IMG/VR virus record: IMGVR_UViG_3300017432_000006
Coordinates: 1-64,000 of that record
Length of the DNA: 64,000 nucleotides
Origin: a virus
Taxonomy: Duplodnaviria > Caudoviricetes
Reading direction: 5' to 3' (one strand)
The translations under genes were made by a program, and so were the position numbers. Position 1 is the stretch's first letter; each line of letters begins with the position of its first letter. This document shows positions 1 to 64,000 of this stretch, piece by piece. The notes below the pieces were generated by a model. The model was given only the letters and a program-made list of their open reading frames with translations. It did no database searches and was not told the DNA's origin.

Positions 1-1
1 T

Positions 2-517
2 AAGGGATATACCCCAATTGAGGCAGTCATTCCTCACAGACTCCCCGGCGTGCTTGGATATTGACTCTCCGTGGTGTCCGAACAGACTACCACCATCGAA
101 CAGCCTCACCGGCGGCTCATCGTAGTTGTGCCACAGTACACCATGATCTGAATAGTGGTACAAACTGTCAATCGTCACGATATCGAGAAGTGCTGGTGCT
201 TTCTTCTCCAAATACTGACGATGCCTGGTCCATCCATGATTACCGTCGTGCATTCTTACTTGTGCTTCCGGCAGCATCTCTCTGGTCTGGCGGAACAGTT
301 CGGTCGTTTCCTTGACCCCGCCCTCGCCAATACCCACGATTGCATCAGGTGTACCCTCTGACCAACGGCTTGTAGAGTCTGCGTCGTCAATGTCTCCGAG
401 GTAGTTTACACTGTGCGGCTGCCATGCCTTCATTACCTTCAACATCAATTCTACGTGGCGCTTGTTGTGGCGCGGGAAGTGAATGTCACTGGCGAAAAAG
501 GCTCTGTGCTCGCTCAT
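2..517 (-). CDS. Calcineurin-like metallophosphoesterase (3' end runs off the window)
   Basis: Hand translation MSEHRAFFASDIHFP...LGDIDDAD...HDGNHG...HHGES contains the DxH, GDxxD, GNH and H motifs. Not in the supplied ORF track because it has no stop inside the window. Confidence 0.85.
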   Translation of the reverse strand, partial: MSEHRAFFASDIHFPRHNKRHVELMLKVMKAWQPHSVNYLGDIDDADSTSRWSEGTPDAIVGIGEGGVKETTELFRQTREMLPEAQVRMHDGNHGWTRHRQYLEKKAPALLDIVTIDSLYHYSDHGVLWHNYDEPPVRLFDGGSLFGHHGESISKHAGESVRNDCLNWGISL

Positions 518-538
518 ATATTCTCTTTCTACTAGAAA

Positions 539-566
539 CCCCCGCCTAGTAGCCTAAGCGGGGTGT
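539..566 (-). terminator. Intrinsic terminator-like hairpin
   Basis: CCCCGC/GCGGGG stem followed by TTTCT on the minus strand, between the HTH gene and the phosphoesterase. Confidence 0.55.
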
Positions 567-585
567 CTGGGTGCAAGTCTATCAC

Positions 586-840
586 TCACAGTGAGCGTGT
601 CAACTCGGTAGGTGCTTTTGAACTGACACCGTTACGCTCATTACGTTCCTGGGTGCAAAGCGTGTGCTCTGCCTTGTTGTCAGGACGGCGGGAAGGAAGT
701 TTAAAACCGGCGCGGTACAAGATGTTCTTGACTGTCTCCCGGCTGATATCCCACTTCCTAGAAGCATCCATATATGTGGTGTTAGGATCATTGGTGAAAT
801 CTTCAAGAACTCCATCGATGATATCCTGACTGATCAACAT
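586..840 (-). CDS. Small helix-turn-helix DNA-binding protein
   Basis: TYMDASRKWDISRETVKNILYRAG is an HTH-like pattern. ATG at 840 overlaps the HNH stop (track start 849). Confidence 0.6.
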   Translation of the reverse strand: MLISQDIIDGVLEDFTNDPNTTYMDASRKWDISRETVKNILYRAGFKLPSRRPDNKAEHTLCTQERNERNGVSSKAPTELTRSL

Positions 841-1220
841 TTTACCCATTTATCTCCCTTCTCCAAGTTACACTTAAGGTGTGCTGGTTGGACATTCTCG
901 AAAATATGCTTACCACCCTTGGACAAAGGAATGATGTGATCTACAGAACTTGATAGTTGGTCGGGGAATCTCTTATTAGGATGTATAGGTTGAAAACACA
1001 ACTGACATATCCAGTTGAAGTCCTCAGACAACAATATCCTATTGATCTTGTCCCCAGCCTCTACTATGGCTCTTCTCTTCTTATTGTAGAAGTTCTTCTT
1101 GCAGTTAGTGGGAAAGCATACCACACTGGTCCAGTTCTGGTAGCACAGGTATGTGCAAAAACCAGTAATGTCATTCTCTGTGAAGAACTTATTATTACAT
1201 GTTAGGCAAGAGATATTCAT
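834..1220 (-). CDS. HNH endonuclease (free-standing, AT-rich)
   Basis: CQLC...VDHIIPLSKGGKHIFENVQPAHLKCN is a classic HNH motif; N-terminal Cys pairs. Confidence 0.9.
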   Translation of the reverse strand: MNISCLTCNNKFFTENDITGFCTYLCYQNWTSVVCFPTNCKKNFYNKKRRAIVEAGDKINRILLSEDFNWICQLCFQPIHPNKRFPDQLSSSVDHIIPLSKGGKHIFENVQPAHLKCNLEKGDKWVKC

Positions 1221-1261
1221 TTGTCGTTAGTGGGTAGTTCTAACATTTAGAGTAGCCTTCT

Positions 1262-1333
1262 CCCGCGCTCGCGGGTATTTGTTATATTAACTAGCAACAA
1301 GTTGCTAGTAACTACAGAACAAGTTCTGTAGTT
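1262..1333. repeat. Three adjacent perfect palindromes
   Basis: CCCGCG-ct-CGCGGG (1262-1275), ACTAGCAAC-aa-GTTGCTAGT (1290-1309), AACTACAGAAC-aa-GTTCTGTAGTT (1310-1333). Confidence 0.85.
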
Positions 1334-1403
1334 CAAACTTACTTCTTAACTCTTGTCTTGTTTAGTTTACTAGTTTTCTTCTATTTCTCCAAGTATAAAC
1401 CAA

Positions 1404-1432
1404 AGGTTAGCAAGGCGGCTTGAGTCTGTCAA
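1404..1432 (-). promoter_or_regulatory. Sigma70-type promoter
   Basis: TTGACA-17 nt-TAACCT on the minus strand, with a further TATACT just downstream. Confidence 0.55.
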
Positions 1433-1436
1433 GTGC

Positions 1437-1886
1437 TTACCAACCAATTGCGATCCAATAAATCACACCGCCGCGTACGGTACGTGCTTGAATTGGTGCA
1501 TTCGCTGCTTCCGCGCTGTGGTAGATTAGGCTTGCTCCACGATGATCAGGGTCTGACTTTCCTAGACCCTTGACGGTGATTAATTTCTTGCTTCCGTAGT
1601 TTCCACCTTCTGCTCTTGGTGTGGCTACGACGATTGGCTGACACCCTGACGTAAAGAACGAACCAAAGTATACCTCTTTTGAAGAGTACATCTTAGTAGG
1701 GTTAGCCGGTACAGGTGCTCGTCCAGCAAGAATTCTGATACCACCGGCCTTGCTGATGCTACCCTTGAACAACATCTTGGGCATATTCTCGAACAAGAAT
1801 TGATCGTTGTTCGCCATCTGCTTGAGTTTATCAAGTTCAATGTCCTCCCCGTTCCACTGGACCGGGCTATAGTTCTGTACTGCCAC
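1437..1886 (-). CDS. Minor tail protein
   Basis: 149 aa ORF at the distal end of the tail operon; position and beta-rich C-terminus. Confidence 0.6.
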   Translation of the reverse strand: MAVQNYSPVQWNGEDIELDKLKQMANNDQFLFENMPKMLFKGSISKAGGIRILAGRAPVPANPTKMYSSKEVYFGSFFTSGCQPIVVATPRAEGGNYGSKKLITVKGLGKSDPDHRGASLIYHSAEAANAPIQARTVRGGVIYWIAIGW

Positions 1887-2004
1887 CGTGCTTCTCCCTT
1901 CCGAATGCTCTCCACTTCGCTAACTCTTCGAGCAGCGTAGCGTTGATATCCTTGAGTATTTCTATTTGTTCTTTTTGAACGTCTACTAACTTGACATTAT
2001 CCAT
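1867..2004 (-). CDS. Small hypothetical protein (45 aa)
   Basis: Hand translation MDNVKLVDVQKEQIEILKDINATLLEELAKW...; fills the gap between tail genes. Confidence 0.45.
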   Translation of the reverse strand: MDNVKLVDVQKEQIEILKDINATLLEELAKWRAFGREKHGGSTEL

Positions 2005-2016
2005 TGGTTGATTATA

Positions 2017-4809
2017 TCACTTCGTGTAGGTGATTTCTAAGATAGGTGCCCCTACCTCACTGGCTCCCTTGAACAATATTTCGTGAAGCGGGTCACTCGA
2101 TGAACCCGGCCCAATCATGATTCCCTTGAATGTTCCATTCTTCCAACTGGCAAAACTGTCGGTTGGGATTCTGACCCAAATACCTTGCCCCTTTCTGATC
2201 AGTGGTCTTCCAAGTCTTTCGACGTAAACAGTCAATCCGTTCATGGTGTTCTCAGGTCGGTTGACTGATCCGTGGGCTCCGATTCTTGTTCTTGTACCTG
2301 TGTTGGACACAGCAGAACCCGCTTGTAGGAACAGACGCATACTGTTGATTTCAGCACCGGCGAGGTCGTTGACGATCTGTTCGGGGAACCCGTAAAGCGA
2401 ACGCTTATTACCATTCGAGAATCTGTCTCCCTGTGCCTGTCCTTGTCCACCGAACTCGACCGACTTAATTCTGGCGTTGTCACCCTGGTACATACCTGTC
2501 CATGTTGACTGGTAGCGACGAGTTGTAGTTACCTTGATTGGCTCAGGGTTTGGCTCTTCGCTTGAAGGCGGCGGTGTAGGTGTGACAGTTCCACCATTGT
2601 TAGGATCAGTGTAGGCACCGTCAGAGGAACCACCCATCTTAATACTTGAGAGTGGGCCCTCTTCTCTAATGTCAAACATGGCAAGACGGTTGTCAAGTGC
2701 CACTGATCCGGCGGAAGCAATTGCACTACAAAGAATTCTTGCAGTGGTGTCCACTGGCGAAAATACTCTACCAATAACGTCAATCGGTACGTTTCTATCC
2801 GATGTGTTACCTGTATTTGTGTAAACTCTTTGACCGATGACTCTCGAAGTTGTCGTAGGTGATCTACCGTCAAGGGACTGTCTCAGGAATACTTCGAATG
2901 ACTTATCACCGGTTGAAGCATTCATCTGGAAGTTGGCGTAGACGGTATACTCAATACCCCCGCGAATTGGTGCGTAGAATTCGACAAGACCGCGCTCTAC
3001 CTGATAAATTCTTGGTCTTGGTTCGAATGAGCGAGCATAACGACCAACGAGTTTACCGGCCTTACGATCTAGAATTTCTTCAAGTGACTCTCCACCGACA
3101 GACAGTTGGTTGGTGATGAGGTTCTGGAAAGTACCTTCCCCAATTTCGTTAATACCGGCCAATGTTTGTCCATCTTCCGAGATAATGCCGAAGTAGTCAC
3201 TCGATGAAGTTCCTAGTCTGATAACCTCTCTCAAAGTGCCTGGTGTAGTTACATTTCCATTTTCATCCAGAATGTCCAATGTCTTACCGAAGATTCTCAG
3301 ACCGGTACCTGTCAACTCAGCGTGAGTGTCTAGTTCTGGACCTGCGAGAATTCTTGTGTCAGAAGACAATTCACCAGTCGTAATCTTTCCTGCTTCAAGA
3401 GATGAAATCTGAGCAGAGTTGATAGACGCATTTTGAATGTCGCTACCATTGATCAGTTTCGGTGATCCTGTTGCTTCGTCTGACGGAGTAGACGAATTAC
3501 CTGAGTAGTCGTACGCCACGAACTTGACGTAGTAGGTACTACCAAATGTCAAACCGCCGACGATGATTCTTTGACTTGACCCGTTGGTGCTCATACGACC
3601 GACAAAGTTGGTCGGTGTCACTGTGAACCCCTTAGACGTCGAAGCGTGTACTGCTACGTGAGAGAAGTCAGAAGGCATGTTGGCATTGCTTGTTGTCTTA
3701 CCGTCCCATGCTACTGTCATCTGACCAACGTAATTACCAGTAACCGGCGTTGACGGCTTCGGTAGTGGCTCTGTGTCTCTGCCTGTGTCTAGTTGCTCAG
3801 GGGCCGGGATGAATGCTGATCTGTTACCCGCGCGGTCGACGCTGGCAAGAGATACCTCGTACATCGTGTTCGGTGACAAGTTCTCCAAACGGGCGGTATT
3901 GGTGAATGAGACCACTTGGCTAAAAGCACTCGCTCCCGCTCGTCGGTAACTAACCACGTAGTTATTGAAATCTGTGTCCACCGCAGCAATCCAACGTAGC
4001 GTCACGTCCTTTCTCAGAACGTACGGGTTCGACAAGTCTGTCTCGATGGTGTACCAGTTGGTGACCCATTCAGGGTTTGCAGGTGGGGTCGTGTCGTTAC
4101 CGGCTTTACCGGGAGCGCCTTGGAGGACGTTGGACGTAAAAGTTTCCTGTCCGAAATTGTCTACCGTTGACAGTCTGAAATAACGGACACTGTAGTCTTG
4201 GGTTGCGTACAAGAACTGCGGTGCAGCACCTTCGTAAATCTTCTCAGACGTTGTGGTGTTGGTATTACCCTTGTAGACTCTGTAGAGCGCAACGTCCTTA
4301 TCGGTTGTCGGTGTCCATGTGAATCGCAAAGCATCAGTCACTGACAGCAGGGCGAAATTGGTCGCTGCCACCGGGAATGCATTAGTTACCGTTACTGACG
4401 CCTGGTCACTATTGGTGTTGAGCGAGTTGTCTCTTGCGGCTACGCTGAACTTGAAAGAAGGTCTTGGTGTGGTGAAGGCAGACACGTTCTGGTCATATGT
4501 GAAATCGAATGATGTGGCAGACGTGTAGTACGTTCTTACGATCCCGCCGGTTTCGACAGTTATTCTGTAGTCCTTGAAGTCTGTTAGTGGGCTACCATCT
4601 ACGTTTGTTGTAGGTGCATTCCAAGTTAGACGGAAGTTCTTCTCCACCGCCGCTCCCGTGAGACCCGTGATCTTGGCCGGTGCAACGAGGTCGTTGGTTG
4701 TCTCAAAACTGAGAATTTGACTCCACTCTGAAACCTCGTCTCCTGCGATTGATCTGAATTGAGCGAGGTACTTCTGGCCCGGGGATAGTCCTGTGATGAT
4801 CTTTCTCAT
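2017..4809 (-). CDS. Tail tip / minor tail protein with multiple fibronectin type III-like domains
   Basis: Repeated FN3 signatures (LTWNAP, YYVKFVAYDYSGN, YEVSLASVDRAGN), a central tail-tip-like region and a C-terminal PILEITYT motif. Confidence 0.8.
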   Translation of the reverse strand: MRKIITGLSPGQKYLAQFRSIAGDEVSEWSQILSFETTNDLVAPAKITGLTGAAVEKNFRLTWNAPTTNVDGSPLTDFKDYRITVETGGIVRTYYTSATSFDFTYDQNVSAFTTPRPSFKFSVAARDNSLNTNSDQASVTVTNAFPVAATNFALLSVTDALRFTWTPTTDKDVALYRVYKGNTNTTTSEKIYEGAAPQFLYATQDYSVRYFRLSTVDNFGQETFTSNVLQGAPGKAGNDTTPPANPEWVTNWYTIETDLSNPYVLRKDVTLRWIAAVDTDFNNYVVSYRRAGASAFSQVVSFTNTARLENLSPNTMYEVSLASVDRAGNRSAFIPAPEQLDTGRDTEPLPKPSTPVTGNYVGQMTVAWDGKTTSNANMPSDFSHVAVHASTSKGFTVTPTNFVGRMSTNGSSQRIIVGGLTFGSTYYVKFVAYDYSGNSSTPSDEATGSPKLINGSDIQNASINSAQISSLEAGKITTGELSSDTRILAGPELDTHAELTGTGLRIFGKTLDILDENGNVTTPGTLREVIRLGTSSSDYFGIISEDGQTLAGINEIGEGTFQNLITNQLSVGGESLEEILDRKAGKLVGRYARSFEPRPRIYQVERGLVEFYAPIRGGIEYTVYANFQMNASTGDKSFEVFLRQSLDGRSPTTTSRVIGQRVYTNTGNTSDRNVPIDVIGRVFSPVDTTARILCSAIASAGSVALDNRLAMFDIREEGPLSSIKMGGSSDGAYTDPNNGGTVTPTPPPSSEEPNPEPIKVTTTRRYQSTWTGMYQGDNARIKSVEFGGQGQAQGDRFSNGNKRSLYGFPEQIVNDLAGAEINSMRLFLQAGSAVSNTGTRTRIGAHGSVNRPENTMNGLTVYVERLGRPLIRKGQGIWVRIPTDSFASWKNGTFKGIMIGPGSSSDPLHEILFKGASEVGAPILEITYTK

Positions 4810-5585
4810 GAGGCACCTATGTTAAATGTCAGTGGGTATTCTACTTCCTTGTTCTCTCCGGTAAGTTTGTCAACGTTTGCGATCTTAGAATATCCGACGA
4901 GTCCGTACTGCGGGTTGTTGGTTCTCAGGTTCTCGAATCTAATACCCTCTACAAGAACCGACGCGGTTGCCTGTAGTGACACATAGGTCAGGTTGCTAGT
5001 ATTGACACTTCCGTTAGTAGTTCTTGAACCGATGGCTACCTTGGCAATTGTCTTACCGGCTGACAGGTTGAAAAGGTACTGCCAGTAATTAGAAGCATCG
5101 TTACCAATTCTCAGGGTCAGAGTTGAACTTGTGGCGGAACTGGTCAAGACCTTGATCGAATCATCGCTGACGAAATTGTCAAGTGTGAATGACAGATCAC
5201 TGACCGAAGTGAATGACTGTACTCTGATAGACTCTTCTTTGATGTACTGACCTACAGAAATATTTGCTGTAGTCCACCCTGCCGCCGCTGTACCGCCAGG
5301 GAAGAGATTGATGTTTTGATCCTCTTCAAGAATAAATGCTTCACCTGCGTACAGACCTACCTCGGTAATTGAACAACTGAGTTCTTGTGGCAGATCACCC
5401 TTGAAGACGATTCTGTTGTTGTCTCTGTCGAGTCCTGTGATGCTAACTGGAATACGAGTAATCTCAAACCCCAGGCTCTCACCGTCGATGACTTCACCAA
5501 TACCGACAACAAGTGTATCAGCGATGCTTGTTTCTGTACCTGTCAGAGTGTTAAGAATTCTATCTTTTCCATATGGTGTTATCAT
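4806..5585 (-). CDS. Minor tail / baseplate-like protein
   Basis: MIT..GK..I start and FEITRIPV...IVFKG.LP...ITEVGLY pattern; coupled to neighbours by 4-nt overlaps. Confidence 0.65.
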   Translation of the reverse strand: MITPYGKDRILNTLTGTETSIADTLVVGIGEVIDGESLGFEITRIPVSITGLDRDNNRIVFKGDLPQELSCSITEVGLYAGEAFILEEDQNINLFPGGTAAAGWTTANISVGQYIKEESIRVQSFTSVSDLSFTLDNFVSDDSIKVLTSSATSSTLTLRIGNDASNYWQYLFNLSAGKTIAKVAIGSRTTNGSVNTSNLTYVSLQATASVLVEGIRFENLRTNNPQYGLVGYSKIANVDKLTGENKEVEYPLTFNIGAS

Positions 5586-5887
5586 GTGTCTACCGCCGTT
5601 CTTATTTCAAAGTCTTGTACCCCGTCAATATCAGGTACTTCAATCTCTACATCGATCAAAAATGTTCCGTCCTTCTGTGGTCTCACGTATTGGCCTACTA
5701 TGTCGAATGATGTAGGTGCGCTGACCGTGGTGTCATTACCCTCTTCAATTCCTTCTTCCGGTCCCGGCGCGTTCTCAAAATAATCCTGGTCCGAGTAGTA
5801 GTCTTCCTCGGGCTCTTTCTGATTTCTGAGGTCAACCACGTATGGCGGGACAGCGTGAACGGGATCGATGTATCTAGGATTGGTCAT
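5582..5887 (-). CDS. Minor tail protein (small Ig-like C-terminus)
   Basis: 101 aa ORF in the tail operon, overlapping the next gene. Confidence 0.55.
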   Translation of the reverse strand: MTNPRYIDPVHAVPPYVVDLRNQKEPEEDYYSDQDYFENAPGPEEGIEEGNDTTVSAPTSFDIVGQYVRPQKDGTFLIDVEIEVPDIDGVQDFEIRTAVDT

Positions 5888-5905
5888 TGTTCCATCATAT
5901 CATAA

Positions 5906-8900
5906 TCACACAATTGATCTTAGTGTCAATTGTGTTTCGATACCCTTTCCTAGAACTGTGTCTATGCCTGTGACTATGTGCTGCTTTGAGTCTGTCATGT
6001 TTTTATCGGGATAATTGATAGTGACGATGGAACCGATCTTGATGGTTGGGTTACCGAATACCTTCATTCTTGATTCAATGGAACCCTTGGCCCATACTGA
6101 TCTAATCCATGAAGCAAGTTCTTGAGCAAAGGACTTTGTCTGAATGTACGGAGATGAGAACACTGTCTCTACTTCTCCGCGCGTTCTGATGCTGTCTTCG
6201 TCTCTTTCCTCAATTTCTTGTTCGTCCTCTTGGTTGATCTTACGTCCGTAAATGAGCAACTTTTGGTCAATTGGGTTGTTAGCACCAAAAGTTGTTTTGT
6301 CCTCACCGTTGGCAACCATGCTTTCTCTCGATGCGTTGATCAGCACGAACTTGGCGCCGAATGCATCGGACGAGTATTCTGGGCACACGATTTGCTCGTT
6401 GCTGAGGAACAGTCTTGAGTGCTGGACAGGCGATGGTTCAAAATTGACTTCTATTTCTCTGACTTCGTGTACGTTGGCACCAAAGTCTGTGAATACGTCA
6501 GGTAGTCTCTTTCTGGCGTCGTACCTTCTAATGCCCTTGTAGTCCATGTCGAATGTACCGCTGGTAAAATCACCCTTACGCTTGTCGTAGGTGCCGCTAC
6601 CGTCGAGAGCATCTGAGCCAGAGTATCTTTCGTTAGTGTTGTAGTAGTACTCGTAATCGGCCTGCGTGTACCCACCGGCCATGAGTCCAGAATACGGACC
6701 GGTGTTGAAGTTTCTCTCTCCGGTGTAGTTGATCATTAGTCTTCCATTGAGGAATACACTGATCAAGATGCGAGAAGGCTCAGTGATGACACGTACGTCG
6801 AGGTCGTACCAAGTGTTCTGGAAGATGTTGGCGTCTGCGGTGGCAACCAATGTTCTTACTCCTGTGTGGCTACGCTTCCAGATATTTACTTCCTTGCGTG
6901 ATTTACCGAATCCTGTTAGTACTGAGTTAGTAGGTACTACAGTGACAAACCAGCAACCGGCGTTGTTCGAACCATTGGCAGGTCCACCTTGCTTGAAGAA
7001 AAGCCCGGCTTCGTTGAACTTATTGGGCGTGCTAGAGTTCATCTTGAGTCTGGTACCTAATCCCATAAATACCGCACCGTTCGGTGTCAAACTGCGAAGT
7101 AGCAATTGGTGACTGGTGTTCCAGGTCTTGTCCGTGGTAATGCGAAGGCAAGAATTAGTTGCCGTGTAGAAGTTACCCTTTGGTGGTACGAAGTGAGTTG
7201 CGAAACTACCTCTGTGAAAAGTCTTGTCCCAATTGGTACCGTCGATGTTCATGCTTCTGTTGTATGTGTTTCTCAGCACTGCATCGATGTTCACTGCTGT
7301 AGATACAAGAGGAATTCTACTTCCAAAAGCCCCGCGCCCTGAGGGAATATTCTGTCCGAAGATCGGGCTCTTACCATTTGCCTCAATGTACATCTTACCC
7401 GTAAAGCCGTTCTTCCACCTGTAGGCAGGGTCAGACGCTTGATCGAGTTTGTCCTTGCGTTCCTTAGAATCGACCTTACGATAAGTAACTCTCCCGCCGC
7501 GTAGGTAGTATGCGTACTCCTTACCATCGTACTTAATGTACTCACCGTTAATGTTAACGATTCCTGAGTACGGCCAAGTCTGCGACTCGGCGGCAGAAAT
7601 CAAGAACTGACCATCTGTTCGAGAAAGTTCTCTACGTAGCGCAGATGATCTGAGCACCATGGTATCCTGCTGCTCCCAGACAGTCTCCATCTTGGGGTAT
7701 CCGTTGTTGAATGCTGACACGTCGGTTGACTGATAGTTCGCCTTAACGACGTTAGCCTCGTACTCCCCGTTTTTTGCGTAGGACTCGATATCAGAAAGTT
7801 CTAGACCTCTGCGAGTGTTCGAGAACTCCCAATCGGGTGTTTCCTTCTTCTTGTAAACTTCTCTACGAGACTGCACATTGATTTCATCGAACTCGTCAAC
7901 CCACACTGCTGTTTGAGTGGCACGGGCTAGGTCGGAAATGATCTGCCATGCTGATGACTCACCGTCTGTCCAGAAGTAAGGAATAACCTGTGAAACATCG
8001 TCCTCGGCTTCCTTAAAGTTGTAGTTGGTGAATCCCAATTTGTTCAAGATATACGTGATGATTTCACCGACGCGACGGTTCTCCAGATAAATCTTTGGCA
8101 TGGTGATGTTCTTGAGGAATGAAGTACAGTCCTCAAGTTCTACGCTTACTTCGTCTTGGTCCTGGTTGCTCCAATTCTGTACGTGCATAGTAGCCATCAA
8201 GATTCTGACCCCGCCGACTGTGAAGTAAATCTGCATCTGTGTGTTCTTGTCGATCAAGCCGTAGTAGATAGAATTCTTGTTCTCAGAATTAAGGGCTCTG
8301 TCGTTGTTGAAGAGCGTCAGGTTTCCTGTGTTTGATGAGGCAGCACCAAGCGGGGCAACTGCTTCTGTATCAGAAAGTTCCTCTGTTAGATTAGCACCGG
8401 CCTCTGTCAGTCTGCTTGACAGGTCTTGACGTAGACGGGCAGAGATTTCAATGATCTGTAGTCTTGATGAACGCACGTTAAGCGCCGTCACACGGAATCT
8501 CACTGACTGCACCTTAACATCATTAGTAATGTTCTCTGCGTTTGACCAGTTGTTGTCGTCTTGGAGGTAAATACTGATACCACCCACGCCGTCTACCTTG
8601 GCGTTTTCTTGGTTGGCAATTTGTCTCCATGTACCATTGATCTTGGCATCGATAGTGTATCGTCTGATGTTGACGTAGGTTGCTTCTAGTTGAATGCGAA
8701 TCTTGTTCGTCACAACCCCCGCGTCTCCGTAGTTTACTTCAATAACATTTTCTGAAACGGGTGCGTTACCACTTGAGTCAAATGTGGATGAACTCTTGAT
8801 ACCTGACTTCCAGTGCTTGTAGTAGTCGTCTTCGTCAACCGGGTAGACCTTACCCACATAACCAGCCGTCTTGAGAGGAATACCGAAGTAACCCTTGACG

Positions 8901-9115
8901 ATACCAGACTTAGTAGGGCGACGAGGTTCTACGATACTTTCCTTGGGGAACAGAATACTGTCATGATCACCGTTAGTGGATACGACTATGCCGGGGGTGT
9001 AGCGGTTGTGGTTCCACTCAGCAATAATGGTAGTTTTGGTGTCACGCACGTTGAAACTTGTCTTGAGAATGTTCTTGACATTGTTGTACTGATCTGTCGT
9101 CAGGTTACCTCTCAT
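5906..9115 (-). CDS. Large minor tail protein (Tal/hub-like)
   Basis: ~1070 aa downstream of the Dit-like gene; hub-like segments (SAWQIISDLARATQTAVWVDEFD; C-terminal GNPTIKIGSIVTI). ATG at 9115 overlaps the upstream stop (track start 9145). Confidence 0.75.
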   Translation of the reverse strand: MRGNLTTDQYNNVKNILKTSFNVRDTKTTIIAEWNHNRYTPGIVVSTNGDHDSILFPKESIVEPRRPTKSGIVKGYFGIPLKTAGYVGKVYPVDEDDYYKHWKSGIKSSSTFDSSGNAPVSENVIEVNYGDAGVVTNKIRIQLEATYVNIRRYTIDAKINGTWRQIANQENAKVDGVGGISIYLQDDNNWSNAENITNDVKVQSVRFRVTALNVRSSRLQIIEISARLRQDLSSRLTEAGANLTEELSDTEAVAPLGAASSNTGNLTLFNNDRALNSENKNSIYYGLIDKNTQMQIYFTVGGVRILMATMHVQNWSNQDQDEVSVELEDCTSFLKNITMPKIYLENRRVGEIITYILNKLGFTNYNFKEAEDDVSQVIPYFWTDGESSAWQIISDLARATQTAVWVDEFDEINVQSRREVYKKKETPDWEFSNTRRGLELSDIESYAKNGEYEANVVKANYQSTDVSAFNNGYPKMETVWEQQDTMVLRSSALRRELSRTDGQFLISAAESQTWPYSGIVNINGEYIKYDGKEYAYYLRGGRVTYRKVDSKERKDKLDQASDPAYRWKNGFTGKMYIEANGKSPIFGQNIPSGRGAFGSRIPLVSTAVNIDAVLRNTYNRSMNIDGTNWDKTFHRGSFATHFVPPKGNFYTATNSCLRITTDKTWNTSHQLLLRSLTPNGAVFMGLGTRLKMNSSTPNKFNEAGLFFKQGGPANGSNNAGCWFVTVVPTNSVLTGFGKSRKEVNIWKRSHTGVRTLVATADANIFQNTWYDLDVRVITEPSRILISVFLNGRLMINYTGERNFNTGPYSGLMAGGYTQADYEYYYNTNERYSGSDALDGSGTYDKRKGDFTSGTFDMDYKGIRRYDARKRLPDVFTDFGANVHEVREIEVNFEPSPVQHSRLFLSNEQIVCPEYSSDAFGAKFVLINASRESMVANGEDKTTFGANNPIDQKLLIYGRKINQEDEQEIEERDEDSIRTRGEVETVFSSPYIQTKSFAQELASWIRSVWAKGSIESRMKVFGNPTIKIGSIVTINYPDKNMTDSKQHIVTGIDTVLGKGIETQLTLRSIV

Positions 9116-9507
9116 ACCTCTACCATTTCCACTGATACGTCCCACCAGTCATATTTACCCGCGCGCTTGACAAGCGTTGAACTGAAATTGTTCATGTACA
9201 CGGTGTAGTTTCTGATCTTTCCATCTCCTTCTAGTACCACAAGAGTAAAGACATTAGCGGTGTTGTAAAAGTTCTCCATCTCCCGCGCTCCCCAAAAGTT
9301 GTCAACGGTGTGTGCGGCTGTGCCGGGCACGGTTGTCCAACTCAGGGAAAATGTACGCTTGTCTGCGATCACATACGAGCGCGACGTACCGTCCGCCATA
9401 CGAGCACGGTTCTCGATACGCTCTACGCTCATCTGCAACTCAGAACGGTTGTGGTCAGTAATCTTATTACCGCTCCACGTCATTAATTGGGGCTTGAGAA
9501 ACTTCAC
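9112..9507 (-). CDS. Distal tail protein-like (Dit-like)
   Basis: RARMADGTSRSYVIADKRTFSLSW pattern; lies directly after the tape measure gene. Confidence 0.7.
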   Translation of the reverse strand: MKFLKPQLMTWSGNKITDHNRSELQMSVERIENRARMADGTSRSYVIADKRTFSLSWTTVPGTAAHTVDNFWGAREMENFYNTANVFTLVVLEGDGKIRNYTVYMNNFSSTLVKRAGKYDWWDVSVEMVEV

Positions 9508-12500
9508 TTAATCACTCTCTTTCTTCCTGTCTTCTTGTCCTTCTCATCAATAGCACTCCACACGGCTCTCTTGATATCAATTGTATCATTAACCTTGTCA
9601 TTGAAGTTAAGGTTGAACGTGTAGTTATTGTTCATGTTGCCGCTTTGTAGTTCTCCAATACCTTCCTTCAACCCGCGTGACAGTGGTGCAGTAAGAACAG
9701 TTTCGTTCTTGTGCAAGTTGGCTAGTGTGTTGTCGTACTTGATATCTCCACCCACACGTAGACCAGGAATGTGCTTGTTCGGGTTAACCCATTCTGGTAG
9801 ACCCAACTGGTAGTGAAGGTGGTTACCTGTAGATGAACCAGTCGTACCTACGTAACCAATTCTCTGCCCGCCGGTTACCTGCTGACCTGCTGTAACAAGA
9901 GGACGTGAATTCATGTGGGCATAACCAGTCTTTACGTTGTTACCGTGATCGATAAGTACGTAGTTACCGTAAGAACCGGCCCAACCAGCCTGTGCTACTC
10001 TACCTGGCTTGGATGCGTAGATTGGCTTTCCACCGTTAGCAGAGAAGTCCATACCGTTGTGCAGTTTCATTCTTCCTGTGATCGGGTGCTGACGCATACC
10101 GAATGGAGATGACAACTTCTTGTAGTTACTTCTACCACCAAGAGGGTGATTCCAACCACCGGCGGCTACGGTAGACTGTGCTCCGGTACCCGTCTCAGGT
10201 AAAATCGACAACTTGGAACCATTCAAAATAGCAACGGCTTCATCTTCCCACTTAGCATAAGCGTTAGGGAAGCCTGATCTTTGTACGGCCTGGGCAGCGT
10301 CCGTCAAGGCCATTGAGTTGCGCCCCTTAACCTTTAGCAGACCCTCGAAGAACTTACCCGCTGAGTACTCGGGGTCCATGATTTGTTCGATTGTTCCCCA
10401 GCCCTGTGATGTACGCTGCTGGAACAGACCAACTGAGTCACGGTCACCGTAGTTCAAGTTATTAAGACCTGACTCCTGCATGGCAGTCATAAGACCAATG
10501 ATGAGGTCTCTCTCGCTAGCACCCATACTACGACCGACGTTCATGATTGTTGCGGCGTTCTGTAGTTGCGTTGCACTAAAGTTGGTACCACCGTACTTAC
10601 CTGCGGCAGCCGCTGAGTAACCAGAATCCATTGCGCTCATCGTACCGACGATTTGTGCAATTCTACCTGCTGCTGATGCAAACACACTTCGGGCTACAGA
10701 CTTGGCAATTGAGTTGCCAATGGCAGCGGCGATAAAACCTGCTCCCATTCCACCCATGTCAGGTCCACCCATAGCATCAGAGCCAGAAAGGTCCATTGGC
10801 TGTCCGCCGTTGTTGATAGCATTTAGCAAACCTCTGTTCTTACGGCTAGCCCTTGAGTTAATGACGTATTCGTCCTTCTTGATGACCGCCATTGTCTCTG
10901 ATGGGTACAATGATGAACTGCGAGGGACGCCGGTACGATCCTTTTGACTGAATCCCGGGCTTCCTCCGATGTGGTAAGCATGAAGTCCACCCTCTCGGTT
11001 ACCAGCAGCACTGGCATCCTTGTAAGCCTTAAGCACGGCTGTTACAGTCGAGTCAACTCCCTTATTGGTACCACCTGGGAAGTTACCTGTCTTCAACCAT
11101 TCAACCAACTGGTCACCAGAAAGGTTGTAGGCGCTACCCATCTCGGTTGCAATGTCTTGACCGATCTTCTTCCAGTCGATTTCATCTTGTAGTGCCGCAG
11201 CAGCAGTCGCTACGTTGGTCTCAAGAGCAGTACCGACATAAGCACCCCACGCATCACCCTGCAACTTAAGACCGTTTCCGTATCTCTCGTATGCTTCCTG
11301 TACCTTAACAATGTGATCGGCAAGTTCCTCGCGGGTACGTGGTGTAGCAGCCTTAAGTGTTTCTAGTTGTGCTGCAAGCATTCTTGAGTTGTTATCGAAC
11401 TCAGCCTGCTTTGACTTAACGCTAGCATCAAGGTCAGCCTTCAACTTGTCTTGGTTGTTCTGGTGAGACAGAGCATTGTTCTGCTTCTGGTTCTCCAAAG
11501 CCTTGAGATTACTGTCCTGACGTGACTTAAGTGCCTTTGCGTCTCCCTGCTGACGATCCTTGAGTCTAGTTGCCTCAAGTTCCTGCTGCTTCTTGAGGTT
11601 AGCCATAGCGGCTTCCTGCTCAAGATTAAGGTTCTTGATACGGGCTTCCTTCTCAGCCTCCATCGTCTTGATGCGGATATCTCTTTGCTCTTCCGCCAAC
11701 TTGGTAGCGGCAGACTTCTGGTCTTCAAGTTTCTTGACCTCACCGGTCATCTTCTCTCTTAGAGCAGTTGAGGCATCACCAGATACAGCCGCCTGGTCGT
11801 CAATACTCCATTGCTGCTGAGTTGCGGCGGCATCGTTTTGAATCTTAGCGGCTTCATCCAGGTTACCCCCGGCCAGTGCTGCATTAAAATCGACAGTCTG
11901 GTTGAACATTGCGGCAAGACGCTCGATACGACGACGCTCTGCCTCAAAGATTTCCTGACGACGATCCTCCGCACGCTCTTCGGCTTCGATAGAATCCTGA
12001 ATCTTCTTAATTCGTGCATCGTAGGCTGCCTCTTGTGCTTCGATCTGACGGTTGAGTGTGTCTGTTGTCTTCTCAATAGCAGCATCGTACTTGGCTTCCT
12101 CGTTCTCGATGCGAGTTTCCCAGGCAGTCTCAGCGTTATCGGCATTGCGCTGCCACAGTTCGTTGAAACGCTTTGTCTCGGCTTCCTGACGTGTGTTAAG
12201 TGCTTCGTCTTCGGCAGCATGAGTGTCCTGAATTGCGTCGCGCTTTGCGTCGTAACGGTCAGCGTCAGCATCAGCACGAGCCTTCATCTTGTCTAGTTCG
12301 GCCTCACCGTTTGCACGCATGGCGTCCAGTTGAGCAGTGTTACTTTGTTGTAGTAGCCTGTCAGCCTCTTCGTAAATGCTGCTCATGGTGCCAGACATTG
12401 CAGACTTGAGCGTGTTCGTCAAATCGTCGGCTGTCATAGCCACTTCTTCCATAGCCTCAGCCTGGTCTTCTAGTTCCTGGGTAGCCCCGCCGGTAGCGGT

Positions 12501-15500
12501 GCTGAACCCCTGCTGTAGACTTGTTGCTTGTCCTAGACCAGCAAGCATACGGAAGTTGTTAAGAATTTGCAGTTTCTCAGCCGCGTCCATCTTCTGATAC
12601 TCTTCGTTATTCTTACGAAGGTGAGTGTTGTAGCGAGCGCGTGCTTCGCCCAGGCTGACGATTGGTGCTACGCCGATAGCCTTGAGTACTTGGTTAAGGT
12701 TCTCGTACTCGTCCGCACTTTCCTTGGTCTTGTCATTACCAAGGGCGATGGTTCTAATGATTTCCTTTTGTACGTCATCGAACTGTAGCACTTCGTCACC
12801 CGCGCCTTCGTAGACACGACGTAGGTCATCGATATTGGCAACTCCTTCAAGTTGCGCACTTGTGCTGTTCTTGACCTTGTTCATCTGCTCTGTCAAGTCC
12901 TGAACGCTGTTGATACCTAGAGCCTTGAACTCTTCCGAGTACTGCTTTTGTAGTCTGTCGAACATCGGCTGGCTCTGTGTCGCAACGCTTTCGACAAGTA
13001 CTGTCGCGGCCTTGCTTCTCTCAATATCTGTAGCAGCAGCACCGAAGGCTTGGTTGAACATCGTTCCAACCTTACCGCCCTCTTCCTTGGCATCGTTAGA
13101 CGCTTGGCTGTCGCCGCCAAACATTCTTTCCATCCAACCCTTGTTGTCAACCTTTTCCATTCCGGTACGAAGAGCCTCAGCCATCTGCTCCCCGCGCGCT
13201 TCAAGTACGGCGTCTTCTGACTCAAAGTTGATTCTTGCGGTAACGTCGAGAACCATGTTGTCCAGGGTGTCACCTGTAAAACCGGCGGCGTACAGTGCTG
13301 TGCGTACGGCGTTTGAAGCGTCGCTTGCGCTACCACCTGCGGCCAGGGTTGCTAGGGCAAACTGAATTGCTAGGTTAGTCTGCTCTAGTTCGCCATTAGC
13401 GGCCTTGATGGAATCGTACCAAGCCTTAGTCTCATCGTTGGTTTCCTGCATAGCCTTAACTCTTTGTTCGTCAAGTGATACGCTGTTGACCGGCTTACCC
13501 TCTTCGTCTACCTGAGCAGGGTTATAAGTGAATTCGAGTACCTGAGAGATACCCTCGCCTGCGTTGCCCATGAGTTCGGCATTCTTACGACCTTCGTTGA
13601 GGTTGTTGTCAATAGCCTTTGTCGCAGCAACGATTGCCGTGAAGATACCAACGGCAATACCAAGTGGTCCTAGTAGACGGCCTACACTTAGTAGTAGTCC
13701 ACCTGCTCCTCTTGCTGCACCTCCTACGACATTCTTCAAAGCCCCGGCGCTTCTGACGTTTGCAAGCATTGCCTTACCACTAGCCAGGCTGCTTAGTGCG
13801 AACAACTTGGCTCCGGCACCAGCGGCCTTGATAACAAGTACTAGTTTTGCCCAGGCAGCGTTAGGTACGAGCGCACCAAGTAGACCAACAGTCATGAGAA
13901 TGTTGGTCACATTGTCGAATGTCTCGCTCGATGAACCGCTCATCGTATTGAATGCAAGCGCAACTAGTCCTGCGTTTGCCACGATACCAGGAAGTGCTCT
14001 GGCGATCTTGCCTGTAGCACCTGCTGTTTCAGCCGCGCCTTCTGCGGCTTGCTGGTTGACAACTGCGTGTCGTCCCTGCATGTAGTTACCGGTCAGCGGT
14101 GTGTTCGCCTCTGGCACAGAACCTGGAATTGGTGCGATGTGTCTACCGTTTGGTAGTCCACCCATCTGACGAGAAAGCAAACCTAGTGTTACGGCTAGTC
14201 TTTCAGCAGAAGTCGTTTCTCCGTCGAAAGCGGCCTTTGCTCTCAACGCGGCAATTTCTGCTGCACGCTGCTCGGGGGTCAGCACCTTGAATCTCAAAGC
14301 CAGTTGTGCAAGACCGGTTCCTGCCTTGATGACAGAACCAGTAAGGTTAGCGACTACACCAACGAGCATCAGCACGACACCGGCTAGTGCTGCACCACCG
14401 GCAGCAACAAGGGCAAACGTCTTAACGCCTTCTGGTAATGCGTTGAATGAGTCTACCAGTCCACTGATGAAGTTGACGATTGGCACGACTGCTCTCAGGA
14501 CCGGCTCTCCTAGTTGTGCTAGGTTAGCGTAAAGTGTCTGCACAGCGATCTGGAACTGACCAGAAAGGCTGTCTTGGATAGCCTGGATTTCTGTGTCGGC
14601 TGTTTGTGCCCACTCAGTAGTTGATTGCTTTGCTACGTCCATGGCGCGGGCTGTCTGTGAGGTCTGGTCTCCAACCCCGGCCATAGCATCACCAATACCA
14701 CCAAGGGCAGCGTTTAGTCGGTTGAACTGATAAGTACCGAACAGTCTGGCGATTGCCTGCTGACGCTGTAGTGGATCAAGGTCCTTCATCTCCGTAGAAA
14801 GTCTTTGGAGAACCTTGAACAAGTTACCGCCCTCGTCCTCAACGATCTTCACCACGTCGATCTTGTACTTATCGAACTCAGCGATAGCAGCGCGGGTAGG
14901 GTTAAGGATTCTTGTTGTAGCAGACTTTAGAGCGTTAGCACCTTCGGCAGCGTCAACACCCTTTTCTCTCATCGCTACGAGTAGGACGGTCATTTCTTCA
15001 ACTGTTACTCCAAGACCCGCCAGCGCGCTTGCAGCACGCGGGGTGGCAGCGGCAATGTCCTGAATGCTCAGTGACGTTGCGTTTTCTACCGAGTTCATAA
15101 AGTTGAACTTCTCGGTCATCTGATCAGCAGAAAGCCCGAATGCGTTTTGCAAGGCAATAGCAGTTTGTAGGGCGTCGTTACGATCAAGTTCACCAAGAGT
15201 AGCAATACGTGTTACTTCCGCAGTTGTCTTGATAAGGTCTTGTCCAGTAAGACCGGTCTGCGCTAGGTCAGCCTGCGTCTCTAGGGTATCCTTGATGCTG
15301 GCACCGTACTCCTTAGCCATGACCGTTGCATTACGTGTAGAGTCCTCACGCAACTGGTTAAGTTCCTTGGTCTTGGCGATCTGAGCGTCAGCCTGTGTCA
15401 TGTAGTCGTAATTAGCAGTGTCGTAAACCTTCTGGATACGAGTCATCTGCTTGTCTACCTGATATGCTGCGGCTGCCGCTCCGACTCCGAGCATAGCAAT

Positions 15501-16088
15501 AGGCATACCCACACCAACGGTGATCTGACGACCGGCCCATTGTGTGTTCTTACCCCAATTGACTGTCTGGTGTGCTACTGAGGAAAGTAGTTGGTTGTAG
15601 TAACCAAGTTCCTGACGCATCCCGCGTAGGTTCTCGATATTACCGGCGGGGACGAGCAAGTCCATTCTAGACTTACCTGTTGTCTGGTTAGAGAAGGATG
15701 AACCAAGAGCGTTCTGTAGTGCTACCTGCTCCTTCATAGAAGCAACTAGTAGTTTACGCTGTCCCCAGGCTTCACGTAGGCCAACCTTCTGCTTGGCAAG
15801 GGCATTGTTGAATGCCTCGGTACCAGAAACAACCTTCATCTCCGCTACCTGATATACACCACTTGCCTGAGCAGCGAGGTTGAATGCCTTACGTCTTTCC
15901 TGTAGTTCCTTGATAGCCTGAGCATATTGACCGGTAGGCAGCATCGTGCCGTCGGCAAGGATATCGTTGCGTGCCGCTCTCTTGGCGATATCGTCAAGTT
16001 GAGCAAACTGTGCTTGCAGTCTCTTGATCCCCGCGCTTACGTCACGGAAATCAGAGGTTCCGGTAAACCTTACGCCTACGTTCTCTAT
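9504..16088 (-). CDS. Tape measure protein with C-terminal lysozyme-like and M23 peptidase domains; probable ATA start at 16088
   Basis: >2100 aa, Ala-rich and helical. Phage_TMP-like segment (NAVENATS..IQDIAAA.PRAA), MQESGL..LNYGDRDSVGLFQQR, HNGMDF...HLHY. The frame stays open 48 codons upstream of the track ATG (15944), up to an in-frame TGA. Confidence 0.92.
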   Translation of the reverse strand: MENVGVRFTGTSDFRDVSAGIKRLQAQFAQLDDIAKRAARNDILADGTMLPTGQYAQAIKELQERRKAFNLAAQASGVYQVAEMKVVSGTEAFNNALAKQKVGLREAWGQRKLLVASMKEQVALQNALGSSFSNQTTGKSRMDLLVPAGNIENLRGMRQELGYYNQLLSSVAHQTVNWGKNTQWAGRQITVGVGMPIAMLGVGAAAAAYQVDKQMTRIQKVYDTANYDYMTQADAQIAKTKELNQLREDSTRNATVMAKEYGASIKDTLETQADLAQTGLTGQDLIKTTAEVTRIATLGELDRNDALQTAIALQNAFGLSADQMTEKFNFMNSVENATSLSIQDIAAATPRAASALAGLGVTVEEMTVLLVAMREKGVDAAEGANALKSATTRILNPTRAAIAEFDKYKIDVVKIVEDEGGNLFKVLQRLSTEMKDLDPLQRQQAIARLFGTYQFNRLNAALGGIGDAMAGVGDQTSQTARAMDVAKQSTTEWAQTADTEIQAIQDSLSGQFQIAVQTLYANLAQLGEPVLRAVVPIVNFISGLVDSFNALPEGVKTFALVAAGGAALAGVVLMLVGVVANLTGSVIKAGTGLAQLALRFKVLTPEQRAAEIAALRAKAAFDGETTSAERLAVTLGLLSRQMGGLPNGRHIAPIPGSVPEANTPLTGNYMQGRHAVVNQQAAEGAAETAGATGKIARALPGIVANAGLVALAFNTMSGSSSETFDNVTNILMTVGLLGALVPNAAWAKLVLVIKAAGAGAKLFALSSLASGKAMLANVRSAGALKNVVGGAARGAGGLLLSVGRLLGPLGIAVGIFTAIVAATKAIDNNLNEGRKNAELMGNAGEGISQVLEFTYNPAQVDEEGKPVNSVSLDEQRVKAMQETNDETKAWYDSIKAANGELEQTNLAIQFALATLAAGGSASDASNAVRTALYAAGFTGDTLDNMVLDVTARINFESEDAVLEARGEQMAEALRTGMEKVDNKGWMERMFGGDSQASNDAKEEGGKVGTMFNQAFGAAATDIERSKAATVLVESVATQSQPMFDRLQKQYSEEFKALGINSVQDLTEQMNKVKNSTSAQLEGVANIDDLRRVYEGAGDEVLQFDDVQKEIIRTIALGNDKTKESADEYENLNQVLKAIGVAPIVSLGEARARYNTHLRKNNEEYQKMDAAEKLQILNNFRMLAGLGQATSLQQGFSTATGGATQELEDQAEAMEEVAMTADDLTNTLKSAMSGTMSSIYEEADRLLQQSNTAQLDAMRANGEAELDKMKARADADADRYDAKRDAIQDTHAAEDEALNTRQEAETKRFNELWQRNADNAETAWETRIENEEAKYDAAIEKTTDTLNRQIEAQEAAYDARIKKIQDSIEAEERAEDRRQEIFEAERRRIERLAAMFNQTVDFNAALAGGNLDEAAKIQNDAAATQQQWSIDDQAAVSGDASTALREKMTGEVKKLEDQKSAATKLAEEQRDIRIKTMEAEKEARIKNLNLEQEAAMANLKKQQELEATRLKDRQQGDAKALKSRQDSNLKALENQKQNNALSHQNNQDKLKADLDASVKSKQAEFDNNSRMLAAQLETLKAATPRTREELADHIVKVQEAYERYGNGLKLQGDAWGAYVGTALETNVATAAAALQDEIDWKKIGQDIATEMGSAYNLSGDQLVEWLKTGNFPGGTNKGVDSTVTAVLKAYKDASAAGNREGGLHAYHIGGSPGFSQKDRTGVPRSSSLYPSETMAVIKKDEYVINSRASRKNRGLLNAINNGGQPMDLSGSDAMGGPDMGGMGAGFIAAAIGNSIAKSVARSVFASAAGRIAQIVGTMSAMDSGYSAAAAGKYGGTNFSATQLQNAATIMNVGRSMGASERDLIIGLMTAMQESGLNNLNYGDRDSVGLFQQRTSQGWGTIEQIMDPEYSAGKFFEGLLKVKGRNSMALTDAAQAVQRSGFPNAYAKWEDEAVAILNGSKLSILPETGTGAQSTVAAGGWNHPLGGRSNYKKLSSPFGMRQHPITGRMKLHNGMDFSANGGKPIYASKPGRVAQAGWAGSYGNYVLIDHGNNVKTGYAHMNSRPLVTAGQQVTGGQRIGYVGTTGSSTGNHLHYQLGLPEWVNPNKHIPGLRVGGDIKYDNTLANLHKNETVLTAPLSRGLKEGIGELQSGNMNNNYTFNLNFNDKVNDTIDIKRAVWSAIDEKDKKTGRKRVIK

Positions 16089-16107
16089 GTCAGTTCAGTC
16101 CCTTAGT

Positions 16108-16796
16108 TTATTCTTCTACGATTTCAATTCCGATATCAGCGAAGAAGTCTTGTCCTTCTACCTTACCGTTGATCTTTTCAAGTTTGGCTTCTGCTCGCTT
16201 CTTGACCGCCGCGACTCTTGCCTTTTCTTCTTCTGCGCGTAGGTCTACTCCGTGAGCAATCCATGCTTGAGTGTATGTTCTTTCTTTTTCAATTTTTGCT
16301 TGTGCTTCTAGAATCAGTTGTAACTCAAAGATCGAGATTTCTTCTTCTAGTTGTTCGAAGTTTCGCCAGGCTCCGATGAGGTAGGCTGCTCCTTCAAGTT
16401 CTGCGAGGTTTCGGTCCCACTCTCTTGGGTCGCTGTTACTGCCGTCAGAATCCTCGCCATCTCCTCCGGGTCCATCTGCGCTACTGCTTCCTGCATTTTT
16501 TTTAGATCGATCCCCGTGCAGACCGCGAGTACCTTGTAGATCGTCTCTGTATCGAGAACTGCATCAAACTCGTAACCCTCGGGCCAGTCCTTCTTGAGAA
16601 CCTTGAGGCAGTACACGCACAGTTCGTACAACTGCTCTTCTGTGTCATCACCGTCGGTGTCCAGCGTTGAGTTGTCCATAATGTCCAGCATCTTCTTATT
16701 GGCGATGCGGTAGTACTTGATCGGTGTCGGACGGAGGTTGACTACCGTTCCGTCGAATAGTTCAATTGGTTCTACTGTGTATACTGTTGCTGCCAT
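16108..16796 (-). CDS. Tail assembly chaperone, long form (-1 programmed frameshift)
   Basis: CTA AAA AAA ATG (A8 run at 16496-16503). The -1 frame reads ...DPREWDRNLAELEGAAYLIGAWRNFEQLEEE...IEIVEE* to TAA at 16108. Confidence 0.8.
16347..16796 (-). CDS. Tail assembly chaperone, short form
   Basis: 149 aa ORF between the major tail protein and tape measure genes. Confidence 0.8.
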   Translation of the reverse strand: MAATVYTVEPIELFDGTVVNLRPTPIKYYRIANKKMLDIMDNSTLDTDGDDTEEQLYELCVYCLKVLKKDWPEGYEFDAVLDTETIYKVLAVCTGIDLKKMQEAVAQMDPEEMARILTAVTATQESGTETSQNLKEQPTSSEPGETSNN

Positions 16797-16865
16797 GTTT
16801 TTCTCTCTTTCTGTTGTTAGTATATGATAACATTTCTAGTGGAAACTTCAAAGTGTCCTGAGACG

Positions 16866-16906
16866 CAACAAACCGCCCCAGGGACTTCCTGAGGCGGGTG
16901 TTGTTC
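16866..16906 (-). terminator. Intrinsic terminator after major tail gene
   Basis: CCGCC.CAGG / CCTG.GGCGG stem followed by TTTGTTG on the minus strand. Confidence 0.6.
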
Positions 16907-16923
16907 TAACTAAGTGTTGCTGG

Positions 16924-17574
16924 TCAGGCTCCTGTTCCTGAGAACGTTGAGGCTGATGTTACTGCTCTGTCGATAACGCGACCATATGGAGCACCGGATG
17001 CTGCTGCATTTGGAAGAACACGGAAAGAAACAGGAAGACCTGTTACTTCTGTACGACGGAGTGCGTGGCTTGAAGATTCTGTCTGAATCGCACGACGTAG
17101 GTGGTAGACTCTTTCTCTACGACCGGTTACGCGAGGGGCCTTACCCACGAAAAGAATTCCTCTTTCCACAGGGTCGTCACCAAGGGAACCACCAGTCATA
17201 TCAAGAGTTGATACGGCTGTCGCTCCTGATCCAGTTGTAGTAAGTGTACCGTTCTGCTGACCCCAAACAACTACTAGGTTCTCAAGTGTCGCTTCTGCGA
17301 GTGTAGTGTTAACTGTCACTCTCATTGACTGCTTGAACACGCGAGCGGAGTCTAGAAGTTGGTCAACTTCTACGTCACCAAAGTCTGGTTCGTAAGAAAC
17401 TTCAACACCTTCCATTGTGAAACCGACGTTGCGGAAATCTGCGGCTGGGGGTGCTTCGGTAGGTGTTGCCTTGCTCAAAGCGGTGTCCCAGGCTGTACCT
17501 GCTCCACTTTCTGAATCCACAGTAGTTAGCCACACTTGAGCGGCTCCTACGAGAATGTTACGGCTTTCTGCCAT
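16924..17574 (-). CDS. Major tail (tube) protein
   Basis: RNILVGAAQVW...FRNVGFTMEGVEVSYEPDFGDVEVDQLLD...TLAEATLENL, typical of actinophage tail tube proteins. Confidence 0.88.
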   Translation of the reverse strand: MAESRNILVGAAQVWLTTVDSESGAGTAWDTALSKATPTEAPPAADFRNVGFTMEGVEVSYEPDFGDVEVDQLLDSARVFKQSMRVTVNTTLAEATLENLVVVWGQQNGTLTTTGSGATAVSTLDMTGGSLGDDPVERGILFVGKAPRVTGRRERVYHLRRAIQTESSSHALRRTEVTGLPVSFRVLPNAAASGAPYGRVIDRAVTSASTFSGTGA

Positions 17575-17665
17575 TTGATTTGTTCACCATCTTTCCTTTT
17601 CAAAATTTTTGCTGGCTAGGCGGTCTATCTTCTCACTTGCTAGTATAGGTTAGATTTTTTTGAAA

Positions 17666-18121
17666 TCAAAACTCTTTGTAGCCAACTCGAAGAGTTATTG
17701 TTATACTAGCCCTTCCTCCCTGTTCGGAGGCTGGTTCTATACCCGACGCATTGTATATACTAATGTAGTCGTAGTCATAATTCTTGAATCCCGCGACCGG
17801 GCTGGCATCGACAAATCTGTTGACACGGGCTGCCGCTTCGTTGTAGTCCTTGAAGTTCTTGGTCAGAATTTTAGTTACACGTCTGAGCACTTCGTCATCC
17901 TTCGAGAAAATCGTATAGACGATGTTGTCATCACGCTTGAAGTAGTTCTCGGTAATGGTGTTGAGCACCCATGAGTAGATGATGACCGGGCGGGTTTCTG
18001 TACGTACCATTTCTGCCCACTGCTGAGTGGGTGCGATGATTACCGATAGTGGCTCTGCGTCCAGTAGTGACTTAAAATAGTTGTTCACCGGGTCACAGAA
18101 ATTGATGTGATCAGTAGCCAT
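17666..18121 (-). CDS. Tail terminator-like protein
   Basis: Position before the major tail gene; IIYSW...VYTIFS...ITITLRVGY fold pattern. Start moved to MATDHIN (18121) to remove a 115-nt overlap. Confidence 0.65.
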   Translation of the reverse strand: MATDHINFCDPVNNYFKSLLDAEPLSVIIAPTQQWAEMVRTETRPVIIYSWVLNTITENYFKRDDNIVYTIFSKDDEVLRRVTKILTKNFKDYNEAAARVNRFVDASPVAGFKNYDYDYISIYNASGIEPASEQGGRASITITLRVGYKEF

Positions 18122-18944
18122 ACAGTAACATCCTCCTCTTGGCAGCGTCATCGATGAAACGCCCGCGCTTTCTCTCCATGTCAATCTTAGCCTGCTTGCG
18201 TGCTTTTTCAAACTCTTTGCGCGCATTCGATGAACGCCAGAGTGTGAAGTTCTTCTTTGCTGCTTGTGTAGTTGCTCTCTTGATACCGTCTACACTTGCT
18301 ACTTGCTTAGACATTAGGTCGTCTAGACCCTGACGCTTGAACTCCACCGCGCCGCCCGATGCCCACCACATCAAGAATCGTGAAGTGAACTGCTTTTCGC
18401 TCTTACCCTTACCGGCGATGAATCTACTTGGCTTGGTTGTAGCAAAGAACTGTCCGTCTCTGACATAGGCTAGTTGGTCAGTGAGTTGCGGTCTAACAAC
18501 TACTGGCATGGCATATTCGAATACCGGCGCCTTCCATGTGAAGACGTGAACACCCTCGTTGACGTGATACGGTGGGGTAGTCAGGATAGGGTTGACTGGC
18601 ATCGGTACTGTCGATGGTAGGAAGGTGAAACCAGCAATTTTGTTACGCCCGCGCCCGACCAAGGTGTGAACCCACAATCTCGACAGAGGGTCACCGATGG
18701 TGTCTCCTCCACGGAATGTCGATGGGGCTTCGTAGACGTGGTGCAGTTGGCCCTTATTTGTCTTTGCCTCAGCGTCGATTGCCAGGTTGAATGAGTCTGC
18801 CAATCTGGCGTGAATCACGTTTACGGCTGTACCGAGGAACAGGTCAGTCTTGACGCTCTCTTCGATACCCTTGACATAACCAGCGTATGCATAAGACCCG
18901 GCTAACCCGGGTGTGATCTGAAACCCCTTCCTCTTGCTAGCCAC
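18111..18944 (-). CDS. Head-tail joining / tail completion protein
   Basis: 277 aa in the connector cluster; LHHVYE and F.WKA.V.E motifs as seen in this position in large actinophages. Confidence 0.55.
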   Translation of the reverse strand: MASKRKGFQITPGLAGSYAYAGYVKGIEESVKTDLFLGTAVNVIHARLADSFNLAIDAEAKTNKGQLHHVYEAPSTFRGGDTIGDPLSRLWVHTLVGRGRNKIAGFTFLPSTVPMPVNPILTTPPYHVNEGVHVFTWKAPVFEYAMPVVVRPQLTDQLAYVRDGQFFATTKPSRFIAGKGKSEKQFTSRFLMWWASGGAVEFKRQGLDDLMSKQVASVDGIKRATTQAAKKNFTLWRSSNARKEFEKARKQAKIDMERKRGRFIDDAAKRRMLLYGY

Positions 18945-19410
18945 TTTGTACTTCCGATCTTCTAAGCACTACGTATTTTTCTACTACTGCCTTGAACGGG
19001 CCAAGCACAGGTGTTACGCTGACCACTGAGTACACGGTAGCAACATTGTTGCTTTCCTCTTCGACCCATGCGATCTTTCCTGTCGAGTCCTTGATATTGG
19101 TGATTCTGTCATTAGTGTCGATCTTGGTCTCGGGTCCACAACGCATTTCCAAGAACTCATTGATGCTCAGAGCAATGTCTGCTGTTGAGATGTTGTCCTG
19201 AGAAGACTTGTAGGTCGAGCTGCTGAATGTGTTGACAGAGCAGTCGATGATTCTTGATGGCTCCATTGCTGATGTGGTATTGTCTCCATCTGCTGTCCAT
19301 GAGTTAGTAACGGCAAAGGTGACGGGATCGATTACTTGGTGTACCGGCGCTTCCTTCTTTGTCAGTACTGTTGCTTTCATAGAATACTGCGCGCTTGTCA
19401 AACATCTCAT
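18937..19410 (-). CDS. Head closure / stopper-like protein
   Basis: 157 aa; DRITNIKDSTGKIAW..E and terminal LRRSEVQ pattern; connector cluster. Confidence 0.6.
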   Translation of the reverse strand: MRCLTSAQYSMKATVLTKKEAPVHQVIDPVTFAVTNSWTADGDNTTSAMEPSRIIDCSVNTFSSSTYKSSQDNISTADIALSINEFLEMRCGPETKIDTNDRITNIKDSTGKIAWVEEESNNVATVYSVVSVTPVLGPFKAVVEKYVVLRRSEVQSG

Positions 19411-20273
19411 ACAATACCGGCGCCGATCTTTCGGTATTTGTCAAGCAACTGATCGACAATCACATTTCCCGTGCCCTGGAACGCTAGCGCGTTGAGACCT
19501 AGGGTAGTTCTGTCGTAACTGACATTCTCGAAGTAGCGTTCTCTGTATACTGAGTCATTGCATGAGTAGTCATTGATCAACAAACGTGCTGCCTCTTGTA
19601 CGTCGGCGGGAATGTGTGTGTATCCCCACTCTCCGTAGATTCTGTAAAGACCGTCAGGCTGGAATGAGTATCTGTAGTTAGGTGTTCTAATGACACCGCC
19701 GACTACCATCTGATTCAAGTATTCCTCGGGTGGTGCTTGCTTCAAGGTCATATATGAAACGGTAGGTAATTGAATGTAGTTGCCACCAACTGTGATCGTA
19801 GCATCGCTTACCCACATACCCGGCGTCTCTGGGTCGATACTGATGAGTGGTGAGCCAAGCGCCATGCGTGAACCATTAATTGCCTTGCCCTCTCGGACCT
19901 CCTTGAACAAACCGAACTTCTGGCCTGTGTAGGACTCGATGACAAGTCTTACTTGGTTCTCGATAGTCTGTAGTTCATTGTCACTCTTGATATCGGTGAA
20001 GTAGGTCTTGATCACACTGAGAGGCACCAAGGGGGTAAACACATCAACAGAGTTCTTGGTTGTGAACCCGCCCGGTCCTGTCCACACGAAGAAGACCTTA
20101 CCGTCGTACTTGGTTTCGCTGTAGTTCAACTTAACCGAATATCTACCGGCAACCGGTGTAACGTTCTGTACCTTTCTTAGTTCTTTGCCATCACGCTGAA
20201 TGCTGACAGACAAAGGACCCGGGTGTGGGTGCTGGAACACGAAATCTGAGTTAGTATCTCTGTAAATAATCAT
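19407..20273 (-). CDS. Head-to-tail adaptor
   Basis: YRIYGEWGYTHIPADVQEAARLLINDY...GTGNVIVDQLLDKY, a gp15/gp6-like adaptor C-terminus. Confidence 0.8.
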   Translation of the reverse strand: MIIYRDTNSDFVFQHPHPGPLSVSIQRDGKELRKVQNVTPVAGRYSVKLNYSETKYDGKVFFVWTGPGGFTTKNSVDVFTPLVPLSVIKTYFTDIKSDNELQTIENQVRLVIESYTGQKFGLFKEVREGKAINGSRMALGSPLISIDPETPGMWVSDATITVGGNYIQLPTVSYMTLKQAPPEEYLNQMVVGGVIRTPNYRYSFQPDGLYRIYGEWGYTHIPADVQEAARLLINDYSCNDSVYRERYFENVSYDRTTLGLNALAFQGTGNVIVDQLLDKYRKIGAGIV

Positions 20274-20289
20274 TTGACCTCATTATACC

Positions 20290-23200
20290 TTATGGTGCCG
20301 GAGTTCCGAACTTGTCAACTGCCCAAGTTCTAATAGCGTTTCTATCTGTCTGTGACAACTTACCCTGGTGAATTGCCAATGCTCCAAGTCGGAACTGCTG
20401 ACCGTCCTTAGGTCCACCGTCGAACCAACGAGCACCTAGAAGGATTCTATCAAGGAATAGTGTTCCTGTGTTAGTAGGATTGGTTGCGGAAGTTGTCAAC
20501 TGCACACCGTCTACATATACAACCGGCGCAGCAGCGTCTACAGAAAGAACAACTTGCACAACTGAGTATGTGTCAAGTGCTCTAGAGAAACCTGTGTATG
20601 AACCACCGGTCTGCGGTGCTCCACTTACAGTAATCGACTGTAGCGCGGTTTCTCCTGTTGCTGCTGGACCACCAATTGCCCACTGACCAACTGTCTTATC
20701 ATAGTCGTTTGCTGTGCTTGGTGTAGCAGAAATGTAACCTGATCTTAGTGCTGTTACCAAGAATCTCTGAGCCATGACCATGCTAACAGTGATTGAAGAC
20801 TGACCCGCGATTCCGGTCTGTTCGATCAATGCTCTTCCGTTGAGGAATTCGGCAACCTTTCTTCCGTTAGCAAGAGTTCTGGCAATTGGACGCTCAGAGT
20901 CTGTGCTCCAAGCAAAGACCTTTCCTGTCTTCTGGTCTGTCAAATCAGTAATTCTCAAACTGTCCGCCGCACCTGTGTCGTTGGCATCAACGAACATCAA
21001 GGTGTTTGCAGAAGTAACAGGTAGACCAGAGTAAAGGTTTAGCACTGTTGCTGCGGTTGACGAGAAGTTACCCGCTGCGTCGTATGCTGCTACAGTCACG
21101 TCGTAGACACTTGTTGAATTCAGGTTTGAGTATGTGTAGGAAGTACCAGAAGTTACTTCGTTGGTCACGACGTTACCGCTCTGTCGTGAAGTACGAACAA
21201 CTCTATATCCTGTAACACCTACTGCATCTGTGCTCGCCGTCCACGTCACAGTACCGCCCGTGTCACTTGTTCTTTGAGCAGTAACGTTAGTTGGAATTGT
21301 CGGTGCTGTAGTATCACCTGCGGCTGCAAGAGTGACAGAAACTCTTGACCCCTCGTTACCCGCCGCGTCCGCTGCGGCAACTTGGTAGACGTAAGAAGCA
21401 GAGTTTGTCAGCGATGAATCATTGTAACTAGTTGAAGTCACTGTGTTGACCAATGTAGGAGTTGTGTTACCTGCACCACGGTAAATTCTGTACTCAGTCA
21501 CACCTACGTTGTCAGTTGCAGCAGTCCAGTTCAAGGTTGCAGAACTGGCAGAGTTTCTTGTAACTCTGAGATTGGTAACTGCGCTTGGTGCGCTGGTGTC
21601 AGCGCCGGACGAACTTGTTGATGTAGTAATTCCGAGTACACCACGGTCAACAACGGTAGTTGTTCCGAATGTCGAAACAAGAGCCTCACCGTTCCAACCT
21701 GTAGGCATTCCTGAAAGGCTTCCTGGCACGCTGTTGTTGATGTTAATTTCTCTGTACAGTTTCTTGGTTGTCTTACCTGATGAAGACTTGGTGCTCAGAG
21801 TGATGATAGCCTTGCCGTTAGTGAATCTTGTAGTATCGACGTTATCCAAGAACCCGCGTCCGGCCACGTCAAGTGAAGACTTGGCAACGGTACCGAGTAG
21901 TGTGTTTCCGATGCTGACTTGCACACCATCTGCGTGAATACCTGTAACGTGTCCTGCGTAGAAGCAGATCGCCATGGTGTTTCTGTACTGATCAGTTGAT
22001 CCAAGTGTTTGAACACCACTTGAGTTCTTTGGGTATCCTGTCAGTGTACCTGATACTGTGGCCTTTCTTCCTGGGGTTAGGAATACCAGTGTAGGTGGTG
22101 TCGTATCGGCACCCGCTGTTTCTGATCTAACCGCGCCTGGCGTGAAACTGATTCTTGAAAGGTTGTTACCGCCGAACCAGTTCGAGTTACCCGGTCCACC
22201 GACAGCCTGTGCGTCTCTAATAGTAATCTCAAGGACACCGCCGGAACCACCGACACCACGAACTACGTTTCTGTTCGGGTTGGCGTCTTCGATCAAGATT
22301 GATTCGATCTTACCGATGACGCTTTCTGTTGTTGTTCCGTTGTTTAGGAAGAGTGATCCGTGGTCCTGCTCAGACCAGTTGCATCCCTTTAGGTGTACTC
22401 TCTGTGCTAGTGCGTTATAGATACCCTTGTAAGGTGTTGAGCCGGATGCTTCTCTGTCCCACAGCAAACCGCCCGCTGCGCTACCTTCGACGTACAGTTG
22501 GTCCCAATAAATGTCAGAGTTGCAGATCGTCACCGCGCCTCTACCGTGACCTGTTGTTTGTACGCGGTGTCTGATGTAGGCAATACGCTTTGAGTCAGAT
22601 GCGTCAGATTCACCATTGTAACGAACCGGTGCGATACCGTCGTCACCACTGCGCTGAGATGTGCAGTCAGTGTAAAGGATATCTTCACAACCGTTGGCTG
22701 CGTGGAATGCGTCAGCCCATGTTTCAGTCGATGTGCAACGGTTGTACCATACACGGTGAGCGCGGTAGGCAAAGAAGCCCGCTGCGCGAGCGCCAATACC
22801 ATAAACGTCTTGAATCATGATATCGCTGGTGTAAGGGTCACACAGAATCATTGTGTTACCCTGCTGGTTAAGACCTGTACGGCCAACGGCTCCTAGTGTT
22901 TCCAGTACCGCTGGGTAGTTCCTGCTGGCTGCTCTAATACGAATACCACTGGCAGACCCGGCCTCTGTTGAGTTGTTACCGAGAATACGGATTGCGTGGT
23001 TGCTCATTAGACCTGTGTTTGAGTCTGCGTGAGAGAACTGAATTACACCAGATGCAGAAGTTGTACCAATGACAATTTCGATGTTCTTACATGAAGGTGG
23101 AATGTCAAGGTTCAAAGCAGTCGCTTGGTTGACGCCCGTGATGATGATTCTGTCGTTCTGCTGCCATGTACCAGAGTAACCGTTTCTGTTACCAAAGTAA

Positions 23201-23634
23201 CCCATCCAACGCCTCTCGAAATCAGTACCCGCCGCCACGGTTCCCGTGTAAACAGGAAGGTCGTTGAGGATAATTGTACGAGTCGGCGTTCTGACCGGCT
23301 GGTCTCCCTGATTGGTGATAGGGTCGAAGGCAGCACCAAACATATCCTTGTAACTTGTAGTGAAGGTCTGTCGGGCGCTCAGTGTCTTTGTACCAATCGC
23401 CTGTGGGAAATCTGTGTTCTCAGTACCGCCAGAAGGAGGAGGAGTGTTATTGACAATAAAGGTTCTAGTTACAGAAGAGGTCACACCCTGATCCGTCGTC
23501 ACTTCTGCGCGAAGTGTCAGTGTGCCGTTTGCCATCGATGAAGTATCAATTGACTTGGACCAGTTGTTTCCTGACAGGGTGGCGTCACCCAGGCTTGTTG
23601 AGCCGTTGTAAATAGTTACCTTTTGAATTGCCAT
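20290..23634 (-). CDS. Multidomain virion surface protein: partial Ig, right-handed beta-helix (pectate lyase-like), Ig, two FN3, concanavalin/LamG-like C-terminus
   Basis: TWADAFHAANGCEDILY...SGDDGIAPV beta-helix motif; WTAATDNVGVTEYRIYR and WTASTDAVGVTGYRV FN3 motifs. Confidence 0.75.
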   Translation of the reverse strand: MAIQKVTIYNGSTSLGDATLSGNNWSKSIDTSSMANGTLTLRAEVTTDQGVTSSVTRTFIVNNTPPPSGGTENTDFPQAIGTKTLSARQTFTTSYKDMFGAAFDPITNQGDQPVRTPTRTIILNDLPVYTGTVAAGTDFERRWMGYFGNRNGYSGTWQQNDRIIITGVNQATALNLDIPPSCKNIEIVIGTTSASGVIQFSHADSNTGLMSNHAIRILGNNSTEAGSASGIRIRAASRNYPAVLETLGAVGRTGLNQQGNTMILCDPYTSDIMIQDVYGIGARAAGFFAYRAHRVWYNRCTSTETWADAFHAANGCEDILYTDCTSQRSGDDGIAPVRYNGESDASDSKRIAYIRHRVQTTGHGRGAVTICNSDIYWDQLYVEGSAAGGLLWDREASGSTPYKGIYNALAQRVHLKGCNWSEQDHGSLFLNNGTTTESVIGKIESILIEDANPNRNVVRGVGGSGGVLEITIRDAQAVGGPGNSNWFGGNNLSRISFTPGAVRSETAGADTTPPTLVFLTPGRKATVSGTLTGYPKNSSGVQTLGSTDQYRNTMAICFYAGHVTGIHADGVQVSIGNTLLGTVAKSSLDVAGRGFLDNVDTTRFTNGKAIITLSTKSSSGKTTKKLYREININNSVPGSLSGMPTGWNGEALVSTFGTTTVVDRGVLGITTSTSSSGADTSAPSAVTNLRVTRNSASSATLNWTAATDNVGVTEYRIYRGAGNTTPTLVNTVTSTSYNDSSLTNSASYVYQVAAADAAGNEGSRVSVTLAAAGDTTAPTIPTNVTAQRTSDTGGTVTWTASTDAVGVTGYRVVRTSRQSGNVVTNEVTSGTSYTYSNLNSTSVYDVTVAAYDAAGNFSSTAATVLNLYSGLPVTSANTLMFVDANDTGAADSLRITDLTDQKTGKVFAWSTDSERPIARTLANGRKVAEFLNGRALIEQTGIAGQSSITVSMVMAQRFLVTALRSGYISATPSTANDYDKTVGQWAIGGPAATGETALQSITVSGAPQTGGSYTGFSRALDTYSVVQVVLSVDAAAPVVYVDGVQLTTSATNPTNTGTLFLDRILLGARWFDGGPKDGQQFRLGALAIHQGKLSQTDRNAIRTWAVDKFGTPAP

Positions 23635-23668
23635 GTTATCTCCATATTACGGTATAAGTTAGTATAAA

Positions 23669-24901
23669 TCAATCTGACGCAGTACCAGTGACGGTGATTG
23701 TTCCTGAAACATCTGCGCCACTGGCAGGGCTGACGAATGCGACAACGGGTTCTCCGTCGCTCGCTGTTCCTTCTAGTACGAAGTTGTCTACTACTGTCGC
23801 GCCAGAGGCAGGACTTGTAATAGTGACTGTTGCTGTAGCAGGTGCTTGTCCCTGACCAATCTCAATTGTGTTTGCCGCACTAACAAGTTTTGTGCCTCTT
23901 CTGGTGAATTTCTCAAAGAACTTCACCTGCCCCCCGCGCTTGATCACGAACTTGTTAGGCAGAATTGTCATGACAACTTCATCAAATCCACTCACATCTT
24001 CGTTGTCCGAAGCCGAGAACCGGAATGTTGCCAGGGTTTGAGACCCTAGTGGTGGTACGGTGACGATCAGACTGTTGCCACTCGTTGTAGTTGACAATGT
24101 TGGGCCTGATGTTTGAGACCATGACGTTGCCTTATAAGGCGTTACCCCGCCCGTGACTGTTGCTGTCAGTGTGACCTTTGAGTAAGGTGCTGCTGTCACG
24201 TCCGCGCTCGCGCTCACCAAAATTGGTGATGCTGCGTTCTGGTGGTTAATCGCAATTGTCGTTGTGTAGTGAGTGAACTTCTCTTGTGTATCAGTAACGA
24301 CGTTACCTGTTTGTGTGCTACCACTGGCATTGCTGACTTGCTTTGTGGCTAGGTGAACGTACGAGTTAACGGCGTCTGTCTGTGCCGACCCCGCGCTGAT
24401 CTGTGTTGTCCATGATGATCCGCTGTTGAATGTTCTCAAATACGGAACTACGTTGGAAAAAGCATTCATAACTGACATGAGTAGTACGTTGCTTGAGTTG
24501 ATGCCGATGTTCGGGTGAATAGACGTCAATACGCCGTTACCGTTGGATACTCTTTCTGTGATGACAGACACCGGATTTGCTGCGTTGCGGTAGACGACGT
24601 AGGCGATCTGCATTCTTCTGTTCGCCCCGGCGTTGCTTGTCACACTGACACTTGCTGTAAGGTCAGCAGACGTTAGTCGCTTCCAACCAACATACGCTGC
24701 ATCAGAACCGCCCGACGTAGTTCTAATCTCTGTGAGGTCAGACAAGTTGACGATTGGTAGACCGCTTCTTTCTTGTGAAGCAGCGACAATGATCAAGTCT
24801 CCTACTTGCCCCCCGACAGAGCCGGGGGTGTTCTGCGCTGCCAAAGCAGTAACAGAAGCAGTGCTTGACGCACCGACAGACTTACCAACTATTGTAGGCA
24901 T
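23669..24901 (-). CDS. Adhesin-like virion protein with PKD-like domain and C-terminal Ig half-domains
   Basis: VGDLIIVAAS N-terminal beta domain; WSQTSGPTL PKD motif; two terminal SPASGA.V..T..L.GTASD segments. Confidence 0.6.
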   Translation of the reverse strand: MPTIVGKSVGASSTASVTALAAQNTPGSVGGQVGDLIIVAASQERSGLPIVNLSDLTEIRTTSGGSDAAYVGWKRLTSADLTASVSVTSNAGANRRMQIAYVVYRNAANPVSVITERVSNGNGVLTSIHPNIGINSSNVLLMSVMNAFSNVVPYLRTFNSGSSWTTQISAGSAQTDAVNSYVHLATKQVSNASGSTQTGNVVTDTQEKFTHYTTTIAINHQNAASPILVSASADVTAAPYSKVTLTATVTGGVTPYKATSWSQTSGPTLSTTTSGNSLIVTVPPLGSQTLATFRFSASDNEDVSGFDEVVMTILPNKFVIKRGGQVKFFEKFTRRGTKLVSAANTIEIGQGQAPATATVTITSPASGATVVDNFVLEGTASDGEPVVAFVSPASGADVSGTITVTGTASD

Positions 24902-25926
24902 TAGTTTCTCACCAGCAATACTTCGGAACCGTCTTCGATGTAGGTGTTTCTGTCCGCTGTACCTGCACCGACATTGACGACTGCCGTTGAGTTGAAGTTA
25001 AGTGACAATGGTGCTCCCGCTTGCATGAGTCTTGCGTCCTTGGCGAACTTGTTTCTTAGGAATACTCCTAGATCAAACCCGGCCAGTCTCGAACTACCAG
25101 CATTCACACCAATGTCTCCTCCACGAAGGAAGTTGTCAGTGAATGTGATACCGCTGGTTGGGCCTACTCCGTTATTATTGTTGACCATCAATACGGAAAG
25201 TGCGTGATCGTTGTTTCGTGATGCGTACTGATCAGTGATGTATTGCGCTCTACCGTCACCGAAGTTACGGTTAAGGTAAGCGTCTAGTCTGTTTCCGATG
25301 ATCACTGCGCCGGTACCACCTTGAATTTGAATTGCGTCATTGTGTGTACCGTCGGTGTGAATTCCATCGTCGTTCAACCAGTAAACCATCTTGTCTACCC
25401 ATGAACCAAGAATGTTGACGTTGAGTGGTCCACCTGGGTTTGATGTATTGAATACTCCGAATCCGTCCGTGGTGTTTCTGGTAATAACGCGCTTGGCTGT
25501 GTAGTCGTGACCTGTGATACCGTTCCACTTGTAGTGAGGTACCTGAGGTTGTAATAGGCAGTCTTCGATAACACAATTTACTGCCGCCGCGTTGGTTGAC
25601 ATTACCAAACCACGCTCACTGCTCGGTGCTGTTGTCGTACCGCGCACGATGCAGTTCTTGAGTTTGATGTTCGCTGCCTGGAAGTCTACTGTTCCATAGA
25701 TATCAAGGTTCTCAAGCACGGTCCCCGGCGTTGTCAAAAAGTAGTTTCTTGACACCACAGTACGAGCAACGTCGGAAAGTGGACCTGAGTTTGTGTTGTC
25801 CGGCTGGTACTGACCAATCGTCAGTAGTTCACGACGGTTGTAATCTGTATTGGCTACGTTGATCGAAGGGTAACCATATCGCTTGAGAATACTTCTTGAT
25901 TCTCTGAGTGTGTACCTGTCGATCAA
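24901..25926 (-). CDS. Right-handed beta-helix protein (pectate lyase / depolymerase-like)
   Basis: TTPGTVLENLDIYG...IKLKNCIVRG...DGTHNDAIQIQGG...ITFTDNFLRGG. Confidence 0.75.
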   Translation of the reverse strand: MIDRYTLRESRSILKRYGYPSINVANTDYNRRELLTIGQYQPDNTNSGPLSDVARTVVSRNYFLTTPGTVLENLDIYGTVDFQAANIKLKNCIVRGTTTAPSSERGLVMSTNAAAVNCVIEDCLLQPQVPHYKWNGITGHDYTAKRVITRNTTDGFGVFNTSNPGGPLNVNILGSWVDKMVYWLNDDGIHTDGTHNDAIQIQGGTGAVIIGNRLDAYLNRNFGDGRAQYITDQYASRNNDHALSVLMVNNNNGVGPTSGITFTDNFLRGGDIGVNAGSSRLAGFDLGVFLRNKFAKDARLMQAGAPLSLNFNSTAVVNVGAGTADRNTYIEDGSEVLLVRN

Positions 25927-27167
25927 GATTCTCTATCCCACTCGTCTCCGTCAAGCATCCATGAAAGAGGAGGCTGAGTTCCGTCAAGCGCACCCGGCCC
26001 CTTCGCAATGATGGTAATGTCAGTTCTGTTAGTTGGACGGGAACTAGGCCATGAGTTTGCAGCGCCGTAACTTGACTTGTAGTAATCAACAACAACGGTG
26101 GCTCCCAGCACGACACGCTCAATGTTCATCACGCCAGACGTAATGTCTGTTGCTGAGTGAGTGTGCGTTGTGCTAGCCTTGCCGCTAAGAGCAGTCTGAG
26201 TAGCAGACGAAATAGGCTTGTTAACGTCGGATGTGTTATCCGCGTTTCCAAGACCGACGTGTGCCTTCGTCACACCACTAACAGTACCGGTAAATGTTGG
26301 GCTTGCTGTATTGGCCTTAAGATTGATCGATGCTGTCAAGTCTGACTTGTCAGTTGCATATGTTGAAGTTTGCACTCTTGAGTCAAGGGCTGCTTGTAGT
26401 CCTGTAATGTCAGAGATAGCCAATGACACGTCACCTGATGTTGGTGCCTTACCGTTAACTGTTCTCAGTAGTGCGCTATAGGTAATAGTGTCGTTGGCAT
26501 CGTCATAAGACACTTGAATACCCGGTCCTGCTACCGTTGCAGAACCAATCACGTCTCTTACGGTTTCAGCGTCAGTTACTCCTCCGCTCCCTCCGCCGCC
26601 GGTAACTGTTAATGTCAACTTACCATTTGGGTCGTCGTAGGAGAATACAGCGCCAGAACCTGCGACAAGCATTCCTGCTACGGTGTCTTGAACTGCTTCT
26701 ACGAAGTCAGAAATTGTTGTAGAAGTTTGTGTTCCGGTGTGGTTTCCACGAAGTCTAGCAGCGTCGATGGCTGACTGCTGCGCTGATGAAACAGGCTTTG
26801 CAGAGTCAGCGGTGTTATCGACGTTTCCTAGTCCTACGTGCGCCTTGGTAACACCCGAGACCGTTCCAGTAAATGTAGGATTGGCCTTGGGTGCTAGTGT
26901 GGCAATTGTTGTCAGTACAGAGTCTACGCTTGCCTTCGTGGCTTTCGTGTTACCGCGTTTCGTCCATGTGGACGTTCCAGTCTTTTCGTAGGTGTCGTCG
27001 GTTGCAGTATCAAGATACCAGTCGTTGACAAACCCCAATGCAGATGATGGAACGCCGGAACCACTACGATACGTGAATCCAGTTCCACCGCCAGAGCCGC
27101 CGGGACCGACTGGTCCTTGAACGCCTGGGACCTTAACTAGAACTACTGTTGGTTTCAAAAAAGCCAT
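25923..27167 (-). CDS. Fibre protein (Gly-rich N-terminus, VGLGNxDNTxD repeats)
   Basis: PGVQGPVGP start; two SPTFTGTVSGVTKAHVGLGNxDNTxD repeats; WP.RPT.RTD C-terminal motif. Confidence 0.75.
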   Translation of the reverse strand: MAFLKPTVVLVKVPGVQGPVGPGGSGGGTGFTYRSGSGVPSSALGFVNDWYLDTATDDTYEKTGTSTWTKRGNTKATKASVDSVLTTIATLAPKANPTFTGTVSGVTKAHVGLGNVDNTADSAKPVSSAQQSAIDAARLRGNHTGTQTSTTISDFVEAVQDTVAGMLVAGSGAVFSYDDPNGKLTLTVTGGGGSGGVTDAETVRDVIGSATVAGPGIQVSYDDANDTITYSALLRTVNGKAPTSGDVSLAISDITGLQAALDSRVQTSTYATDKSDLTASINLKANTASPTFTGTVSGVTKAHVGLGNADNTSDVNKPISSATQTALSGKASTTHTHSATDITSGVMNIERVVLGATVVVDYYKSSYGAANSWPSSRPTNRTDITIIAKGPGALDGTQPPLSWMLDGDEWDRES

Positions 27168-27223
27168 GAAAACTCCTATTATTTATTTGTTCAATAGTAA
27201 CATCGGATTGGTTGATTCCCAAA

Positions 27224-28195
27224 TCATTCTTTGACGTAGAGGCGAACTTCATTCCAACCGAAAGGCACTTGTGACGGAGCACCGGCTGTAGATGCTTGAG
27301 CCGCTACACTGACGTTAATGTAATCCGGTGCGCTGACCAGACCATTGGCGTCCGTGGCAACTACACCAAATGTCAGTACGCTTCCTGTTGTCTGGCTGGG
27401 CGCCGTGAATGTGACGTTGGCGCCATTGGTGGATGACAGCGTTACCGTTGGTCCTGCTGTCTGTGACCACGTATATGAAACCGGCGCTGTTCCTCCGGTT
27501 GACATGGCAGAAAGAGTTACCGTGCTGGCGGCATTGACAGATTGGTCTACACCCGCGCTGACAATCGGCGGAACCGGGTATGGTCCTAATGATGCGGTGT
27601 CGGACCAGCCGATTGCATCGAAGTCCAGTGAACCACTAATTGCAGCACCGTTGAACAGACCGTGTCTAACCTGATCGATCGATCCCACGGTTCCGTTGTA
27701 TGTCTTTGTTTCCAGCGCAGTTGTTGAGTCACCCTGATATACCGAAAGCGTTGCGCTGCTGGCCGTTGTTGCTACTTCGATTCTGTAAATGGAGTTAGCG
27801 ACGTAGGCGCTCGCACCAAGGAAAATTCTCTGAGTACCGCCGATCAGCATGTCTAGTTGTCCGCTGGTGTTGAATCGTACTTCCCAAACCGTAGTACCGG
27901 CGCTGGTGCCACGAATGAGTCTCTGGTTGAACGGAATGTTGGTCGAAGTGATTGGGAACTTACGATATGCCGAAGCCCAATGCGTCGTTCCGCTGACGTT
28001 CCACCCGACATATGATTCTGTCGATGAGGTCAATGTCGCTGTCGCTCCACGAATACCCACCATCGCTGCTGTACTTTGTGCTACGATTTGACCCGACACA
28101 ACATCAAAAGCGTCTCCCGAGGCTCCGCCCGAGTTTCCGGTTGTGACTGTTGTTCCTGAAGTAATGCCTTCGAAACTGTTTCTCTTAGTTGTCAT
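27224..28195 (-). CDS. Lectin-like beta-sandwich plus PKD domain protein
   Basis: RNSFEG..SGTTVT start; PPIVSAGVDQSV...YTWSQTAGPTVTLS PKD motif. Confidence 0.6.
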   Translation of the reverse strand: MTTKRNSFEGITSGTTVTTGNSGGASGDAFDVVSGQIVAQSTAAMVGIRGATATLTSSTESYVGWNVSGTTHWASAYRKFPITSTNIPFNQRLIRGTSAGTTVWEVRFNTSGQLDMLIGGTQRIFLGASAYVANSIYRIEVATTASSATLSVYQGDSTTALETKTYNGTVGSIDQVRHGLFNGAAISGSLDFDAIGWSDTASLGPYPVPPIVSAGVDQSVNAASTVTLSAMSTGGTAPVSYTWSQTAGPTVTLSSTNGANVTFTAPSQTTGSVLTFGVVATDANGLVSAPDYINVSVAAQASTAGAPSQVPFGWNEVRLYVKE

Positions 28196-29751
28196 AGAAA
28201 TGTAAGCCCCTGTACGTTAGATTCTTCCCAAGTGTATTTGTCTGCCACCGAACCCGCGCTTGTCACCTTTTGACCATTAACGTAAACGTTGTCGAAAGTC
28301 ACATTGCTCAAAGGCTTGTTGGCACTACCACCTTGCAAATGAATTGGGAAAACACCTGACGTGTTGATCTTCACTCTTCTATAGGTGATATTTGAAATGG
28401 CGCATCGCGCCTCTTCGGTTGTTGCGTTTGGATAACTGCTGTAGTCGCTAGTATAGAATGAACCCACCCAAATACTGAATTGTCCATTGACCACGTCTTC
28501 GACCACCACGTCTTCGTAAAGAACATTGGACAGCGGCAGGCGGTCAACCAGGTGGATACCGAGAGCAGCCATTCGGTAATTGATGTTCGGGTCTCTGAAC
28601 TTTACAACGGTGTGCTTCTTGTACGAAATGTCACCCAACTTGGTCGGGGTTCTGTTGGTAAATGGTGTACCGTCAACCTTGGTCGTAAAGTTCTCATAAC
28701 CAATTTCTGAACCATTACCACCCGGCCCGTTGATGAAAAAGCAATTGCTGTAGTTGATCTGCTCCGTACTGCCGGACCAACCATTTGGCGATGACGCTCC
28801 ATTGCCCTGCTTGAAGTTCTTAATTGCTGATGCATCGTCGTGAGAGCGAATGAAAACCTTGTCGAAGTTGACGTACGAACTTCCCATAATGTCGATACCG
28901 TCAGGGGTGTCTCCTGCTCGGTTGCGCCATGAGAACATCTTGACACCGTTGAGGTTGATGTTCAAGGATTCGGCCAGGATAACTCCCCAATGGGTTACTG
29001 ACAGCATCGTCAAGCCGGAAATGGTTGCTGAGTTGACGTTGTTGACCATCATTGGTCGTCCCCAGCGTGATTCTGTTGTTCCGAGAATGTCCTGGTTGTT
29101 GCCCTGTGGGCTGCTGTCAACAATACCGTTACCCGACACTCTGATGTTGGTGTTGGCGTAACTTGCTCCGTCGGTCGGCACGGGGGCTCCGACGTTTATG
29201 TGACCCACAAAGTATGCTCCACCATCAAAGTACACCGACTGGTTAGAGTTAAGTGTTAGTGTTTGATTAGTGAGTGCTGTTCCATTGGGGAGAGTTCCAC
29301 CATAGAACCCCGGCCCGTAGTAATATGTGACGTCACCAACCGCAGGCTTGGGCTCAAGGGCATTGGCGAACAGGTAAAGACCCTCTCGCTTGTTACCATT
29401 CACCCATACCACATAGTTGCCCGGCTCTTCGATCTGAAACGAGATTGTTCTGTTGTTGACTTCGTAAGCGACATTCTTCTCGCTCGGCATAATCTTGACT
29501 TCATTGACAGCCACGTCGTTGGTTACTCTGACAACAACGTGACCATCTTTGAATGCGAAGTTCGTGAAGTACCCTGAGTTGAAACTTTCTCCACTTTCTA
29601 CCGGCGTTCCGTAGACAACGGAGTTATTATTGTTCACCGTGACAGAGAATTTGGTTGATGCTGCGGGTGCGCCGGAAGGTCTGGCGTACGTCTCAACAAC
29701 GCCCTCGGGAGTATTGTCTACCCATCTGTGGAAAAGTCTCGTTCTCGACAT
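28192..29751 (-). CDS. Glycoside hydrolase, GH28/GH49-like beta-helix (polysaccharide depolymerase)
   Basis: LYLFAN.LE...YYGPGFY...VYFDGGAYF...DGIDIMGS...FIRSHDDASAIK. Confidence 0.75.
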   Translation of the reverse strand: MSRTRLFHRWVDNTPEGVVETYARPSGAPAASTKFSVTVNNNNSVVYGTPVESGESFNSGYFTNFAFKDGHVVVRVTNDVAVNEVKIMPSEKNVAYEVNNRTISFQIEEPGNYVVWVNGNKREGLYLFANALEPKPAVGDVTYYYGPGFYGGTLPNGTALTNQTLTLNSNQSVYFDGGAYFVGHINVGAPVPTDGASYANTNIRVSGNGIVDSSPQGNNQDILGTTESRWGRPMMVNNVNSATISGLTMLSVTHWGVILAESLNINLNGVKMFSWRNRAGDTPDGIDIMGSSYVNFDKVFIRSHDDASAIKNFKQGNGASSPNGWSGSTEQINYSNCFFINGPGGNGSEIGYENFTTKVDGTPFTNRTPTKLGDISYKKHTVVKFRDPNINYRMAALGIHLVDRLPLSNVLYEDVVVEDVVNGQFSIWVGSFYTSDYSSYPNATTEEARCAISNITYRRVKINTSGVFPIHLQGGSANKPLSNVTFDNVYVNGQKVTSAGSVADKYTWEESNVQGLTFL

Positions 29752-29993
29752 TATGAACCATGAACCTTAACTGCCACTAGTTTTGCCCCGGCAGGAGCAG
29801 CGGCAAGGGCAGCCGCTAGGTCATTATCGGTATATGTTGTAGGCAGCACGTACACAAGGTCATTATGAAGCGCGTCAACGTTCTGACGAGTTTCTGTCAA
29901 TGATTCTGACATTGAGTTATGATCAGCAGCAGGATTACCCGAACCCTGAACGCGACCAAGCCCCGGCACCGCTTTGAGCCAATTGAAGGCCAT
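29751..29993 (-). CDS. Small fibre-anchor-like protein
   Basis: GNPAADHNSMSESL resembles tailspike N-terminal anchors; 1-nt overlap with the GH gene. Confidence 0.5.
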   Translation of the reverse strand: MAFNWLKAVPGLGRVQGSGNPAADHNSMSESLTETRQNVDALHNDLVYVLPTTYTDNDLAAALAAAPAGAKLVAVKVHGS

Positions 29994-30003
29994 TTAGTTC
30001 TCC

Positions 30004-31194
30004 TTAGTATGTTGCAGAATATGTTGCTGAGTATCCACCCGCCGGAGGCGAGTAAACTGCTCTTCTCATTGTATTACCAAGTGCAAAAACAACGTTTCCT
30101 CTTGCTGTAGGACCCACGATAAAGTGTACTGTTGAAGTATTGTTTGTTGTGTCTCTGAAAATTTCAATCCATTCCGCGCCCTTACCTAGCGGGTTCACAA
30201 GAATGAGTGCTTGCACTTGCGCTGACGCGCCCTGAGTAGTCAAGAACATCGGTGCTGTCGAAAGGTGCTTCGACTTGAATGCGCAGTAAGCGATGCCCTG
30301 GGCTCCGGTGTTACCGGCCCATACTGCACCAAGACGAGAACCACCTTGCTTTCGGTATCCCTCACGTAGTAGTGTCTTTGTTGAATACGGAACACCGTCG
30401 GGTGCAAGTACGATTGCCTCTTCTGTCAAAGCGATAGTTGTTGACTGGAAAGTACCGGCTCCTGTCCATTCTGTAGGAACAGTGAATGAGTCCCACGTCA
30501 AACCATGGTCGTCTGAGTACATCACCAGAGACTTATTAGAAGCAAGGTGACCACTGGCGTCTCCGTAGGTAAACCAAATTCTGTCCCACTTCTTGTCGTA
30601 TGCTACTGCGTGACAGTGAAGGTTGACAACCCCTGGGAACATTACAGTAAGGTCTAGGATGACTCTCCATGTATTACCCGCGTCTTCTGACCAATACACT
30701 CTCGTTGCCTTGGCTGATTGATCTGTTCCTGAATCTGTTTGTACACCGTATTCGCATGTCACGATATAGTTTTCTGCGTGGCAGAACTGATTCATTCCCC
30801 ATACTGATCTGATGTACCCGGCCTGTGTCTGAAACACGTTTGTCCATGTGGCGGTTGCCGGATTTGGTGACCAGTTAGTGCTCTTGTACAAATAACCCGG
30901 ACTTGCTGTACCACCCTGACAAACAACAATGACTTCACCGTTGTCGAGGAACGTCATTCCTTCAATGTTGAAGGCAAACGTGTTAACTGTCGTCCAGTTA
31001 TCACCGTCGTCAACACTCTGGTAAAGTGTCTTCTGGTTGTCGGGGTTAGTCGTGATGCCTCGGGCGTAAATCTTTGTTGCGTCAGGAGACATACCGATAA
31101 GACGGTAGTTGGTTGACAATGTTGTCACTTCCGTCAAATAAGTATTTGTAAACCTTACCGGAATAGATGCTGGGTCAATTGTCTGTACTGTCAT
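30004..31194 (-). CDS. BNR/Asp-box beta-propeller protein (sialidase-like fold)
   Basis: Three Asp-boxes: QSVDDGDNW, WSEDAGNTW, YSDDHGLTW. Confidence 0.75.
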   Translation of the reverse strand: MTVQTIDPASIPVRFTNTYLTEVTTLSTNYRLIGMSPDATKIYARGITTNPDNQKTLYQSVDDGDNWTTVNTFAFNIEGMTFLDNGEVIVVCQGGTASPGYLYKSTNWSPNPATATWTNVFQTQAGYIRSVWGMNQFCHAENYIVTCEYGVQTDSGTDQSAKATRVYWSEDAGNTWRVILDLTVMFPGVVNLHCHAVAYDKKWDRIWFTYGDASGHLASNKSLVMYSDDHGLTWDSFTVPTEWTGAGTFQSTTIALTEEAIVLAPDGVPYSTKTLLREGYRKQGGSRLGAVWAGNTGAQGIAYCAFKSKHLSTAPMFLTTQGASAQVQALILVNPLGKGAEWIEIFRDTTNNTSTVHFIVGPTARGNVVFALGNTMRRAVYSPPAGGYSATYSATY

Positions 31195-31634
31195 ACTGTA
31201 ATCTCCGTATATACCATAATCGTTACTGCTCCCGACACTGCCTGCCCCGTAGGTGTTCGGGCATAAATCTTCTGTGTATTACCTGACGTATCGACAAACT
31301 GAGAACCGGCGGGTACCGTTGTCCATGTTGAAGGATAGTTACCGTTGGCATTTGTCGTATTGATGTAGGCGACCTGAATGTCTCTACCCTGTGTGTCAGG
31401 GTTTACGACTACCAACTTGGTACGCTTCTGTTCAACATATCTGATGACCGGCGGGTTTGCGTCATTCTTAGCCACCATTTTGTTGTACGAGTAGATAGTC
31501 GTCGGCAAAGGATTTGCTTTGAGGTCTCTCCACGTTCTGAATCTAACAGCAGAATCATTGACAGACGCTGCGATTAGAGCGAGTTCTGCGTTAAGTTCTG
31601 CTTGACTCTTAGGCACTTGTTGCACCATCCACAT
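31191..31634 (-). CDS. Hypothetical virion-associated protein
   Basis: 147 aa, overlapping both neighbours in the fibre block. Confidence 0.55.
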   Translation of the reverse strand: MWMVQQVPKSQAELNAELALIAASVNDSAVRFRTWRDLKANPLPTTIYSYNKMVAKNDANPPVIRYVEQKRTKLVVVNPDTQGRDIQVAYINTTNANGNYPSTWTTVPAGSQFVDTSGNTQKIYARTPTGQAVSGAVTIMVYTEITV

Positions 31635-32463
31635 ATGTCTTGAGGAAATCGGCCATGACCTTTGCTTGCGCTACTGTCTGCTCTAGTTGTGCAAGACTTC
31701 TTGGGTAAGCATAATTAGGTACTAGTGGTAGCGTTCCCATAACCGGTAGGTTTACCGTTGTCCCCCCGCCGCCCGTGTTCGCTGCGGCTGATGTACGAAG
31801 TGCCACAGGGAAACCGGCACCTGACGCCGCCGGTACAGACGAGAACATATCCTTAATCGCTACAGACGAAGCGGTAGCAACTGTCTGCTGCACAACTGTC
31901 AAGTTCGAATCAGAACCACCGGTTGCTGTGCTGACAGTTCCAGCAACAGTCATACCAGAAGGCGCATTGAATCCACCCGGCGCACCACCTGTTGTGTTCG
32001 ATGCAGCAATACCGATGTAAAGGTCGTCCGCATAACTTGTTGTAATTGCAGACAGTCTGACGCGAGGACCCGTTGTTGATGTAATTGCTACACCACTGTC
32101 GATCAGTGTTGCGTATGTTCCTGCTACGTCCAGTGTGGAACTTGCGATGTTAGATGTTCTGAATGACAATCCTAGGTGTCTTCCCGAAGCACCCCCGGCC
32201 CACGTCCATGACGTAGGCGCAGAAGCGGGTACTGTGTACTTCCATACCGACAACAGACCTGTTGTTGAATCAGCGGGTGCGCTGACAACAGTCCAGTCCG
32301 TAGGTGTTGTTGTGTATTGTGCTGTTCCTAGTCTGTGGTAGATAAATGCAAGAAGAACATCTCCCTCTACCGCGTTCGCAGGCTTGTTGAGAACTAATGA
32401 GGTACCGGAAGCCGAAACTCCCGTACCCACGTTTCCCGTACCTGTCAGAAGTGCTCCGGCCAT
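31609..32463 (-). CDS. Adhesin-like beta-sandwich protein
   Basis: KPANAVEGDVLLAFI...PTDWTVV...VWKY...PTSWTW pattern, related to the N-terminus of 23669..24901. Confidence 0.6.
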   Translation of the reverse strand: MAGALLTGTGNVGTGVSASGTSLVLNKPANAVEGDVLLAFIYHRLGTAQYTTTPTDWTVVSAPADSTTGLLSVWKYTVPASAPTSWTWAGGASGRHLGLSFRTSNIASSTLDVAGTYATLIDSGVAITSTTGPRVRLSAITTSYADDLYIGIAASNTTGGAPGGFNAPSGMTVAGTVSTATGGSDSNLTVVQQTVATASSVAIKDMFSSVPAASGAGFPVALRTSAAANTGGGGTTVNLPVMGTLPLVPNYAYPRSLAQLEQTVAQAKVMADFLKTYVDGATSA

Positions 32464-34271
32464 TACGCCACCACCTGTAGAATTGCTCTAGAGTCGTTGT
32501 TGATTACTTGGTTGGTGTTAGCCACACCAACCACGGCAGGATCGTTGAATCTGTCATAGGTGTTAAGTCCTAGTGCCACCGCGCGTGTACCCACAGAAGA
32601 ACCAACGTGAATTACCGGCTGGTCTGCTGCGTAGTTTGTCTGGTAGCGTGTGAACTTGTTGCCTTGAATGAGCAACTGGCTACCGCCGGTGATCATCAGG
32701 AATCCCTTGTCGCTCGCTGTAGGTGCGTTCATACCGCCCTTGAATGACATATTGCTAATGACGTGTCCAGTACCACCAGAAATCAACATCATCTTACCGT
32801 TGAATCGTGATGAGTCCTGAGCGTCAAGCGCAAGCATATCGAATGTCGAGTTGTATCCACCTTCAATGGTTAGTCCCCATCCAACAGTACGGGCAGTGAT
32901 CATGCACTTACCGATTGTTGACTTGGACAACATCGAACGCATAAACGGCGTTGCTGTCTGTGTCGATGTTGATGAAGCAGCGAATGAATAACCGTCGTGA
33001 CCGAAGACTGTTGTCTCTGATCCACCGAGGAAGATCGCTGTATCACCAATTGCCTGGAAGTGGGAAACACCGGTAGCGAATGAGCAGCCTGTGGTGTAAC
33101 CGTGCCATACAGTGCTAAAGTTCTTCCAGCCTGAGTCCTTGAACTCACAGTACCATAGTGTCTTACCGGCAATGTCAGAACCGCTCATGTTGTTTCTTGG
33201 CATCCAGTTAGTAGAAGAGCCGCCCTGCCATTGAATGTTATTCATGGTAATGTCTCTTGGCGAACCGTCGGAAGGATATGACTGACTTGTCTGTCCGTCT
33301 GCCGGGAATGCCAGTGCATTTGAACCTGATCCACCTTGCCAGTTCCAAATAGTACCACGCTGGAACTCTCTGGAAGGACCCTCGCGGCCTAGGATCGTAG
33401 CACCACTGTACAGCGAAACGGGTACGGTTGTGTTGATCTGTCGGGCTGGTAGTCTAACTGCTCTTGATGGTCCGCCGTTGTGATCACGAAGGTATGCATT
33501 AAGTGCTGTCACGCGAGCGTTGTCATCAGAACCGAAGTCATCGAATGATCTTTCACCGACGCTCATCAGAATGCTGTTAACGTCTACTGTTGTGCTACCG
33601 CTTGATGCTGGTAGTTGTGCTGCCGGTACCTTACCGTCAACAAGATCAGCCTTAAGGGCTAGTGCTGTTGACGTAGCCGCTGAAATAGGCTTCGCTGAGT
33701 CACTGGTGTTATCCACGTTACCTAGACCAACGTCACCCTTGACAAGACTTACTGATCCTGTCTTACCCGCTACTGATGTTACGTCAGCAGTCAAGGTAAT
33801 TGTGTCCCCTGCGTCGTCGGCAGTAACGGTAAGGCCGACCCCTCTCAAGGCGGTAGCAATACTGTCTCTTACTACCTCTGGGTCTGTTGTCCCGCCACTT
33901 GCTGTTACTGTTGCAGAAAGTGTGTTCGATGCGTCGTTGTAGTTCCAGGTAATACCTGTGTGGCTACCACTGGTAATCAAAGACGCTACCGCGTCCTGCA
34001 CGGCTTCTGTTAAATCTGTTACCTGTGCAGAAGTGTGAGTGTGGCCGGACAGTGCGAGTGTCGGACCTCTCTTAGTCCATACGTTTGAGACCTTTTCGTA
34101 CCAGTCTCCGCTTACTGTATCTCTGTACCAATTACCATTTGCTCCCAGACCGTTTGCTGGCACGCCGCTTCCAGAAAGAGTTGTTGTCCCCCCGCCGGTT
34201 CCCCCTGAGCCTGCTGGTCCCTGCATACCAGGAATCTTGATAATAAGTACGTCTGTGTTTAGCAGTACCAT
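32463..34271 (-). CDS. Fibre/tailspike protein with C-terminal beta-helix
   Basis: PGMQGPAG start; VGLGNVDNTSD repeat; VDGKVPAAQLP motif; then a beta-helix-like region. Confidence 0.75.
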   Translation of the reverse strand: MVLLNTDVLIIKIPGMQGPAGSGGTGGGTTTLSGSGVPANGLGANGNWYRDTVSGDWYEKVSNVWTKRGPTLALSGHTHTSAQVTDLTEAVQDAVASLITSGSHTGITWNYNDASNTLSATVTASGGTTDPEVVRDSIATALRGVGLTVTADDAGDTITLTADVTSVAGKTGSVSLVKGDVGLGNVDNTSDSAKPISAATSTALALKADLVDGKVPAAQLPASSGSTTVDVNSILMSVGERSFDDFGSDDNARVTALNAYLRDHNGGPSRAVRLPARQINTTVPVSLYSGATILGREGPSREFQRGTIWNWQGGSGSNALAFPADGQTSQSYPSDGSPRDITMNNIQWQGGSSTNWMPRNNMSGSDIAGKTLWYCEFKDSGWKNFSTVWHGYTTGCSFATGVSHFQAIGDTAIFLGGSETTVFGHDGYSFAASSTSTQTATPFMRSMLSKSTIGKCMITARTVGWGLTIEGGYNSTFDMLALDAQDSSRFNGKMMLISGGTGHVISNMSFKGGMNAPTASDKGFLMITGGSQLLIQGNKFTRYQTNYAADQPVIHVGSSVGTRAVALGLNTYDRFNDPAVVGVANTNQVINNDSRAILQVVA

Positions 34272-34552
34272 TATGCTCCTATCGTAATAATTCCGTTATT
34301 TAGAATTGACTCAGTGTTGTTGATGACAACCGCTATCTTGTAGAAGAGTCTGTCGTAAGGGATAGCGAGGGTTGCGGCTGTGTCTAGTTCAAGAACAGCC
34401 TTCAATCCGTCAAAGGGCAGTTCTGCCTTTTGTACGTCATTGCCGTACTCTAGATAAATGAAGACTTTGGCATCTTGACGGAACACGGGTCTGCCGTTGC
34501 TGTCAATGAAGTTGATTTCTTCTCTAAAGTGCTGACCACGGGTGATGTGCAT
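34271..34552 (-). CDS. BppU-like small adaptor
   Basis: ITRGQHFREEINF...LELDTAATLAIP...YKIAV...GIITI Ig-like adaptor pattern. Confidence 0.5.
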   Translation of the reverse strand: MHITRGQHFREEINFIDSNGRPVFRQDAKVFIYLEYGNDVQKAELPFDGLKAVLELDTAATLAIPYDRLFYKIAVVINNTESILNNGIITIGA

Positions 34553-34941
34553 TACTGGTTAGTCACCTGCGATAGAATCTGTACGTCACCCGTAAGGAAC
34601 GTTCTTGAATCGCCGTTCACATTGGCGATCTGCAAGTCATAGATGTAGAAGTCTTCGGTCAATGTTCTTGACTGAGATGAAGGAATGTAAATCCTGATGT
34701 GGTTAGCCCCATCAAGCAACTTGACTTCTGTAAAAATAGTTATGCCTGTCTCTTGCTCGTATGAAGTCTTGAACTCCATGCTCGGGGTATACCCCGTTAG
34801 GTCAATGGTACCGGCGTCGTCTCTGAGTTCGATAAATGCCTCGAAGTAGTCGCCTCGGTACAACTTAATGTCGAAGTTGGACGGCATGTTGCCAGAACCA
34901 ATTGTGTCTTCTGCCGGTTGACCCGGAAATACAATGTCCAT
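34552..34941 (-). CDS. BppU N-terminal-like adaptor
   Basis: IKLYRGDYF...IDLTGY...IYIPSSQSRTL...YDLQI...RTFLTGDVQI. Confidence 0.7.
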   Translation of the reverse strand: MDIVFPGQPAEDTIGSGNMPSNFDIKLYRGDYFEAFIELRDDAGTIDLTGYTPSMEFKTSYEQETGITIFTEVKLLDGANHIRIYIPSSQSRTLTEDFYIYDLQIANVNGDSRTFLTGDVQILSQVTNQ

Positions 34942-35072
34942 ATTCTCTCCTTTGCTTTAGTTCATTATATGGTTGATACCAGCGATTTCAAAACCCCGCC
35001 GCCGGAACTTTACCACTTTTACCGGAGAATTGAACAATTACCTTGTTGTCTTCCAATGACGTACTACTGTGA

Positions 35073-35128
35073 GTGACCAGTATCACTTTCCGATACTTTG
35101 GTGGTACTACAATCGTGATACTGGTCAC
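35073..35128. repeat. Perfect 14-bp inverted repeat with 28-nt loop
   Basis: GTGACCAGTATCAC (35073-35086) / GTGATACTGGTCAC (35115-35128). Confidence 0.8.
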
Positions 35129-35142
35129 CCTAGTAGGAAACA

Positions 35143-35568
35143 TCAACTGTAGAAGTCCGCTGCTTCTTTTGGTGATGCCACTCTAAACCCGCCGACGTTC
35201 TCTATCAAGTGATCCGCCAACTTCGTGTCTACCAACTGGAAGGGGTTACTTCTCTCAAAGCGTAGCCCCTCTGTCTCATATGATGGGTTCTTACGTGTCA
35301 TCACGATAAGAGTCTTTGTTGGTACTGCTGGTACTTCTGTGAATGGGTCTGCTACTCCCGCGACAACCGCCGGGTGGCTTGCTGATACCTGACTCGCTGC
35401 TACTTGTACGTCCTCTTCGGGCTCAGGCTGCTTAATATCACTATCGGTGATTCCGTCTTCTCTCAGTGCCTCGATGAGCGCGACCTTAGAGTCGTTGTAC
35501 TTCGTCTCTACTCCGTAATGCTTCGCCATCTCGAACAGCGCCTTACGGTCCAAATCTTCTAGTCTCAT
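35143..35568 (-). CDS. Rho-N/SAP-like domain protein following the capsid gene
   Basis: LEDLDRKALFEMAKHYGVETKYNDSKVALIEAL helix-extension-helix pattern. Confidence 0.6.
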   Translation of the reverse strand: MRLEDLDRKALFEMAKHYGVETKYNDSKVALIEALREDGITDSDIKQPEPEEDVQVAASQVSASHPAVVAGVADPFTEVPAVPTKTLIVMTRKNPSYETEGLRFERSNPFQLVDTKLADHLIENVGGFRVASPKEAADFYS

Positions 35569-35625
35569 AGTTGTATATCCTTTCGTTTCATTTATTGTAT
35601 CAGAGTGACCTAGAGAAACAAATAA

Positions 35626-35645
35626 CCCCCGGCCTAAGCCGGGGG
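35626..35645 (-). terminator. Intrinsic terminator after major capsid gene
   Basis: CCCCCGGC-ttag-GCCGGGGG then TTATTTGTTT on the minus strand. Confidence 0.8.
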
Positions 35646-35670
35646 CATTTGTTGGTTGGTTCGACTAAGA

Positions 35671-36702
35671 TCAGTCAGCCAACTTGAGGTTTGTTGTCAC
35701 AACGAAGGCATCTGTGTTCTCGACGCCTACGCCAACGCGGGTGAAGACTGTGAACTCAGTTGTGTCCTTCTTTGGACGGAACTCGCGGAAGACCTGAATC
35801 TCGCGCTTAACAGCCCAGATAAGGTTCTTAGGGTCTGTTAGCCATACGTCGGCGTGCTGTTCACCAGTCGCACCGCTGTATGTTCCAGTTCTGAACTCAT
35901 CGAACTTAGGTACTTCCTGTAGAGGAATTCCGAATGCCTGACCAGTCGTGTAACCGGCTGGACCCTGCGTACGGACTGGACCGTTAGCGATGATACCGTT
36001 TCCAACAGCCTCAATGTAGTTTCCAGAAGTACCGTCAGCCAGGCTGAATAGGTAGTCCTGAATTACACCGGAACCTGTGAGGAATCGTAGAGCCGGACGC
36101 TGCTGCATGAACTTACGAGGCATCTTCTTAAGGGCTCTGTTGAACAGTGCTCTGTTGATACCCTGTCCACCGTGGTCAAGAACGTGGGCTGCTCCTTCTT
36201 CGTTACCTTCAAGAGCAATCTTTCTCCAGCCGTCGAATACACGAAGTAGTGGGTCTGTTGAAGCCTTGTCACCGTTAATAGCAAGGTCCTCAAGGTCGTT
36301 ACCGGCCTGAGTCGCCATTAGACGTGCAATGTGGTCTTCAAGAGCCTCTCCTTCGATGTTATCTTCCAGTGACTCGGTTGAGATTTCCCAATCGAGACGT
36401 AGTTTCTTCGTTGTCAATGACAACTTGGAGAAGATGACACCCTGGTTCTCACCTGTGTCAACGGCTTCGGTAGCACCACGTAGTAGTCGCTGACCAACAC
36501 CGATCTTGTCGATTTCTACTTCATTGGCCGTCATACGGATCGTACGAACCTGACTTCCAAGAACTGTAGCATCCCACATGTAGTCGATGAATCGGTCTGA
36601 CTGTGCTGCGTTTAGTAGGCCGGACCCGGCGGGGTTACCAATCTCGGTAGAGACGATAACCTTTTCAAGTAGTTCTTCTTTGTTATCCACTGTAAATTTC
36701 AC
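35671..36702 (-). CDS. Major capsid protein (HK97 fold)
   Basis: GLLNAAQSDRFIDYMWDATVL...LTTKKLRLDWEISTESLEDNIEGEALEDHI...TDPKNLIW. Confidence 0.93.
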   Translation of the reverse strand: MKFTVDNKEELLEKVIVSTEIGNPAGSGLLNAAQSDRFIDYMWDATVLGSQVRTIRMTANEVEIDKIGVGQRLLRGATEAVDTGENQGVIFSKLSLTTKKLRLDWEISTESLEDNIEGEALEDHIARLMATQAGNDLEDLAINGDKASTDPLLRVFDGWRKIALEGNEEGAAHVLDHGGQGINRALFNRALKKMPRKFMQQRPALRFLTGSGVIQDYLFSLADGTSGNYIEAVGNGIIANGPVRTQGPAGYTTGQAFGIPLQEVPKFDEFRTGTYSGATGEQHADVWLTDPKNLIWAVKREIQVFREFRPKKDTTEFTVFTRVGVGVENTDAFVVTTNLKLAD

Positions 36703-36748
36703 TTCCTTTCAATTCTATAGTTTAGTTTGGTATTGCTAAAGGACTGAC

Positions 36749-38092
36749 TCAGAGGTTGTCCACTGAGAAGATTGAGCCGCCCCATGTACCGCCACTACTC
36801 TTAGTGATGGTATTTTCACTTGCTGATCCGCCAAGATCGCCAGATTTCTTAGATGCAGTTGTCTTTGCAACCTGACCAAGACTCTTTTCTACAGTCTCGA
36901 CCTTGCCTGACAACTCATCAAACTTCTTTCTAAGACCCTCGCCGTCGGCGCGTAGTTCATTGAACTTCGTCTCGAAAGCGTCTACAGTCTTAGCAAACTT
37001 GTCTTCTAGACCCTCTAGGGCTTCCTTGTGCTCGCGCTGGCCCTTTTCAAGAGTCTCTTTAATCTTGTCCTGAAACTCGGAAATTGTCTTGACAATCTCA
37101 TCGTCGGTAGTGTCCTTGTCCTCGTCCTCAGCCTTGTCCTCATCTGACTTCTCGTCAGTTGTCTCTTCTGCTGGCTCCGTTGACTCTGCACCTGCTGGAA
37201 CGTCTACGATCTGGTCGTCGCTCTCAGTCTTGGTTGCTTCCTCTACCGGAAGGTCTTCGGCTGACGCACTGTCAACAGTTGCGTTGACCTCTTCATTGTC
37301 GCCGTGGTGTAGTTCTTCGTTATCTGCCACTTCGTTTCCTCCTTCCTCGGAATCCTTGAATGACTTGACGATCTGACGAACCTTGGCGACGTTTTCTTCG
37401 TCCCCGGCGGTCTCAAACCAGCCAATATTTTCCATTGGACGTGAGCAGATAGTACAGTCTGTCTTCTCCAATGTAGTCTTAATGGCAACTCCATCTGTCT
37501 TGCAGTACAGGACGTTGCGAATATCGATGTTAACGATTTCTCCCTCAACAACTGTGTTGTCAGAACCAGCAACCTTTTGAATGCTGAATACGTTGGCTAG
37601 TTGGTTGGCTCCCGCGTCACAAAGACTTAGTTCTGTGAGGTCATACTTAGTGATGACTCTTACCTGATGTGCCTTACCATCTGCTGACTTGCGGATTTCT
37701 GACTTGGACTCCTTGACGCTACCGCCGATGCTGAAAGCCTGTAGGGTTCCGTCAATGACCTTTTCCCATACCAAAGGAGAACCCTTTGAAATGTAAGCGT
37801 CAACGTAGATACCGCGATATACCTTGTCATCGTCGGCTGAGTAGTATTCTTCTTCTCTGTGGTTGAGCACCTTACCAATAGCGATATTGGTGTGTGACTC
37901 ACGAAGGTTGAATCGTGACTTGTCAAAAGCCTCCTTAGAAGCCTCCGCCGTCACTACGTCACCCTGGGTATCAACATTGTCCAATGTTGCGAAACCAGAT
38001 ACGATGCGCTTATCTTCGTTTACCTTGGCAAACGGCACTGTCAGTTGCAGTGCAGGTCCGGCTACATCGAAGTGAGTCTTCTTAATCTCCAT
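36749..38092 (-). CDS. Prohead protease with acidic scaffold C-terminus
   Basis: RIVSGFATLDNVDTQGD...LRESH...FSIGG...ELSLCD..AN, HK97-type protease; acidic coiled-coil tail. Confidence 0.88.
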   Translation of the reverse strand: MEIKKTHFDVAGPALQLTVPFAKVNEDKRIVSGFATLDNVDTQGDVVTAEASKEAFDKSRFNLRESHTNIAIGKVLNHREEEYYSADDDKVYRGIYVDAYISKGSPLVWEKVIDGTLQAFSIGGSVKESKSEIRKSADGKAHQVRVITKYDLTELSLCDAGANQLANVFSIQKVAGSDNTVVEGEIVNIDIRNVLYCKTDGVAIKTTLEKTDCTICSRPMENIGWFETAGDEENVAKVRQIVKSFKDSEEGGNEVADNEELHHGDNEEVNATVDSASAEDLPVEEATKTESDDQIVDVPAGAESTEPAEETTDEKSDEDKAEDEDKDTTDDEIVKTISEFQDKIKETLEKGQREHKEALEGLEDKFAKTVDAFETKFNELRADGEGLRKKFDELSGKVETVEKSLGQVAKTTASKKSGDLGGSASENTITKSSGGTWGGSIFSVDNL

Positions 38093-38139
38093 GTGATAAA
38101 TCGTAACACTGTGTTTTCGAAAAGCAAAAAACTTTTCTT

Positions 38140-39711
38140 TTACGCAGTTGTACGTCCTTCTCCCTGTGTATTTCTCGCTTCGCCTGTCGAGTCAGTTCTG
38201 TTTGCCGCTCTTGTGGTGTCTCTTTCACGCGAGTTGGTTGCTTCTGCCTTCATATCTGCCTGTTGCTGACCAGAAAGAATAATCGGGTCATCCCCGCCCT
38301 CGCGGGCAGGAAGTCCTTGCTTCGCGCGAACTTCATTCGGTACATACACACCTGTTGCAAGATATGTTTGGTCGATTGCTGCACGCTGCTGTTCGTCAGA
38401 TAGACTCATCTCGATCAACTTGAATCTCAATGCTTCTGTTTTCTCTGCGACCAGTTTGTTGATCTTCTTCTCGATGATCAGTTGCTCAGGCTCCACGACC
38501 TGTGTAGAGAATGTCTTATCGGCATCACGCGCTGCGGCTAGTCCCATACCTTCTGCTGCTGAGACCTTGCTGATAGGTACACGGTTAGCAGTCAAGATAT
38601 CGCTGATGTTTGCCTTGCGGTAATCACCGAAAGATGAATCTTGGGTCCCGGCCTCTACCGGCTTCATCTCAAATGAGACCTTACGCTCATTAGTGTCTGC
38701 TGGGAGCGGGATATAAATGGTTCTGTGGTTCTTACCCTTGACACCTTCAAAGAACTCGATAAGACTGTTCTCTGATGCAGACGACATGTTTCCACCTTTG
38801 ACGATGATGACGTAACGGGGGACTGCCTTGTTCTCGAAGTAGTCTAGGTTGTAGATATTGGCAAATCTGTTACCAGCAACCGCCGGTAGCGCAGAGATGA
38901 TATCTGGTACACCGTAGTAACCCGATGTAGGGCTGTACTTCTTGAAGTGCATTATTTCGTTAGGCTCTTCATCACCTACGGGGTTGTCTGTGTCAAGGTC
39001 TCCGAAGTTGCGGAAGAATACTGCCTTGTTAGAAACCATCTGTACGAAACCGTCGCGCTCCTTGCGAAGACGAATCGTAGTTGCAGGAATGTGACCGATG
39101 TATCCAATCTCACCAAAGACTGTACGACCAATTTCCAGGTAACCGTTACCTGTTGCTTCGTAGTCAGTGATGACCTTCATCAAAGTCTCTGTGATAGTAT
39201 CGTCCTGGTTGCAGGAATCGATCCAATCGTAGATATCGTTCTTGTGACGCTCTAGGTTACGACGAATAGAGTTGACTCTATCTGGTCCCGTCGCTCTGTC
39301 TACCTTCTGACGTGTCTTGTGGCTTTCTACAAAGTCAAAGCCTAGTCCTACGATGTGAGAGACCTTTGTCTTGACCGCCGCGTAGTGTGTGGGGTCTTCG
39401 ATGTACAGACGTGCCAGGTAGTCCATATTGAATCCCGGCTGGACGATACCCAATAGGTTATAAGCGCCTACGTCGTCCCACTCTACTCTTGTCGAACGGG
39501 CTCCCTCATATCCTTCCGCGCGCTTCTCAATTCTTGAAGCACGCTTCTTGACACTTGGCTTGAGTCCCGCGATCTTGGTGATATCGACGTCGAATGTGTC
39601 TTGAGGGGTAACGGGTAGGTTACGCGAACTGCCCAACCTTACGTTAATCTCTTTCTCAACTAGTTCTGCTCGGGCACGCTGACGTGTTCCCGCTACCTTT
39701 GGCTCATTCAT
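38140..39711 (-). CDS. Portal protein (PBSX-like)
   Basis: DYEATGNGYLEI...HIPATTIR...YYGVPDI...YNLDYFENKAVPRY...PNEVR. Confidence 0.92.
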   Translation of the reverse strand: MNEPKVAGTRQRARAELVEKEINVRLGSSRNLPVTPQDTFDVDITKIAGLKPSVKKRASRIEKRAEGYEGARSTRVEWDDVGAYNLLGIVQPGFNMDYLARLYIEDPTHYAAVKTKVSHIVGLGFDFVESHKTRQKVDRATGPDRVNSIRRNLERHKNDIYDWIDSCNQDDTITETLMKVITDYEATGNGYLEIGRTVFGEIGYIGHIPATTIRLRKERDGFVQMVSNKAVFFRNFGDLDTDNPVGDEEPNEIMHFKKYSPTSGYYGVPDIISALPAVAGNRFANIYNLDYFENKAVPRYVIIVKGGNMSSASENSLIEFFEGVKGKNHRTIYIPLPADTNERKVSFEMKPVEAGTQDSSFGDYRKANISDILTANRVPISKVSAAEGMGLAAARDADKTFSTQVVEPEQLIIEKKINKLVAEKTEALRFKLIEMSLSDEQQRAAIDQTYLATGVYVPNEVRAKQGLPAREGGDDPIILSGQQQADMKAEATNSRERDTTRAANRTDSTGEARNTQGEGRTTA

Positions 39712-40040
39712 CAGTCGTCCTTGAATTCCTTCTTAAATCTGTATTCGTCAATCATGTTACCGAGGTCGTAAGGGTCTGGTACGTGACCTGCTGCCTCACG
39801 TTCCTTTTGGTATTCGTACTCTGCCTTTGACACAGGACGCTGACCTGATCTAAATTCTGCCTGCCCGCCCGGTACACCGTGGGCCCTGGCGGCGGCTGCT
39901 AGTGCAGCGATCTTAGATTGGTCACCCTTCTTCGATTGAATCATCATGTAATTGTAGTCGGCGTCGGTGACGTACTTCCCGTCATCTGTTCTCCATACGT
40001 AAACACCGTACTCAATATCATCTACTTGTTGGATTTTCAT
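39711..40040 (-). CDS. Hypothetical protein preceding portal
   Basis: 109 aa ORF with 1-nt stop/start overlap to the portal gene. Confidence 0.7.
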   Translation of the reverse strand: MKIQQVDDIEYGVYVWRTDDGKYVTDADYNYMMIQSKKGDQSKIAALAAAARAHGVPGGQAEFRSGQRPVSKAEYEYQKEREAAGHVPDPYDLGNMIDEYRFKKEFKDD

Positions 40041-40064
40041 ATTGATATTATGACACAGTGTCTA

Positions 40065-41477
40065 TCAAACTGCAAAAACTGTCCAGTTGTGTCCGTAAAC
40101 AGATGCGATTGAGTCAAAAATGTCCACCTGCTGTCCTTCATCGGCAACAATTGATCTAACAAAGAAGTTATTGTACAAATCAGTGGCGTTCGGTGCGTAG
40201 TCGAACAACGAGAAAAGACCCACACCACCCTTGACTCTGGTAGTTCCGTTCTTTCCAATATCCAAGGTCTTCTGTGTTTCGTTAAGAACCTTGACGACGT
40301 GAATCCACTTGTCCGTGTCATAGGAAGCGTCAAACGATCTTTGCACCCCATTGATGTATGTGGTACCAGCATACTGATCTAGGAATGACAAGTCTGAGCC
40401 GTCGTGCTTGACCCACATCTGGTATGCCTTTATCACTTGATCTTCTTCGCTGGGAATCGTCACGGTACCCGCGCCGATCAATCCTGTATTACTCTCAGCC
40501 TTACGAGGGTAGAAGTATTCACCTAGCGCAGAGTTAGTGTCCACTGCTAGATCATTGATGTATGTTCTGTTGTAGATGTTGATTGTCAAGTCATCTAGGT
40601 ATCCCGGTGTTCCTTGAGTAAAGACAACTCTAACCTGTAATTCTACAGATAGTTGAATGGGCTCATCTTGAACTAGGTTAACCCACGTCGATCCTGATAG
40701 ACGCTGCACGTAGATACCGCTACCGGAAAAACTGACGGTGGCTGTGTACTCGTCTGTTTGTGGAAGATAGGAGACCTGCCACGAACCGCCCTGTGCTATA
40801 CCGTCTATATAGTTAGAAGACACAGTGCTATCGACTACGACGTTGTTCTCTAGCCCCGGCCAGCCCATATCTCGGTAACTCAGGTAGTTCACCGGTGTCG
40901 TCTGGTACTTGTTTAATTCGTAAGAAGTACCGTCAACCGACTGAAAGACATTCTCCTCTACAACTCCCAGACCGTAGTGTCTCAAAATGGTATCTCCGTC
41001 CAGAGAGTAGTGATATGCCGCAAAGGCAGAGCCAAACACTCTTGATGACGTAGACGAAGAGGAAAGGTTAGACACCTTGCGTACCGCGCCGGGTTCAAAT
41101 GTCAAAGCACCCACACGCTCGCCATTGAGATATAGGGTTGCTTCACCAGGACTGTATGTGGCTACGGCATGGTAGATTCTCTGAGTGTAGGGCACGCTGA
41201 CCGCGTTACCATCGACGGAGAAAGTGATTGAGTTTTGATCCACAAAAAGACCAGTCGTATCATCGAAAGCAAGTATGCTGTTCTTAGCCTTGATCGATAC
41301 CGGGTAGAACCATGCCTCTAGCGAGAATGACTTGGTTGGGACATACGTGTTGAATGCGTATGTCTGTGCGCTGAGTTTGAATGACTTACCGTCGCTCGCC
41401 AGAATGTGTGTGTTCTTGGTGTCGGCGGGAGAGTAGAAAAATGCCGGACTATCCTTTTCGATGTAATATCTGTACAT
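40065..41477 (-). CDS. LamG/concanavalin A-like domain protein
   Basis: SFSLEAWFYP...IYHAVATYSPGEATLYLNGE...ILRHY. Confidence 0.75.
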   Translation of the reverse strand: MYRYYIEKDSPAFFYSPADTKNTHILASDGKSFKLSAQTYAFNTYVPTKSFSLEAWFYPVSIKAKNSILAFDDTTGLFVDQNSITFSVDGNAVSVPYTQRIYHAVATYSPGEATLYLNGERVGALTFEPGAVRKVSNLSSSSTSSRVFGSAFAAYHYSLDGDTILRHYGLGVVEENVFQSVDGTSYELNKYQTTPVNYLSYRDMGWPGLENNVVVDSTVSSNYIDGIAQGGSWQVSYLPQTDEYTATVSFSGSGIYVQRLSGSTWVNLVQDEPIQLSVELQVRVVFTQGTPGYLDDLTINIYNRTYINDLAVDTNSALGEYFYPRKAESNTGLIGAGTVTIPSEEDQVIKAYQMWVKHDGSDLSFLDQYAGTTYINGVQRSFDASYDTDKWIHVVKVLNETQKTLDIGKNGTTRVKGGVGLFSLFDYAPNATDLYNNFFVRSIVADEGQQVDIFDSIASVYGHNWTVFAV

Positions 41478-41505
41478 CTTCCGATTTTACCATAGATACC
41501 ACAAA

Positions 41506-41525
41506 AGCCCCGCCGAAGCGGGGCT
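41506..41525 (-). terminator. Intrinsic terminator
   Basis: AGCCCCGC-ttcg-GCGGGGCT then TTTGTG on the minus strand. Confidence 0.8.
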
Positions 41526-41625
41526 GATGCAGGTAATATAAAACCATCCTAAAGCGCGCTAATCCATCTGACAAGAATGGCCCAGCGAAGTCTCAGACGC
41601 TCTCACTAACTGCGTTCCGAATGAC

Positions 41626-42123
41626 TTAGTTATATTGTACCTCACTTGATAGGGAAAGTCCAGACAGGTAATCAGCCAGACGACGAAGAGTATCTGGATT
41701 ATCTTTTATTCTTCCTAGCGTTGAGTTACAAGATTGACAGAGTAAACCTCTAACACATTTTCCGCAAGACCTAGACTTCTCGGGACAACAGTTATGATCG
41801 TGGTCTACTACCAAAGGTGAGTCATCGCTACCTAGGTTCAGGCACCCGGCACATTTGCCGTCCTGATCTTTCAGTAATTTCAAGTATTGATCGTAGGTAA
41901 TCTTGTAATTTCTTAAGTAGTAGGCGTTTTTACCTTCGATGGTTCGATGGTAATTATAACCCTTTTTTATTTGCGCTTTACGAACATCAGGACGCTTATA
42001 TCTTTCTCGTTCGTATTCATTAATACAAATTCTACAAGATGGAGTACGTCCTTGCTTACAATTCTTATTAATTCTAAACTCTTCTAGAGTCTTAGTTTTC
42101 TTACACTTTGAACAAGTTTTCAT
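41626..42123 (-). CDS. Endonuclease VII-family (homing-type) endonuclease
   Basis: CSKCKKTK zinc finger; YLKLLKDQDGKCAGC...LVVDHDH.CC...CVRGLLCQSCNSTLG. Visibly AT-richer than its flanks. ATG 42123 preferred to TTG 42162. Confidence 0.88.
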   Translation of the reverse strand: MKTCSKCKKTKTLEEFRINKNCKQGRTPSCRICINEYERERYKRPDVRKAQIKKGYNYHRTIEGKNAYYLRNYKITYDQYLKLLKDQDGKCAGCLNLGSDDSPLVVDHDHNCCPEKSRSCGKCVRGLLCQSCNSTLGRIKDNPDTLRRLADYLSGLSLSSEVQYN

Positions 42124-42224
42124 GTTGGGCTCTAACGTAAAATCCCCGAACAGGGAGCCCAACTCACCTGTTCGGGGAAGTGTAATTTACAGTCAAATTG
42201 TTGGGCTCATTGCTGTATAAGCCA

Positions 42225-42235
42225 ATGATACCACA
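42225..42235 (-). promoter_or_regulatory. Extended -10 promoter element
   Basis: TGTGGTATCAT. Similar TGn-TAnnnT elements precede many minus-strand genes (e.g. near 16830, 38110, 41490, 43640). Confidence 0.5.
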
Positions 42236-42237
42236 AA

Positions 42238-43362
42238 TTACTTAATAGGCAGTAGCCACGCTGCATTCCACGTCTGCTCGCCCAAAAGGCCATTGACCTT
42301 GAGACCGGCTAGTTTCTGGAAGTAGCGGACGATACGGTCTGTGTCAGGTCCGAATGAACCATCAACGTCTAGACCGTAACCGCGCTCTACCATCTGACGC
42401 TGCCACTTAGCGATACCAGAAGAGTTGTCACCCTTCTTGAAATACCCGCGACCCTTAGTCCATCTGGCAGAAGCCGGAACTGTGAGCGCAGGCTTTGGTG
42501 CTACAGGCTTCGGCTTGTTCGCTTCTGCCTTTGCTGCGGCTGCTGCCTTATCGGCACGCCACTTGACCCAACGACCGTAGTGCTGCCACGTCACTCTTTC
42601 GACAACACCCGTTACGGGTACTCCTACCTTCTGCTGTACGACCTTTACTGCATCTGCTGTCTTGGGACCGTAGAAGCCATCAGCCTTGACCCCGGCCCAT
42701 CCCTGAATTGCAACAACGTCAGGGCCTCCTAGTTGTGGAACAGTAACCTTTAGTTCACGCTCTCCAACGCGGTATGTCTTCTCGGGCTTTGCTACAATTC
42801 CGCCCTTGCGAAGTGTTGAAGGATGATCAAGGAATCCCTGTACTGTCGAGCGGAACTGATTCATGTTGATACCGGCTGGGTCGATCTTACGACCGCGAGG
42901 AACACAAATCTCCTTGTGCGCGCCGACTCTGCTGCTGTTGCGTCTGATGTACTTTAGCACAGCGGCGGTGCCGCGAGCATATGAATCAAGTTGTGCTGCT
43001 GTCCAGTCCTTACCGTTACCCACTGATTCGGCTTCTACACCGATGAATGAGCCATTAAGATTACTGAATCCTGCCCAACTTGAAGTACCGGCGTGGTTGG
43101 AACGACCTGCGGCAATAACATACCATGTACCGTCGCGGCCTAGACCTAGTTGTGACAACGGACCGGAAAGTCCTGCACGCCCGTTCTTGACTACGTTCAA
43201 TGATGGGTAGTTACCTGTCTTGGCACCTACCGTGTGGTGAGGGGTGATTCCCTCTACTGCGTTCATGCCGCGCGTACCGCGAGTCTTCCAGCCACTAACC
43301 TCAACTACCGGATAGCCTGTTTCTCTCAGTGCGTCAGCAAGCCATGTTGCCCAAACTGCCAT
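42238..43362 (-). CDS. Endolysin: Amidase_2 domain plus peptidoglycan-binding domains
   Basis: HHT...NHAG...IGVEAE...HKE...RKIDP amidase motif; DGFYGPKTADAV and VDGSFGPDTDRIVRYFQ PG-binding repeats. Confidence 0.93.
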   Translation of the reverse strand: MAVWATWLADALRETGYPVVEVSGWKTRGTRGMNAVEGITPHHTVGAKTGNYPSLNVVKNGRAGLSGPLSQLGLGRDGTWYVIAAGRSNHAGTSSWAGFSNLNGSFIGVEAESVGNGKDWTAAQLDSYARGTAAVLKYIRRNSSRVGAHKEICVPRGRKIDPAGINMNQFRSTVQGFLDHPSTLRKGGIVAKPEKTYRVGERELKVTVPQLGGPDVVAIQGWAGVKADGFYGPKTADAVKVVQQKVGVPVTGVVERVTWQHYGRWVKWRADKAAAAAKAEANKPKPVAPKPALTVPASARWTKGRGYFKKGDNSSGIAKWQRQMVERGYGLDVDGSFGPDTDRIVRYFQKLAGLKVNGLLGEQTWNAAWLLPIK

Positions 43363-43613
43363 TAGTCTTCCTCATCCTCCTCAGGGTGGTCGAGTAGATA
43401 CTGGTCTCTACCGGCATCCCAATTCTCGGCCTCATAATCTTCTACTGTCTTCTCGGGGTTGTAACTTACTGTGAGTTCCCCGCTCTCAAATAGTTCTTGT
43501 AGTTCTGCGTCTGTTGTTGGCTGCGCGCCGTCGAATGCTGCGTCTCGCTTGTCCTCAAAAGGAGTCTTGCGGAACTTGCTCACGACCTTACCAATGCTGT
43601 TTGCGTTGATCAT
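43362..43613 (-). CDS. Hypothetical acidic protein
   Basis: 83 aa with RBS (AAGGAG), coupled to the endolysin start. Confidence 0.65.
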   Translation of the reverse strand: MINANSIGKVVSKFRKTPFEDKRDAAFDGAQPTTDAELQELFESGELTVSYNPEKTVEDYEAENWDAGRDQYLLDHPEEDEED

Positions 43614-43646
43614 TTCACTCTCCTTAAGTTATGAGTATAACACCAA

Positions 43647-43673
43647 ACCCCCCGAACCCAAAGGGCCGGGGGG
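43647..43673 (-). terminator. Terminator-like hairpin after the RNR operon
   Basis: CCCCCC..CCC / GGG..GGGGGG stem followed by TTTGGTG on the minus strand. Confidence 0.6.
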
Positions 43674-43685
43674 TAGGTAAGAGTG

Positions 43686-43772
43686 TCAGCCCTCGCAGGC
43701 TACACACTCAGGGTTGTCTAGTTTGCACTGAGGAATAACTTCCCAATCATCATCGTCCCATGAAATATCCAT
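43686..43772 (-). CDS. 28-aa peptide resembling the NrdA C-terminal redox tail (MDISWDDDDWEVIPQCKLDNPECVACEG)
   Basis: Hand translation. In frame with nrdA behind TGA-CAA; AAGGAG RBS 9 nt upstream of the ATG. Confidence 0.8.
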   Translation of the reverse strand: MDISWDDDDWEVIPQCKLDNPECVACEG

Positions 43773-43775
43773 TTG

Positions 43776-45464
43776 TCAGTTCTCCTTTCTTCTTGCTTTA
43801 CTGGCTTGCACGCCCGCCTTGGAGCGGAAGTAATATAGTGCCTTGACATAAGGGTCAAGCATTGCCTGCTTGTGAACATCGCTGATCTTAGCAGGAGATT
43901 CCTTGGCATCGAAGAACAGGTTTAGTGACTGCCCCTGATCGATGTACTGCTGTCTGTCCGAAGCCTGCTGTACGACGTGAACTTGGTCAATCTCGTAAGC
44001 AGTCTTGAATACGTCCTTCTCATGACCAGTTAGCCAGTCAACGTCTTGCACAGAACCGTTGTTGTCGATGATGTGATCAACAATCTCTGGTGTGTAGACG
44101 TTTCTCTCCTTCATGATCTTGAGAAGGGTGGGGTTGACTCTGAAAATCTCCCCCGCCGCGCTTGACTGGTTCCAAGCGTTAGCAACGATAGGCTCAATGC
44201 CCTGCGACACCCCGCCGACGAGCAGCGCGGTTGACATTGTAGGTGCAATTGCCATTAGGTGCGTGTTGCGCCTGCCGTCAGCCCACTCAGGAGCACCGGC
44301 AAGATCGGCCATTGCAGTGCTTGCAATCTCGGCCTCTCTTCTAATGTGATTGAACGCTTCCTTGTTAAAGATGTAGGCATCCTCAGAATCAAAAGGAATC
44401 ATGTTGTCCTGTAAGTATGTGTGGTAGCCCATAACACCGAGACCTAGCGCGCGGGACTTCTCTGTGAATCGAACCGCGTTCTCTGTTCCCTTAATACCCT
44501 TTGCTGCACGGACGAATGCCTCGGCTACACAATCAAGAAACACGGTAGCGTCCTTAACGGCAGATGTGTCCTCCCAATCATCGTAGTGAGCCAAGTTCAT
44601 CGAACTCAGGACACAGGTGAATGAGTGGTCAGCGTCAGAGTGAAGTGTAATCTCTGAGCACAGGTTACTTGCCTTGACGCTGAGACCGTTCTTGGCATAT
44701 GACTCAGGGTTGAGTCTATTCACCTTGTCTACGAAGAACATGTATCCTTTACCAGTAATTGCTCTGGTCTTGAGGATAGCCTTGTAACGACGAACTGCCT
44801 CTTGGTCCCCGGCCTTCAACTTATTGATGAAGTCATCGGTGATGTTCCATCCAACGTTGAGACCATCAGGATTATTGCGAAGGTAGGTCACAATTTCGTC
44901 AAAGTCTGCGTGATCTGCTTCGATGTAACCCGCCCATGCTCCTCTACGTGTCGAACCCTGAGATGTGTCGTCCATATCCTGAACAAATCCCTTGATGACT
45001 GGCATCGGGCCTGCGGCCTTGCCGTTGTCAGAGAACTTTGAACCACGGGGACGGATATCACCAAGGTATGATGACGTTCCGAAACCGTGCTTTGTCAGAA
45101 CTGCTGACTCTAGACGGCTAGAGTAGAATCCGTAGATAGAATCTACGACATAGTTTCCTGTACAACTGACAGGAAGTCCACGGGTAGTTCCCAGGTTTGC
45201 AAGAACCGGGGTAGAAGGTGAAAGCCAACCCTTCCAGATAAGATCGAAGAAAGTGTTCTCCCAATCATTCCATCCGTAGAGTTCGGTAGCAATGTCACCG
45301 GCTGTCTTGGCGATCTTTTTGTAACGGTCCTTTAGGCTTTGTCCTGGCTCTGCGTACTTGAGCATGAACATCTGGTAACCGCCGGTTGTGTACCAACCAG
45401 GGACCTCGCCCTTGGCTTGTAATTCCTTTCGCTCATTGGCGAACTTTTCATAGATTGAAGTCAT
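43776..45464 (-). CDS. nrdA: Ribonucleotide reductase class Ia alpha subunit (no ATP cone, no C-terminal CxxC)
   Basis: LSPSTP.LAN.G..RGLPVSC, RRGAWAGY, ASNLCSEI, AIAPTMS, SQGIEP, YYFRS motifs. Confidence 0.95.
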   Translation of the reverse strand: MTSIYEKFANERKELQAKGEVPGWYTTGGYQMFMLKYAEPGQSLKDRYKKIAKTAGDIATELYGWNDWENTFFDLIWKGWLSPSTPVLANLGTTRGLPVSCTGNYVVDSIYGFYSSRLESAVLTKHGFGTSSYLGDIRPRGSKFSDNGKAAGPMPVIKGFVQDMDDTSQGSTRRGAWAGYIEADHADFDEIVTYLRNNPDGLNVGWNITDDFINKLKAGDQEAVRRYKAILKTRAITGKGYMFFVDKVNRLNPESYAKNGLSVKASNLCSEITLHSDADHSFTCVLSSMNLAHYDDWEDTSAVKDATVFLDCVAEAFVRAAKGIKGTENAVRFTEKSRALGLGVMGYHTYLQDNMIPFDSEDAYIFNKEAFNHIRREAEIASTAMADLAGAPEWADGRRNTHLMAIAPTMSTALLVGGVSQGIEPIVANAWNQSSAAGEIFRVNPTLLKIMKERNVYTPEIVDHIIDNNGSVQDVDWLTGHEKDVFKTAYEIDQVHVVQQASDRQQYIDQGQSLNLFFDAKESPAKISDVHKQAMLDPYVKALYYFRSKAGVQASKARRKEN

Positions 45465-45570
45465 GTTCGTGGTCTACCTCCGTCAACGTCTTGTATGAAA
45501 TGATGTACTCGCCCGCGCACACGAGGCAAGTTGCATTCTTGTCTGTGATCAACCAATTGCCAATACCCAT
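45448..45570 (-). CDS. 40-aa CxxC-containing mini-protein between nrdB and nrdA
   Basis: Hand translation MGIGNWLITDKNATCLVCAGEYIISYKTLTEVDHEHDFNL; TGATG overlap with the nrdB stop. Confidence 0.5.
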   Translation of the reverse strand: MGIGNWLITDKNATCLVCAGEYIISYKTLTEVDHEHDFNL

Positions 45571-46547
45571 CAGAAATCAAACCCATCTTCATCGAAGTTT
45601 CTGTTGTACTCGTTCTGAGTACCGTTGAAGAAGTCACCGAACTGCTGTGCGTTGATTCCTCGGTAGAACCACTCAGCAATAGGGTTATCGCCAATTTCGT
45701 AGCGAGGCTTGAAATCAAGGTACTCGTAGCACAGGTTAAGACGTGACTTGACGAAAGTAGTCAACTGATCGAAGTCGATACCCTCGATTTCACCCTTCTC
45801 GAAGATCATCTCAATGATGCGGGTTTCGTGCTCTAGGATGTGGTCTGCTGCCTCATCGATTCTTGTCTTAAGGGCATCTAGTCTTCCCTGGCCCGCGCCT
45901 TCCTCGTCTCTCAACTGACGGAAAAGCCATGCTCCTAGTTCGTGGTGAAGGGACTCGTCTCTAACACTAAAGTTGATTCCTCTTACCACGGTGTTGAGCA
46001 GGTTCTTACCGCCGGACTGGAAGTGCTTGAGGAATGCGAATGACGAATACAGAACCGCGCCCTCTAGCATGGAGAACACAGCAATGGCAAAGAGAAGGTC
46101 GTCGTCTTCTGCTGCGTCCTCCACGAACTGCATACGTGCTGCCAGAGTCTCATCATTCTTGTAAGAATTAAAGAACTCGTCATTGGCTAGCAGCATCGCC
46201 TCATTGATCTTGTTGTAGAAAGGTGCGTGTACTGCCAGTTCGATAGCATTGATCAAAGCACCAGCCTGCTGAATCTCAGGACGAGGGAATGCCTTGACCA
46301 CTCGGTCTCCCCAATAACTTGATCCTACTTCTAGTTCGTACAACACGAAAAGTTTAAGTACGACTACAACCGCCTCATACTCTGCGGGAGTCATGTTTGC
46401 TCTGAGGTCTTGAATGTCTTTCTCTACGTTAATCTCTTCCGGTGTCCAGAAGATGCTTCTCTGCTGCTCGATCTTCTCAAGCACGAACGGGTAATCGAAT
46501 GTATACGTTGACTTGGGGGTTCTGATCTGTGGTAGTGTGTCCGTCAT
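45570..46547 (-). CDS. nrdB: Ribonucleotide reductase class Ia beta subunit
   Basis: FWTPEEI...ELAVHAPFY...LEGAVLYSSF...VRDESLH di-iron ligand motifs. Confidence 0.95.
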   Translation of the reverse strand: MTDTLPQIRTPKSTYTFDYPFVLEKIEQQRSIFWTPEEINVEKDIQDLRANMTPAEYEAVVVVLKLFVLYELEVGSSYWGDRVVKAFPRPEIQQAGALINAIELAVHAPFYNKINEAMLLANDEFFNSYKNDETLAARMQFVEDAAEDDDLLFAIAVFSMLEGAVLYSSFAFLKHFQSGGKNLLNTVVRGINFSVRDESLHHELGAWLFRQLRDEEGAGQGRLDALKTRIDEAADHILEHETRIIEMIFEKGEIEGIDFDQLTTFVKSRLNLCYEYLDFKPRYEIGDNPIAEWFYRGINAQQFGDFFNGTQNEYNRNFDEDGFDF

Positions 46548-46567
46548 TTTATCTCCTTACTGATAAA

Positions 46568-46587
46568 AAATGACCCCCTCCCTGGGG
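46568..46587 (-). terminator. Intrinsic terminator
   Basis: GACCCC/GGGGTC stem then TTTTTT on the minus strand. Confidence 0.65.
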
Positions 46588-46622
46588 GTCCCTGTGATAT
46601 TTGGTTGTACTATCGTAGCACA

Positions 46623-47576
46623 TCAAATCCGGTCGAAAAGTTGTTGGAACTGCTTGCGAGTCAGTTCCTGCCAATTGTATTTGCGTTGTGCCGCAACACT
46701 TTTCGCAAATGCCAGGCTTGCGTATCTTTTATAATGCACCCGAGAAAGTTCGAACTTTTTTACCAGATCATCAAAATCTGGTTCGTACATCTTGCCCGGG
46801 TGGGTATCTTCCCACGGACTGTCACGAAGAGTAGTTTTCACTAACAGATCGTCAATCAGGTGGTCCTCGTAGGGTGCCCAGCCAGACGTACAAATCTGTG
46901 GCATTCCTGTGAATACGCCTTGAAGACCCGGAATACCGAAACCCTCGCCCCATGTCGAGTTGACGAAGACGTGGTGCTTGCGGTACATGTAGGCTAGTTC
47001 ATTCTCGTTAACCATCTGCTTGATCACCTTGACGTTGGACGGTAGGGTGTTAGGCAGTAGTGGACGGTGAATCGACTTGAAGGTCAGGCTTACTTCGTTA
47101 CTGTCCTTGAAGACTTGGTTGAAGGCTTCTAGAGCAATACCCGCGCCCTTCCTGACAGCCGCGCCGTCCATATGAAGGTAGCGTAGCACATCTTGTGGTC
47201 GACGCTTCTCGGCGTACCAGATATTGCCGTCCACGCCATGCTCGTAAACATAAATTGGCTTGGTGGTCCACGGTCTCATCCACTCTGCCAGGCGGGGCGA
47301 GGTTACCCATAATTCGTCCACCTGCTTGAAACAGTCGATCCAGTTATCTCTAGGTAGTGTGGACTCCCATGCCATATAACCGACCTTGTAGGATTTTTCT
47401 GACGACCACTCCCAACTATCGGGGTGACCGAAGGCCAGTTCTACCGGGGCGCCAGGGTCTCTGAAAGGAACCTTGTATCCATTAGCCTGTAATGATGTGA
47501 CGATGTTGAACCCGGCCTCACCGAATCCTGTACCGCGAATTGCCATGTCTGGTGGCATTGAGAAGGAAATTATCAT
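46623..47576 (-). CDS. Glycosyltransferase (GT-B, GT4-like)
   Basis: KVGYMAWEST.P..W...VDELWVTS...EHGVD...RKGAGIALEAF...GEGFGIPGLQ. Confidence 0.88.
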   Translation of the reverse strand: MIISFSMPPDMAIRGTGFGEAGFNIVTSLQANGYKVPFRDPGAPVELAFGHPDSWEWSSEKSYKVGYMAWESTLPRDNWIDCFKQVDELWVTSPRLAEWMRPWTTKPIYVYEHGVDGNIWYAEKRRPQDVLRYLHMDGAAVRKGAGIALEAFNQVFKDSNEVSLTFKSIHRPLLPNTLPSNVKVIKQMVNENELAYMYRKHHVFVNSTWGEGFGIPGLQGVFTGMPQICTSGWAPYEDHLIDDLLVKTTLRDSPWEDTHPGKMYEPDFDDLVKKFELSRVHYKRYASLAFAKSVAAQRKYNWQELTRKQFQQLFDRI

Positions 47577-47588
47577 CCTCCTAGTCTA

Positions 47589-47948
47589 TCACTGACCTCG
47601 GAACTGCGCTGTCACCTTAATTCCCGTGGCTGCCAGGTTGAGTGCGAGCACACCGAGGTTGACGGTAATTTGTCTGACGTCCACACTTGCTGATTTCTTA
47701 TCACTGGCAAATACAAGATTCTGGAATTGGTAGGCTGCTGTTCCCCATGCTTGAAACGACGAAGCATCGAAGTAAATTTCTTTGAAGATCGGACTGCCGT
47801 CCGCCTTGACCAGCGGGAAAACACACTTACCGCTTGAGTTGACCAATGTGCTTGCATAGGCGATGGTCAGTGACGGCATCAGTGCTCCGTTGACATACAC
47901 GGTTGACTTGAGGTCTTTCTCGTCGTACAGCGTCAGGTGCTTAGGCAT
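47589..47948 (-). CDS. Hypothetical beta-rich protein
   Basis: 119 aa ORF coupled to the upstream gene. Confidence 0.6.
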   Translation of the reverse strand: MPKHLTLYDEKDLKSTVYVNGALMPSLTIAYASTLVNSSGKCVFPLVKADGSPIFKEIYFDASSFQAWGTAAYQFQNLVFASDKKSASVDVRQITVNLGVLALNLAATGIKVTAQFRGQ

Positions 47949-48540
47949 TGTATTCCTCCGTGATGACTACTCCCGCGTCATCGATGCGTAGTTTCCATCT
48001 CTTGTTCGTGCTATCGGTGATGATGACAGAATTCACTGTCTCCCCGCGCGCGGCCTTGGTGGCGATGGTATCCTGCAAGGTCTTAAGTCCCGCTGCGTAG
48101 TCGGTGGCACTGATCATCGAAGTCATATCGCTTTTCAGTGCGTAGTTACCTACTGGTTGCTTGGTCTCAAGCACACTGGCAACGTTTTGTACTTCTGTCT
48201 TGGTGGCGAAGTTACCCTTTGGCTGCTTTGCATCAATTGCTGAGTTAAGGGAACTGACTGCTGCTGTGAGTTCTTGGGTACTGACCATGTTGGTCATATC
48301 GGTAGGCTTCAAATACGTACCCGCCGGTTGCTTCTTGCCAATCTCGGTTTGAAGATCACCAACCATACCGTTCACTTGGTCGGCTGTGGCGTAGTCACCC
48401 TTGTCCTGCTTGCTGGCGATCATACCTTTGATCTTGGCAATCTCGGACTCTAGTTGGCTGTTGTCAGGCGCGGGGGCAGTGCTGTTGTTGTTACCACCTT
48501 GACCCGGGCCACGTACGTTATCTGCTTGTCCTAACTTCAT
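47941..48540 (-). CDS. Fibre-like protein with KQPxGxYA repeats
   Basis: Five imperfect repeats (KQDKGDYA, KQPAGTYL, KQPKGNFA, KQPVGNYA, KAARGETV); C-terminal DSTNKRWKLRIDDAG. Confidence 0.65.
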   Translation of the reverse strand: MKLGQADNVRGPGQGGNNNSTAPAPDNSQLESEIAKIKGMIASKQDKGDYATADQVNGMVGDLQTEIGKKQPAGTYLKPTDMTNMVSTQELTAAVSSLNSAIDAKQPKGNFATKTEVQNVASVLETKQPVGNYALKSDMTSMISATDYAAGLKTLQDTIATKAARGETVNSVIITDSTNKRWKLRIDDAGVVITEEYNA

Positions 48541-48567
48541 AACTCAACTCCCCCAAGTTTTGTCGAT

Positions 48568-48596
48568 ATTGTACCGCGACCTTTTTCTGCATTCAA
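48568..48596 (-). promoter_or_regulatory. Leftward promoter of the structural arm
   Basis: TTGAAT-17 nt-TACAAT on the minus strand. Confidence 0.65.
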
Positions 48597-48598
48597 CT

Positions 48599-48626
48599 TT
48601 GACTTGATTGACGGGTGTGCTATAGT
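48599..48626 (+). promoter_or_regulatory. Rightward promoter 1
   Basis: TTGACT-16 nt-TATAGT with TGn extension. Confidence 0.55.
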
Positions 48627-48674
48627 TGTTATTAGTTAGGCAGTAAATCACTGCTTCGGGTTGGCAAGCCCATC

Positions 48675-48703
48675 TTGACTAGACTCTCGTGAAGTAGTAT
48701 ACT
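48675..48703 (+). promoter_or_regulatory. Rightward promoter 2
   Basis: TTGACT-17 nt-TATACT, near consensus. Confidence 0.75.
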
Positions 48704-48709
48704 TACTAC

Positions 48710-48790
48710 TATACAGATGACCCCCACCGGGTCCTATGAATGTTTCCGAGAGTCCGTTCATAGGGTTGCCCCCGGTGGGGGTTTTTTATT
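48710..48790 (+). ncRNA. Candidate ~80-nt small RNA (long hairpin ending in a U-tract)
   Basis: ACCCCCACCGGG/CCCGGTGGGGGT 12 bp plus CCTATGAA/TTCATAGG 8 bp, then TTTTTTATTT; starts just after promoter 2. Confidence 0.6.
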
Positions 48791-48793
48791 TGC

Positions 48794-49192
48794 CTGGCTG
48801 GTCCGACAAGGATTGTCTGATTCAGTTCCAGCAGACTTGTCGGTGGACGAACACCTGTATTCGCAAAGGCGCGGGGTCAGTAGTCCGGGTAACTTAAAAC
48901 CCTTGACAGCCAATGTCTCAATATATGGAATGAGACGTAAGGTAAGGCGCGGTTAAAGCCTTAGACTTCGAAGAACCAACAATAACAGCAGGGCTCAATG
49001 TTGTTGGACATAGGACGCAATCCCTTCTGAGATTTCAAATGACCCTGTTAGCATCTTAGTCACTGCTAACCACTAGACCGAAGGGTTGCATACTAAGTTC
49101 CCCCGCCCTCCCGGACCTAAAGACCCGGGTACTATGTCACTGGTAGCCGACTGTTGAGACGTGATCTTAGTTCTTCAACAGCAGGGGGGAAT
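48794..49192. ncRNA. Candidate large structured ncRNA (multi-hairpin, ORF-poor)
   Basis: At least ten stems, including nested long-range pairings (see findings). Confidence 0.45.
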
Positions 49193-49217
49193 AGAAATCT
49201 ATCTAATTGGAGTAAAC

Positions 49218-49445
49218 ATGACTAAGAAAAAACAAAAAGTATGGTGGCTCAAGGGACCAGGACAAGTAACTCTGTGCAAAGAAAGAACAACATGCTTTAG
49301 AAATAACGAAATCTTAGAGCCTGGCTCTAAGATTGGAATTCTACACAAGAAAAAGTTCTGTCTTAGTTGTTATATCAAGGTAAAAGCCATTCTTAACAGA
49401 GAAGTGAACGCGATGAAGCACCCTTATGGAAGGATGACTCAGTGA
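49218..49445 (+). CDS. Hypothetical basic protein
   Basis: MTKKKQKVWW... with GGAG RBS; C...C...KFCLSC. Confidence 0.6.
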   Translation: MTKKKQKVWWLKGPGQVTLCKERTTCFRNNEILEPGSKIGILHKKKFCLSCYIKVKAILNREVNAMKHPYGRMTQ

Positions 49446-49500
49446 CTTGCCGGGGCCGGTGGTCTGTGGTAGGGTTGGTGTCCCTACAGATGGAGACACG

Positions 49501-49686
49501 ATGGAACCTATAGAGATGTACCTTGACGAAGATATGAGTGTCGGGGTAGGAGATAAGGAATTTTTGTTCTTCGTCGCTAATAAAGAGAATGACCACTCAG
49601 GCGAAGAAATCATTGTAGAAAAGAGCCGGTGGGAAGGTCTAGGTTCCCCTAAGAAGATTAGAGTTGTTTGGGAGCCAGTATTATGA
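49501..49686 (+). CDS. Hypothetical protein
   Basis: MEPIEMYLDED... with GGAG RBS; start moved from the track value. Confidence 0.55.
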   Translation: MEPIEMYLDEDMSVGVGDKEFLFFVANKENDHSGEEIIVEKSRWEGLGSPKKIRVVWEPVL

Positions 49687-49985
49687 TGACACGTAAAGGC
49701 ATTATTATGAGGCTAGACGAAGGTCAACTAGAAAGAGACCGGCGTCGCTATGTTTTAGAGGGAGACCCCACCGACGTCTCTTTCAAAGACGATGTTCAAC
49801 TCAGTACTCTTAATTTCGAATATGATGACTGGTTGCACATGGGAAAGCCCCGTACTGTTACCGTCCATGTCTACCCCGGCGACCTTACAGATGGACGGCG
49901 GGACACCTTAGAACGTGTATATCGTGACTCTAAAGAAGACATGCTACTAGCAGCAAGAAAGTTGGAAGACAGCGATGAAGAATGA
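49683..49985 (+). CDS. Hypothetical protein
   Basis: MMTRKG...; WLHMGKPRTVTV resembles WEGLGSPKKIRV in the previous gene. Confidence 0.65.
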   Translation: MMTRKGIIMRLDEGQLERDRRRYVLEGDPTDVSFKDDVQLSTLNFEYDDWLHMGKPRTVTVHVYPGDLTDGRRDTLERVYRDSKEDMLLAARKLEDSDEE

Positions 49986-50247
49986 AATAGTCAGTGAGAT
50001 TTTGACTGATGCTTACTCCTTAACGCTCGATGAGCAGATGAAGATTTTTGAGGACTCCCAGGTAAAGCCGGGGATTGAAGAAGTACTGTCAGATGATGAC
50101 ACTGTCGATGAATCTCCCGACGCTGCAATTGTGGCTATGGGTTTTCTCAAGGCTATCTATCTCATGGAGAGGTTTTACGCTGACAGAAAGCAGTTAGTCA
50201 GTCGTATCGAAGAACTGGAACACCGAATTGAAGGTTTAGAGAAGTGA
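49975..50247 (+). CDS. Hypothetical protein (coiled-coil C-terminus)
   Basis: Overlapping operon structure. Confidence 0.65.
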   Translation: MKNEIVSEILTDAYSLTLDEQMKIFEDSQVKPGIEEVLSDDDTVDESPDAAIVAMGFLKAIYLMERFYADRKQLVSRIEELEHRIEGLEK

Positions 50248-50501
50248 ACGATCAATTACCAAATTTCACTACCCTTAAGGTAGATGATGTAAAGAAGGAC
50301 GTCAATAGTTTTGATGTTCAAGACCATCTAGATGGTATCAGGGAGTCTAATATTCTTAAAGAATACGAGGAAGTTCTTAACGACCCCGCCGGGCGGGCTG
50401 AACTATCGATTGATGAACTTACCTTGGTGTTCGGTGTCTACAAGTTGGCACTGTTGCTTGAAAGAGTAGAAAATGAGTGGGAGCCTCGAAGTAATGCCTG
50501 A
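50244..50501 (+). CDS. Hypothetical protein
   Basis: GTGA overlap with the previous stop. Confidence 0.65.
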   Translation: MNDQLPNFTTLKVDDVKKDVNSFDVQDHLDGIRESNILKEYEEVLNDPAGRAELSIDELTLVFGVYKLALLLERVENEWEPRSNA

Positions 50502-50541
50502 GGACGGGGTGGTAACTAAAAAGAAAGAAGAAGTGGTTTAG

Positions 50542-50847
50542 ATGACTCATAAGATTACCTTAACCAAGGTACAGGTCCTAGATGATCGCCGCTACTACAA
50601 GGACCCGGCCACGGGTTATCAGTTATCGGTAAAAGAGCAAGACGCTCAAAGACTAAACTTGGGAGACGAATGGTCAGTACATGCTATCTACAAGAAGTTC
50701 CTCAGTGAGCGGGTTCTAGAAGTGCCGGTTGCTGTTGCTACTCTGCCCTTTGACCCTGATGAAAAAGAACAGGCTTGGGAGACTATGCGGCTGATGAATG
50801 ATAGTCTTGATAACGCTTACGAAGATTGGTTGGCATCAGATGGCTGA
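50542..50847 (+). CDS. Hypothetical protein
   Basis: 101 aa ORF in a dense operon. Confidence 0.65.
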   Translation: MTHKITLTKVQVLDDRRYYKDPATGYQLSVKEQDAQRLNLGDEWSVHAIYKKFLSERVLEVPVAVATLPFDPDEKEQAWETMRLMNDSLDNAYEDWLASDG

Positions 50848-50992
50848 CTTAGTTAAAGGCTATATCATAGGGGTGTCCAATGAAAACATCATCATCGTTA
50901 CCCCCGACCGTCAAAGATTTTCCAAGCCGGTAGAAGAGTGGGCACAACTTGCCGCCGAACACGAAGACAGAATAAGAGGGTATATTGACTGA
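50840..50992 (+). CDS. Hypothetical protein
   Basis: MADLVKGYIIG..., overlap-coupled. Confidence 0.55.
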   Translation: MADLVKGYIIGVSNENIIIVTPDRQRFSKPVEEWAQLAAEHEDRIRGYID

Positions 50993-51224
50993 ATTAGAGC
51001 CCAGCATCATCTACACCACACCCGGCGGGGGTAGGGTGAGTTTTTCCAAGCACGGTGATCTTGCTATTCATACAGATAAGGGCTTTAAGTCTTTGCCTTT
51101 GTTGTTCTGGGAAATGGCCTACGACAGTTTCTTTCCTTCTCTAATAGAACAAATAGAACACATTAACAACCAGATCGCCAGTAACCCAGAACTATTAAAA
51201 GAATTAGGAATAAATAATGACTGA
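50985..51224 (+). CDS. Hypothetical protein
   Basis: TTG start with GAGGG RBS. Confidence 0.6.
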   Translation: MTELEPSIIYTTPGGGRVSFSKHGDLAIHTDKGFKSLPLLFWEMAYDSFFPSLIEQIEHINNQIASNPELLKELGINND

Positions 51225-51930
51225 ACTACCAGCCGGTTATATCCGGGTATTAGATGATAAGGGCTATGTAGGTCTTAAGGATCACATGGGAACAGACCTC
51301 AGCACCACCCGCGCCGCCCGGGTGAGTTACAACAAAGATTCAGAAGAGTGGAACGGCAAGGAAGAGCGTTTGCTCAACTTCCTGATTCGTGAGGGTCATA
51401 CGTCAACCCTGCGCCATGCCACGCTGTCATTTGAGGTTTACGCCCCGATGATGGTCAAGAATCAGTGGATAAAGCACGCTATTGGGTCGTCTCATCTTGA
51501 AGACGGTTTGGCTTGGAATGAGTCCAGTCGCCGGTACGTCACAGAAGAGCCGGAATTTTACGTTCCCGCCGGTACTGACTGGCGTAGCAAGCCTGCTAAC
51601 TCAAAGCAAGGCAGCGGCGGGGTTCTACTAGAAAGCATGGGCGGGGTCTTTACAGAAGACCTCCATCAGACTATTACTCTCAGTGTTAAACTTTACGAGG
51701 AAGCAATGGCTAACGGTGTGGCACCAGAGCAAGCCAGGCTTTTTCTCCCGGCCTACGCAATGTATATACGATGGATTTGGACTACCTCATTAGCGGGGGT
51801 CCTGTCTTTTCTTGAGCAGCGTCTAGCCAGTGACTCACAGTTCGAGATTCAAGAGTTTGCCAAGGCCGTAGAAATCATCACAGCAGACAAGTTCCCCAAC
51901 ACAGTAAAGGTTTGGAAGGATCATCGATGA
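51217..51930 (+). CDS. thyX: Flavin-dependent thymidylate synthase
   Basis: TRAARVSY...LIREGHTSTLRH...WNESSRRY...GVAPEQARLFLP...FLEQRLASDSQFEIQEFA. Confidence 0.93.
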   Translation: MTELPAGYIRVLDDKGYVGLKDHMGTDLSTTRAARVSYNKDSEEWNGKEERLLNFLIREGHTSTLRHATLSFEVYAPMMVKNQWIKHAIGSSHLEDGLAWNESSRRYVTEEPEFYVPAGTDWRSKPANSKQGSGGVLLESMGGVFTEDLHQTITLSVKLYEEAMANGVAPEQARLFLPAYAMYIRWIWTTSLAGVLSFLEQRLASDSQFEIQEFAKAVEIITADKFPNTVKVWKDHR

Positions 51931-52088
51931 GTTTCATGTACAAGAGTATTAAGAACCCAACTGTTTTGTTTGGAAAGAACAGCGAAGTCATTGCTGTCTT
52001 CACAAGTGAGGCCCATTTGGATGAAGCCCTAGAAGCGAACAGGCTTGCCGAAGAGATGCTTATTGCTTGGAGTAAGGGTGTGGAATGA
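51927..52088 (+). CDS. Hypothetical protein (53 aa)
   Basis: Hand translation MSFMYKSIKNPTVLFGKN...; ATGA overlaps at both ends. Confidence 0.55.
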   Translation: MSFMYKSIKNPTVLFGKNSEVIAVFTSEAHLDEALEANRLAEEMLIAWSKGVE

Positions 52089-52273
52089 ACATCGATCTTC
52101 CTGATGACTTGTTAGAACTAGTATGTCAATTCATGAACGAACCCGCCGCTTCTGATTGGTGTGTCGGTAATAATGCTTTTCTCGGTACTCGCCCGGTTGA
52201 TGCGTGGAAACTAGGATACAAAGCAGAAGTTGAAGGTGCCCTACATGGTTGGGCCGACGGGTCGTTTGCATAA
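52085..52273 (+). CDS. MbcA/ParS/Xre antitoxin C-terminal-like domain protein
   Basis: ASDWCVGNNAFLGTRPVDAWKLGYKAEVEGALHGWADGSFA matches the W...N..L.GxRP.D......V...L....G.FA pattern. Confidence 0.7.
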   Translation: MNIDLPDDLLELVCQFMNEPAASDWCVGNNAFLGTRPVDAWKLGYKAEVEGALHGWADGSFA

Positions 52274-52431
52274 TGATACTTCTCAATCCCCGCTGCCCGT
52301 CCAAGATTGACCACATTCACTGGACCTTCACTTGCCAACTAGTGCCCAACCATGGTAAGTTTCATTTCTGGAACAGTGAGGAAAGATATGTCAGATGGGA
52401 TGAGAACAGGGTGGTAGACTCAAGACTATGA
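52273..52431 (+). CDS. Hypothetical Cys/His-rich protein
   Basis: MILLNPRC...C..VPNH.K.H; TAATG overlap. Confidence 0.5.
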   Translation: MILLNPRCPSKIDHIHWTFTCQLVPNHGKFHFWNSEERYVRWDENRVVDSRL

Positions 52432-52574
52432 CGAAATTTTGTTATTGGGTGCGCCGGTTGATCTGCAATACAACCGGCCACCGCTCAATTGTGACGTTGG
52501 TGACTATCGAGAGGTCAACTGACGAGTTTATTCGCATTAAGAAGTGTCTTTTTTGCGGTAAGAGGACCAAGTGA
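52428..52574 (+). CDS. Small Zn-binding protein (C...GH...CxxCG)
   Basis: Hand translation MTKFCYWVRRLICNTTGHRS...KKCLFCGKRTK. Confidence 0.55.
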   Translation: MTKFCYWVRRLICNTTGHRSIVTLVTIERSTDEFIRIKKCLFCGKRTK

Positions 52575-52945
52575 TCACTCATACTCAGATAGATCACTTG
52601 AATAGACGTTTAAGACAGGTCTATGCAGCCGATACAGCCCAGCCTTTTGACGGAAAGTGGTCCAAGGGCAACCCCACCAAGGGGCATTGCGCGGTTGTGT
52701 CTATGATCTTGACCGATTTATTGCCTGATTCTATGATCATGACCTGTCGAGTCAAAGACGGTGACCAATCTATCAAGCACTACTACGTGGATTGGGCAGG
52801 ATTTAACATAGATTTAACTTTTGACCAGTTCTCGCCCGGCTCAGTGGTGTATAGTAGAAGACAGGCAGACCTCGGAGAGTACTATTTCACAGATACCTTC
52901 GAGAAGTACCTGCTACTGAGCGAGAGAGTTGATGAAGTAAAGTGA
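52571..52945 (+). CDS. YunG-like protein
   Basis: WSKGNPTKGHCAVVS...HYY...IDLTFDQF. Confidence 0.65.
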   Translation: MITHTQIDHLNRRLRQVYAADTAQPFDGKWSKGNPTKGHCAVVSMILTDLLPDSMIMTCRVKDGDQSIKHYYVDWAGFNIDLTFDQFSPGSVVYSRRQADLGEYYFTDTFEKYLLLSERVDEVK

Positions 52946-53133
52946 CCGAAGAGCAAGCAGAACGCATTCTTGCGGCCTTGAGCGCCAATGTCATTGCGAC
53001 ACACCGGGTTTACGACGTATTGCTTCTCCTGCTGGACGAAGAGGACCGGAAACTCATTCAGGCAGATCATGCCGAGGGCCGGTTGCTCGGACCGACTATC
53101 AGATTTGCAGGAGAAGAAGATGACAATACGTGA
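52942..53133 (+). CDS. Hypothetical protein
   Basis: GTGA overlap-coupled ORF. Confidence 0.6.
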   Translation: MTEEQAERILAALSANVIATHRVYDVLLLLLDEEDRKLIQADHAEGRLLGPTIRFAGEEDDNT

Positions 53134-53257
53134 TGACAAGCAACTAGACTGGACCAAGCAGCAAATGGTTTTCGCCAACCTGCGTGGTGATGACGAACTG
53201 TGGCAGCAATACTACGTCGCAGTTTGTGAGTACGAAGAAAGGATTATTGTTGTCTGA
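53120..53257 (+). CDS. Hypothetical protein
   Basis: MTIRDDKQLDW... with AGGAG RBS. Confidence 0.5.
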   Translation: MTIRDDKQLDWTKQQMVFANLRGDDELWQQYYVAVCEYEERIIVV

Positions 53258-53474
53258 TCTGACCGACAGACTGGACCAGATGGGTATTAACTCAGAACTG
53301 GATGAGGGCGAACTGATTTCTGACGCTATTGTCGTCATGAAGGTGATCACTGCCGAAGGCGAGCCCTATGTATTTGTGACAAGCAGCGACGGTCTTGATT
53401 GGATTACCGCGATTGGGATGATGGACGTTGCCGGTGATCAAATTGCCGGGGGTACTGAGACAACGGAGGACTAA
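53250..53474 (+). CDS. Hypothetical acidic protein
   Basis: TTG start behind GAAAGGA; VVMKV...YV...SDGLDWITAIGM pattern common in actinophages. Confidence 0.6.
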   Translation: MSDLTDRLDQMGINSELDEGELISDAIVVMKVITAEGEPYVFVTSSDGLDWITAIGMMDVAGDQIAGGTETTED

Positions 53475-53641
53475 TGATCAGCAAAGAAACTCTAGAAGAG
53501 ATTCGTAATGTCAAGTCTAAATTGGTCTACATCTCAGATGGTACCCGTGCTGGTGATAGGCTTTTGAATGTTCTAAAGAACCACGACCTTATGCTTAGGG
53601 AATTGGAAGATATTTATGACAGAACCCAAGATTTGGACTGA
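53474..53641 (+). CDS. Hypothetical protein (55 aa)
   Basis: Hand translation MISKETLEEIRNVK... with GGAGG RBS. Confidence 0.6.
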   Translation: MISKETLEEIRNVKSKLVYISDGTRAGDRLLNVLKNHDLMLRELEDIYDRTQDLD

Positions 53642-53762
53642 AACACTCAAAGCCACCCGCCGCCGGTGGTTCCTCAACAATTACGAATTCAACGACATAA
53701 CATGGGAGAAATTCAATGCTCAAGAAGATGAAGACTTTTCTGATCAGCATGGTCAACTATGA
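53616..53762 (+). CDS. Hypothetical protein (48 aa)
   Basis: Hand translation MTEPKIWTETLKATRRRWF...; ATGA overlap with the next gene. Confidence 0.45.
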   Translation: MTEPKIWTETLKATRRRWFLNNYEFNDITWEKFNAQEDEDFSDQHGQL

Positions 53763-54022
53763 GTGACACCCCAATTTACGACGAAGTTGTGGCAAAGAAG
53801 GCGGGCGATAGTTTTATTGAAGCCATGCTGGACTCTTACCTTTCTTTGAAAGGGGAGGCAGGTGTTCTTAGGCGGAGTTTGAACAAGGACCCAGTCTTGA
53901 TTCAGCAGTATCAAGTCAATGAACTTAAGTCCCGCCGCCGTTACGACTACGACTACCACCGCGATTTTAAGCGCGAGTACGGTCGCAAGGTCTACAAGTC
54001 TGTGGTAGACTGGAAGGTATGA
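53759..54022 (+). CDS. Hypothetical protein
   Basis: 87 aa, overlap-coupled. Confidence 0.6.
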   Translation: MSDTPIYDEVVAKKAGDSFIEAMLDSYLSLKGEAGVLRRSLNKDPVLIQQYQVNELKSRRRYDYDYHRDFKREYGRKVYKSVVDWKV

Positions 54023-54369
54023 GTTACAAATTCGAAGAAGGCGAGCAGGTGTTCGTCACTGTCGGTGATTACAACGGCACGCAGGGAATCGTCTGCGCCC
54101 GCGACGGTGGTTACGAGGTCCAACTTTACAACGCAGAGAACGTCAAAACCACGTTTAGCGCAGACCAACTAAAGTCAGTGTGGCCCGACACAGAGTTAGG
54201 ACAAAAGCAGCGCCAGGCGGCATTGCTGATGTACCAGTCATCGAAGATCACAGAGTCACTACCTAAGGCAGAAAATGATAAGATCAAAACAGCGGTTGCC
54301 ACCGCGAGAGACGAAGGAGTCTCCGAAGAAATCCTTCTCAAAATTGTTAAGGAAGCCTACGAGGGGTAA
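54019..54369 (+). CDS. KOW/SH3-like domain protein
   Basis: FEEGEQVFVTVGDYNGTQGIV KOW motif. Confidence 0.65.
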   Translation: MSYKFEEGEQVFVTVGDYNGTQGIVCARDGGYEVQLYNAENVKTTFSADQLKSVWPDTELGQKQRQAALLMYQSSKITESLPKAENDKIKTAVATARDEGVSEEILLKIVKEAYEG

Positions 54370-54561
54370 GACTCAAGAGTACGACAAAGACGGAAACGTC
54401 ACAGAAAGACCATCAACCCTACGCGAAGTCGTAGGGTTTACTCTTTGTACCGTACTGGACAGTGTTCCCACGGTTTACCAAGGAGATGCCGGTCTACACA
54501 TGGGCCGGGGACATTGGGGATGCCGCCACCAAATAGGCAGCAGAATAGCAGGATGGAACTA

Positions 54562-54972
54562 ATGTTAGTAGACTACGCAAAGCAGGAACTAGAACTGGCT
54601 GGGCTGTTCGACAAGGACAGCGACTACGACGGTGAACTAGGTAAGGCAGCACTAGAACTGGTGGAGAAGTTCGCTGATCAAAACCACAGTGGTTTCAGTG
54701 CAAGCATGGTGACGCAGATCGTTACCAAATTGATGCAGTACCAGCCCCTTACCCCGCTTACCGGCGAGGACGATGAGTGGATGGACGTAGACGGCCAGGG
54801 GCTTTATCATAACAAGCGTTGTTCCAGTGTCTTCAAGCAAGGTGACCGCGCTTACAACATCGATGGCCGGGTTTTCAGGGATAAGGACGGGTATACCTAT
54901 ACCAGTAAGGACAGTTGGGTAGACATTACCTTCCCCTATACTCCGACCAAGGAGATTGTAGACGTTGACTAA
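54562..54972 (+). CDS. Conserved phage hypothetical protein
   Basis: LVDYAKQELELAG...FADQNHSGFSA...PLTPLTGEDDEW...NKRCSSVFK...ITFPYTP, a widespread phage family. Confidence 0.75.
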   Translation: MLVDYAKQELELAGLFDKDSDYDGELGKAALELVEKFADQNHSGFSASMVTQIVTKLMQYQPLTPLTGEDDEWMDVDGQGLYHNKRCSSVFKQGDRAYNIDGRVFRDKDGYTYTSKDSWVDITFPYTPTKEIVDVD

Positions 54973-55513
54973 TTCATACGACTACCCGGACGTCTACAAA
55001 GACCTAGGCGTCACCATCAAAGACCTCGGTTGCGTAATGCTAGAGGTGGATAACATTGAACTACCTGATCTTGACTGGTACTACTCGGAAAACCCGGATT
55101 TTTGGTGGATCAAGGGGCCGGTCGGGTCCAAGGGCGCTCACTGCACGTTGCTCTACGGTTTGATGGAGCCTGCCTATACGTGGTCCGAGCACTGTGATAG
55201 AATGCTTGATGGATGGACCCCAGAGCCCCTAGAGATTAGGGACGTGTCCTATTTCCCCGCGCGAGGCCCGCTCGCGGGCGAGTACTACTGCCTTATTGGT
55301 AAGGTCAAGGTCACTGAGAATTTGCTAGAAGGCCACAACCGCCTTGAACTACTGCCACATATCAATACTTTCGACTACCAGCCTCACGTCACACTTGGGT
55401 ATATCAAGGCAACTGACGGAGAGCCGGGGGATTCATTGAGAAAACTCTCTCATATCGCCGGTAGAGAACTACCAGTAACCAACATCTCATACGGAGACAA
55501 GAAACTAGTATGA
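54965..55513 (+). CDS. 2H phosphoesterase (Acb1-like candidate)
   Basis: Two HxT motifs: AHCTLLYG and PHVTLGY. Confidence 0.75.
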   Translation: MTNSYDYPDVYKDLGVTIKDLGCVMLEVDNIELPDLDWYYSENPDFWWIKGPVGSKGAHCTLLYGLMEPAYTWSEHCDRMLDGWTPEPLEIRDVSYFPARGPLAGEYYCLIGKVKVTENLLEGHNRLELLPHINTFDYQPHVTLGYIKATDGEPGDSLRKLSHIAGRELPVTNISYGDKKLV

Positions 55514-55797
55514 CTGAACCATCCTTGCACAATGAAGACCCCAGCGTGGTCGAGATAGAAGATCGCTATTACCTCGTCACCACACAAGACGATTTTAACA
55601 ATGCCTTGAGAAAGGAGATTCGCCGGGCGGTAGACGAAGGTCGTCTACGTCCAGAAGACAAAGAAGATCACATCCAAATCGAATTACTGAGATTCATCGA
55701 CGCCGGGATCACACCATCAGATAAGGTGCTGGCAACGCTTGTTGATTTCAACACACTTCCTTTGGAGAAGAATGCTGCACACGACACTCAAGATTAA
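55510..55797 (+). CDS. Hypothetical protein
   Basis: ATGA overlap-coupled. Confidence 0.6.
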   Translation: MTEPSLHNEDPSVVEIEDRYYLVTTQDDFNNALRKEIRRAVDEGRLRPEDKEDHIQIELLRFIDAGITPSDKVLATLVDFNTLPLEKNAAHDTQD

Positions 55798-55993
55798 CAG
55801 TAACGCTATCGCGTCTTTTACAGCAGTTAGAATCACCAACACCCACGCTCCCGTCATCGACCCTGACGACGTGAGTACGTACAAGGTAGAGTTCTTTGAC
55901 CCGGGCGCTGGGGAAATCAAGGGAGAAGTGCAGCACCGTTACGGAGACGGTGGTTGGAAACTACTACAGAAAGCAATAGAGGAACTACTGTAA
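55772..55993 (+). CDS. Hypothetical protein
   Basis: MLHTTLKINS...VQHRYGDGGWKLLQKA pattern seen in actinophages; GGAG RBS. Confidence 0.6.
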   Translation: MLHTTLKINSNAIASFTAVRITNTHAPVIDPDDVSTYKVEFFDPGAGEIKGEVQHRYGDGGWKLLQKAIEELL

Positions 55994-56262
55994 TGCCTAA
56001 GCACACATATACAGAACTTGTAGCCGCCGGTGCGCCGGAACTACCATTTCAGCACTACTACGAGGTATCTCGACTGATTGACCCGGACCTGCCGGACTAC
56101 CAAGTTATTATCTACAACAACGACCTGTATAAAGCATCTTCGCTACCTTTCGGGCACTTGAGCATGGAAAAAGTTGTTATCGCTTGCGCACAGGCTCATC
56201 GTTACATGTTGGCGGATATAAAGAAGCGACGAGGAGAATCCGAATGGCTGGGCCGGTACTGA
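55993..56262 (+). CDS. Hypothetical protein
   Basis: MPKHTYTELVAAGAPELP...; TAATG overlap. Confidence 0.6.
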   Translation: MPKHTYTELVAAGAPELPFQHYYEVSRLIDPDLPDYQVIIYNNDLYKASSLPFGHLSMEKVVIACAQAHRYMLADIKKRRGESEWLGRY

Positions 56263-56417
56263 TCGAGTGGGACATATACGAGTACCAGCCGGGTTGTTGG
56301 ATTGCTTTTGCCTGGATAGGTCATGGTCTACAAGCAACAGTGATGGGCCGCAACCGTCCGATCTTCGACATTAGAGTAAGACTATGGAACATTTACCTGC
56401 ATTGGAAGAATCGATGA
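56244..56417 (+). CDS. Hypothetical Trp-rich protein
   Basis: MAGPVLIEW... with GAGGAG RBS. Confidence 0.55.
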   Translation: MAGPVLIEWDIYEYQPGCWIAFAWIGHGLQATVMGRNRPIFDIRVRLWNIYLHWKNR

Positions 56418-56602
56418 AAAAGAAGTTTGACGCAAAAGAAGTTCTTCACGCGATGGTCATTCTTTCAACCATAAACCCATCTGTGGACAAGACCCTTTTT
56501 TCAAAGGCAGAGATTAAGGTTTGGAACAAGTTGCATTCAGTAGGTGCGCGCGGTGGGGAGTTCGTTGCGGACGAGCACACCGTTGTCACGTATGAAGACT
56601 GA
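56414..56602 (+). CDS. Hypothetical protein
   Basis: MKKKFDAKEV...; ATGA overlap. Confidence 0.55.
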   Translation: MKKKFDAKEVLHAMVILSTINPSVDKTLFSKAEIKVWNKLHSVGARGGEFVADEHTVVTYED

Positions 56603-56816
56603 GTGCTTGACGTGTGACACACACGGGCCGGAAGAGTCGAAGACATTGGCGCAGTTCCTAGAACTACACCGTGCCATGCACGACATTTTTAGAGAAGTAA
56701 TTAGACCAGTAGAGAGGTTAGTAGAATGGCTATCAGCACAACACAGACTTTCCCCCAGAACAGTTACGAACTTAGATTTTACGGAAAGACGAAGCAAGAA
56801 GTCATCAACGAGTTGA
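56592..56816 (+). CDS. Hypothetical CxxC protein
   Basis: MKTECLTCDTH...; long overlap with the next ORF makes the 3' part uncertain. Confidence 0.4.
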   Translation: MKTECLTCDTHGPEESKTLAQFLELHRAMHDIFREVIRPVERLVEWLSAQHRLSPRTVTNLDFTERRSKKSSTS

Positions 56817-56989
56817 ACAAATACCTCACAGAGACACCACGAATCGTTCAGTGGGTGCCAAGAGAACTACAGAAAATAGACCTTGGAAGCAATTTTGTTG
56901 TATCCGACGAGTACAATCTTGCTGTAGATTTCGTCAGAGTAAGTAACGTGGTTCGTAACGCGGACGGAACCGCCGGGTTGCAAGAGTGA
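56726..56989 (+). CDS. Hypothetical protein
   Basis: 87 aa, GAGAGG RBS. Confidence 0.55.
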   Translation: MAISTTQTFPQNSYELRFYGKTKQEVINELNKYLTETPRIVQWVPRELQKIDLGSNFVVSDEYNLAVDFVRVSNVVRNADGTAGLQE

Positions 56990-57336
56990 ACGACAGACAA
57001 CTATTAGTACTGGCACTTAACCAGTTAGAAAATCTTGTCGCTATTCATAACTCAGTCGAGTTCGATGACCAAGTAGACATTGATTTGCAGGCAAAGGCAG
57101 TTAAGACGTTTACGGCATATGTCGAGAACGTACGCGCCGCGGCGGGATTGTGTGTAACAGGGTGCGATGATGATTGTGAGTCCCTATGTCACGAAGAGCA
57201 CGAAATCGCTGGGATCGCCCATAAGACAGTAGCAGCAACAATGAGACTAGTAAACATTAACGACGAAGGCCAGTACAACTCTACTATCGAGAATCAGTTG
57301 AGAACGCTAGAAGAACTGCTGGCTAACCTACTCTAA
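56986..57336 (+). CDS. Hypothetical protein (last plus-strand gene)
   Basis: 116 aa with a CVTGCDDDCESLCHEEH Cys cluster. Confidence 0.6.
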   Translation: MNDRQLLVLALNQLENLVAIHNSVEFDDQVDIDLQAKAVKTFTAYVENVRAAAGLCVTGCDDDCESLCHEEHEIAGIAHKTVAATMRLVNINDEGQYNSTIENQLRTLEELLANLL

Positions 57337-57455
57337 CCGGGGCTTCGTTACCAATTTGTTACCTAATTTGCAGATTCAAAATTTTAGTATGCGGGAATTA
57401 CTAACGGATGGTGTCTGGAAAGCATAAAAGGCATTTCCAATTAGTGCGCACATAA

Positions 57456-57483
57456 GAGCAGTTTTAATTCATGCTCAGGAATT
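57456..57483 (-). ncRNA. Post-stop H-type pseudoknot element, copy 1
   Basis: AAUUC-CUGAGCAU-GAAUU-AAAAC-UGCUC. Confidence 0.7.
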
Positions 57484-57487
57484 GTTT

Positions 57488-57649
57488 TCAGTTGATTCGC
57501 GCCCCCGGAAGAAAGTCATTCATTCCGAAAGTAGAAACCCAACCATCCTCCATCGTGAATGTGATTGTCTCACCATCAAAAGAAACAACGGCCTGAGTAA
57601 CCTTGAATCCGCTGATGATATCACCAACGAGAATCTGCGAAGCCTTCAT
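57488..57649 (-). CDS. Small beta-barrel-like protein (53 aa)
   Basis: Hand translation MKASQILVGDIISGFKVT...; AAAGGA RBS. Confidence 0.7.
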   Translation of the reverse strand: MKASQILVGDIISGFKVTQAVVSFDGETITFTMEDGWVSTFGMNDFLPGARIN

Positions 57650-57677
57650 TTCAATTCCTTTGTTCGATGGGGAGGGG

Positions 57678-57706
57678 TGGGAAGTTTAAAGACATTCCCA
57701 GGTCTT
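57678..57706 (-). ncRNA. Post-stop H-type pseudoknot element, copy 2
   Basis: AAGAC-CUGGGAAU-GUCUU-UAAAC-UUCCCA. Confidence 0.7.
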
Positions 57707-57716
57707 AGAACTTAGA

Positions 57717-57950
57717 TCAGAGGAACTTGCCGGAAGCGGTGAGAAGCATTCCGCAAGAAACGCACTTGTGAGCCCCAACAGAAGCCTTGAAGTGCATATC
57801 CCCACCACACTTACAGGTCTCCGTACCGTGCTCACCAGAGCGCGTGTACTCGTCACGGATAGCGGCCACCTCATAGCCGTGCTCATCCGTACCCGCGTAG
57901 GTGGTGTGGGCGCGAGCAACAGCGGCGGCGAACCAGGGGTTGTGCTTCAT
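57717..57950 (-). CDS. Zn-ribbon protein (77 aa)
   Basis: MKHNPW...CKCGG...HKCVSCG; start set by cassette RBS GGAGAGG. Confidence 0.7.
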   Translation of the reverse strand: MKHNPWFAAAVARAHTTYAGTDEHGYEVAAIRDEYTRSGEHGTETCKCGGDMHFKASVGAHKCVSCGMLLTASGKFL

Positions 57951-58022
57951 GACTGCCTCTCCGTTGGGGGACCCTCCCCCTTCCTTGTGCCTTAAGTCTA
58001 TGGCATACAGGCACAGTGTCAA
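57951..58022 (-). promoter_or_regulatory. Early promoter-leader cassette A
   Basis: TTGACA-16-TAGACT ... ACAAGGAAGGGGGAGGGTCCCCCAACGGAGAGGCAGTC-ATG. Confidence 0.75.
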
Positions 58023-58043
58023 GCCCAAACAGCAAAATCCCCA

Positions 58044-58078
58044 ATGAATTTTCATGCATGGGTGTGCATGATCATGCA
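58044..58078. promoter_or_regulatory. CATG double-palindrome element, copy 1
   Basis: ATGAATTTTCATGCATG...GCATGATCATGC. Confidence 0.7.
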
Positions 58079-58087
58079 GTGTCCGTA

Positions 58088-58218
58088 ATGTCCGATTTGT
58101 CCCTTTTGCCCTAGAGTGACTGCTGGCACTTTCAGAATGTCCGTTTTGTCCCTGCCAGGGTCAATGTCCGATTTGTCCCCCGCCCCATGGGCGGTATCCC
58201 ATATGTCCGTTTTGTCCT
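58088..58218. repeat. Four 16-bp direct repeats ATGTCCG(A/T)TTTGTCC(C/T), iteron-like
   Basis: Copies at 58088, 58137, 58164, 58203. Confidence 0.85.
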
Positions 58219-58292
58219 AGGTTGTACTGATATATCCTGACATATCGTGATTTGGCCCTGTTGTCCCTTTACCACAAAGGCCGGGGATGGTG

Positions 58293-58321
58293 AGGGTAGT
58301 TTAGCCACATACCCTAGGTGG
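58293..58321 (-). ncRNA. Post-stop H-type pseudoknot element, copy 3
   Basis: CCAC-CUAGGGUAU-GUGG-CUAAAC-UACCCU. Confidence 0.65.
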
Positions 58322-58326
58322 TAGTA

Positions 58327-58467
58327 TCACAGATTCCAGATAGATTCGATTGTCTCTAGCGTAGCCTCATAAGCCTCAGCCTCTTTGATGTTTCCTTCCT
58401 CCCGGCATTCCTCAGCACACTCAGAAATCATCTTGTGAAGCCGGTTAGCCTTTTCGTCAAAAGCCAT
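58327..58467 (-). CDS. Small acidic helical protein (46 aa)
   Basis: Hand translation MAFDEKANRLHKMISECAEEC...IWNL. Confidence 0.65.
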   Translation of the reverse strand: MAFDEKANRLHKMISECAEECREEGNIKEAEAYEATLETIESIWNL

Positions 58468-58503
58468 TGTTTGTCCTGTCTGTGAGAAAGGGCGGGGGAT
58501 TGG

Positions 58504-58532
58504 TGGGCAGTTTTACTACTTACCCAGGTAGT
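58504..58532 (-). ncRNA. Post-stop H-type pseudoknot element, copy 4
   Basis: ACUAC-CUGGGUAA-GUAGU-AAAAC-UGCCCA. Confidence 0.7.
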
Positions 58533-58537
58533 CCTAA

Positions 58538-58711
58538 CTAGGAAGCGATACGGACGATGCGACGGCGGGTGATCTGGAACTTAGAGATGCAGTTATCACC
58601 AGTAAGGGTAATCACCTTCCCCGTCTCCATGGAACGTGCCTCACCGTAACCCAGGAATTCGAAGTGCTCGCCATTGGTGTAACGGATGAGGACGGTACCG
58701 ACGGTCTTCAT
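58538..58711 (-). CDS. Hypothetical protein (57 aa)
   Basis: MKTVGTVLIRY...; start set by cassette B. Confidence 0.65.
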   Translation of the reverse strand: MKTVGTVLIRYTNGEHFEFLGYGEARSMETGKVITLTGDNCISKFQITRRRIVRIAS

Positions 58712-58784
58712 GATTCCCTCTCCGGTTGGGGTCTTTCCCCTCCCTGTAAGCACCATGGTAGTAGGGGTTGGGGGAGTCTGTCTA
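58712..58784 (-). promoter_or_regulatory. Early promoter-leader cassette B
   Basis: TAGACA-18-TACCAT ... ACAGGGAGGGGAAAGACCCCAACCGGAGAGGGAATC-ATG. Confidence 0.75.
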
Positions 58785-59260
58785 CTCGAAACGGCAAGAT
58801 TTTTGTACTGACTTTTGTACCGGGTCACCGCCCGCAGGGTGGTTGCGTGTTCAACCAAATGTGTTGTGTGAGAATGGTTTTCAGCAATAGTGGAAACGGC
58901 GGGTGTTAGTCAGGGTTAGTCATATCCCTAATGTAGTAACTAACAGAGGTGTATTCCCTAGACAAAGAATTGCGGTACTCAATTGCAGCGGCATGTGTAT
59001 CGAATGGTCCATACACATCAGCAGGGTATCCATAAATGGTAGCGACAATGCAGCACATGCGGTAAATCCTTTCGTTTTGTGGGGTATTTGCGGAATTAAT
59101 TGCGGAAAATGGCCGAATTTGCGGAAAAAGGGGCGCTATATGTAAAAAACCAATGCCTAAAAATCGGCTGTCACAGAATTTTTGTTCAACAATTCATTTT
59201 TGTCACATGAATGCTAACCTTGTTCATCTACACGTTCGGTGCGCTATATCTTCGACCTTT

Positions 59261-59449
59261 TCAGTAAACCGTCCGGTAGTCCGTTATCTCTATCACTGTG
59301 GTATGTACTTCAATAGGATCGCTAGGGGTTGCTATCTCTTCCCGCGTCTCCCGCGCCGCCTGTAATGTTGGGTATTGCTGCCCACCGAACCAAATGCTTT
59401 CTTGTCTCACTGTGGGACGTTTGCTGTAAGTGCTTTCTATCTCATTCAT
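59261..59449 (-). CDS. Hypothetical protein
   Basis: MNEIESTYSKRP...; TGATG overlap with the upstream micro-ORF. Confidence 0.6.
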   Translation of the reverse strand: MNEIESTYSKRPTVRQESIWFGGQQYPTLQAARETREEIATPSDPIEVHTTVIEITDYRTVY

Positions 59450-59592
59450 CAAACCCCGCCCGTCCGGCTGTAGTCGAATAGCGCCTTCTCTAGATACTTA
59501 CACATATCACGATACTCAATTAAGTTCTTTCGTGCTTCGTAAAAGGTGTGTAGTGCAAAATACTCTGAATCATTGTTAATAAGGCTTGCCAC
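59449..59592 (-). CDS. Hypothetical protein (47 aa), paralog of 59682..59840
   Basis: Hand translation MASLINNDSEYFALHTFY... Confidence 0.55.
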   Translation of the reverse strand: MASLINNDSEYFALHTFYEARKNLIEYRDMCKYLEKALFDYSRTGGV

Positions 59593-59593
59593 T

Positions 59594-59680
59594 TCAACCC
59601 CGCGCCTTTTCTACATTGACACCAGTAACAATGAATCCGTAGGCAATGTTCTCCCGAGTCTCAATCTCTTCAACATTCAT
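59594..59680 (-). CDS. Micro-ORF (28 aa)
   Basis: MNVEEIETRENIAYGFIVTGVNVEKARG, tightly coupled on both sides. Confidence 0.45.
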   Translation of the reverse strand: MNVEEIETRENIAYGFIVTGVNVEKARG

Positions 59681-59681
59681 T

Positions 59682-59840
59682 TCAACCCCGCGCCTCATCG
59701 TAGTTGTCAATAGCCGTAGCGACCATCATTCGCATATCCCGCACATCATCCCGGCGCATTCCGTCAAGCATTCCGAGGAACATCTTTGCAGCGTCATACT
59801 CAGCGTCATTGTTGATGAATGCCCTAGGCTGATAAACCAT
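59682..59840 (-). CDS. Hypothetical protein (52 aa)
   Basis: MVYQPRAFINNDAEYDAAKMF... Confidence 0.6.
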   Translation of the reverse strand: MVYQPRAFINNDAEYDAAKMFLGMLDGMRRDDVRDMRMMVATAIDNYDEARG

Positions 59841-59841
59841 C

Positions 59842-59928
59842 TTAACCCCGCCGATTCTTGAGAATGTCCCTAATGTCAAGCAATAGCCAACAGATAACCA
59901 CTAGCAGAAAGAAGATACCAACGTCCAT
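59842..59928 (-). CDS. Single-pass membrane micro-protein (28 aa)
   Basis: MDVGIFFLLVVICWLLLDIRDILKNRRG. Confidence 0.55.
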   Translation of the reverse strand: MDVGIFFLLVVICWLLLDIRDILKNRRG

Positions 59929-59965
59929 CCTAACCCCGCCTTTTCGTTGTTGTGCGCTATTGGTG

Positions 59966-59996
59966 TGGGCCTTTTACCGACAATGCCCAGGTCTAT
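59966..59996 (-). ncRNA. Post-stop H-type pseudoknot element, copy 5
   Basis: GAC-CUGGGCAUU-GUC-GGUAAAAG-GCCCA. Confidence 0.6.
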
Positions 59997-60000
59997 TCAC

Positions 60001-60162
60001 TTACTTGTCCCAACGAATGTTCGTCTTAACCCATTCACGCATTCCCTCGTCACCCTCAGAAAGCATCTTCTCATAAAGGTCAATCATTGCGGCCTGATAG
60101 CCATTCATGTGCCACTTTGTCTGAGTAGTACCATTGGGGGCGTAAGCGGGAACAACGCGCAT
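60001..60162 (-). CDS. Hypothetical protein (53 aa)
   Basis: Hand translation MRVVPAYAPNGTTQTKWHMNGYQAAMIDL... Confidence 0.65.
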   Translation of the reverse strand: MRVVPAYAPNGTTQTKWHMNGYQAAMIDLYEKMLSEGDEGMREWVKTNIRWDK

Positions 60163-60201
60163 TGTTTCGGCCTTTTCTGTGAATGGTGCCGGGGTTTTGG
60201 T

Positions 60202-60233
60202 GGGGCCTTTTAGAATGTCATGCCCAGGACATT
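60202..60233 (-). ncRNA. Post-stop H-type pseudoknot element, copy 6
   Basis: AAUGUC-CUGGGCAU-GACAUU-CUAAAAG-GCCCC. Confidence 0.7.
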
Positions 60234-60240
60234 TGCTGAA

Positions 60241-60405
60241 TCAGTAAACAGTGACGAACAAATCACGCTGACGGTGAATCCGCTGAGTCTTTCCGTCAGC
60301 CGCAACAAAGAGGATCGTAACAAAGTCACTGTAACGGTGCGCGGCGGTCACCGTACCCTCATCGATGACGTCCCCGGCCTCAAGGTCCCAAACGATCTTC
60401 TTCAT
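60241..60405 (-). CDS. Small beta-barrel-like protein (54 aa), paralog of 63299..63478
   Basis: Hand translation MKKIVWDLEAGDVIDEGTVTAAHRYSDFVTILF... Confidence 0.7.
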   Translation of the reverse strand: MKKIVWDLEAGDVIDEGTVTAAHRYSDFVTILFVAADGKTQRIHRQRDLFVTVY

Positions 60406-60479
60406 GATTCCCTCTCCGTCCGGGGGACGTTCCCCCTTCCTTGTAAGACCTAGCGTACACCATCTAGGGGCGTGGTCAA
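60406..60479 (-). promoter_or_regulatory. Early promoter-leader cassette C
   Basis: TTGACC-16-TACGCT ... ACAAGGAAGGGGGAACGTCCCCCGGACGGAGAGGGAATC-ATG. Confidence 0.7.
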
Positions 60480-60515
60480 CCCCAAACCGCGCGGGTCAGT
60501 GTGACGTGCATCACA

Positions 60516-60662
60516 TCACGGACGGTCAACGAACCTAACCGTAAATTCCTCCGTATCATTAGACTTACTGACATTCTCATAAGCATCATCAATGTCGTCA
60601 AAGGGCCCGGTAATTCCGAGAATAAAAGCGTTCTTTGCGTCCTGCTTAACGATAACGTACAT
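60516..60662 (-). CDS. Hypothetical protein (48 aa)
   Basis: Hand translation MYVIVKQDAKNAFILGITGPFDDIDDAY... Confidence 0.6.
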   Translation of the reverse strand: MYVIVKQDAKNAFILGITGPFDDIDDAYENVSKSNDTEEFTVRFVDRP

Positions 60663-60670
60663 TCTACTAA

Positions 60671-60883
60671 TCACTCACCCTCACGATAGACAATGGTGTC
60701 GGAAGTGTCATACTCGGGAACACGAACAGGATTCATCCAAATGCTGCGTCGAACGTCAGCATTCCTTGACAGCAATTCATCACGCAATCCCCGCCGGGCG
60801 GCAATCAAAGGGCCTACACAATCGCGCGGGACTCGAACGTGCCAGATACCAAAACCGTTAGCCCAGGTGGTAACCATCGTCAT
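60671..60883 (-). CDS. Hypothetical protein
   Basis: 70 aa, AGCAGGA RBS. Confidence 0.65.
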   Translation of the reverse strand: MTMVTTWANGFGIWHVRVPRDCVGPLIAARRGLRDELLSRNADVRRSIWMNPVRVPEYDTSDTIVYREGE

Positions 60884-60908
60884 TCCTGCTTTCTTTGTAG
60901 GTAATGGT

Positions 60909-60938
60909 GGGGCCTTTTACAGACATGCCCGGGTCTAT
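60909..60938 (-). ncRNA. Post-stop H-type pseudoknot element, copy 7
   Basis: AUAGAC-CCGGGCAU-GUCUGU-AAAAG-GCCCC. Confidence 0.7.
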
Positions 60939-60948
60939 TGTTCGGATA

Positions 60949-61254
60949 TCACATAAAACGCATCATTGCACGGTCAAGACGAGCCATCTTCTCATCGAAA
61001 GACAGTTCGACACTGGCAAGAATCATTGCGCGATAACGGGCGCCGATCTTTCGGTTGGTCTCCCGCGCGTCCCGCGCCGCCCACTCAGCCTGCCGCGCGC
61101 TAGCCACCGTGGCGCACGTTCCAGCGTGGTCCCCACGGCTGTAGTAACCAGAAGCGTACTCAGCGGAGAGGTTAACCGTAGCACCGAAGCACGTTCCGAC
61201 CATGGTGCCACACTCAGCGCACGCCCGGACACTGTGAACACGATTCGTCGCCAT
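60949..61254 (-). CDS. Hypothetical protein with CxxC
   Basis: MATNRVHSVRACAECG...; start set by cassette D. Confidence 0.7.
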   Translation of the reverse strand: MATNRVHSVRACAECGTMVGTCFGATVNLSAEYASGYYSRGDHAGTCATVASARQAEWAARDARETNRKIGARYRAMILASVELSFDEKMARLDRAMMRFM

Positions 61255-61325
61255 GGTGCTCCCTCCCGGTAGGGTCCCTCCCTGCCGTTGGGTCAAGTAT
61301 AGGCACGGCAGGGAGGGGCGGTCAA
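61255..61325 (-). promoter_or_regulatory. Early promoter-leader cassette D
   Basis: TTGACC-18-TATACT ... ACGGCAGGGAGGGACCCTACCGGGAGGGAGCACC-ATG; the spacer is complementary to the leader over 13 bp. Confidence 0.8.
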
Positions 61326-61358
61326 CCCGAACGAACAACTACTTTGGGTGACTGCCGA

Positions 61359-61718
61359 TCACTCAAAGTCAAACGAGGGACGACGAATGCTGTAACCGGC
61401 AATTCGGTAATCGGGAAGCCCGGCAATCTGAGAAAGCACAGAATCAACCTCGAAAACATCGAGCCAACCGATAACATCACCAGTGACCGGGGTTCCATAG
61501 GTAATGTCACCATCCTCATTCAGAACAGCAATCTCCCAAAGACCATCCCGACCACCATAACTACCAGAGTGAGAAATGATAGAAGCGGCAAAACCGTTCT
61601 CAAAAAGAATGACAATTCGCTTACTGTTGGGAATGCCGTCAATAGCGCCCGCCTCAATCACAACACCATTGTTGTGAAGGGTAAGCATGTTTCCGGTGAT
61701 GGTGGCGAGAGCAGACAT
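61359..61718 (-). CDS. Conserved phage hypothetical protein
   Basis: FENGFAASII...SYGGRDGLWEIAVL...YGTPVTGDVIGWL, a widespread phage family. Confidence 0.8.
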   Translation of the reverse strand: MSALATITGNMLTLHNNGVVIEAGAIDGIPNSKRIVILFENGFAASIISHSGSYGGRDGLWEIAVLNEDGDITYGTPVTGDVIGWLDVFEVDSVLSQIAGLPDYRIAGYSIRRPSFDFE

Positions 61719-61749
61719 TGTTTTTCCTTTCCAAGAATGGCCGGGGGAT

Positions 61750-61777
61750 TGGGCCTTTTTGTATCTTGCCCAGGATA
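61750..61777 (-). ncRNA. Post-stop H-type pseudoknot element, copy 8
   Basis: UAUC-CUGGGCAA-GAUA-CAAAAAG-GCCCA. Confidence 0.65.
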
Positions 61778-61783
61778 TTTAGA

Positions 61784-61921
61784 TCAGTAGCAGTGAATGC
61801 ACTCGTGATCGGGGTTACCAATCGCGGCAATGCAATCCATCATCCCGAAGAAGTCATCAGCGTGCTCATCCTCGGGACCGAACTTTGCCGGGTCATCCTC
61901 GAAGTCAAAGTCAAAAGCCAT
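61784..61921 (-). CDS. Acidic Cys/His mini-protein (45 aa)
   Basis: MAFDFDFEDD...DCIAAIGNPDHECIHCY; start set by cassette E. Confidence 0.65.
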   Translation of the reverse strand: MAFDFDFEDDPAKFGPEDEHADDFFGMMDCIAAIGNPDHECIHCY

Positions 61922-61997
61922 GATTTCCTCTCCGGTCCGGGGGTCCGTCCCCCTTCCTTGTGTCTTTAGAGTAAGCCATGGGGAGGGGTAGGTGCAA
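61922..61997 (-). promoter_or_regulatory. Early promoter-leader cassette E
   Basis: TTGCAC-18-TACTCT ... ACAAGGAAGGGGGACGGACCCCCGGACCGGAGAGGAAATC-ATG. Confidence 0.75.
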
Positions 61998-62016
61998 GCC
62001 GAAACCGAAGATTTTT

Positions 62017-62058
62017 CCCATGAATTTTCATGCATGGTGGCGCATGATCATGCATGGG
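62017..62058. promoter_or_regulatory. CATG double-palindrome element, copy 2
   Basis: CCCATGAATTTTCATGCATGG...GCATGATCATGCATGGG. Confidence 0.7.
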
Positions 62059-62068
62059 CCGGGGAGGT

Positions 62069-62096
62069 TAGGCAGTTTATTCACATACCTAGGTGA
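62069..62096 (-). ncRNA. Post-stop H-type pseudoknot element, copy 9
   Basis: UCAC-CUAGGUAU-GUGA-AUAAAC-UGCCUA. Confidence 0.65.
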
Positions 62097-62101
62097 GAAT
62101 G

Positions 62102-62524
62102 TCACCCAAAGAAATCCGGCAGGGCAACCGGGTCATTCATGGTGCCATTCTTGAAGTTGTAAAGCACCCAAGCCGTGCGACCATTCCCGTCAGTGAACGG
62201 GTGAATCCAAAGAAACTCCTTAATCCATTCATCGACAGTAAGGTCATTGCCATGCACGATAAGGCCAGAAACAAGCCGAACAACATCAGCGGCATTTGCA
62301 GCCGTACCACCATTGGCAAAGGTAACCGGCGTCTTTCGGTAAACCCCGCCATTGTCCGGCTCAACAATACCGGCAAGAATAGCGATGCTGCCCATCGTGA
62401 TATCGGCGGGAGAAAGCGAAGAAGCGTACTCGTAACCCCGAATCAGTGTCCAAAGGCGCTCAATTCCAACGTGCTGCCGCTCGCACTCAATAGCAGCCGC
62501 AGAAGCAATCGCGTGAATGTTCAT
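62102..62524 (-). CDS. Fic/Doc-family protein (minimal)
   Basis: YRKTPV...HPFTDGNGRTAW Fic motif. Confidence 0.85.
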   Translation of the reverse strand: MNIHAIASAAAIECERQHVGIERLWTLIRGYEYASSLSPADITMGSIAILAGIVEPDNGGVYRKTPVTFANGGTAANAADVVRLVSGLIVHGNDLTVDEWIKEFLWIHPFTDGNGRTAWVLYNFKNGTMNDPVALPDFFG

Positions 62525-62558
62525 CGAATTCTCTTTCTGTCGTTTTCGGGAATGGGTG

Positions 62559-62588
62559 TGGGCCTTTTAACATCATGCCCAGGATGTT
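62559..62588 (-). ncRNA. Post-stop H-type pseudoknot element, copy 10
   Basis: AACAUC-CUGGGCAU-GAUGUU-AAAAG-GCCCA. Confidence 0.7.
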
Positions 62589-62592
62589 TGAA

Positions 62593-62736
62593 TCAAGCCA
62601 TAGAACGGAAGTCAACCATGTGGGTAAGATTTCCATTCTGAATCTTGCACCAGCCAAAAACAAATTCAATGACAGTACCGGTGCGAGTCATTCCCGAAAG
62701 GTCGCGCCCGACGATCTTGTCACCAATGTTCGGCAT
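62593..62736 (-). CDS. Small SH3-like protein (47 aa)
   Basis: MPNIGDKIVGRDLSGMTRTGTVIE...; start set by cassette F. Confidence 0.65.
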   Translation of the reverse strand: MPNIGDKIVGRDLSGMTRTGTVIEFVFGWCKIQNGNLTHMVDFRSMA

Positions 62737-62810
62737 GATTTCCTCTCCGGGGGAAGGTCCCTCCCTCCCCCTGCAAGCACAAGGGTAACGGTCTGGGGGA
62801 GGGTTGTCTA
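62737..62810 (-). promoter_or_regulatory. Early promoter-leader cassette F
   Basis: TAGACA-17-TACCCT ... GCAGGGGGAGGGAGGGACCTTCCCCCGGAGAGGAAATC-ATG. Confidence 0.75.
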
Positions 62811-62828
62811 CTCGAACGGCAACTTTTT

Positions 62829-62866
62829 CCCATGAATTTTCATGCACGACCATGCATGATCATGCG
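62829..62866. promoter_or_regulatory. CATG double-palindrome element, copy 3
   Basis: CCCATGAATTTTCATGCACGACCATGCATGATCATGCG. Confidence 0.7.
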
Positions 62867-62891
62867 CGACGCTGAGTGTCTTTGATCCTCG

Positions 62892-63077
62892 TTACTTCTT
62901 CCTGTAAGACGCGCGAATGATGACGATAGCGGCAACAATACCGATAACGAGATTGACACCAATAGGCATCATGACAACCGCCGGGGATAGGGTGAACATC
63001 GTCAGAATACCGGCAATGATCATACCAGCGAAAACATAGCACCCAACAATAATGATACCGGCGGCTGTATTGCTCAT
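62892..63077 (-). CDS. Two-helix membrane protein (61 aa)
   Basis: MSNTAAGIIIVGCYVFAGMIIAGIL...IVIIRASYRKK; start moved from the track value. Confidence 0.65.
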   Translation of the reverse strand: MSNTAAGIIIVGCYVFAGMIIAGILTMFTLSPAVVMMPIGVNLVIGIVAAIVIIRASYRKK

Positions 63078-63081
63078 TGTA

Positions 63082-63234
63082 TTAAACCCAATCGCTAACG
63101 GTGCGGGAAACCTTGACGTAGGAATAGTTGCCCATTCCAGCATACTGATTGACGTAGTAATCAGCCTGTGACTCGTCAAGACAAGGAAGAATGCTGTCGC
63201 CATTGATTCGCTTAACGCCCCACTCAGTACGCAT
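63082..63234 (-). CDS. Hypothetical protein (50 aa)
   Basis: Hand translation MRTEWGVKRING...VSRTVSDWV; AAAGAGG RBS. Confidence 0.65.
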   Translation of the reverse strand: MRTEWGVKRINGDSILPCLDESQADYYVNQYAGMGNYSYVKVSRTVSDWV

Positions 63235-63265
63235 GATTCCTCTTTCTGTTGTTGTTCAAGAATGG

Positions 63266-63298
63266 TGGGCAGTTTCTATTCATGCCCAGGAATAGAAA
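63266..63298 (-). ncRNA. Post-stop H-type pseudoknot element, copy 11
   Basis: UUUCUAUUC-CUGGGCAU-GAAUAGAAA-C-UGCCCA. Confidence 0.7.
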
Positions 63299-63478
63299 TC
63301 AGGAATTTCCCATTTCGAAAACCGTCAGCATCACATCCCGAAGAAAGCACTCACGACCGTTAACACCATCATTGGTGAAACGAACATCAACAAACTCACT
63401 GTATCGGTAAACAGCGGTAACGGTACCGTATCCCATGACAACATCACCGATAGTCAGAGACTGTGCATCCTTGAACAT
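63299..63478 (-). CDS. Small beta-barrel-like protein (59 aa), paralog of 60241..60405
   Basis: Hand translation MFKDAQSLTIGDVVMGYGTVTAVYRYSEFVDVRF... Confidence 0.7.
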   Translation of the reverse strand: MFKDAQSLTIGDVVMGYGTVTAVYRYSEFVDVRFTNDGVNGRECFLRDVMLTVFEMGNS

Positions 63479-63549
63479 GATTTCCTTTCCTGGCCGGGTC
63501 CCTCCCTGCCGATGTGATAAACCTATGCCCTGCCCGCTAGGTCTGTCAA
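63479..63549 (-). promoter_or_regulatory. Early promoter-leader cassette G
   Basis: TTGACA-18-TAGGTT ... ATCGGCAGGGAGGGACCCGGCCAGGAAAGGAAATC-ATG. Confidence 0.75.
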
Positions 63550-63654
63550 CCCGAAACCCAAGAAACTTTGTACCAATTTTGTACCAACCAAAAATCCATC
63601 CTACGGGCCGGTAGGCTGAGTGTGTACCTACCTACCGGCCTGTTCCTGGGACCC

Positions 63655-63999
63655 TCAGAGAGCGGCTACAGCGTGCCTAGCGCGTGCCTCATCAATGGGC
63701 AGGGGATAACCCGAGGAAGTACGGGAAAGGAAATCATCGGAACCCTTATCATAAGGCGTCAGCATATCGGCATCAAGAGCAAACAGATATGCCAGGAAGA
63801 ATCCCCAAGAATCATAGGTGGCAGCATAGTCAAGGGAATAGCGGTCAACATTCTTTGCAGTACCGGCATTAACGCGCCTCTTTGAATGGGTCCCGTCACC
63901 GATCAACTTAACGGTAATGCCATTCTTGCGCTTAGTGCTACCGTGCCAATCGAAATCATCAAGAATGACCTTACCGTGCCCGGCATTTCGCGCAGCATA
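63655..63999 (-). CDS. Hypothetical protein (5' end outside the window)
   Basis: Frame open to the window edge; G.STKR.N.I.V.L.GD...RR.NAG...AATYDSWGFFLAYLF..DAD pattern. Confidence 0.65.
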   Translation of the reverse strand, partial: YAARNAGHGKVILDDFDWHGSTKRKNGITVKLIGDGTHSKRRVNAGTAKNVDRYSLDYAATYDSWGFFLAYLFALDADMLTPYDKGSDDFLSRTSSGYPLPIDEARARHAVAAL

Positions 64000-64000
64000 C

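Follow-up and report, generated by a model that had tools for sequence, protein, structure and literature searches.

A separately encoded, conserved candidate redox tail accompanies tail-less class Id-type ribonucleotide reductases of actinophages and actinobacteria

The window analysed here, a 64,000-nt stretch of a Caudoviricetes virus record, carries on its minus strand a ribonucleotide reductase (RNR) operon in which nrdB is followed by nrdA and then by a small ORF (Table 1). All of the features picked out by the initial annotation are present at this locus: translation bears out that nrdA ends without C-terminal cysteines, TGA, CAA and ATG follow one another in the same frame and lead into a 28-codon ORF (43686-43772, minus strand), the strong ribosome binding site placed before that ATG is the AAGGAG of the last nrdA codons, and the terminator described after the small ORF is a hairpin with a minimum free energy of -27.5 kcal/mol (z -3.4 against shuffles; 1 of 200 shuffles folds equally well). 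Because this Shine-Dalgarno (SD) sequence is embedded in the final nrdA codons, the layout suggests that translation of the small ORF is coupled to nrdA termination. TGA is the commonest ordinary stop codon of the contig, and we rejected TGA recoding because 25 of the 38 long ORFs terminate with it. The peptide gene is present in one copy in the contig. A search of the 72.9-kb phage fragment turned up neither a thioredoxin nor a glutaredoxin gene, and the terminal reductant is for this reason assumed to be host-derived.

Table 1 Positions of the genes and signals of the nrdB-nrdA-peptide operon in the window
Feature	Position	Strand	Description	Basis
nrdB	45570..46547	(-)	325 aa, radical-generating small subunit, first operon gene	Pfam PF00268, E 8e-43
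nrdA	43776..45464	(-)	562 aa, tail-less class Id-type (NrdAi) catalytic subunit	translation, Pfam, PDB
nrdA stop codon TGA	43776-43778	(-)		sequence
Small-ORF Shine-Dalgarno AAGGAG	43782..43787	(-)	9 nt before ATG, inside last nrdA codons	
Small-ORF ATG	43770-43772	(-)	in nrdA frame, after TGA then CAA	
Candidate detached redox tail gene	43686..43772	(-)	28 residues; ends C-x-x-C-E-G-stop	
Terminator-like G+C-rich hairpin with U-rich tail	43638..43674	(-)	closes the nrdB-nrdA-peptide transcription unit	

By sequence similarity, and cofactor aside, NrdA and NrdB are a class Id-type (NrdAi/NrdBi) aerobic RNR. The cofactor that defines class Id is Mn2(IV,III) in NrdB, with no stable tyrosyl radical. 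NrdA matches the barrel domain PF02867 (E 1e-79) and the all-alpha N domain PF00317 (E 2e-8), and its best PDB matches are 6dqw and 6dqx (E 1e-116 and 1e-110, respectively). The best solved relatives of NrdB are the class Id beta subunits 6sf4/5olk and 6cwo; NrdB has no ATP-cone, and its C-terminal tail retains a conserved Tyr and finishes in F-x-F. Class Id alpha subunits are about 560-564 residues long, lack an ATP-cone and are encoded after beta (PMC9669993), and the 562-residue window NrdA, which has no ATP-cone and nrdB upstream, shares this short alpha and beta-alpha order with the class Id RNRs of Flavobacterium johnsoniae, Actinobacillus ureae and Leeuwenhoekiella blandensis.

The catalytic residues C101, N267, C269, E271 and C284 of NrdA, and its Tyr dyad Y544-Y545 for radical transfer from beta, are invariant or nearly so (alignments A1 and A3). 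As NrdA looks fully catalytic, it would need a reductant. The only NrdA cysteines conserved across relatives are C101, C269 and C284 of the active site; the C-terminus consists of Q-A-S-K and seven mostly basic residues with no Cys, and a C-x-x-C redox pair is absent both from the window NrdA and from all 44 distinct clade members. Textbook accounts of class I RNRs describe the C-terminal Cys pair (C754/C759 in E. coli, CX2C in eukaryotic R1) as belonging to the alpha chain, and the fused NrdAi relatives that we collected, unlike the window NrdA, keep the tail there.

The small ORF encodes a peptide whose N-part is acidic, contains a Trp and is followed by C16-x6-C23-x2-C26-E-G-stop. The peptide ranges in size from 28 to 50 residues over the clade, and W5, C16, C23, C26 and G28 are invariant across 22 peptide sequences (alignment A2). 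Purifying selection acts on the peptide frame: over a 26-codon core, dN/dS is 0.25 in frame, against 1.0 and 1.7 when the frame is shifted. The ending of the peptide, C-x-[AST]-C-E-G-stop, is identical to the ends of fused NrdAi subunits, and its last 15 residues are 67% identical to the fused three-Cys NrdA tails of Bordetella phage CN1 and Pseudomonas phage PC1 (tblastn). The C-terminal end of the peptide is thus homologous to fused NrdA tails, and the tail motif with a third, upstream Cys, which the initial annotation had given for class I enzymes, is found fused in these Bordetella and Pseudomonas phage NrdAs. We also considered that a Cys had "moved" to the peptide from NrdA position 416, which is C in near fused relatives and V in all tail-less ones; this was rejected because the wider set has C, M or L at that position and CN1/PC1-type fused tails have a third Cys.

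No Pfam or NCBIfam model (the latter to E 10) matches any copy of the peptide, including those of Lentzea, and a peptide profile gave only a chance match among PDB sequences. The same profile, run against longer proteins in a set of 5.8 billion, found no fusion that includes the whole peptide, which is weak negative evidence. Thioredoxin-fold redoxins (Trx, Grx, NrdH) are about 75-110 residues long with an internal C-x-x-C; the peptide is too short, has no Pfam match and carries its C-x-x-C at the terminus. When the window proteins were modelled with AlphaFold2 as a read-through fusion (stop read as Gly), the core reached a pLDDT of 88.7 and the peptide part stayed below 50, while in the corresponding fusion from Nocardioides (L110; stop as Gly, longer natural linker) the peptide formed short helices at pLDDT 52-66; neither of these low- to modest-confidence models defines a docking site for the peptide on NrdA.

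The comparison covered 196 related loci. Each of the 48 nrdA homologues without a tail is followed by the small ORF, which lies within ~110 nt in 47 of them and beyond an HNH endonuclease gene in the remaining one (L159). The alpha subunits of 145 relatives end in a C-x-x-C of their own, and 0 of these 145 belong to the tail-less group. The pairing of the small ORF with tail-less nrdA is far beyond chance: the peptide gene is separate, conserved, under selection and found only with tail-less NrdA.

The tail-less NrdAs form one clade (SH-like support 99, a single change on a 165-sequence tree) that spans down to 57% NrdA identity and comprises actinophages (Trina-, Weasels2- and window-like) and actinobacterial chromosomes. 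The detachment of the tail has a single origin, followed by long retention. Since all tail-less forms descend from one event, the correlations seen across the clade amount to one evolutionary observation; retention across such deep divergence nevertheless argues for function. The arrangement had been presented as a peculiarity of a phage RNR, a framing that proved too narrow, as the three-gene operon is also chromosomal in Nocardioides, Lentzea, Phycicoccus and others. These bacterial operons lie behind a cobalamin riboswitch at 5 of the 6 loci tested, their peptide gene is single-copy and always adjoins nrdA, and in 4 of 5 genomes the only other RNR is a long NrdJ-like protein (Lentzea carries a third). 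A search with the peptide profile of 400 class-level and 200 family-level genomes around one Nocardioides genome found nothing beyond the centre genome; therefore, either the trait is patchy or this quick search is insensitive for so short a query. The bacterial carriers of the detached tail are soil actinobacteria.

The reading that we favour, at a probability of roughly 0.8, is a class Id-type RNR served in trans by its redox tail, which is encoded as a separate micro-protein; its translation, docking, thiol-disulfide chemistry and reductant are what we infer. That the tail might be supplied in trans as a free peptide was already suggested by the initial annotation, and the comparison supports this strongly, the peptide being conserved, separately initiated, placed in three frames and under purifying selection. 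The 28-residue product would have an SD and ATG of its own for translation, which is probably coupled to the termination of nrdA, and it would join NrdA non-covalently. The likely anchor is the invariant Trp with the acidic N-part, which would lie opposite the short basic C-terminal stub of NrdA. The C-x-x-C pair of the peptide would then reduce the C101-C284 disulfide remaining in the active site after each turnover, and the oxidised peptide would be re-reduced via a thioredoxin-type system of the host. The third, upstream Cys would be part of the long tail motif of the ancestor, with a possible role in relaying or resolving the disulfide.

The main competing account of the junction is that nrdA and the small ORF are translated as one full-length alpha subunit, through programmed read-through of the UGA or through a suppressor, which would leave the free peptide irrelevant. 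In the window, the two ORFs do share a frame with only TGA-CAA between them, eleven further loci are also in frame, and UGA followed by C is a comparatively leaky stop context. However, the small ORF lies in frames 0, +1 and +2 relative to nrdA at 12, 16 and 19 loci, as would be expected if frame did not matter; the in-frame layout of the window represents one of three frames that are used equally. The nearest relative (L120, NrdA 88% identical) reads TGA-TTTT-ATG and is in the +1 frame, as is another close relative (L121); in two more (L122 and L118) the small ORF overlaps the end of nrdA, Trina has two stops and a 22-nt spacer, and in L159 the whole HNH gene intervenes. The nrdA stops before the small ORF are TGA at 31 loci, TAA at 10 and TAG at 6, with gaps of -8 to +107 nt, and the small ORFs retain their own start codon (ATG in nearly all, GTG in L078 and L131) and an SD-like sequence, found in every phage relative and most bacterial ones. 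Conservation of TGA, ribosome binding site and ATG in relatives, which had been proposed as a check, holds for the stop and the restart, but the identity of the stop and the frame vary. These sequences largely refute read-through as a conserved mechanism, and we regard it as very improbable. Even less credit, close to none, is due to the idea that the TGA arose through faulty sequencing or assembly, or is a nonsense mutation private to this genome, in a broken or mis-assembled fused gene whose relatives would all be fused. The source is a single-contig metagenomic virus record, but stop and restart recur, with differing spacers and stops, at 44 distinct tail-less NrdA loci from isolates, MAGs, cultured phages and metagenomes, and this conservation refutes it.

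Other alternatives accept the peptide but give it a different task. One is a function outside RNR recycling, as a RiPP/lanthipeptide precursor or a metal-binding peptide hitch-hiking in the operon. The UniRef name of the Lentzea pudingi copy is "FxLD family lantipeptide", the acidic N-part is leader-like with an aromatic-x-[IL]-D-like motif ahead of a Cys-rich C-part, and metal binding by three invariant Cys is conceivable. Yet the absence of any Pfam or NCBIfam match extends to the Lentzea copies, the peptide cores mostly lack the Ser/Thr required for lanthionine, and no modification enzymes are apparent in the few flanks inspected (a lysin and a glycosyltransferase in the window; Cys-rich and CbiB-like ORFs, read by eye, in Nocardioides). 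With the gene single-copy, located solely after tail-less nrdA and ending identically to fused NrdA tails, such a function is improbable, if slightly less so than read-through. Somewhat more plausible, though still unlikely, is a mainly regulatory peptide whose N-part mimics the C-terminal tail of NrdB and competes for the beta-tail cleft, its Cys providing a redox response that gates holoenzyme formation. Beta-tail peptides are competitive RNR inhibitors, the peptide N-part and the NrdB tails are both acidic with spaced aromatics, and a comparison of NrdB tails shows a systematic difference, with ...E-F-x-F in the split clade and ...W-D-E-x-x-F-x-W in the fused one. Nonetheless, the likeness of the N-part to the NrdB tail is compositional, the C-terminal motif of the peptide is the tail motif itself, and a regulator would leave tail-less NrdA with no route to re-reduction.

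A redox tail acting in trans would have several counterparts among known systems. Action of the tail across subunits is already known from yeast R1. The fused NrdAi tails of Vibrio phage Ceto, Bordetella phage CN1 and Pseudomonas phage PC1 have the terminal C-x-x-C-E-G-stop in common with the peptide, those of the CN1/PC1 type also have the upstream third Cys at similar spacing, and the presumed chemistry of fused class I tails (active-site disulfide reduction, thioredoxin-type re-reduction) is alike. In contrast to these tails, the peptide is not covalently attached: a gene with an SD and start of its own encodes it as a separate chain of 28-50 residues, and it has an added invariant Trp and acidic N-part. 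Among published systems, the nearest is the split class II NrdJa/NrdJb of Pseudomonas aeruginosa, in which the second chain mediates efficient reductive dithiol exchange and both chains are needed (PMC4520616; CRD domain PMC5704485; PMC9669993). There, as here, the catalytic chain lacks the redox Cys pair, which is carried by a separately encoded polypeptide. NrdJb, however, is a folded cysteine-rich domain (a 4-Cys Zn finger, IscU-like) of a B12-dependent class II enzyme, whereas the peptide has the size of an unfolded tail (28-50 residues), three Cys and no domain match, and its catalytic partner is of class I.

A phage class I nrdA has also been split in Aeromonas phage Aeh1, where the mobE homing endonuclease divides the gene (PMC3045599) and the two polypeptides reassemble. 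In L159, the HNH gene occupies precisely the junction of nrdA and the tail gene, a hint that the detached tail may have arisen in a similar way. In Aeh1, though, the split falls in the catalytic body and yields two large fragments, whereas only the flexible tail is detached here, and no endonuclease remains in 47 of the 48 tail-less loci. Tentatively, and with more doubt than confidence, one may extend the favoured reading: the peptide would be a true stoichiometric third class I RNR subunit, anchored by its Trp and acidic residues and possibly alternating with the NrdB tail so as to gate re-reduction and radical delivery, and detachment would be recurrent in class I RNRs, starting when a homing endonuclease inserts at the tail junction, a state preserved in L159, and then passing between phages and hosts.

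In the literature that we searched, there is no description of a detached C-terminal tail in an oxygen-dependent class I RNR. A large phylogenetic survey counted 285 of 2022 class I sequences without C-x-x-C, with no reason given (PMC9531940). If the favoured reading is correct, a separate shuttle peptide would account for part of these "tail-less" sequences and put annotations right, and an essential redox relay would be carried by a micro-protein common to phages and actinobacterial hosts. It would also make the step of RNR turnover that is least understood cleanly accessible to experiment, since tail and catalytic body could each be titrated, mutated and labelled on their own. In phage and bacterial records, the peptide gene is at present unannotated, mis-framed or called "hypothetical".

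The initial annotation had described an nrdA without C-terminal cysteines, the succession TGA-CAA-ATG and a 28-codon C-x-x-C ORF, and all of these were found, on the minus strand. Window NrdA ends in Q-A-S-K followed by seven mostly basic residues, with no C-terminal cysteine; the ribosome-binding site placed in the last nrdA codons is confirmed as an AAGGAG lying 9 nt upstream of the small-ORF ATG, and the terminator noticed behind the ORF is a stable hairpin with a U-rich tail (-27.5 kcal/mol, z -3.4). The contig uses the standard code, because TGA is an ordinary stop there and the most frequent one, ending 25 of 38 long ORFs. This contig, a virus record in IMG/VR, is 72.9 kb long and estimated to be 55% complete. 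Its local order of glycosyltransferase, nrdB, nrdA, small ORF, 83-aa ORF and amidase/PG-binding lysin recurs in Trina and NiceHouse, two phages of Rhodococcus, and matches that of the Trinavirus phages of this host. Gene order and a window G+C of 49% suggest that the source is an actinobacteriophage of about 130 kb, ~55% of which would be in the record.

Features of the ribonucleotide reductase (RNR) operon in the window and in related loci
Feature	Location	Strand	Remarks
nrdB	window 45570-46547	minus	upstream of nrdA
NrdB tail	window 45570-45620		
nrdA	window 43776-45464	minus	562 aa
small ORF	window 43686-43772	minus	ends C-x-x-C-E-G-stop
operon flanks	window 42238-43613 and 46623-47576		glycosyltransferase upstream; 83-aa ORF, then amidase + PG-binding lysin A-like gene downstream
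L159 HNH homing-endonuclease-like ORF	Ga0172380_10006965, ~3140-3900		metagenome contig
L159 small ORF	Ga0172380_10006965, 3902-3982		
Trina gp060 (RefSeq CDS)	NC_042040, L002:4157-4246		wrong frame, unrelated 29-aa product
Trina tail-peptide ORF	L002:4153-4239		starts at 4153 behind AAGGAG
Weasels2 tail-peptide gene	NC_041887, L119:3082-3171		no annotation
Peregrin tail peptide	L118:3066-3152		hypothetical protein
NiceHouse tail peptide	L001:4163-4255		hypothetical protein
cobalamin riboswitch (RF00174, 77-95 bits)	L080:1146-1363, L082:1073-1317, L088:1121-1337, L105:1106-1309, L107:1114-1348		

The RNR barrel and N-terminal domains are both present in window NrdA, and its catalytic set is complete (C101, N267, C269, E271, C284 and the Y544-Y545 dyad) and (nearly) invariant across relatives. 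Among solved structures, it is closest to the class Id alphas 6dqw (E 1e-116) and 6dqx (E 1e-110), and NrdB to the betas 6sf4/5olk and 6cwo, also of class Id. Window NrdA is 562 aa long, lacks an ATP-cone and is encoded behind the beta gene, in agreement with the published description of the NrdAi clade (PMC9669993). Given the full catalytic set and this relatedness, the enzyme looks active and would therefore need its C101-C284 disulfide re-reduced at each turnover.

We assembled 196 loci that include the 3' end of an NrdAi gene; they were drawn from viral contigs, prokaryotic genomes (one per species), metagenomes and phage records. The alpha subunit ends in its own C-x-x-C in 145 of these and is tail-less in 48, and a small ORF lies within about 110 nt of nrdA in 47 of the 48; in the remaining locus, L159, an HNH endonuclease gene follows nrdA and the small ORF, with its own SD, stands directly behind it. 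The split is thus shared with relatives and not peculiar to the window; the nrdA stops vary (TGA 31, TAA 10, TAG 6). NiceHouse reads TAA, one codon and ATG, with the small ORF in frame as in the window. In Trina, two stops close nrdA and a 22-nt spacer with its own AAGGAG precedes a small ORF in a different frame, while the Peregrin ATG overlaps the nrdA TAA and the Weasels2 ORF sits directly behind nrdA. The window's nearest relative, L120 (NrdA 88% identical), has TGA-TTTT-ATG with the small ORF in the +1 frame; L121 likewise is +1, behind TAA, and the ATG of L122 lies 8 nt within nrdA.

The initial annotation had offered two readings, a tail supplied in trans as a free peptide or UGA read-through to a full-length subunit. 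The in-frame TGA of the window is what read-through would use, but small-ORF frames relative to nrdA are spread over 0, +1 and +2 (12/16/19), stops include TAA and TAG, L120 is in +1 and an HNH gene intervenes in L159, so that read-through is rejected, also as a general explanation. A sequencing error is likewise excluded as a general explanation by a split conserved across loci with differing frames and stops. Because of these mixed frames and stops and the L159 insertion, independent initiation is the only explanation compatible with all the collected tail-less loci. Strong comparative evidence, a separate, conserved and selected gene beside tail-less nrdA, supports the peptide acting in trans.

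Neither the Trp nor any of the three cysteines varies among 22 diverse peptide copies, which follow the pattern [acidic/aromatic]-W-(acidic)-...-C-x(5-7)-C-x2-C-E-G. In a 26-codon core from 31 distinct DNA sequences, dN/dS was 0.25 in the peptide frame, against 1.0 and 1.7 in the shifted frames, and the codons for Cys, Glu and Gly often differ synonymously. Five bacterial genomes and the window's contig each hold one copy of the gene, in every case adjacent to nrdA. The tail of close fused NrdAi is very short and has two cysteines, in the ending Q-A-S-K-G-E-C-x-A-C-E-G. As a tblastn query, the window peptide matched the C-terminal ends of two short NrdAs, those of Bordetella phage CN1 and Pseudomonas phage PC1. 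Both have a fused tail with the sequence V-C-S-L-D-D-G-E-C-x-A-C-E-G-stop, some 37 residues past the last conserved helix; these three-Cys tails rule out the third cysteine as a novelty of split forms. Because they match, the peptide is the counterpart of a whole three-cysteine class I tail of the long type and not a short-tail fragment.

At the level of computation, the comparison demonstrates a separate, selected tail-homologue gene, occurring only with a tail-less, catalytically intact NrdA in one transcription unit. Peptide translation would be coupled to that of nrdA, as the SD lies inside nrdA, with a gap of -8 to +4 nt, in eight of nine phage-type loci. Tail-less NrdAs carry a basic stub beyond Q-A-S-K, opposite which the peptide may dock non-covalently via its invariant Trp and acidic segment. 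Its C-x-x-C would then enter the active site and reduce C101-C284, the upstream Cys possibly relaying or resolving the disulfide, and the host thioredoxin system would re-reduce the oxidised peptide; the 72.9-kb phage fragment holds no Trx or Grx gene. AlphaFold2 models of two read-through fusions had confident cores (pTM 0.89). For the window fusion the peptide part was poorly modelled (pLDDT below 50), and for that of locus L110 its confidence was modest (52-66).

Two further differences accompany the split. NrdBs of the split clade end in ...E-F-x-F, phages keeping W-D-E further upstream, and fused-clade NrdBs systematically differ in ending ...W-D-E-x-x-F-x-W, which may reflect co-adaptation of an alpha surface binding both beta tail and peptide. 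At NrdA residues 144, 147, 151, 281 and 416 the tail-less clade has F, N, N, S and V versus I, G, S, T and C in the nearest fused relatives; residues 144-151, one loop, could mark a candidate docking surface, and position 416 is variable (C, M or L) across the wider family.

When 165 NrdA sequences were placed on a tree, the 44 distinct tail-less ones fell into a single clade (SH-like support 99), and one state change suffices for the fused/tail-less distribution. Because there is one tail-less clade and L124 and L125, its sister group, are fused, the tail was detached once, and the detached state persisted while NrdA identity fell to as little as 57%. With distant NrdAi as the root, this clade divides into Trina-like and window-like phages on one branch and, on the other, Weasels2-like phages, L159 and bacteria (Lentzea, many Nocardioides, Phycicoccus, Segeticoccus, and MAGs of Marmoricola and Nanopelagicales). 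Phage lineages are basal, a branching compatible with, but not proof of, a phage origin of the split.

The bacterial nrdB-nrdA-peptide operon is chromosomal, and a cobalamin riboswitch lies upstream of nrdB in five of six bacterial loci tested; L088 has a second, divergent one. Five bacterial genomes each encode the split enzyme and a long NrdJ-like RNR, Lentzea having a third RNR. Streptomyces keeps a B12-repressed class I RNR as a back-up, and the pairing of riboswitch and NrdJ mirrors that system. From this pairing the split enzyme looks like a B12-repressed back-up, on which bacteria with the operon would depend without B12. The trait is patchy, since 400 class and 200 family genomes sampled around one Nocardioides genome gave no further peptide copy.

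In the literature we found no description of a class I RNR with its tail as a separate polypeptide. The nearest parallel in print is NrdJa/NrdJb, the split class II enzyme of P. aeruginosa. Its second chain, NrdJb, is a folded domain rich in cysteine, of the Zn-finger/IscU-like type (PMC5704485; PMC9669993), and "mediates efficient reductive dithiol exchange" (PMC4520616). A C-x-x-C was reported in 1737 of 2022 class I sequences, the remainder being left uncommented (PMC9531940). In phage Aeh1, the body of nrdA is split by a homing endonuclease (PMC3045599), and L159 suggests a comparable origin for the tail split; its HNH ORF could be a relic of tail detachment or a later invasion of the junction. 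The present split is a variant of a known theme, the RNR redox tail or the split RNR.

Searches of Pfam and NCBIfam models with the peptide gave no match, and none of its 69 database clusters has a Pfam domain, the source-named ones being labelled hypothetical or uncharacterised. The Trina, Weasels2, Peregrin and NiceHouse copies are misannotated, unannotated or hypothetical. UniRef labels the Lentzea pudingi copy (P0192 / L075) an "FxLD family lantipeptide"; this is probably a misnomer, as that copy matched no NCBIfam model, and was probably prompted by its acidic aromatic-x-I-D motif and cysteines.

Follow-up and report, generated by a model that had tools for sequence, protein, structure and literature searches.

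Related pseudoknots and the element in the phage contig

The coremin motif (xrRNA-C) and its Watson-Crick variant (xrRNA-WCC) are small, autonomous RNA folds of beny-, cucumo- and other eukaryotic RNA viruses (Dilweg et al. 2019, 2023: PMC6546385, PMC10520033, PMC10321173). These RNAs stall Xrn1 and ribosomes. The Watson-Crick variant still gives about 30% -1 frameshifting in a rabbit reticulocyte lysate assay without its second hairpin, and the screen that found it read frameshifting in E. coli colonies (PMC10321173, PMC10520033). Other compact H-type pseudoknots include the luteovirus-type frameshifting pseudoknots (BWYV, PEMV-1, ScYLV), the MuLV read-through pseudoknot and the preQ1-I riboswitch aptamer (Rfam RF00522). 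Class 1-3 exoribonuclease-resistant RNAs (flavivirus, dianthovirus, polerovirus, ST9a; PMC11702639) are 45-70 nt, with extra helices that close a ring around the 5' end. Bacterial and phage mRNAs are also stabilised at their ends by plain hairpins, such as the 5'-terminal stem-loop of ompA and the REP and terminator hairpins at 3' ends.

We examined repeated elements in a 64,000-nt window of a 72.9-kb viral contig (IMG/VR record IMGVR_UViG_3300017432_000006). Each element is a 27-30 nt H-type pseudoknot with a variable P1 of 3-6 bp, an 8-9 nt loop (C-U-GGGC-A-U), an A-rich linker ending AAAC or AAAAG, and a strand that pairs with the loop. Like coremin, it is small (about 20-30 nt for both), autonomous and found in UTRs and intergenic regions, with a short first stem whose top pairs are typically G-C, U-A and C-G, and GUC...GAC is among the commonest P1 variants in phages. 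In both, the loop begins with a pyrimidine (C) and ends A-(A/U), the A-rich spacer ends ...UAAAC (GUUAAAC in coremin), and the bases right after the spacer pair with the loop. However, loop position 2 is U in 96% of phage copies, where coremin requires G (YGAD / YGNNAD), and L1 is C, not the G needed in xrRNA-WCC. P2 consists of 5-6 Watson-Crick pairs in an 8-nt loop, as compared to 3 pairs or non-canonical contacts in a 4-6 nt loop. The phage element also lacks the second hairpin that coremin needs to stall Xrn1, is anchored to stop codons, and is found in bacterial hosts, which have no Xrn1. It works like a coremin at best and is not a member of that group.

The size and topology (short S1, one-base L1, A-rich L3 in the S1 minor groove) match those of the luteovirus-type and MuLV pseudoknots, as does the spacing of 5-9 nt to the codon in the ribosomal A site. 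The phage element, however, follows ordinary stop codons of all three kinds at many genes, shows no in-frame extension beyond the stop, and also occurs before tRNAs and in tandems without ORFs. The preQ1-I aptamer is likewise an H-type pseudoknot, of about 34 nt, with a short P1, a loop-to-tail P2 and an A-rich L3. No covariance-model hit to it was obtained even at E up to 10, L2 is one variable base instead of the ligand-reading loop, the element is not in 5' leaders of queuosine genes, and there are many copies per genome. The mRNA end-stabilisers are also cis-acting folded RNAs at cistron boundaries that set differential stability within operons, but they have no conserved sequence, whereas this is a conserved pseudoknot with invariant unpaired bases shared across phyla. 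In the class 1-3 resistant RNAs, as here, a loop-to-3'-strand pseudoknot is essential, and A-minor contacts stabilise it. Rfam contains no match to the element, and no paper describing it was found.

Fourteen copies on the minus strand

The preliminary description reported eleven covarying pseudoknots of about 30 nt, each 0-10 nt after a stop codon, and this observation was confirmed. Reading of the minus strand and a descriptor scan recovered exactly the 11 copies; the start values given previously are the low (plus-strand) coordinates, that is, the 3' ends of the elements. A covariance model built from the copies scored them at 34-50 bits (E 2.5e-8 to 6e-13), and the next best hit in the 64-kb window had E = 1.1. 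Three further copies, all on the minus strand, lie beyond the window in the same contig at 64721-64766, 67590-67634 and 69366-69411, and the true count is therefore 14. Every copy in the window follows a stop codon by 0-10 nt, and the tails are C-rich and G-poor.

All window copies are on the minus strand and are described here in the order of transcription. The copy at 63266..63295 (44.2 bits, E 2.3e-11) has P1 CUAUUC/GAAUAG, extendable to 9 bp, loop CUGGGCAU, L3 AAAC and P2' UGCCCA; it follows the TGA of ORF 63299-63478, and the next ORF starts 31 nt after it. The copy at 62559..62588 (49.5 bits, E 6e-13) has P1 AACAUC/GAUGUU, loop CUGGGCAU, L3 AAAAG and P2' GCCCA; it starts 4 nt after a TGA and lies upstream of the Fic/Doc-like ORF 62102-62524. 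The copy at 62069..62096 (39.8 bits) has P1 UCAC/GUGA, loop CUAGGUAU, L3 AUAAAC and P2' UGCCUA, with one G-U pair. It starts 5 nt after the TGA of the Fic/Doc-like ORF and is terminal in its operon, being followed by a 51-nt repeat box and the next promoter. At 61750..61777 (42.3 bits), P1 is UAUC/GAUA, the loop is CUGGGCAA, L3 is CAAAAAG and P2' is GCCCA; this copy starts 6 nt after a TGA, and ORF 61359-61718 starts 31 nt after it. At 60910..60938 (43 bits), P1 is AUAGAC/GUCUGU, the loop is CCGGGCAU, L3 is AAAAG and P2' is GCCC; this copy starts 10 nt after a TGA and is followed by ORF 60671-60883. At 60203..60233 (42.5 bits), P1 is AAUGUC/GACAUU, the loop is CUGGGCAU, L3 is CUAAAAG and P2' is GCCC; this copy starts 7 nt after a TGA and is followed by ORF 60001-60162.

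The copy at 59966..59993 (34.2 bits) has the short P1 GAC/GUC, a 9-nt loop CUGGGCAUU, L3 GGUAAAAG and P2' GCCCA; it starts 7 nt after a TAA, and a run of small overlapping ORFs follows. The copy at 58504..58532 (44.3 bits) has P1 ACUAC/GUAGU, loop CUGGGUAA, L3 AAAAC and P2' UGCCCA, with one G-U pair; it starts 5 nt after a TAG and is followed by ORF 58327-58467. At 58293..58321 (40.7 bits), P1 is CCAC/GUGG, the 9-nt loop is CUAGGGUAU, L3 is CUAAAC and P2' is UACCCU, which is compensatory against GGGCA/UGCCC. This copy starts 5 nt after a TGA and is terminal in its operon, with 17-nt iterons and the next promoter following. At 57678..57706 (45.7 bits), P1 is AAGAC/GUCUU, the loop is CUGGGAAU, L3 is UAAAC and P2' is UUCCCA (a compensatory C-G to A-U change); this copy starts 10 nt after a TGA, and ORF 57488-57649 starts 28 nt after it. 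The last copy, at 57456..57483 (37.9 bits), has P1 AAUUC/GAAUU, loop CUGAGCAU, L3 AAAAC and P2' UGCUC, a compensatory G-C to A-U change that is the commonest variant in other phages. It starts 4 nt after the TGA of the last gene of the leftward early block, and nothing on this strand follows because the region is convergent with plus-strand genes. Where an ORF follows a knot in this phage, it starts 28-40 nt after it.

Covariation, placement and distribution

Both helices covary. On the 11 copies, 87.6% of cells pair, as compared to 66.8% in shuffles and 31-38% with slid partners, and four of 5 P1 pairs and 3 of 6 P2 pairs show changes on both sides. In an alignment of 140 family members, 87.6% of cells pair, against 70.3% in shuffles and 27-40% with slid partners, and pair 16-40 is A-U 76 / G-C 63. 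In a scan of IMG/VR that left two P2 positions free on both sides, 124 of 125 hits with P1 of at least 3 bp were complementary, in 9 different combinations. G-U pairs occur in both helices, so the sense RNA strand is what is selected. Of 65 loci with at least 2 copies, 53 have them all on one strand, and neighbouring ORFs are co-directional in 106 cases, against 4 with opposite-strand ORFs on both sides.

In 270 family members, 37% have the stop of an ORF of at least 40 codons 3-10 nt before P1, as compared to 3.5% at random positions. Almost none lie at 0-2 nt, the mode is 5-6 nt, and a tail runs to 40 nt. This sharp lower bound with a decaying tail fits an element that must not be unwound by the terminating ribosome but otherwise lies as close as possible. 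Copies lie 2-13 nt in front of tRNA genes in 11 metagenomic cases, against 2 after tRNAs within 150 nt, and likewise in phages Molivia and NMeng1. They also occur in tandem 16-120 nt apart with no ORF between.

Two narrow patterns found more than 200 IMG/VR stretches with the element, and cultured carriers include Mycobacterium phage Labelle, Arthrobacter phage Molivia and Staphylococcus aureus phietaviruses. Copies occur in phages of Actinobacteria, Firmicutes, Cyanobacteria, Alpha- and Gammaproteobacteria and in Bacteroidota-associated crAss-like phages, and in bacterial genomes of many phyla. They flank ORFs of many functions. In three unrelated Firmicute phages the knot sits just before the scaffold/major-capsid genes, where mRNA levels must step up, and in other phages it follows major head, Hsp20 and SSB genes.

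The interpretation in the preliminary description was partly supported. A compact H-type fold with an A-rich L3, the absence of a preQ1-I or other Rfam match, the location at gene ends and operon ends, and the undescribed function all held, and its list of options (3'-exonuclease block or mRNA stabiliser, processing site, terminator/antiterminator, protein or small-ligand binding site) includes the readings we rank highest. Its proposal of a phage-wide element acting on early transcripts was not supported as worded. The element is not a device of this phage or of early transcripts, since it occurs in hundreds of unrelated phages, in late (head) operons of Staphylococcus, Lactobacillus and Geobacillus phages, directly in front of tRNA genes, in ORF-free tandems and in bacterial chromosomes. 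Small-ligand and terminator roles look unlikely.

A possible barrier at cistron boundaries

Our tentative reading, held at somewhat less than even confidence, is a protein-independent roadblock or punctuation element. What the sequence analysis establishes is the fold, the strand, the placement relative to stop codons, starts and tRNAs, and the breadth of the family; the barrier function is inferred. In this view, each element is transcribed as part of the leftward early operons of a large siphophage, a distant relative of the ~130-kb Streptomyces Stanwilliamsviridae, and folds on its own in the RNA. The fold comprises a short, sequence-free P1 closed by C-G, a one-base L1 (C), a 5-6 bp G/C-rich P2 between the hairpin loop and the downstream strand, a one-base L2, and an A-rich L3 placed to lie in the minor groove of P1. 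The element sits at the first position past a stop codon where a terminating ribosome no longer has to melt it, and can therefore stay folded on a translated message. It would halt or hinder enzymes that travel along RNA, such as exoribonucleases, 5'-end-dependent RNase E/J and stray ribosomes.

Independence from one partner protein or gene class is suggested by the range of carriers, flanking genes, tRNA-proximal sites and tandems, and a barrier-type architecture by the stem (G)UC/GA(C), the loop that starts with C and ends A-U, and the linker ...UAAAC, which resemble coremin and its Watson-Crick variant. Several findings weigh against this reading. Generic frameshifting pseudoknots (BWYV, MMTV, IBV, SRV-1) do not stop Xrn1, and coremin needs a second hairpin to do so (PMC10321173), while the tails of the phage element are no more structured than controls. 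A plain hairpin would suffice against most 3' exonucleases, so the conserved knot is not explained by 3' protection alone. No single polarity fits all cases, as 3 of 11 window copies end an operon with nothing downstream to protect and, conversely, some family members have no upstream ORF. The knot also occurs in hosts without RNase J, namely a Vibrio phage and a Pseudomonas genome. Comparisons of convergent and divergent neighbours, and of host range on bacterial genomes, gave noisy or underpowered results on polarity. Within this explanation we only slightly favour a 5'-to-3' barrier, protecting the RNA downstream, over protection of the upstream ORF from 3'-to-5' attack.

The leading rival, though unlikely, is a ribosome-directed element. 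The knot would sit at the mRNA entrance of the ribosome terminating at the stop codon, and could stop read-through, frameshifted or post-termination scanning ribosomes from entering the next cistron, tRNA or terminator (translational insulation), or tune termination or re-initiation. The stop-to-P1 spacing (mode 5-6 nt, range mostly 3-12) matches that of recoding pseudoknots, the closest studied analogue without its second hairpin is a strong ribosome obstacle but not an exonuclease block (PMC10321173), and coremin blocks scanning ribosomes (PMC10520033). In this phage, junctions are either overlapping or coupled, or they carry a knot plus their own SD, and in a conserved bacterial 25-codon ORF the UGA lies inside the knot. 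However, tandem copies without an ORF between them and copies without an upstream ORF occur, the spacing distribution has a long tail rather than a narrow peak, and there is no in-frame extension beyond the stop (median 9 codons, against 5 and 6.5 in the other frames). Read-through and scanning are also rare events, so the selective benefit is not evident.

A putative processing signal is somewhat less likely. The knot and its G-poor single-stranded tail would position an endoribonuclease (RNase E, Y, III or P, depending on the host) to cut the polycistronic RNA at gene boundaries, and the knot would then cap one of the products. Consistent with this, the knot lies at gene boundaries, the 10 nt after P2' are unstructured and G-depleted (6-13% G against 21.6% background), and the sites 2-13 nt in front of tRNAs are where RNase P cuts. 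In S. aureus, RNase Y cleavage of the sae operon is determined by a downstream element (PMC5449607). On the other hand, the hosts span phyla with different endonucleases, yet the knot is nearly identical, and no conserved cleavage motif beyond A-C-Y-U was seen.

A binding site for a trans factor, either a conserved host or phage protein or, as in a riboswitch, a small ligand, giving one common control input to many cistrons, is improbable. Unpaired positions are invariant or nearly so (loop C1 100%, A7 100%, AAA in L3 100%), and the topology is that of preQ1-I aptamers. However, L2 is a single variable base and P1 and P2 abut, so there is no obvious pocket. The 14 copies in one phage lie behind unrelated genes, carriers are unrelated phages, no shared neighbouring protein family was seen apart from lineage-specific ones, and there is no Rfam hit.

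A pause, terminator or anti-terminator signal for the host RNA polymerase is very unlikely. Three window copies end operons that have no canonical terminator, and 9% of family members are followed by a T-run. Most copies, however, lie inside operons in front of the next SD, none of the 14 copies has a U-tract, terminator-like sites follow only 7 of 182 classified family members, and the phage has ordinary hairpin-plus-U terminators without the knot elsewhere in the same region. A DNA-level cassette boundary for recombination and mosaic exchange is the least likely reading and is already disfavoured by the covariation. Although the conserved 27-bp sequence marks module boundaries in many unrelated phages and whole intergenic cassettes (knot plus tail plus SD) are 65-76% alike between some copies, P1 differs in every copy but always pairs, P2 changes are compensatory, G-U pairs are tolerated that would be A-C mismatches on the other strand, and the orientation follows the genes.

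If the barrier reading is correct, the knots would define stable ends of mRNA segments in polycistronic RNA, and would insulate neighbouring cistrons, tRNAs or small RNAs from each other.

Copies of the pseudoknot and covariation of its two helices

Read on the minus strand, positions 57300-64000 of the window form a run of small early-type operons. A repeat search found seven copies of a conserved promoter-proximal leader, SD and start module (family D1), at 57944-57970, 58705-58731, 60399-60425, 61248-61274, 61915-61941, 62730-62756 and 63472-63498 (minus strand), which mark seven transcription units. The module reads …CCCC(N)GGAGAGG(A/G)AAUCAUG, and each copy is preceded by a G-run/C-run hairpin (for example GGGGGACNNUCCCCC, family D7) and a TTGACA-type promoter, so that every early operon starts with a 5'-proximal hairpin. 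Three copies of a 51-nt box with internal palindromes (minus-strand reading GCATGATCATGC…CATGCATGAAAATTCATGGGAAAAA), at 58027-58077, 62003-62053 and 62815-62865, each lie just upstream of an early promoter and are a candidate operator for a phage or host regulator. Four direct 17-nt iterons, AATGTCCG(A/T)TTTGTCCC, spaced 27-49 nt apart, were found at 58087-58218, and a second cluster of the same motif lies about 12 kb away in the contig (contig 70279-70459; 14280-14460 of the contig locus L001). These are origin-like or partition-like, or a repressor array.

Eleven elements lie behind ORFs in these units, with the anatomy given in the preliminary description: a P1 of 3-6 bp (up to 9) that differs in sequence in every copy, an 8- or 9-nt loop C-U-GGGC-A-U, the 3' strand of P1, a linker ending AAAC or AAAAG, and a strand of 4-6 nt that pairs with loop positions 2-7. 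The start positions in that description are the low + strand coordinates, that is, the 3' ends of the elements. A covariance model (R1) built from an alignment of the 11 copies (A1) scored them at 34-50 bits, and the next hit in the 64-kb window had E = 1.1. The window is part of a 72,856-bp IMG/VR contig, in which three more copies were found beyond the window at contig positions 64721-64766, 67590-67634 and 69366-69411, again on the minus strand and after stop codons. The reported repeats were thus confirmed, and the evidence for them was strengthened.

Within the phage, 87.6% of pair cells were standard pairs, compared with 66.8% for shuffled partners and 31-38% for partners slid by 1-3 columns. 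Four of five P1 pairs and three of six P2 pairs changed on both sides. Covariation of P2 in homologues, which had been set beforehand as a test of the fold, was examined in two ways. First, IMG/VR was scanned with a pattern that fixes the flanks but leaves the two central P2 positions free on both strands (CCTGNNCATG…AAACTGNNC), which returned at least 120 stretches. Of 125 distinct hits with a P1 of at least 3 bp, 124 had both free pairs complementary, in nine combinations (AG/CT 89, AA/TT 9, GG/CC 9, GA/TC 8, GT/AC 4, GC/GC 2, CG/CG 1 and two with G-U), where chance would give about 14%. Second, a 140-member family alignment made with R1 (A4) gave 87.6% paired cells against 70.3% shuffled and 27-40% slid, and a covariation score of 0.487 against 0.163. 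Pair 16-40 was split A-U 76 / G-C 63 with one mismatch. G-U pairs were tolerated in both helices, which together with the constant orientation relative to genes points to the sense RNA and not to DNA. Nested folding found only P2 (-5 to -10 kcal/mol). P1 lies inside the P2 loop, so the two helices can coexist only as a pseudoknot.

Distribution and placement of the family

The pattern CCTGGGCATG-N4-8-AAAAGGCCC alone was found in 84 stretches of IMG/VR, where about 2 are expected by chance. The same pattern was found in 87 stretches of one-genome-per-species bacterial contigs; about 35 of these have a proper P1, and the rest are coding coincidences with gaps of 4 or 7 and no P1. A descriptor scan of 1.8 Mb of viral loci gave 291 distinct elements, against 28 in shuffled sequence. 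Short-query BLAST against cultured phages, checked with the model, identified as carriers Mycobacterium phage Labelle, Arthrobacter phage Molivia, about 85 S. aureus temperate phages (B236, phiETA, 55, 29, X2 and others), Lactobacillus phages (phiEF-1.1, phig1e, KC5a), Geobacillus phage D6E, Synechococcus S-EIVl, Nostoc NMeng1, Paracoccus, Lentibacter, Roseobacter and Rhizobium phages, crAss-like phages and a Vibrio phage.

BLAST of the region against cultured phages gave no match in near or distant mode, and neither did a second viral locus (L045). The phage of the window is a distant relative of the ~130-kb Streptomyces Stanwilliamsviridae, with 33% identity in a minor tail protein. The four cultured members of that family reached through the tail protein, Streptomyces phages Comrade, Coruscant, Blueeyedbeauty and NootNoot, have no copy at E <= 0.01. 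The element is therefore not inherited with that lineage, and its distribution is patchy and not lineage-bound.

In this phage the stop-to-P1 spacers of the 14 copies are 0-10 nt, mostly 4-7. Eight of the 11 window copies are followed by an SD and a start 28-40 nt after the knot. Three copies (62069-62096, 58293-58321 and 57456-57483, the last being the end of the whole leftward block) end their unit with no canonical terminator, while ordinary hairpin-plus-U terminators exist elsewhere in the same region without a knot. Junctions without a knot are overlapping or nearly abutting genes. A 140-aa Fic/Doc-like ORF at 62102-62524 (minus strand; HPFTDGNGRTAW) is bracketed by two of the pseudoknots. 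The tails in this phage are C-rich, and a CCAUUC(C/U) motif recurs 1-20 nt after P2' in 7 of 14 copies (those at 63266, 62559, 61750, 60910 and 60203, and at L001 8722 and 13367). Whole knot, tail and SD cassettes are 65-76% alike between some junctions (repeat families D5, D9 and D13), which suggests that the cassettes were duplicated as units.

In the family, 37% of 270 elements have the stop of an ORF of at least 40 codons exactly 3-10 nt upstream, against 3.5% at random positions. Almost none lie at 0-2 nt, the mode is 5-6 nt, and a tail runs out to 40 nt. An SD plus start lies within 60 nt downstream in 34%, against 14% at random positions, with a peak at 20-30 nt. Eleven metagenomic elements lie 4-13 nt in front of a tRNA gene, tRNA-Asp in 7 of the 11, against two behind one. 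Molivia shows the same arrangement (L299 401-511; SSB, knot, tRNA-Gly, 2 nt apart), as does NMeng1; loci in which the knot lies 2-13 nt in front of tRNA genes are L299, L304, L026, L045, L180, L192, L193, L249 and L270. The knot is often preceded there by a ~340-aa PHROG-1221 protein of unknown function. Tandem elements 16-120 nt apart, with no room for an ORF, also occur, and some flank small conserved non-coding stretches. The same ~40-nt non-coding stretch (…UCGCCAGGCUGAUUAGGGCGAUCA…) lies between two pseudoknots in two different viral contigs (L222 and L270) and may be a small structured RNA bracketed by the knots.

In S. aureus phietaviruses, the single copy lies between the minor head protein and scaffold genes (L297 1492-1530 in phage B236), just before the scaffold gene of the head operon, and in B236 and B122 it is annotated as a BPROM 'promoter' (P5R). 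Lactobacillus phiEF-1.1 and Geobacillus D6E carry their single copy at the equivalent pre-scaffold position; the loci with this arrangement are L297, L301 and L302. Elsewhere the knot follows major head, Hsp20 and SSB genes as well as that of the PHROG-1221 protein. In Peptococcaceae, Desulfitobacteriia and other bacterial MAGs (L090 5540-5650, minus strand, with the same arrangement in L138, L145, L163, L165, L144, L170, L103 and L097), a conserved 25-codon ORF (MFTKHWMLREIAHCKEGCSTKSWA) ends with its UGA inside the pseudoknot (the CAUGA of loop and P1), and a strong terminator hairpin follows. This looks like a small-peptide or leader-peptide gene coupled to the knot, in a chromosomal setting.

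Comparison with described RNA families

The P1 closing pair was C-G in 251 of 290 copies, although the search patterns fixed this pair in most hits; the second pair was U-A or A-U in 88% and the third G-C in 44%. A short first stem (hp1) with a C-G closing pair is shared with the coremin motif (xrRNA-C). The coremin loop follows YGAD or YGNNAD, with G required at loop position 2 (PMC10520033), whereas the loop here is C-U-(G/A)(A/G)G-C-A-U, with C1 in 100%, U2 in 96%, A7 in 100% and mostly U at position 8. The first base Y and the last two bases A-D do fit. Coremin has a conserved spacer GUUAAAC after hp1. The linker of the phage element always contains AAA and ends AAAC (67%) or AAAAG (33%), that is, C-U or A-G before G-C-N-C; UUAAAC, AUAAAC and UAAAAC are common, but the 5' part is free.

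No counterpart was found of the second hairpin (hp2) that coremin requires directly downstream for Xrn1 resistance. The 30-nt tails had a mean MFE of -2.39 kcal/mol, against -2.97 for controls, and a hairpin started within 3 nt in 48 of 280 cases, against 54 in controls. The base after P2' is A in 64% (pairing with U2), and the next ~10 nt are G-depleted (6-13% G against 21.6% background). RNAalifold on 10 cassettes of this phage predicted only P2, with no conserved tail structure and no pairing of tail to SD. Mimicry of a tRNA acceptor was also considered, since ACCA lies 0-3 nt after P2' in 6 of 14 copies, but was rejected as a family feature because the family consensus is A-C-Y-U at no fixed offset. 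The Watson-Crick coremin (xrRNA-WCC) has an antiparallel Watson-Crick S2 between the hp1 loop and the bases after the spacer. The covarying P2 agrees with this but is 5-6 bp rather than 3, and L1, which must be G in xrRNA-WCC (G5A and G5C lose function; PMC10321173), is C in 100% of copies. Checked against these papers and the family logo, the resemblance was mixed, and the element is not a member of coremin. Class 1-3 xrRNAs have a ring or slipknot topology with the 5' end threaded through it, a feature of the 3-D structure (PMC11702639).

The element is also not a preQ1-I riboswitch (RF00522). The family model gave no hit at the gathering score in 64 kb and none at E up to 10 in 6.7 kb. Where preQ1-I has a ligand-reading L2 with a conserved C, in the 5' leader of queuosine or transport genes, L2 here is one base (U in 82%, otherwise any base), and the copies follow stop codons of unrelated genes. 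The stop-to-P1 spacing (mode 5-6 nt, bulk 3-12 nt) agrees with the about 5-9 nt of recoding (-1 PRF or read-through) pseudoknots, but no extension ORF was found: the median distance to the next in-frame stop was 9 codons, against 5 and 6.5 in the other frames, and on this ground the element is not a recoding signal. It is not an intrinsic terminator, as none of the 14 copies has a U-tract, 25 of 270 family members have a T-run, and the canonical terminators of the phage are separate sites.

Rfam 15 has no model for the element. Searches at the gathering score over the whole window and at E up to 10 over the region gave only a chance-level Corio-PBP hit at 57944-58021 (19.5 bits against a gathering score of 63.5, E 5.7), which lies on a leader hairpin and not on the knots. 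Full-text literature searches found no description of the element in phages, although a catalogue of 10,006 candidate structured RNAs from IMG/VR (PMC10690425) may contain it unnamed. The element is a compact H-type pseudoknot, a kind known from viruses, and belongs to a very large undescribed family.

Inferred function of the element

The preliminary description read the repeats as a phage-wide RNA element acting on early transcripts, with a 3'-exonuclease block or mRNA stabiliser, a processing site, a terminator or antiterminator and a protein or ligand binding site as options; this interpretation was supported only in part. The repeated pseudoknot was established by the analysis, whereas its function, including any stalling of exoribonucleases or ribosomes, is inferred. 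The sharp lower bound of the spacer fits the position of the ribosome's helicase site, reported to lie about 11 nt from the first P-site base (Takyar et al. 2005), which leaves about 4 nt beyond an A-site stop codon. In this view the knot begins where a terminating ribosome no longer needs to open it, and the decaying tail of the distribution argues for 'as close as allowed' rather than for a fixed contact. A fold that must stay closed, conservation across phyla, no shared partner gene, and use in front of ORFs, tRNAs and small RNAs alike together argue for a self-contained structural role that uses only universal machinery.

The architecture is that of pseudoknots that resist 5'-to-3' unwinding, in that P1 is short and weak, is backed by an A-rich L3 and is stacked on a G/C-rich P2. 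The sequence resembles coremin (GUC-CGAA-GAC-GUUAAAC-UAC) and its Watson-Crick variant, which stall Xrn1 and ribosomes. The variant keeps about 30% -1 frameshifting in a rabbit reticulocyte lysate assay without its second hairpin, and the screen that found it read frameshifting in E. coli colonies. We therefore tentatively favour a barrier or punctuation function, although it is somewhat less likely than not on present evidence and no polarity is assigned to it. The architecture, the pre-scaffold positions and the tandem arrays speak for a 5'-to-3' barrier, whereas the terminal copies with nothing downstream and the copies after highly expressed genes speak for a 3' role tied to the upstream ORF. 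Against exonuclease resistance as such, generic frameshifting knots do not stop Xrn1, coremin needs a second hairpin that the phage element lacks, and some hosts have no RNase J.

As a test of polarity, a comparison of convergent with divergent neighbours gave 13 against 3, but several of the 'convergent' cases have a small same-strand gene downstream, and the ratio was not relied on. For a link with RNase J in the host, a search of 150 genomes each with covariance model R2, in which only 41 candidates per genome were scored, gave 3 weak hits in Gammaproteobacteria and 7 hits in Clostridia, 3 of them strong, and a pattern scan of 400 genomes each gave a sparse 4 and 0 hits beyond the centre genome. 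One of those genomes (G042) is unpublished, and no claim here rests on it.

Of the alternatives, a ribosome-directed role is unlikely but survives best, followed by a processing signal, which is somewhat less likely. Binding of a factor or ligand is doubtful, a transcription signal more so, and a DNA-level boundary is the most remote.

A more far-reaching possibility, unlikely but not excluded, is that the element is the bacterial-virus counterpart of the exoribonuclease-resistant RNAs of eukaryotic RNA viruses. It would be a 27-nt, protein-free, directional roadblock that stops bacterial 5'-to-3' decay (RNase J, 5'-end-tracking RNase E) and stray ribosomes, used by phages of most bacterial phyla to cut long transcripts into separately stable, insulated units, and it would be either convergent with or related to the plant-virus coremin knot.

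Even if the function proves different, a family this large and this conserved that is missing from Rfam deserves a model and an experiment, and tractable carriers exist in Mycobacterium smegmatis phage Labelle, Arthrobacter phage Molivia and S. aureus phietaviruses. If the knot is a barrier, it would give genome annotators a cheap marker of cistron ends, and synthetic biology a 27-nt, host-independent insulator between genes. It would then be the first general exonuclease or ribosome roadblock motif described for phages and bacteria, would explain how many phages set different mRNA levels within one operon, and would link DNA phages and eukaryotic RNA viruses through one minimal RNA fold.
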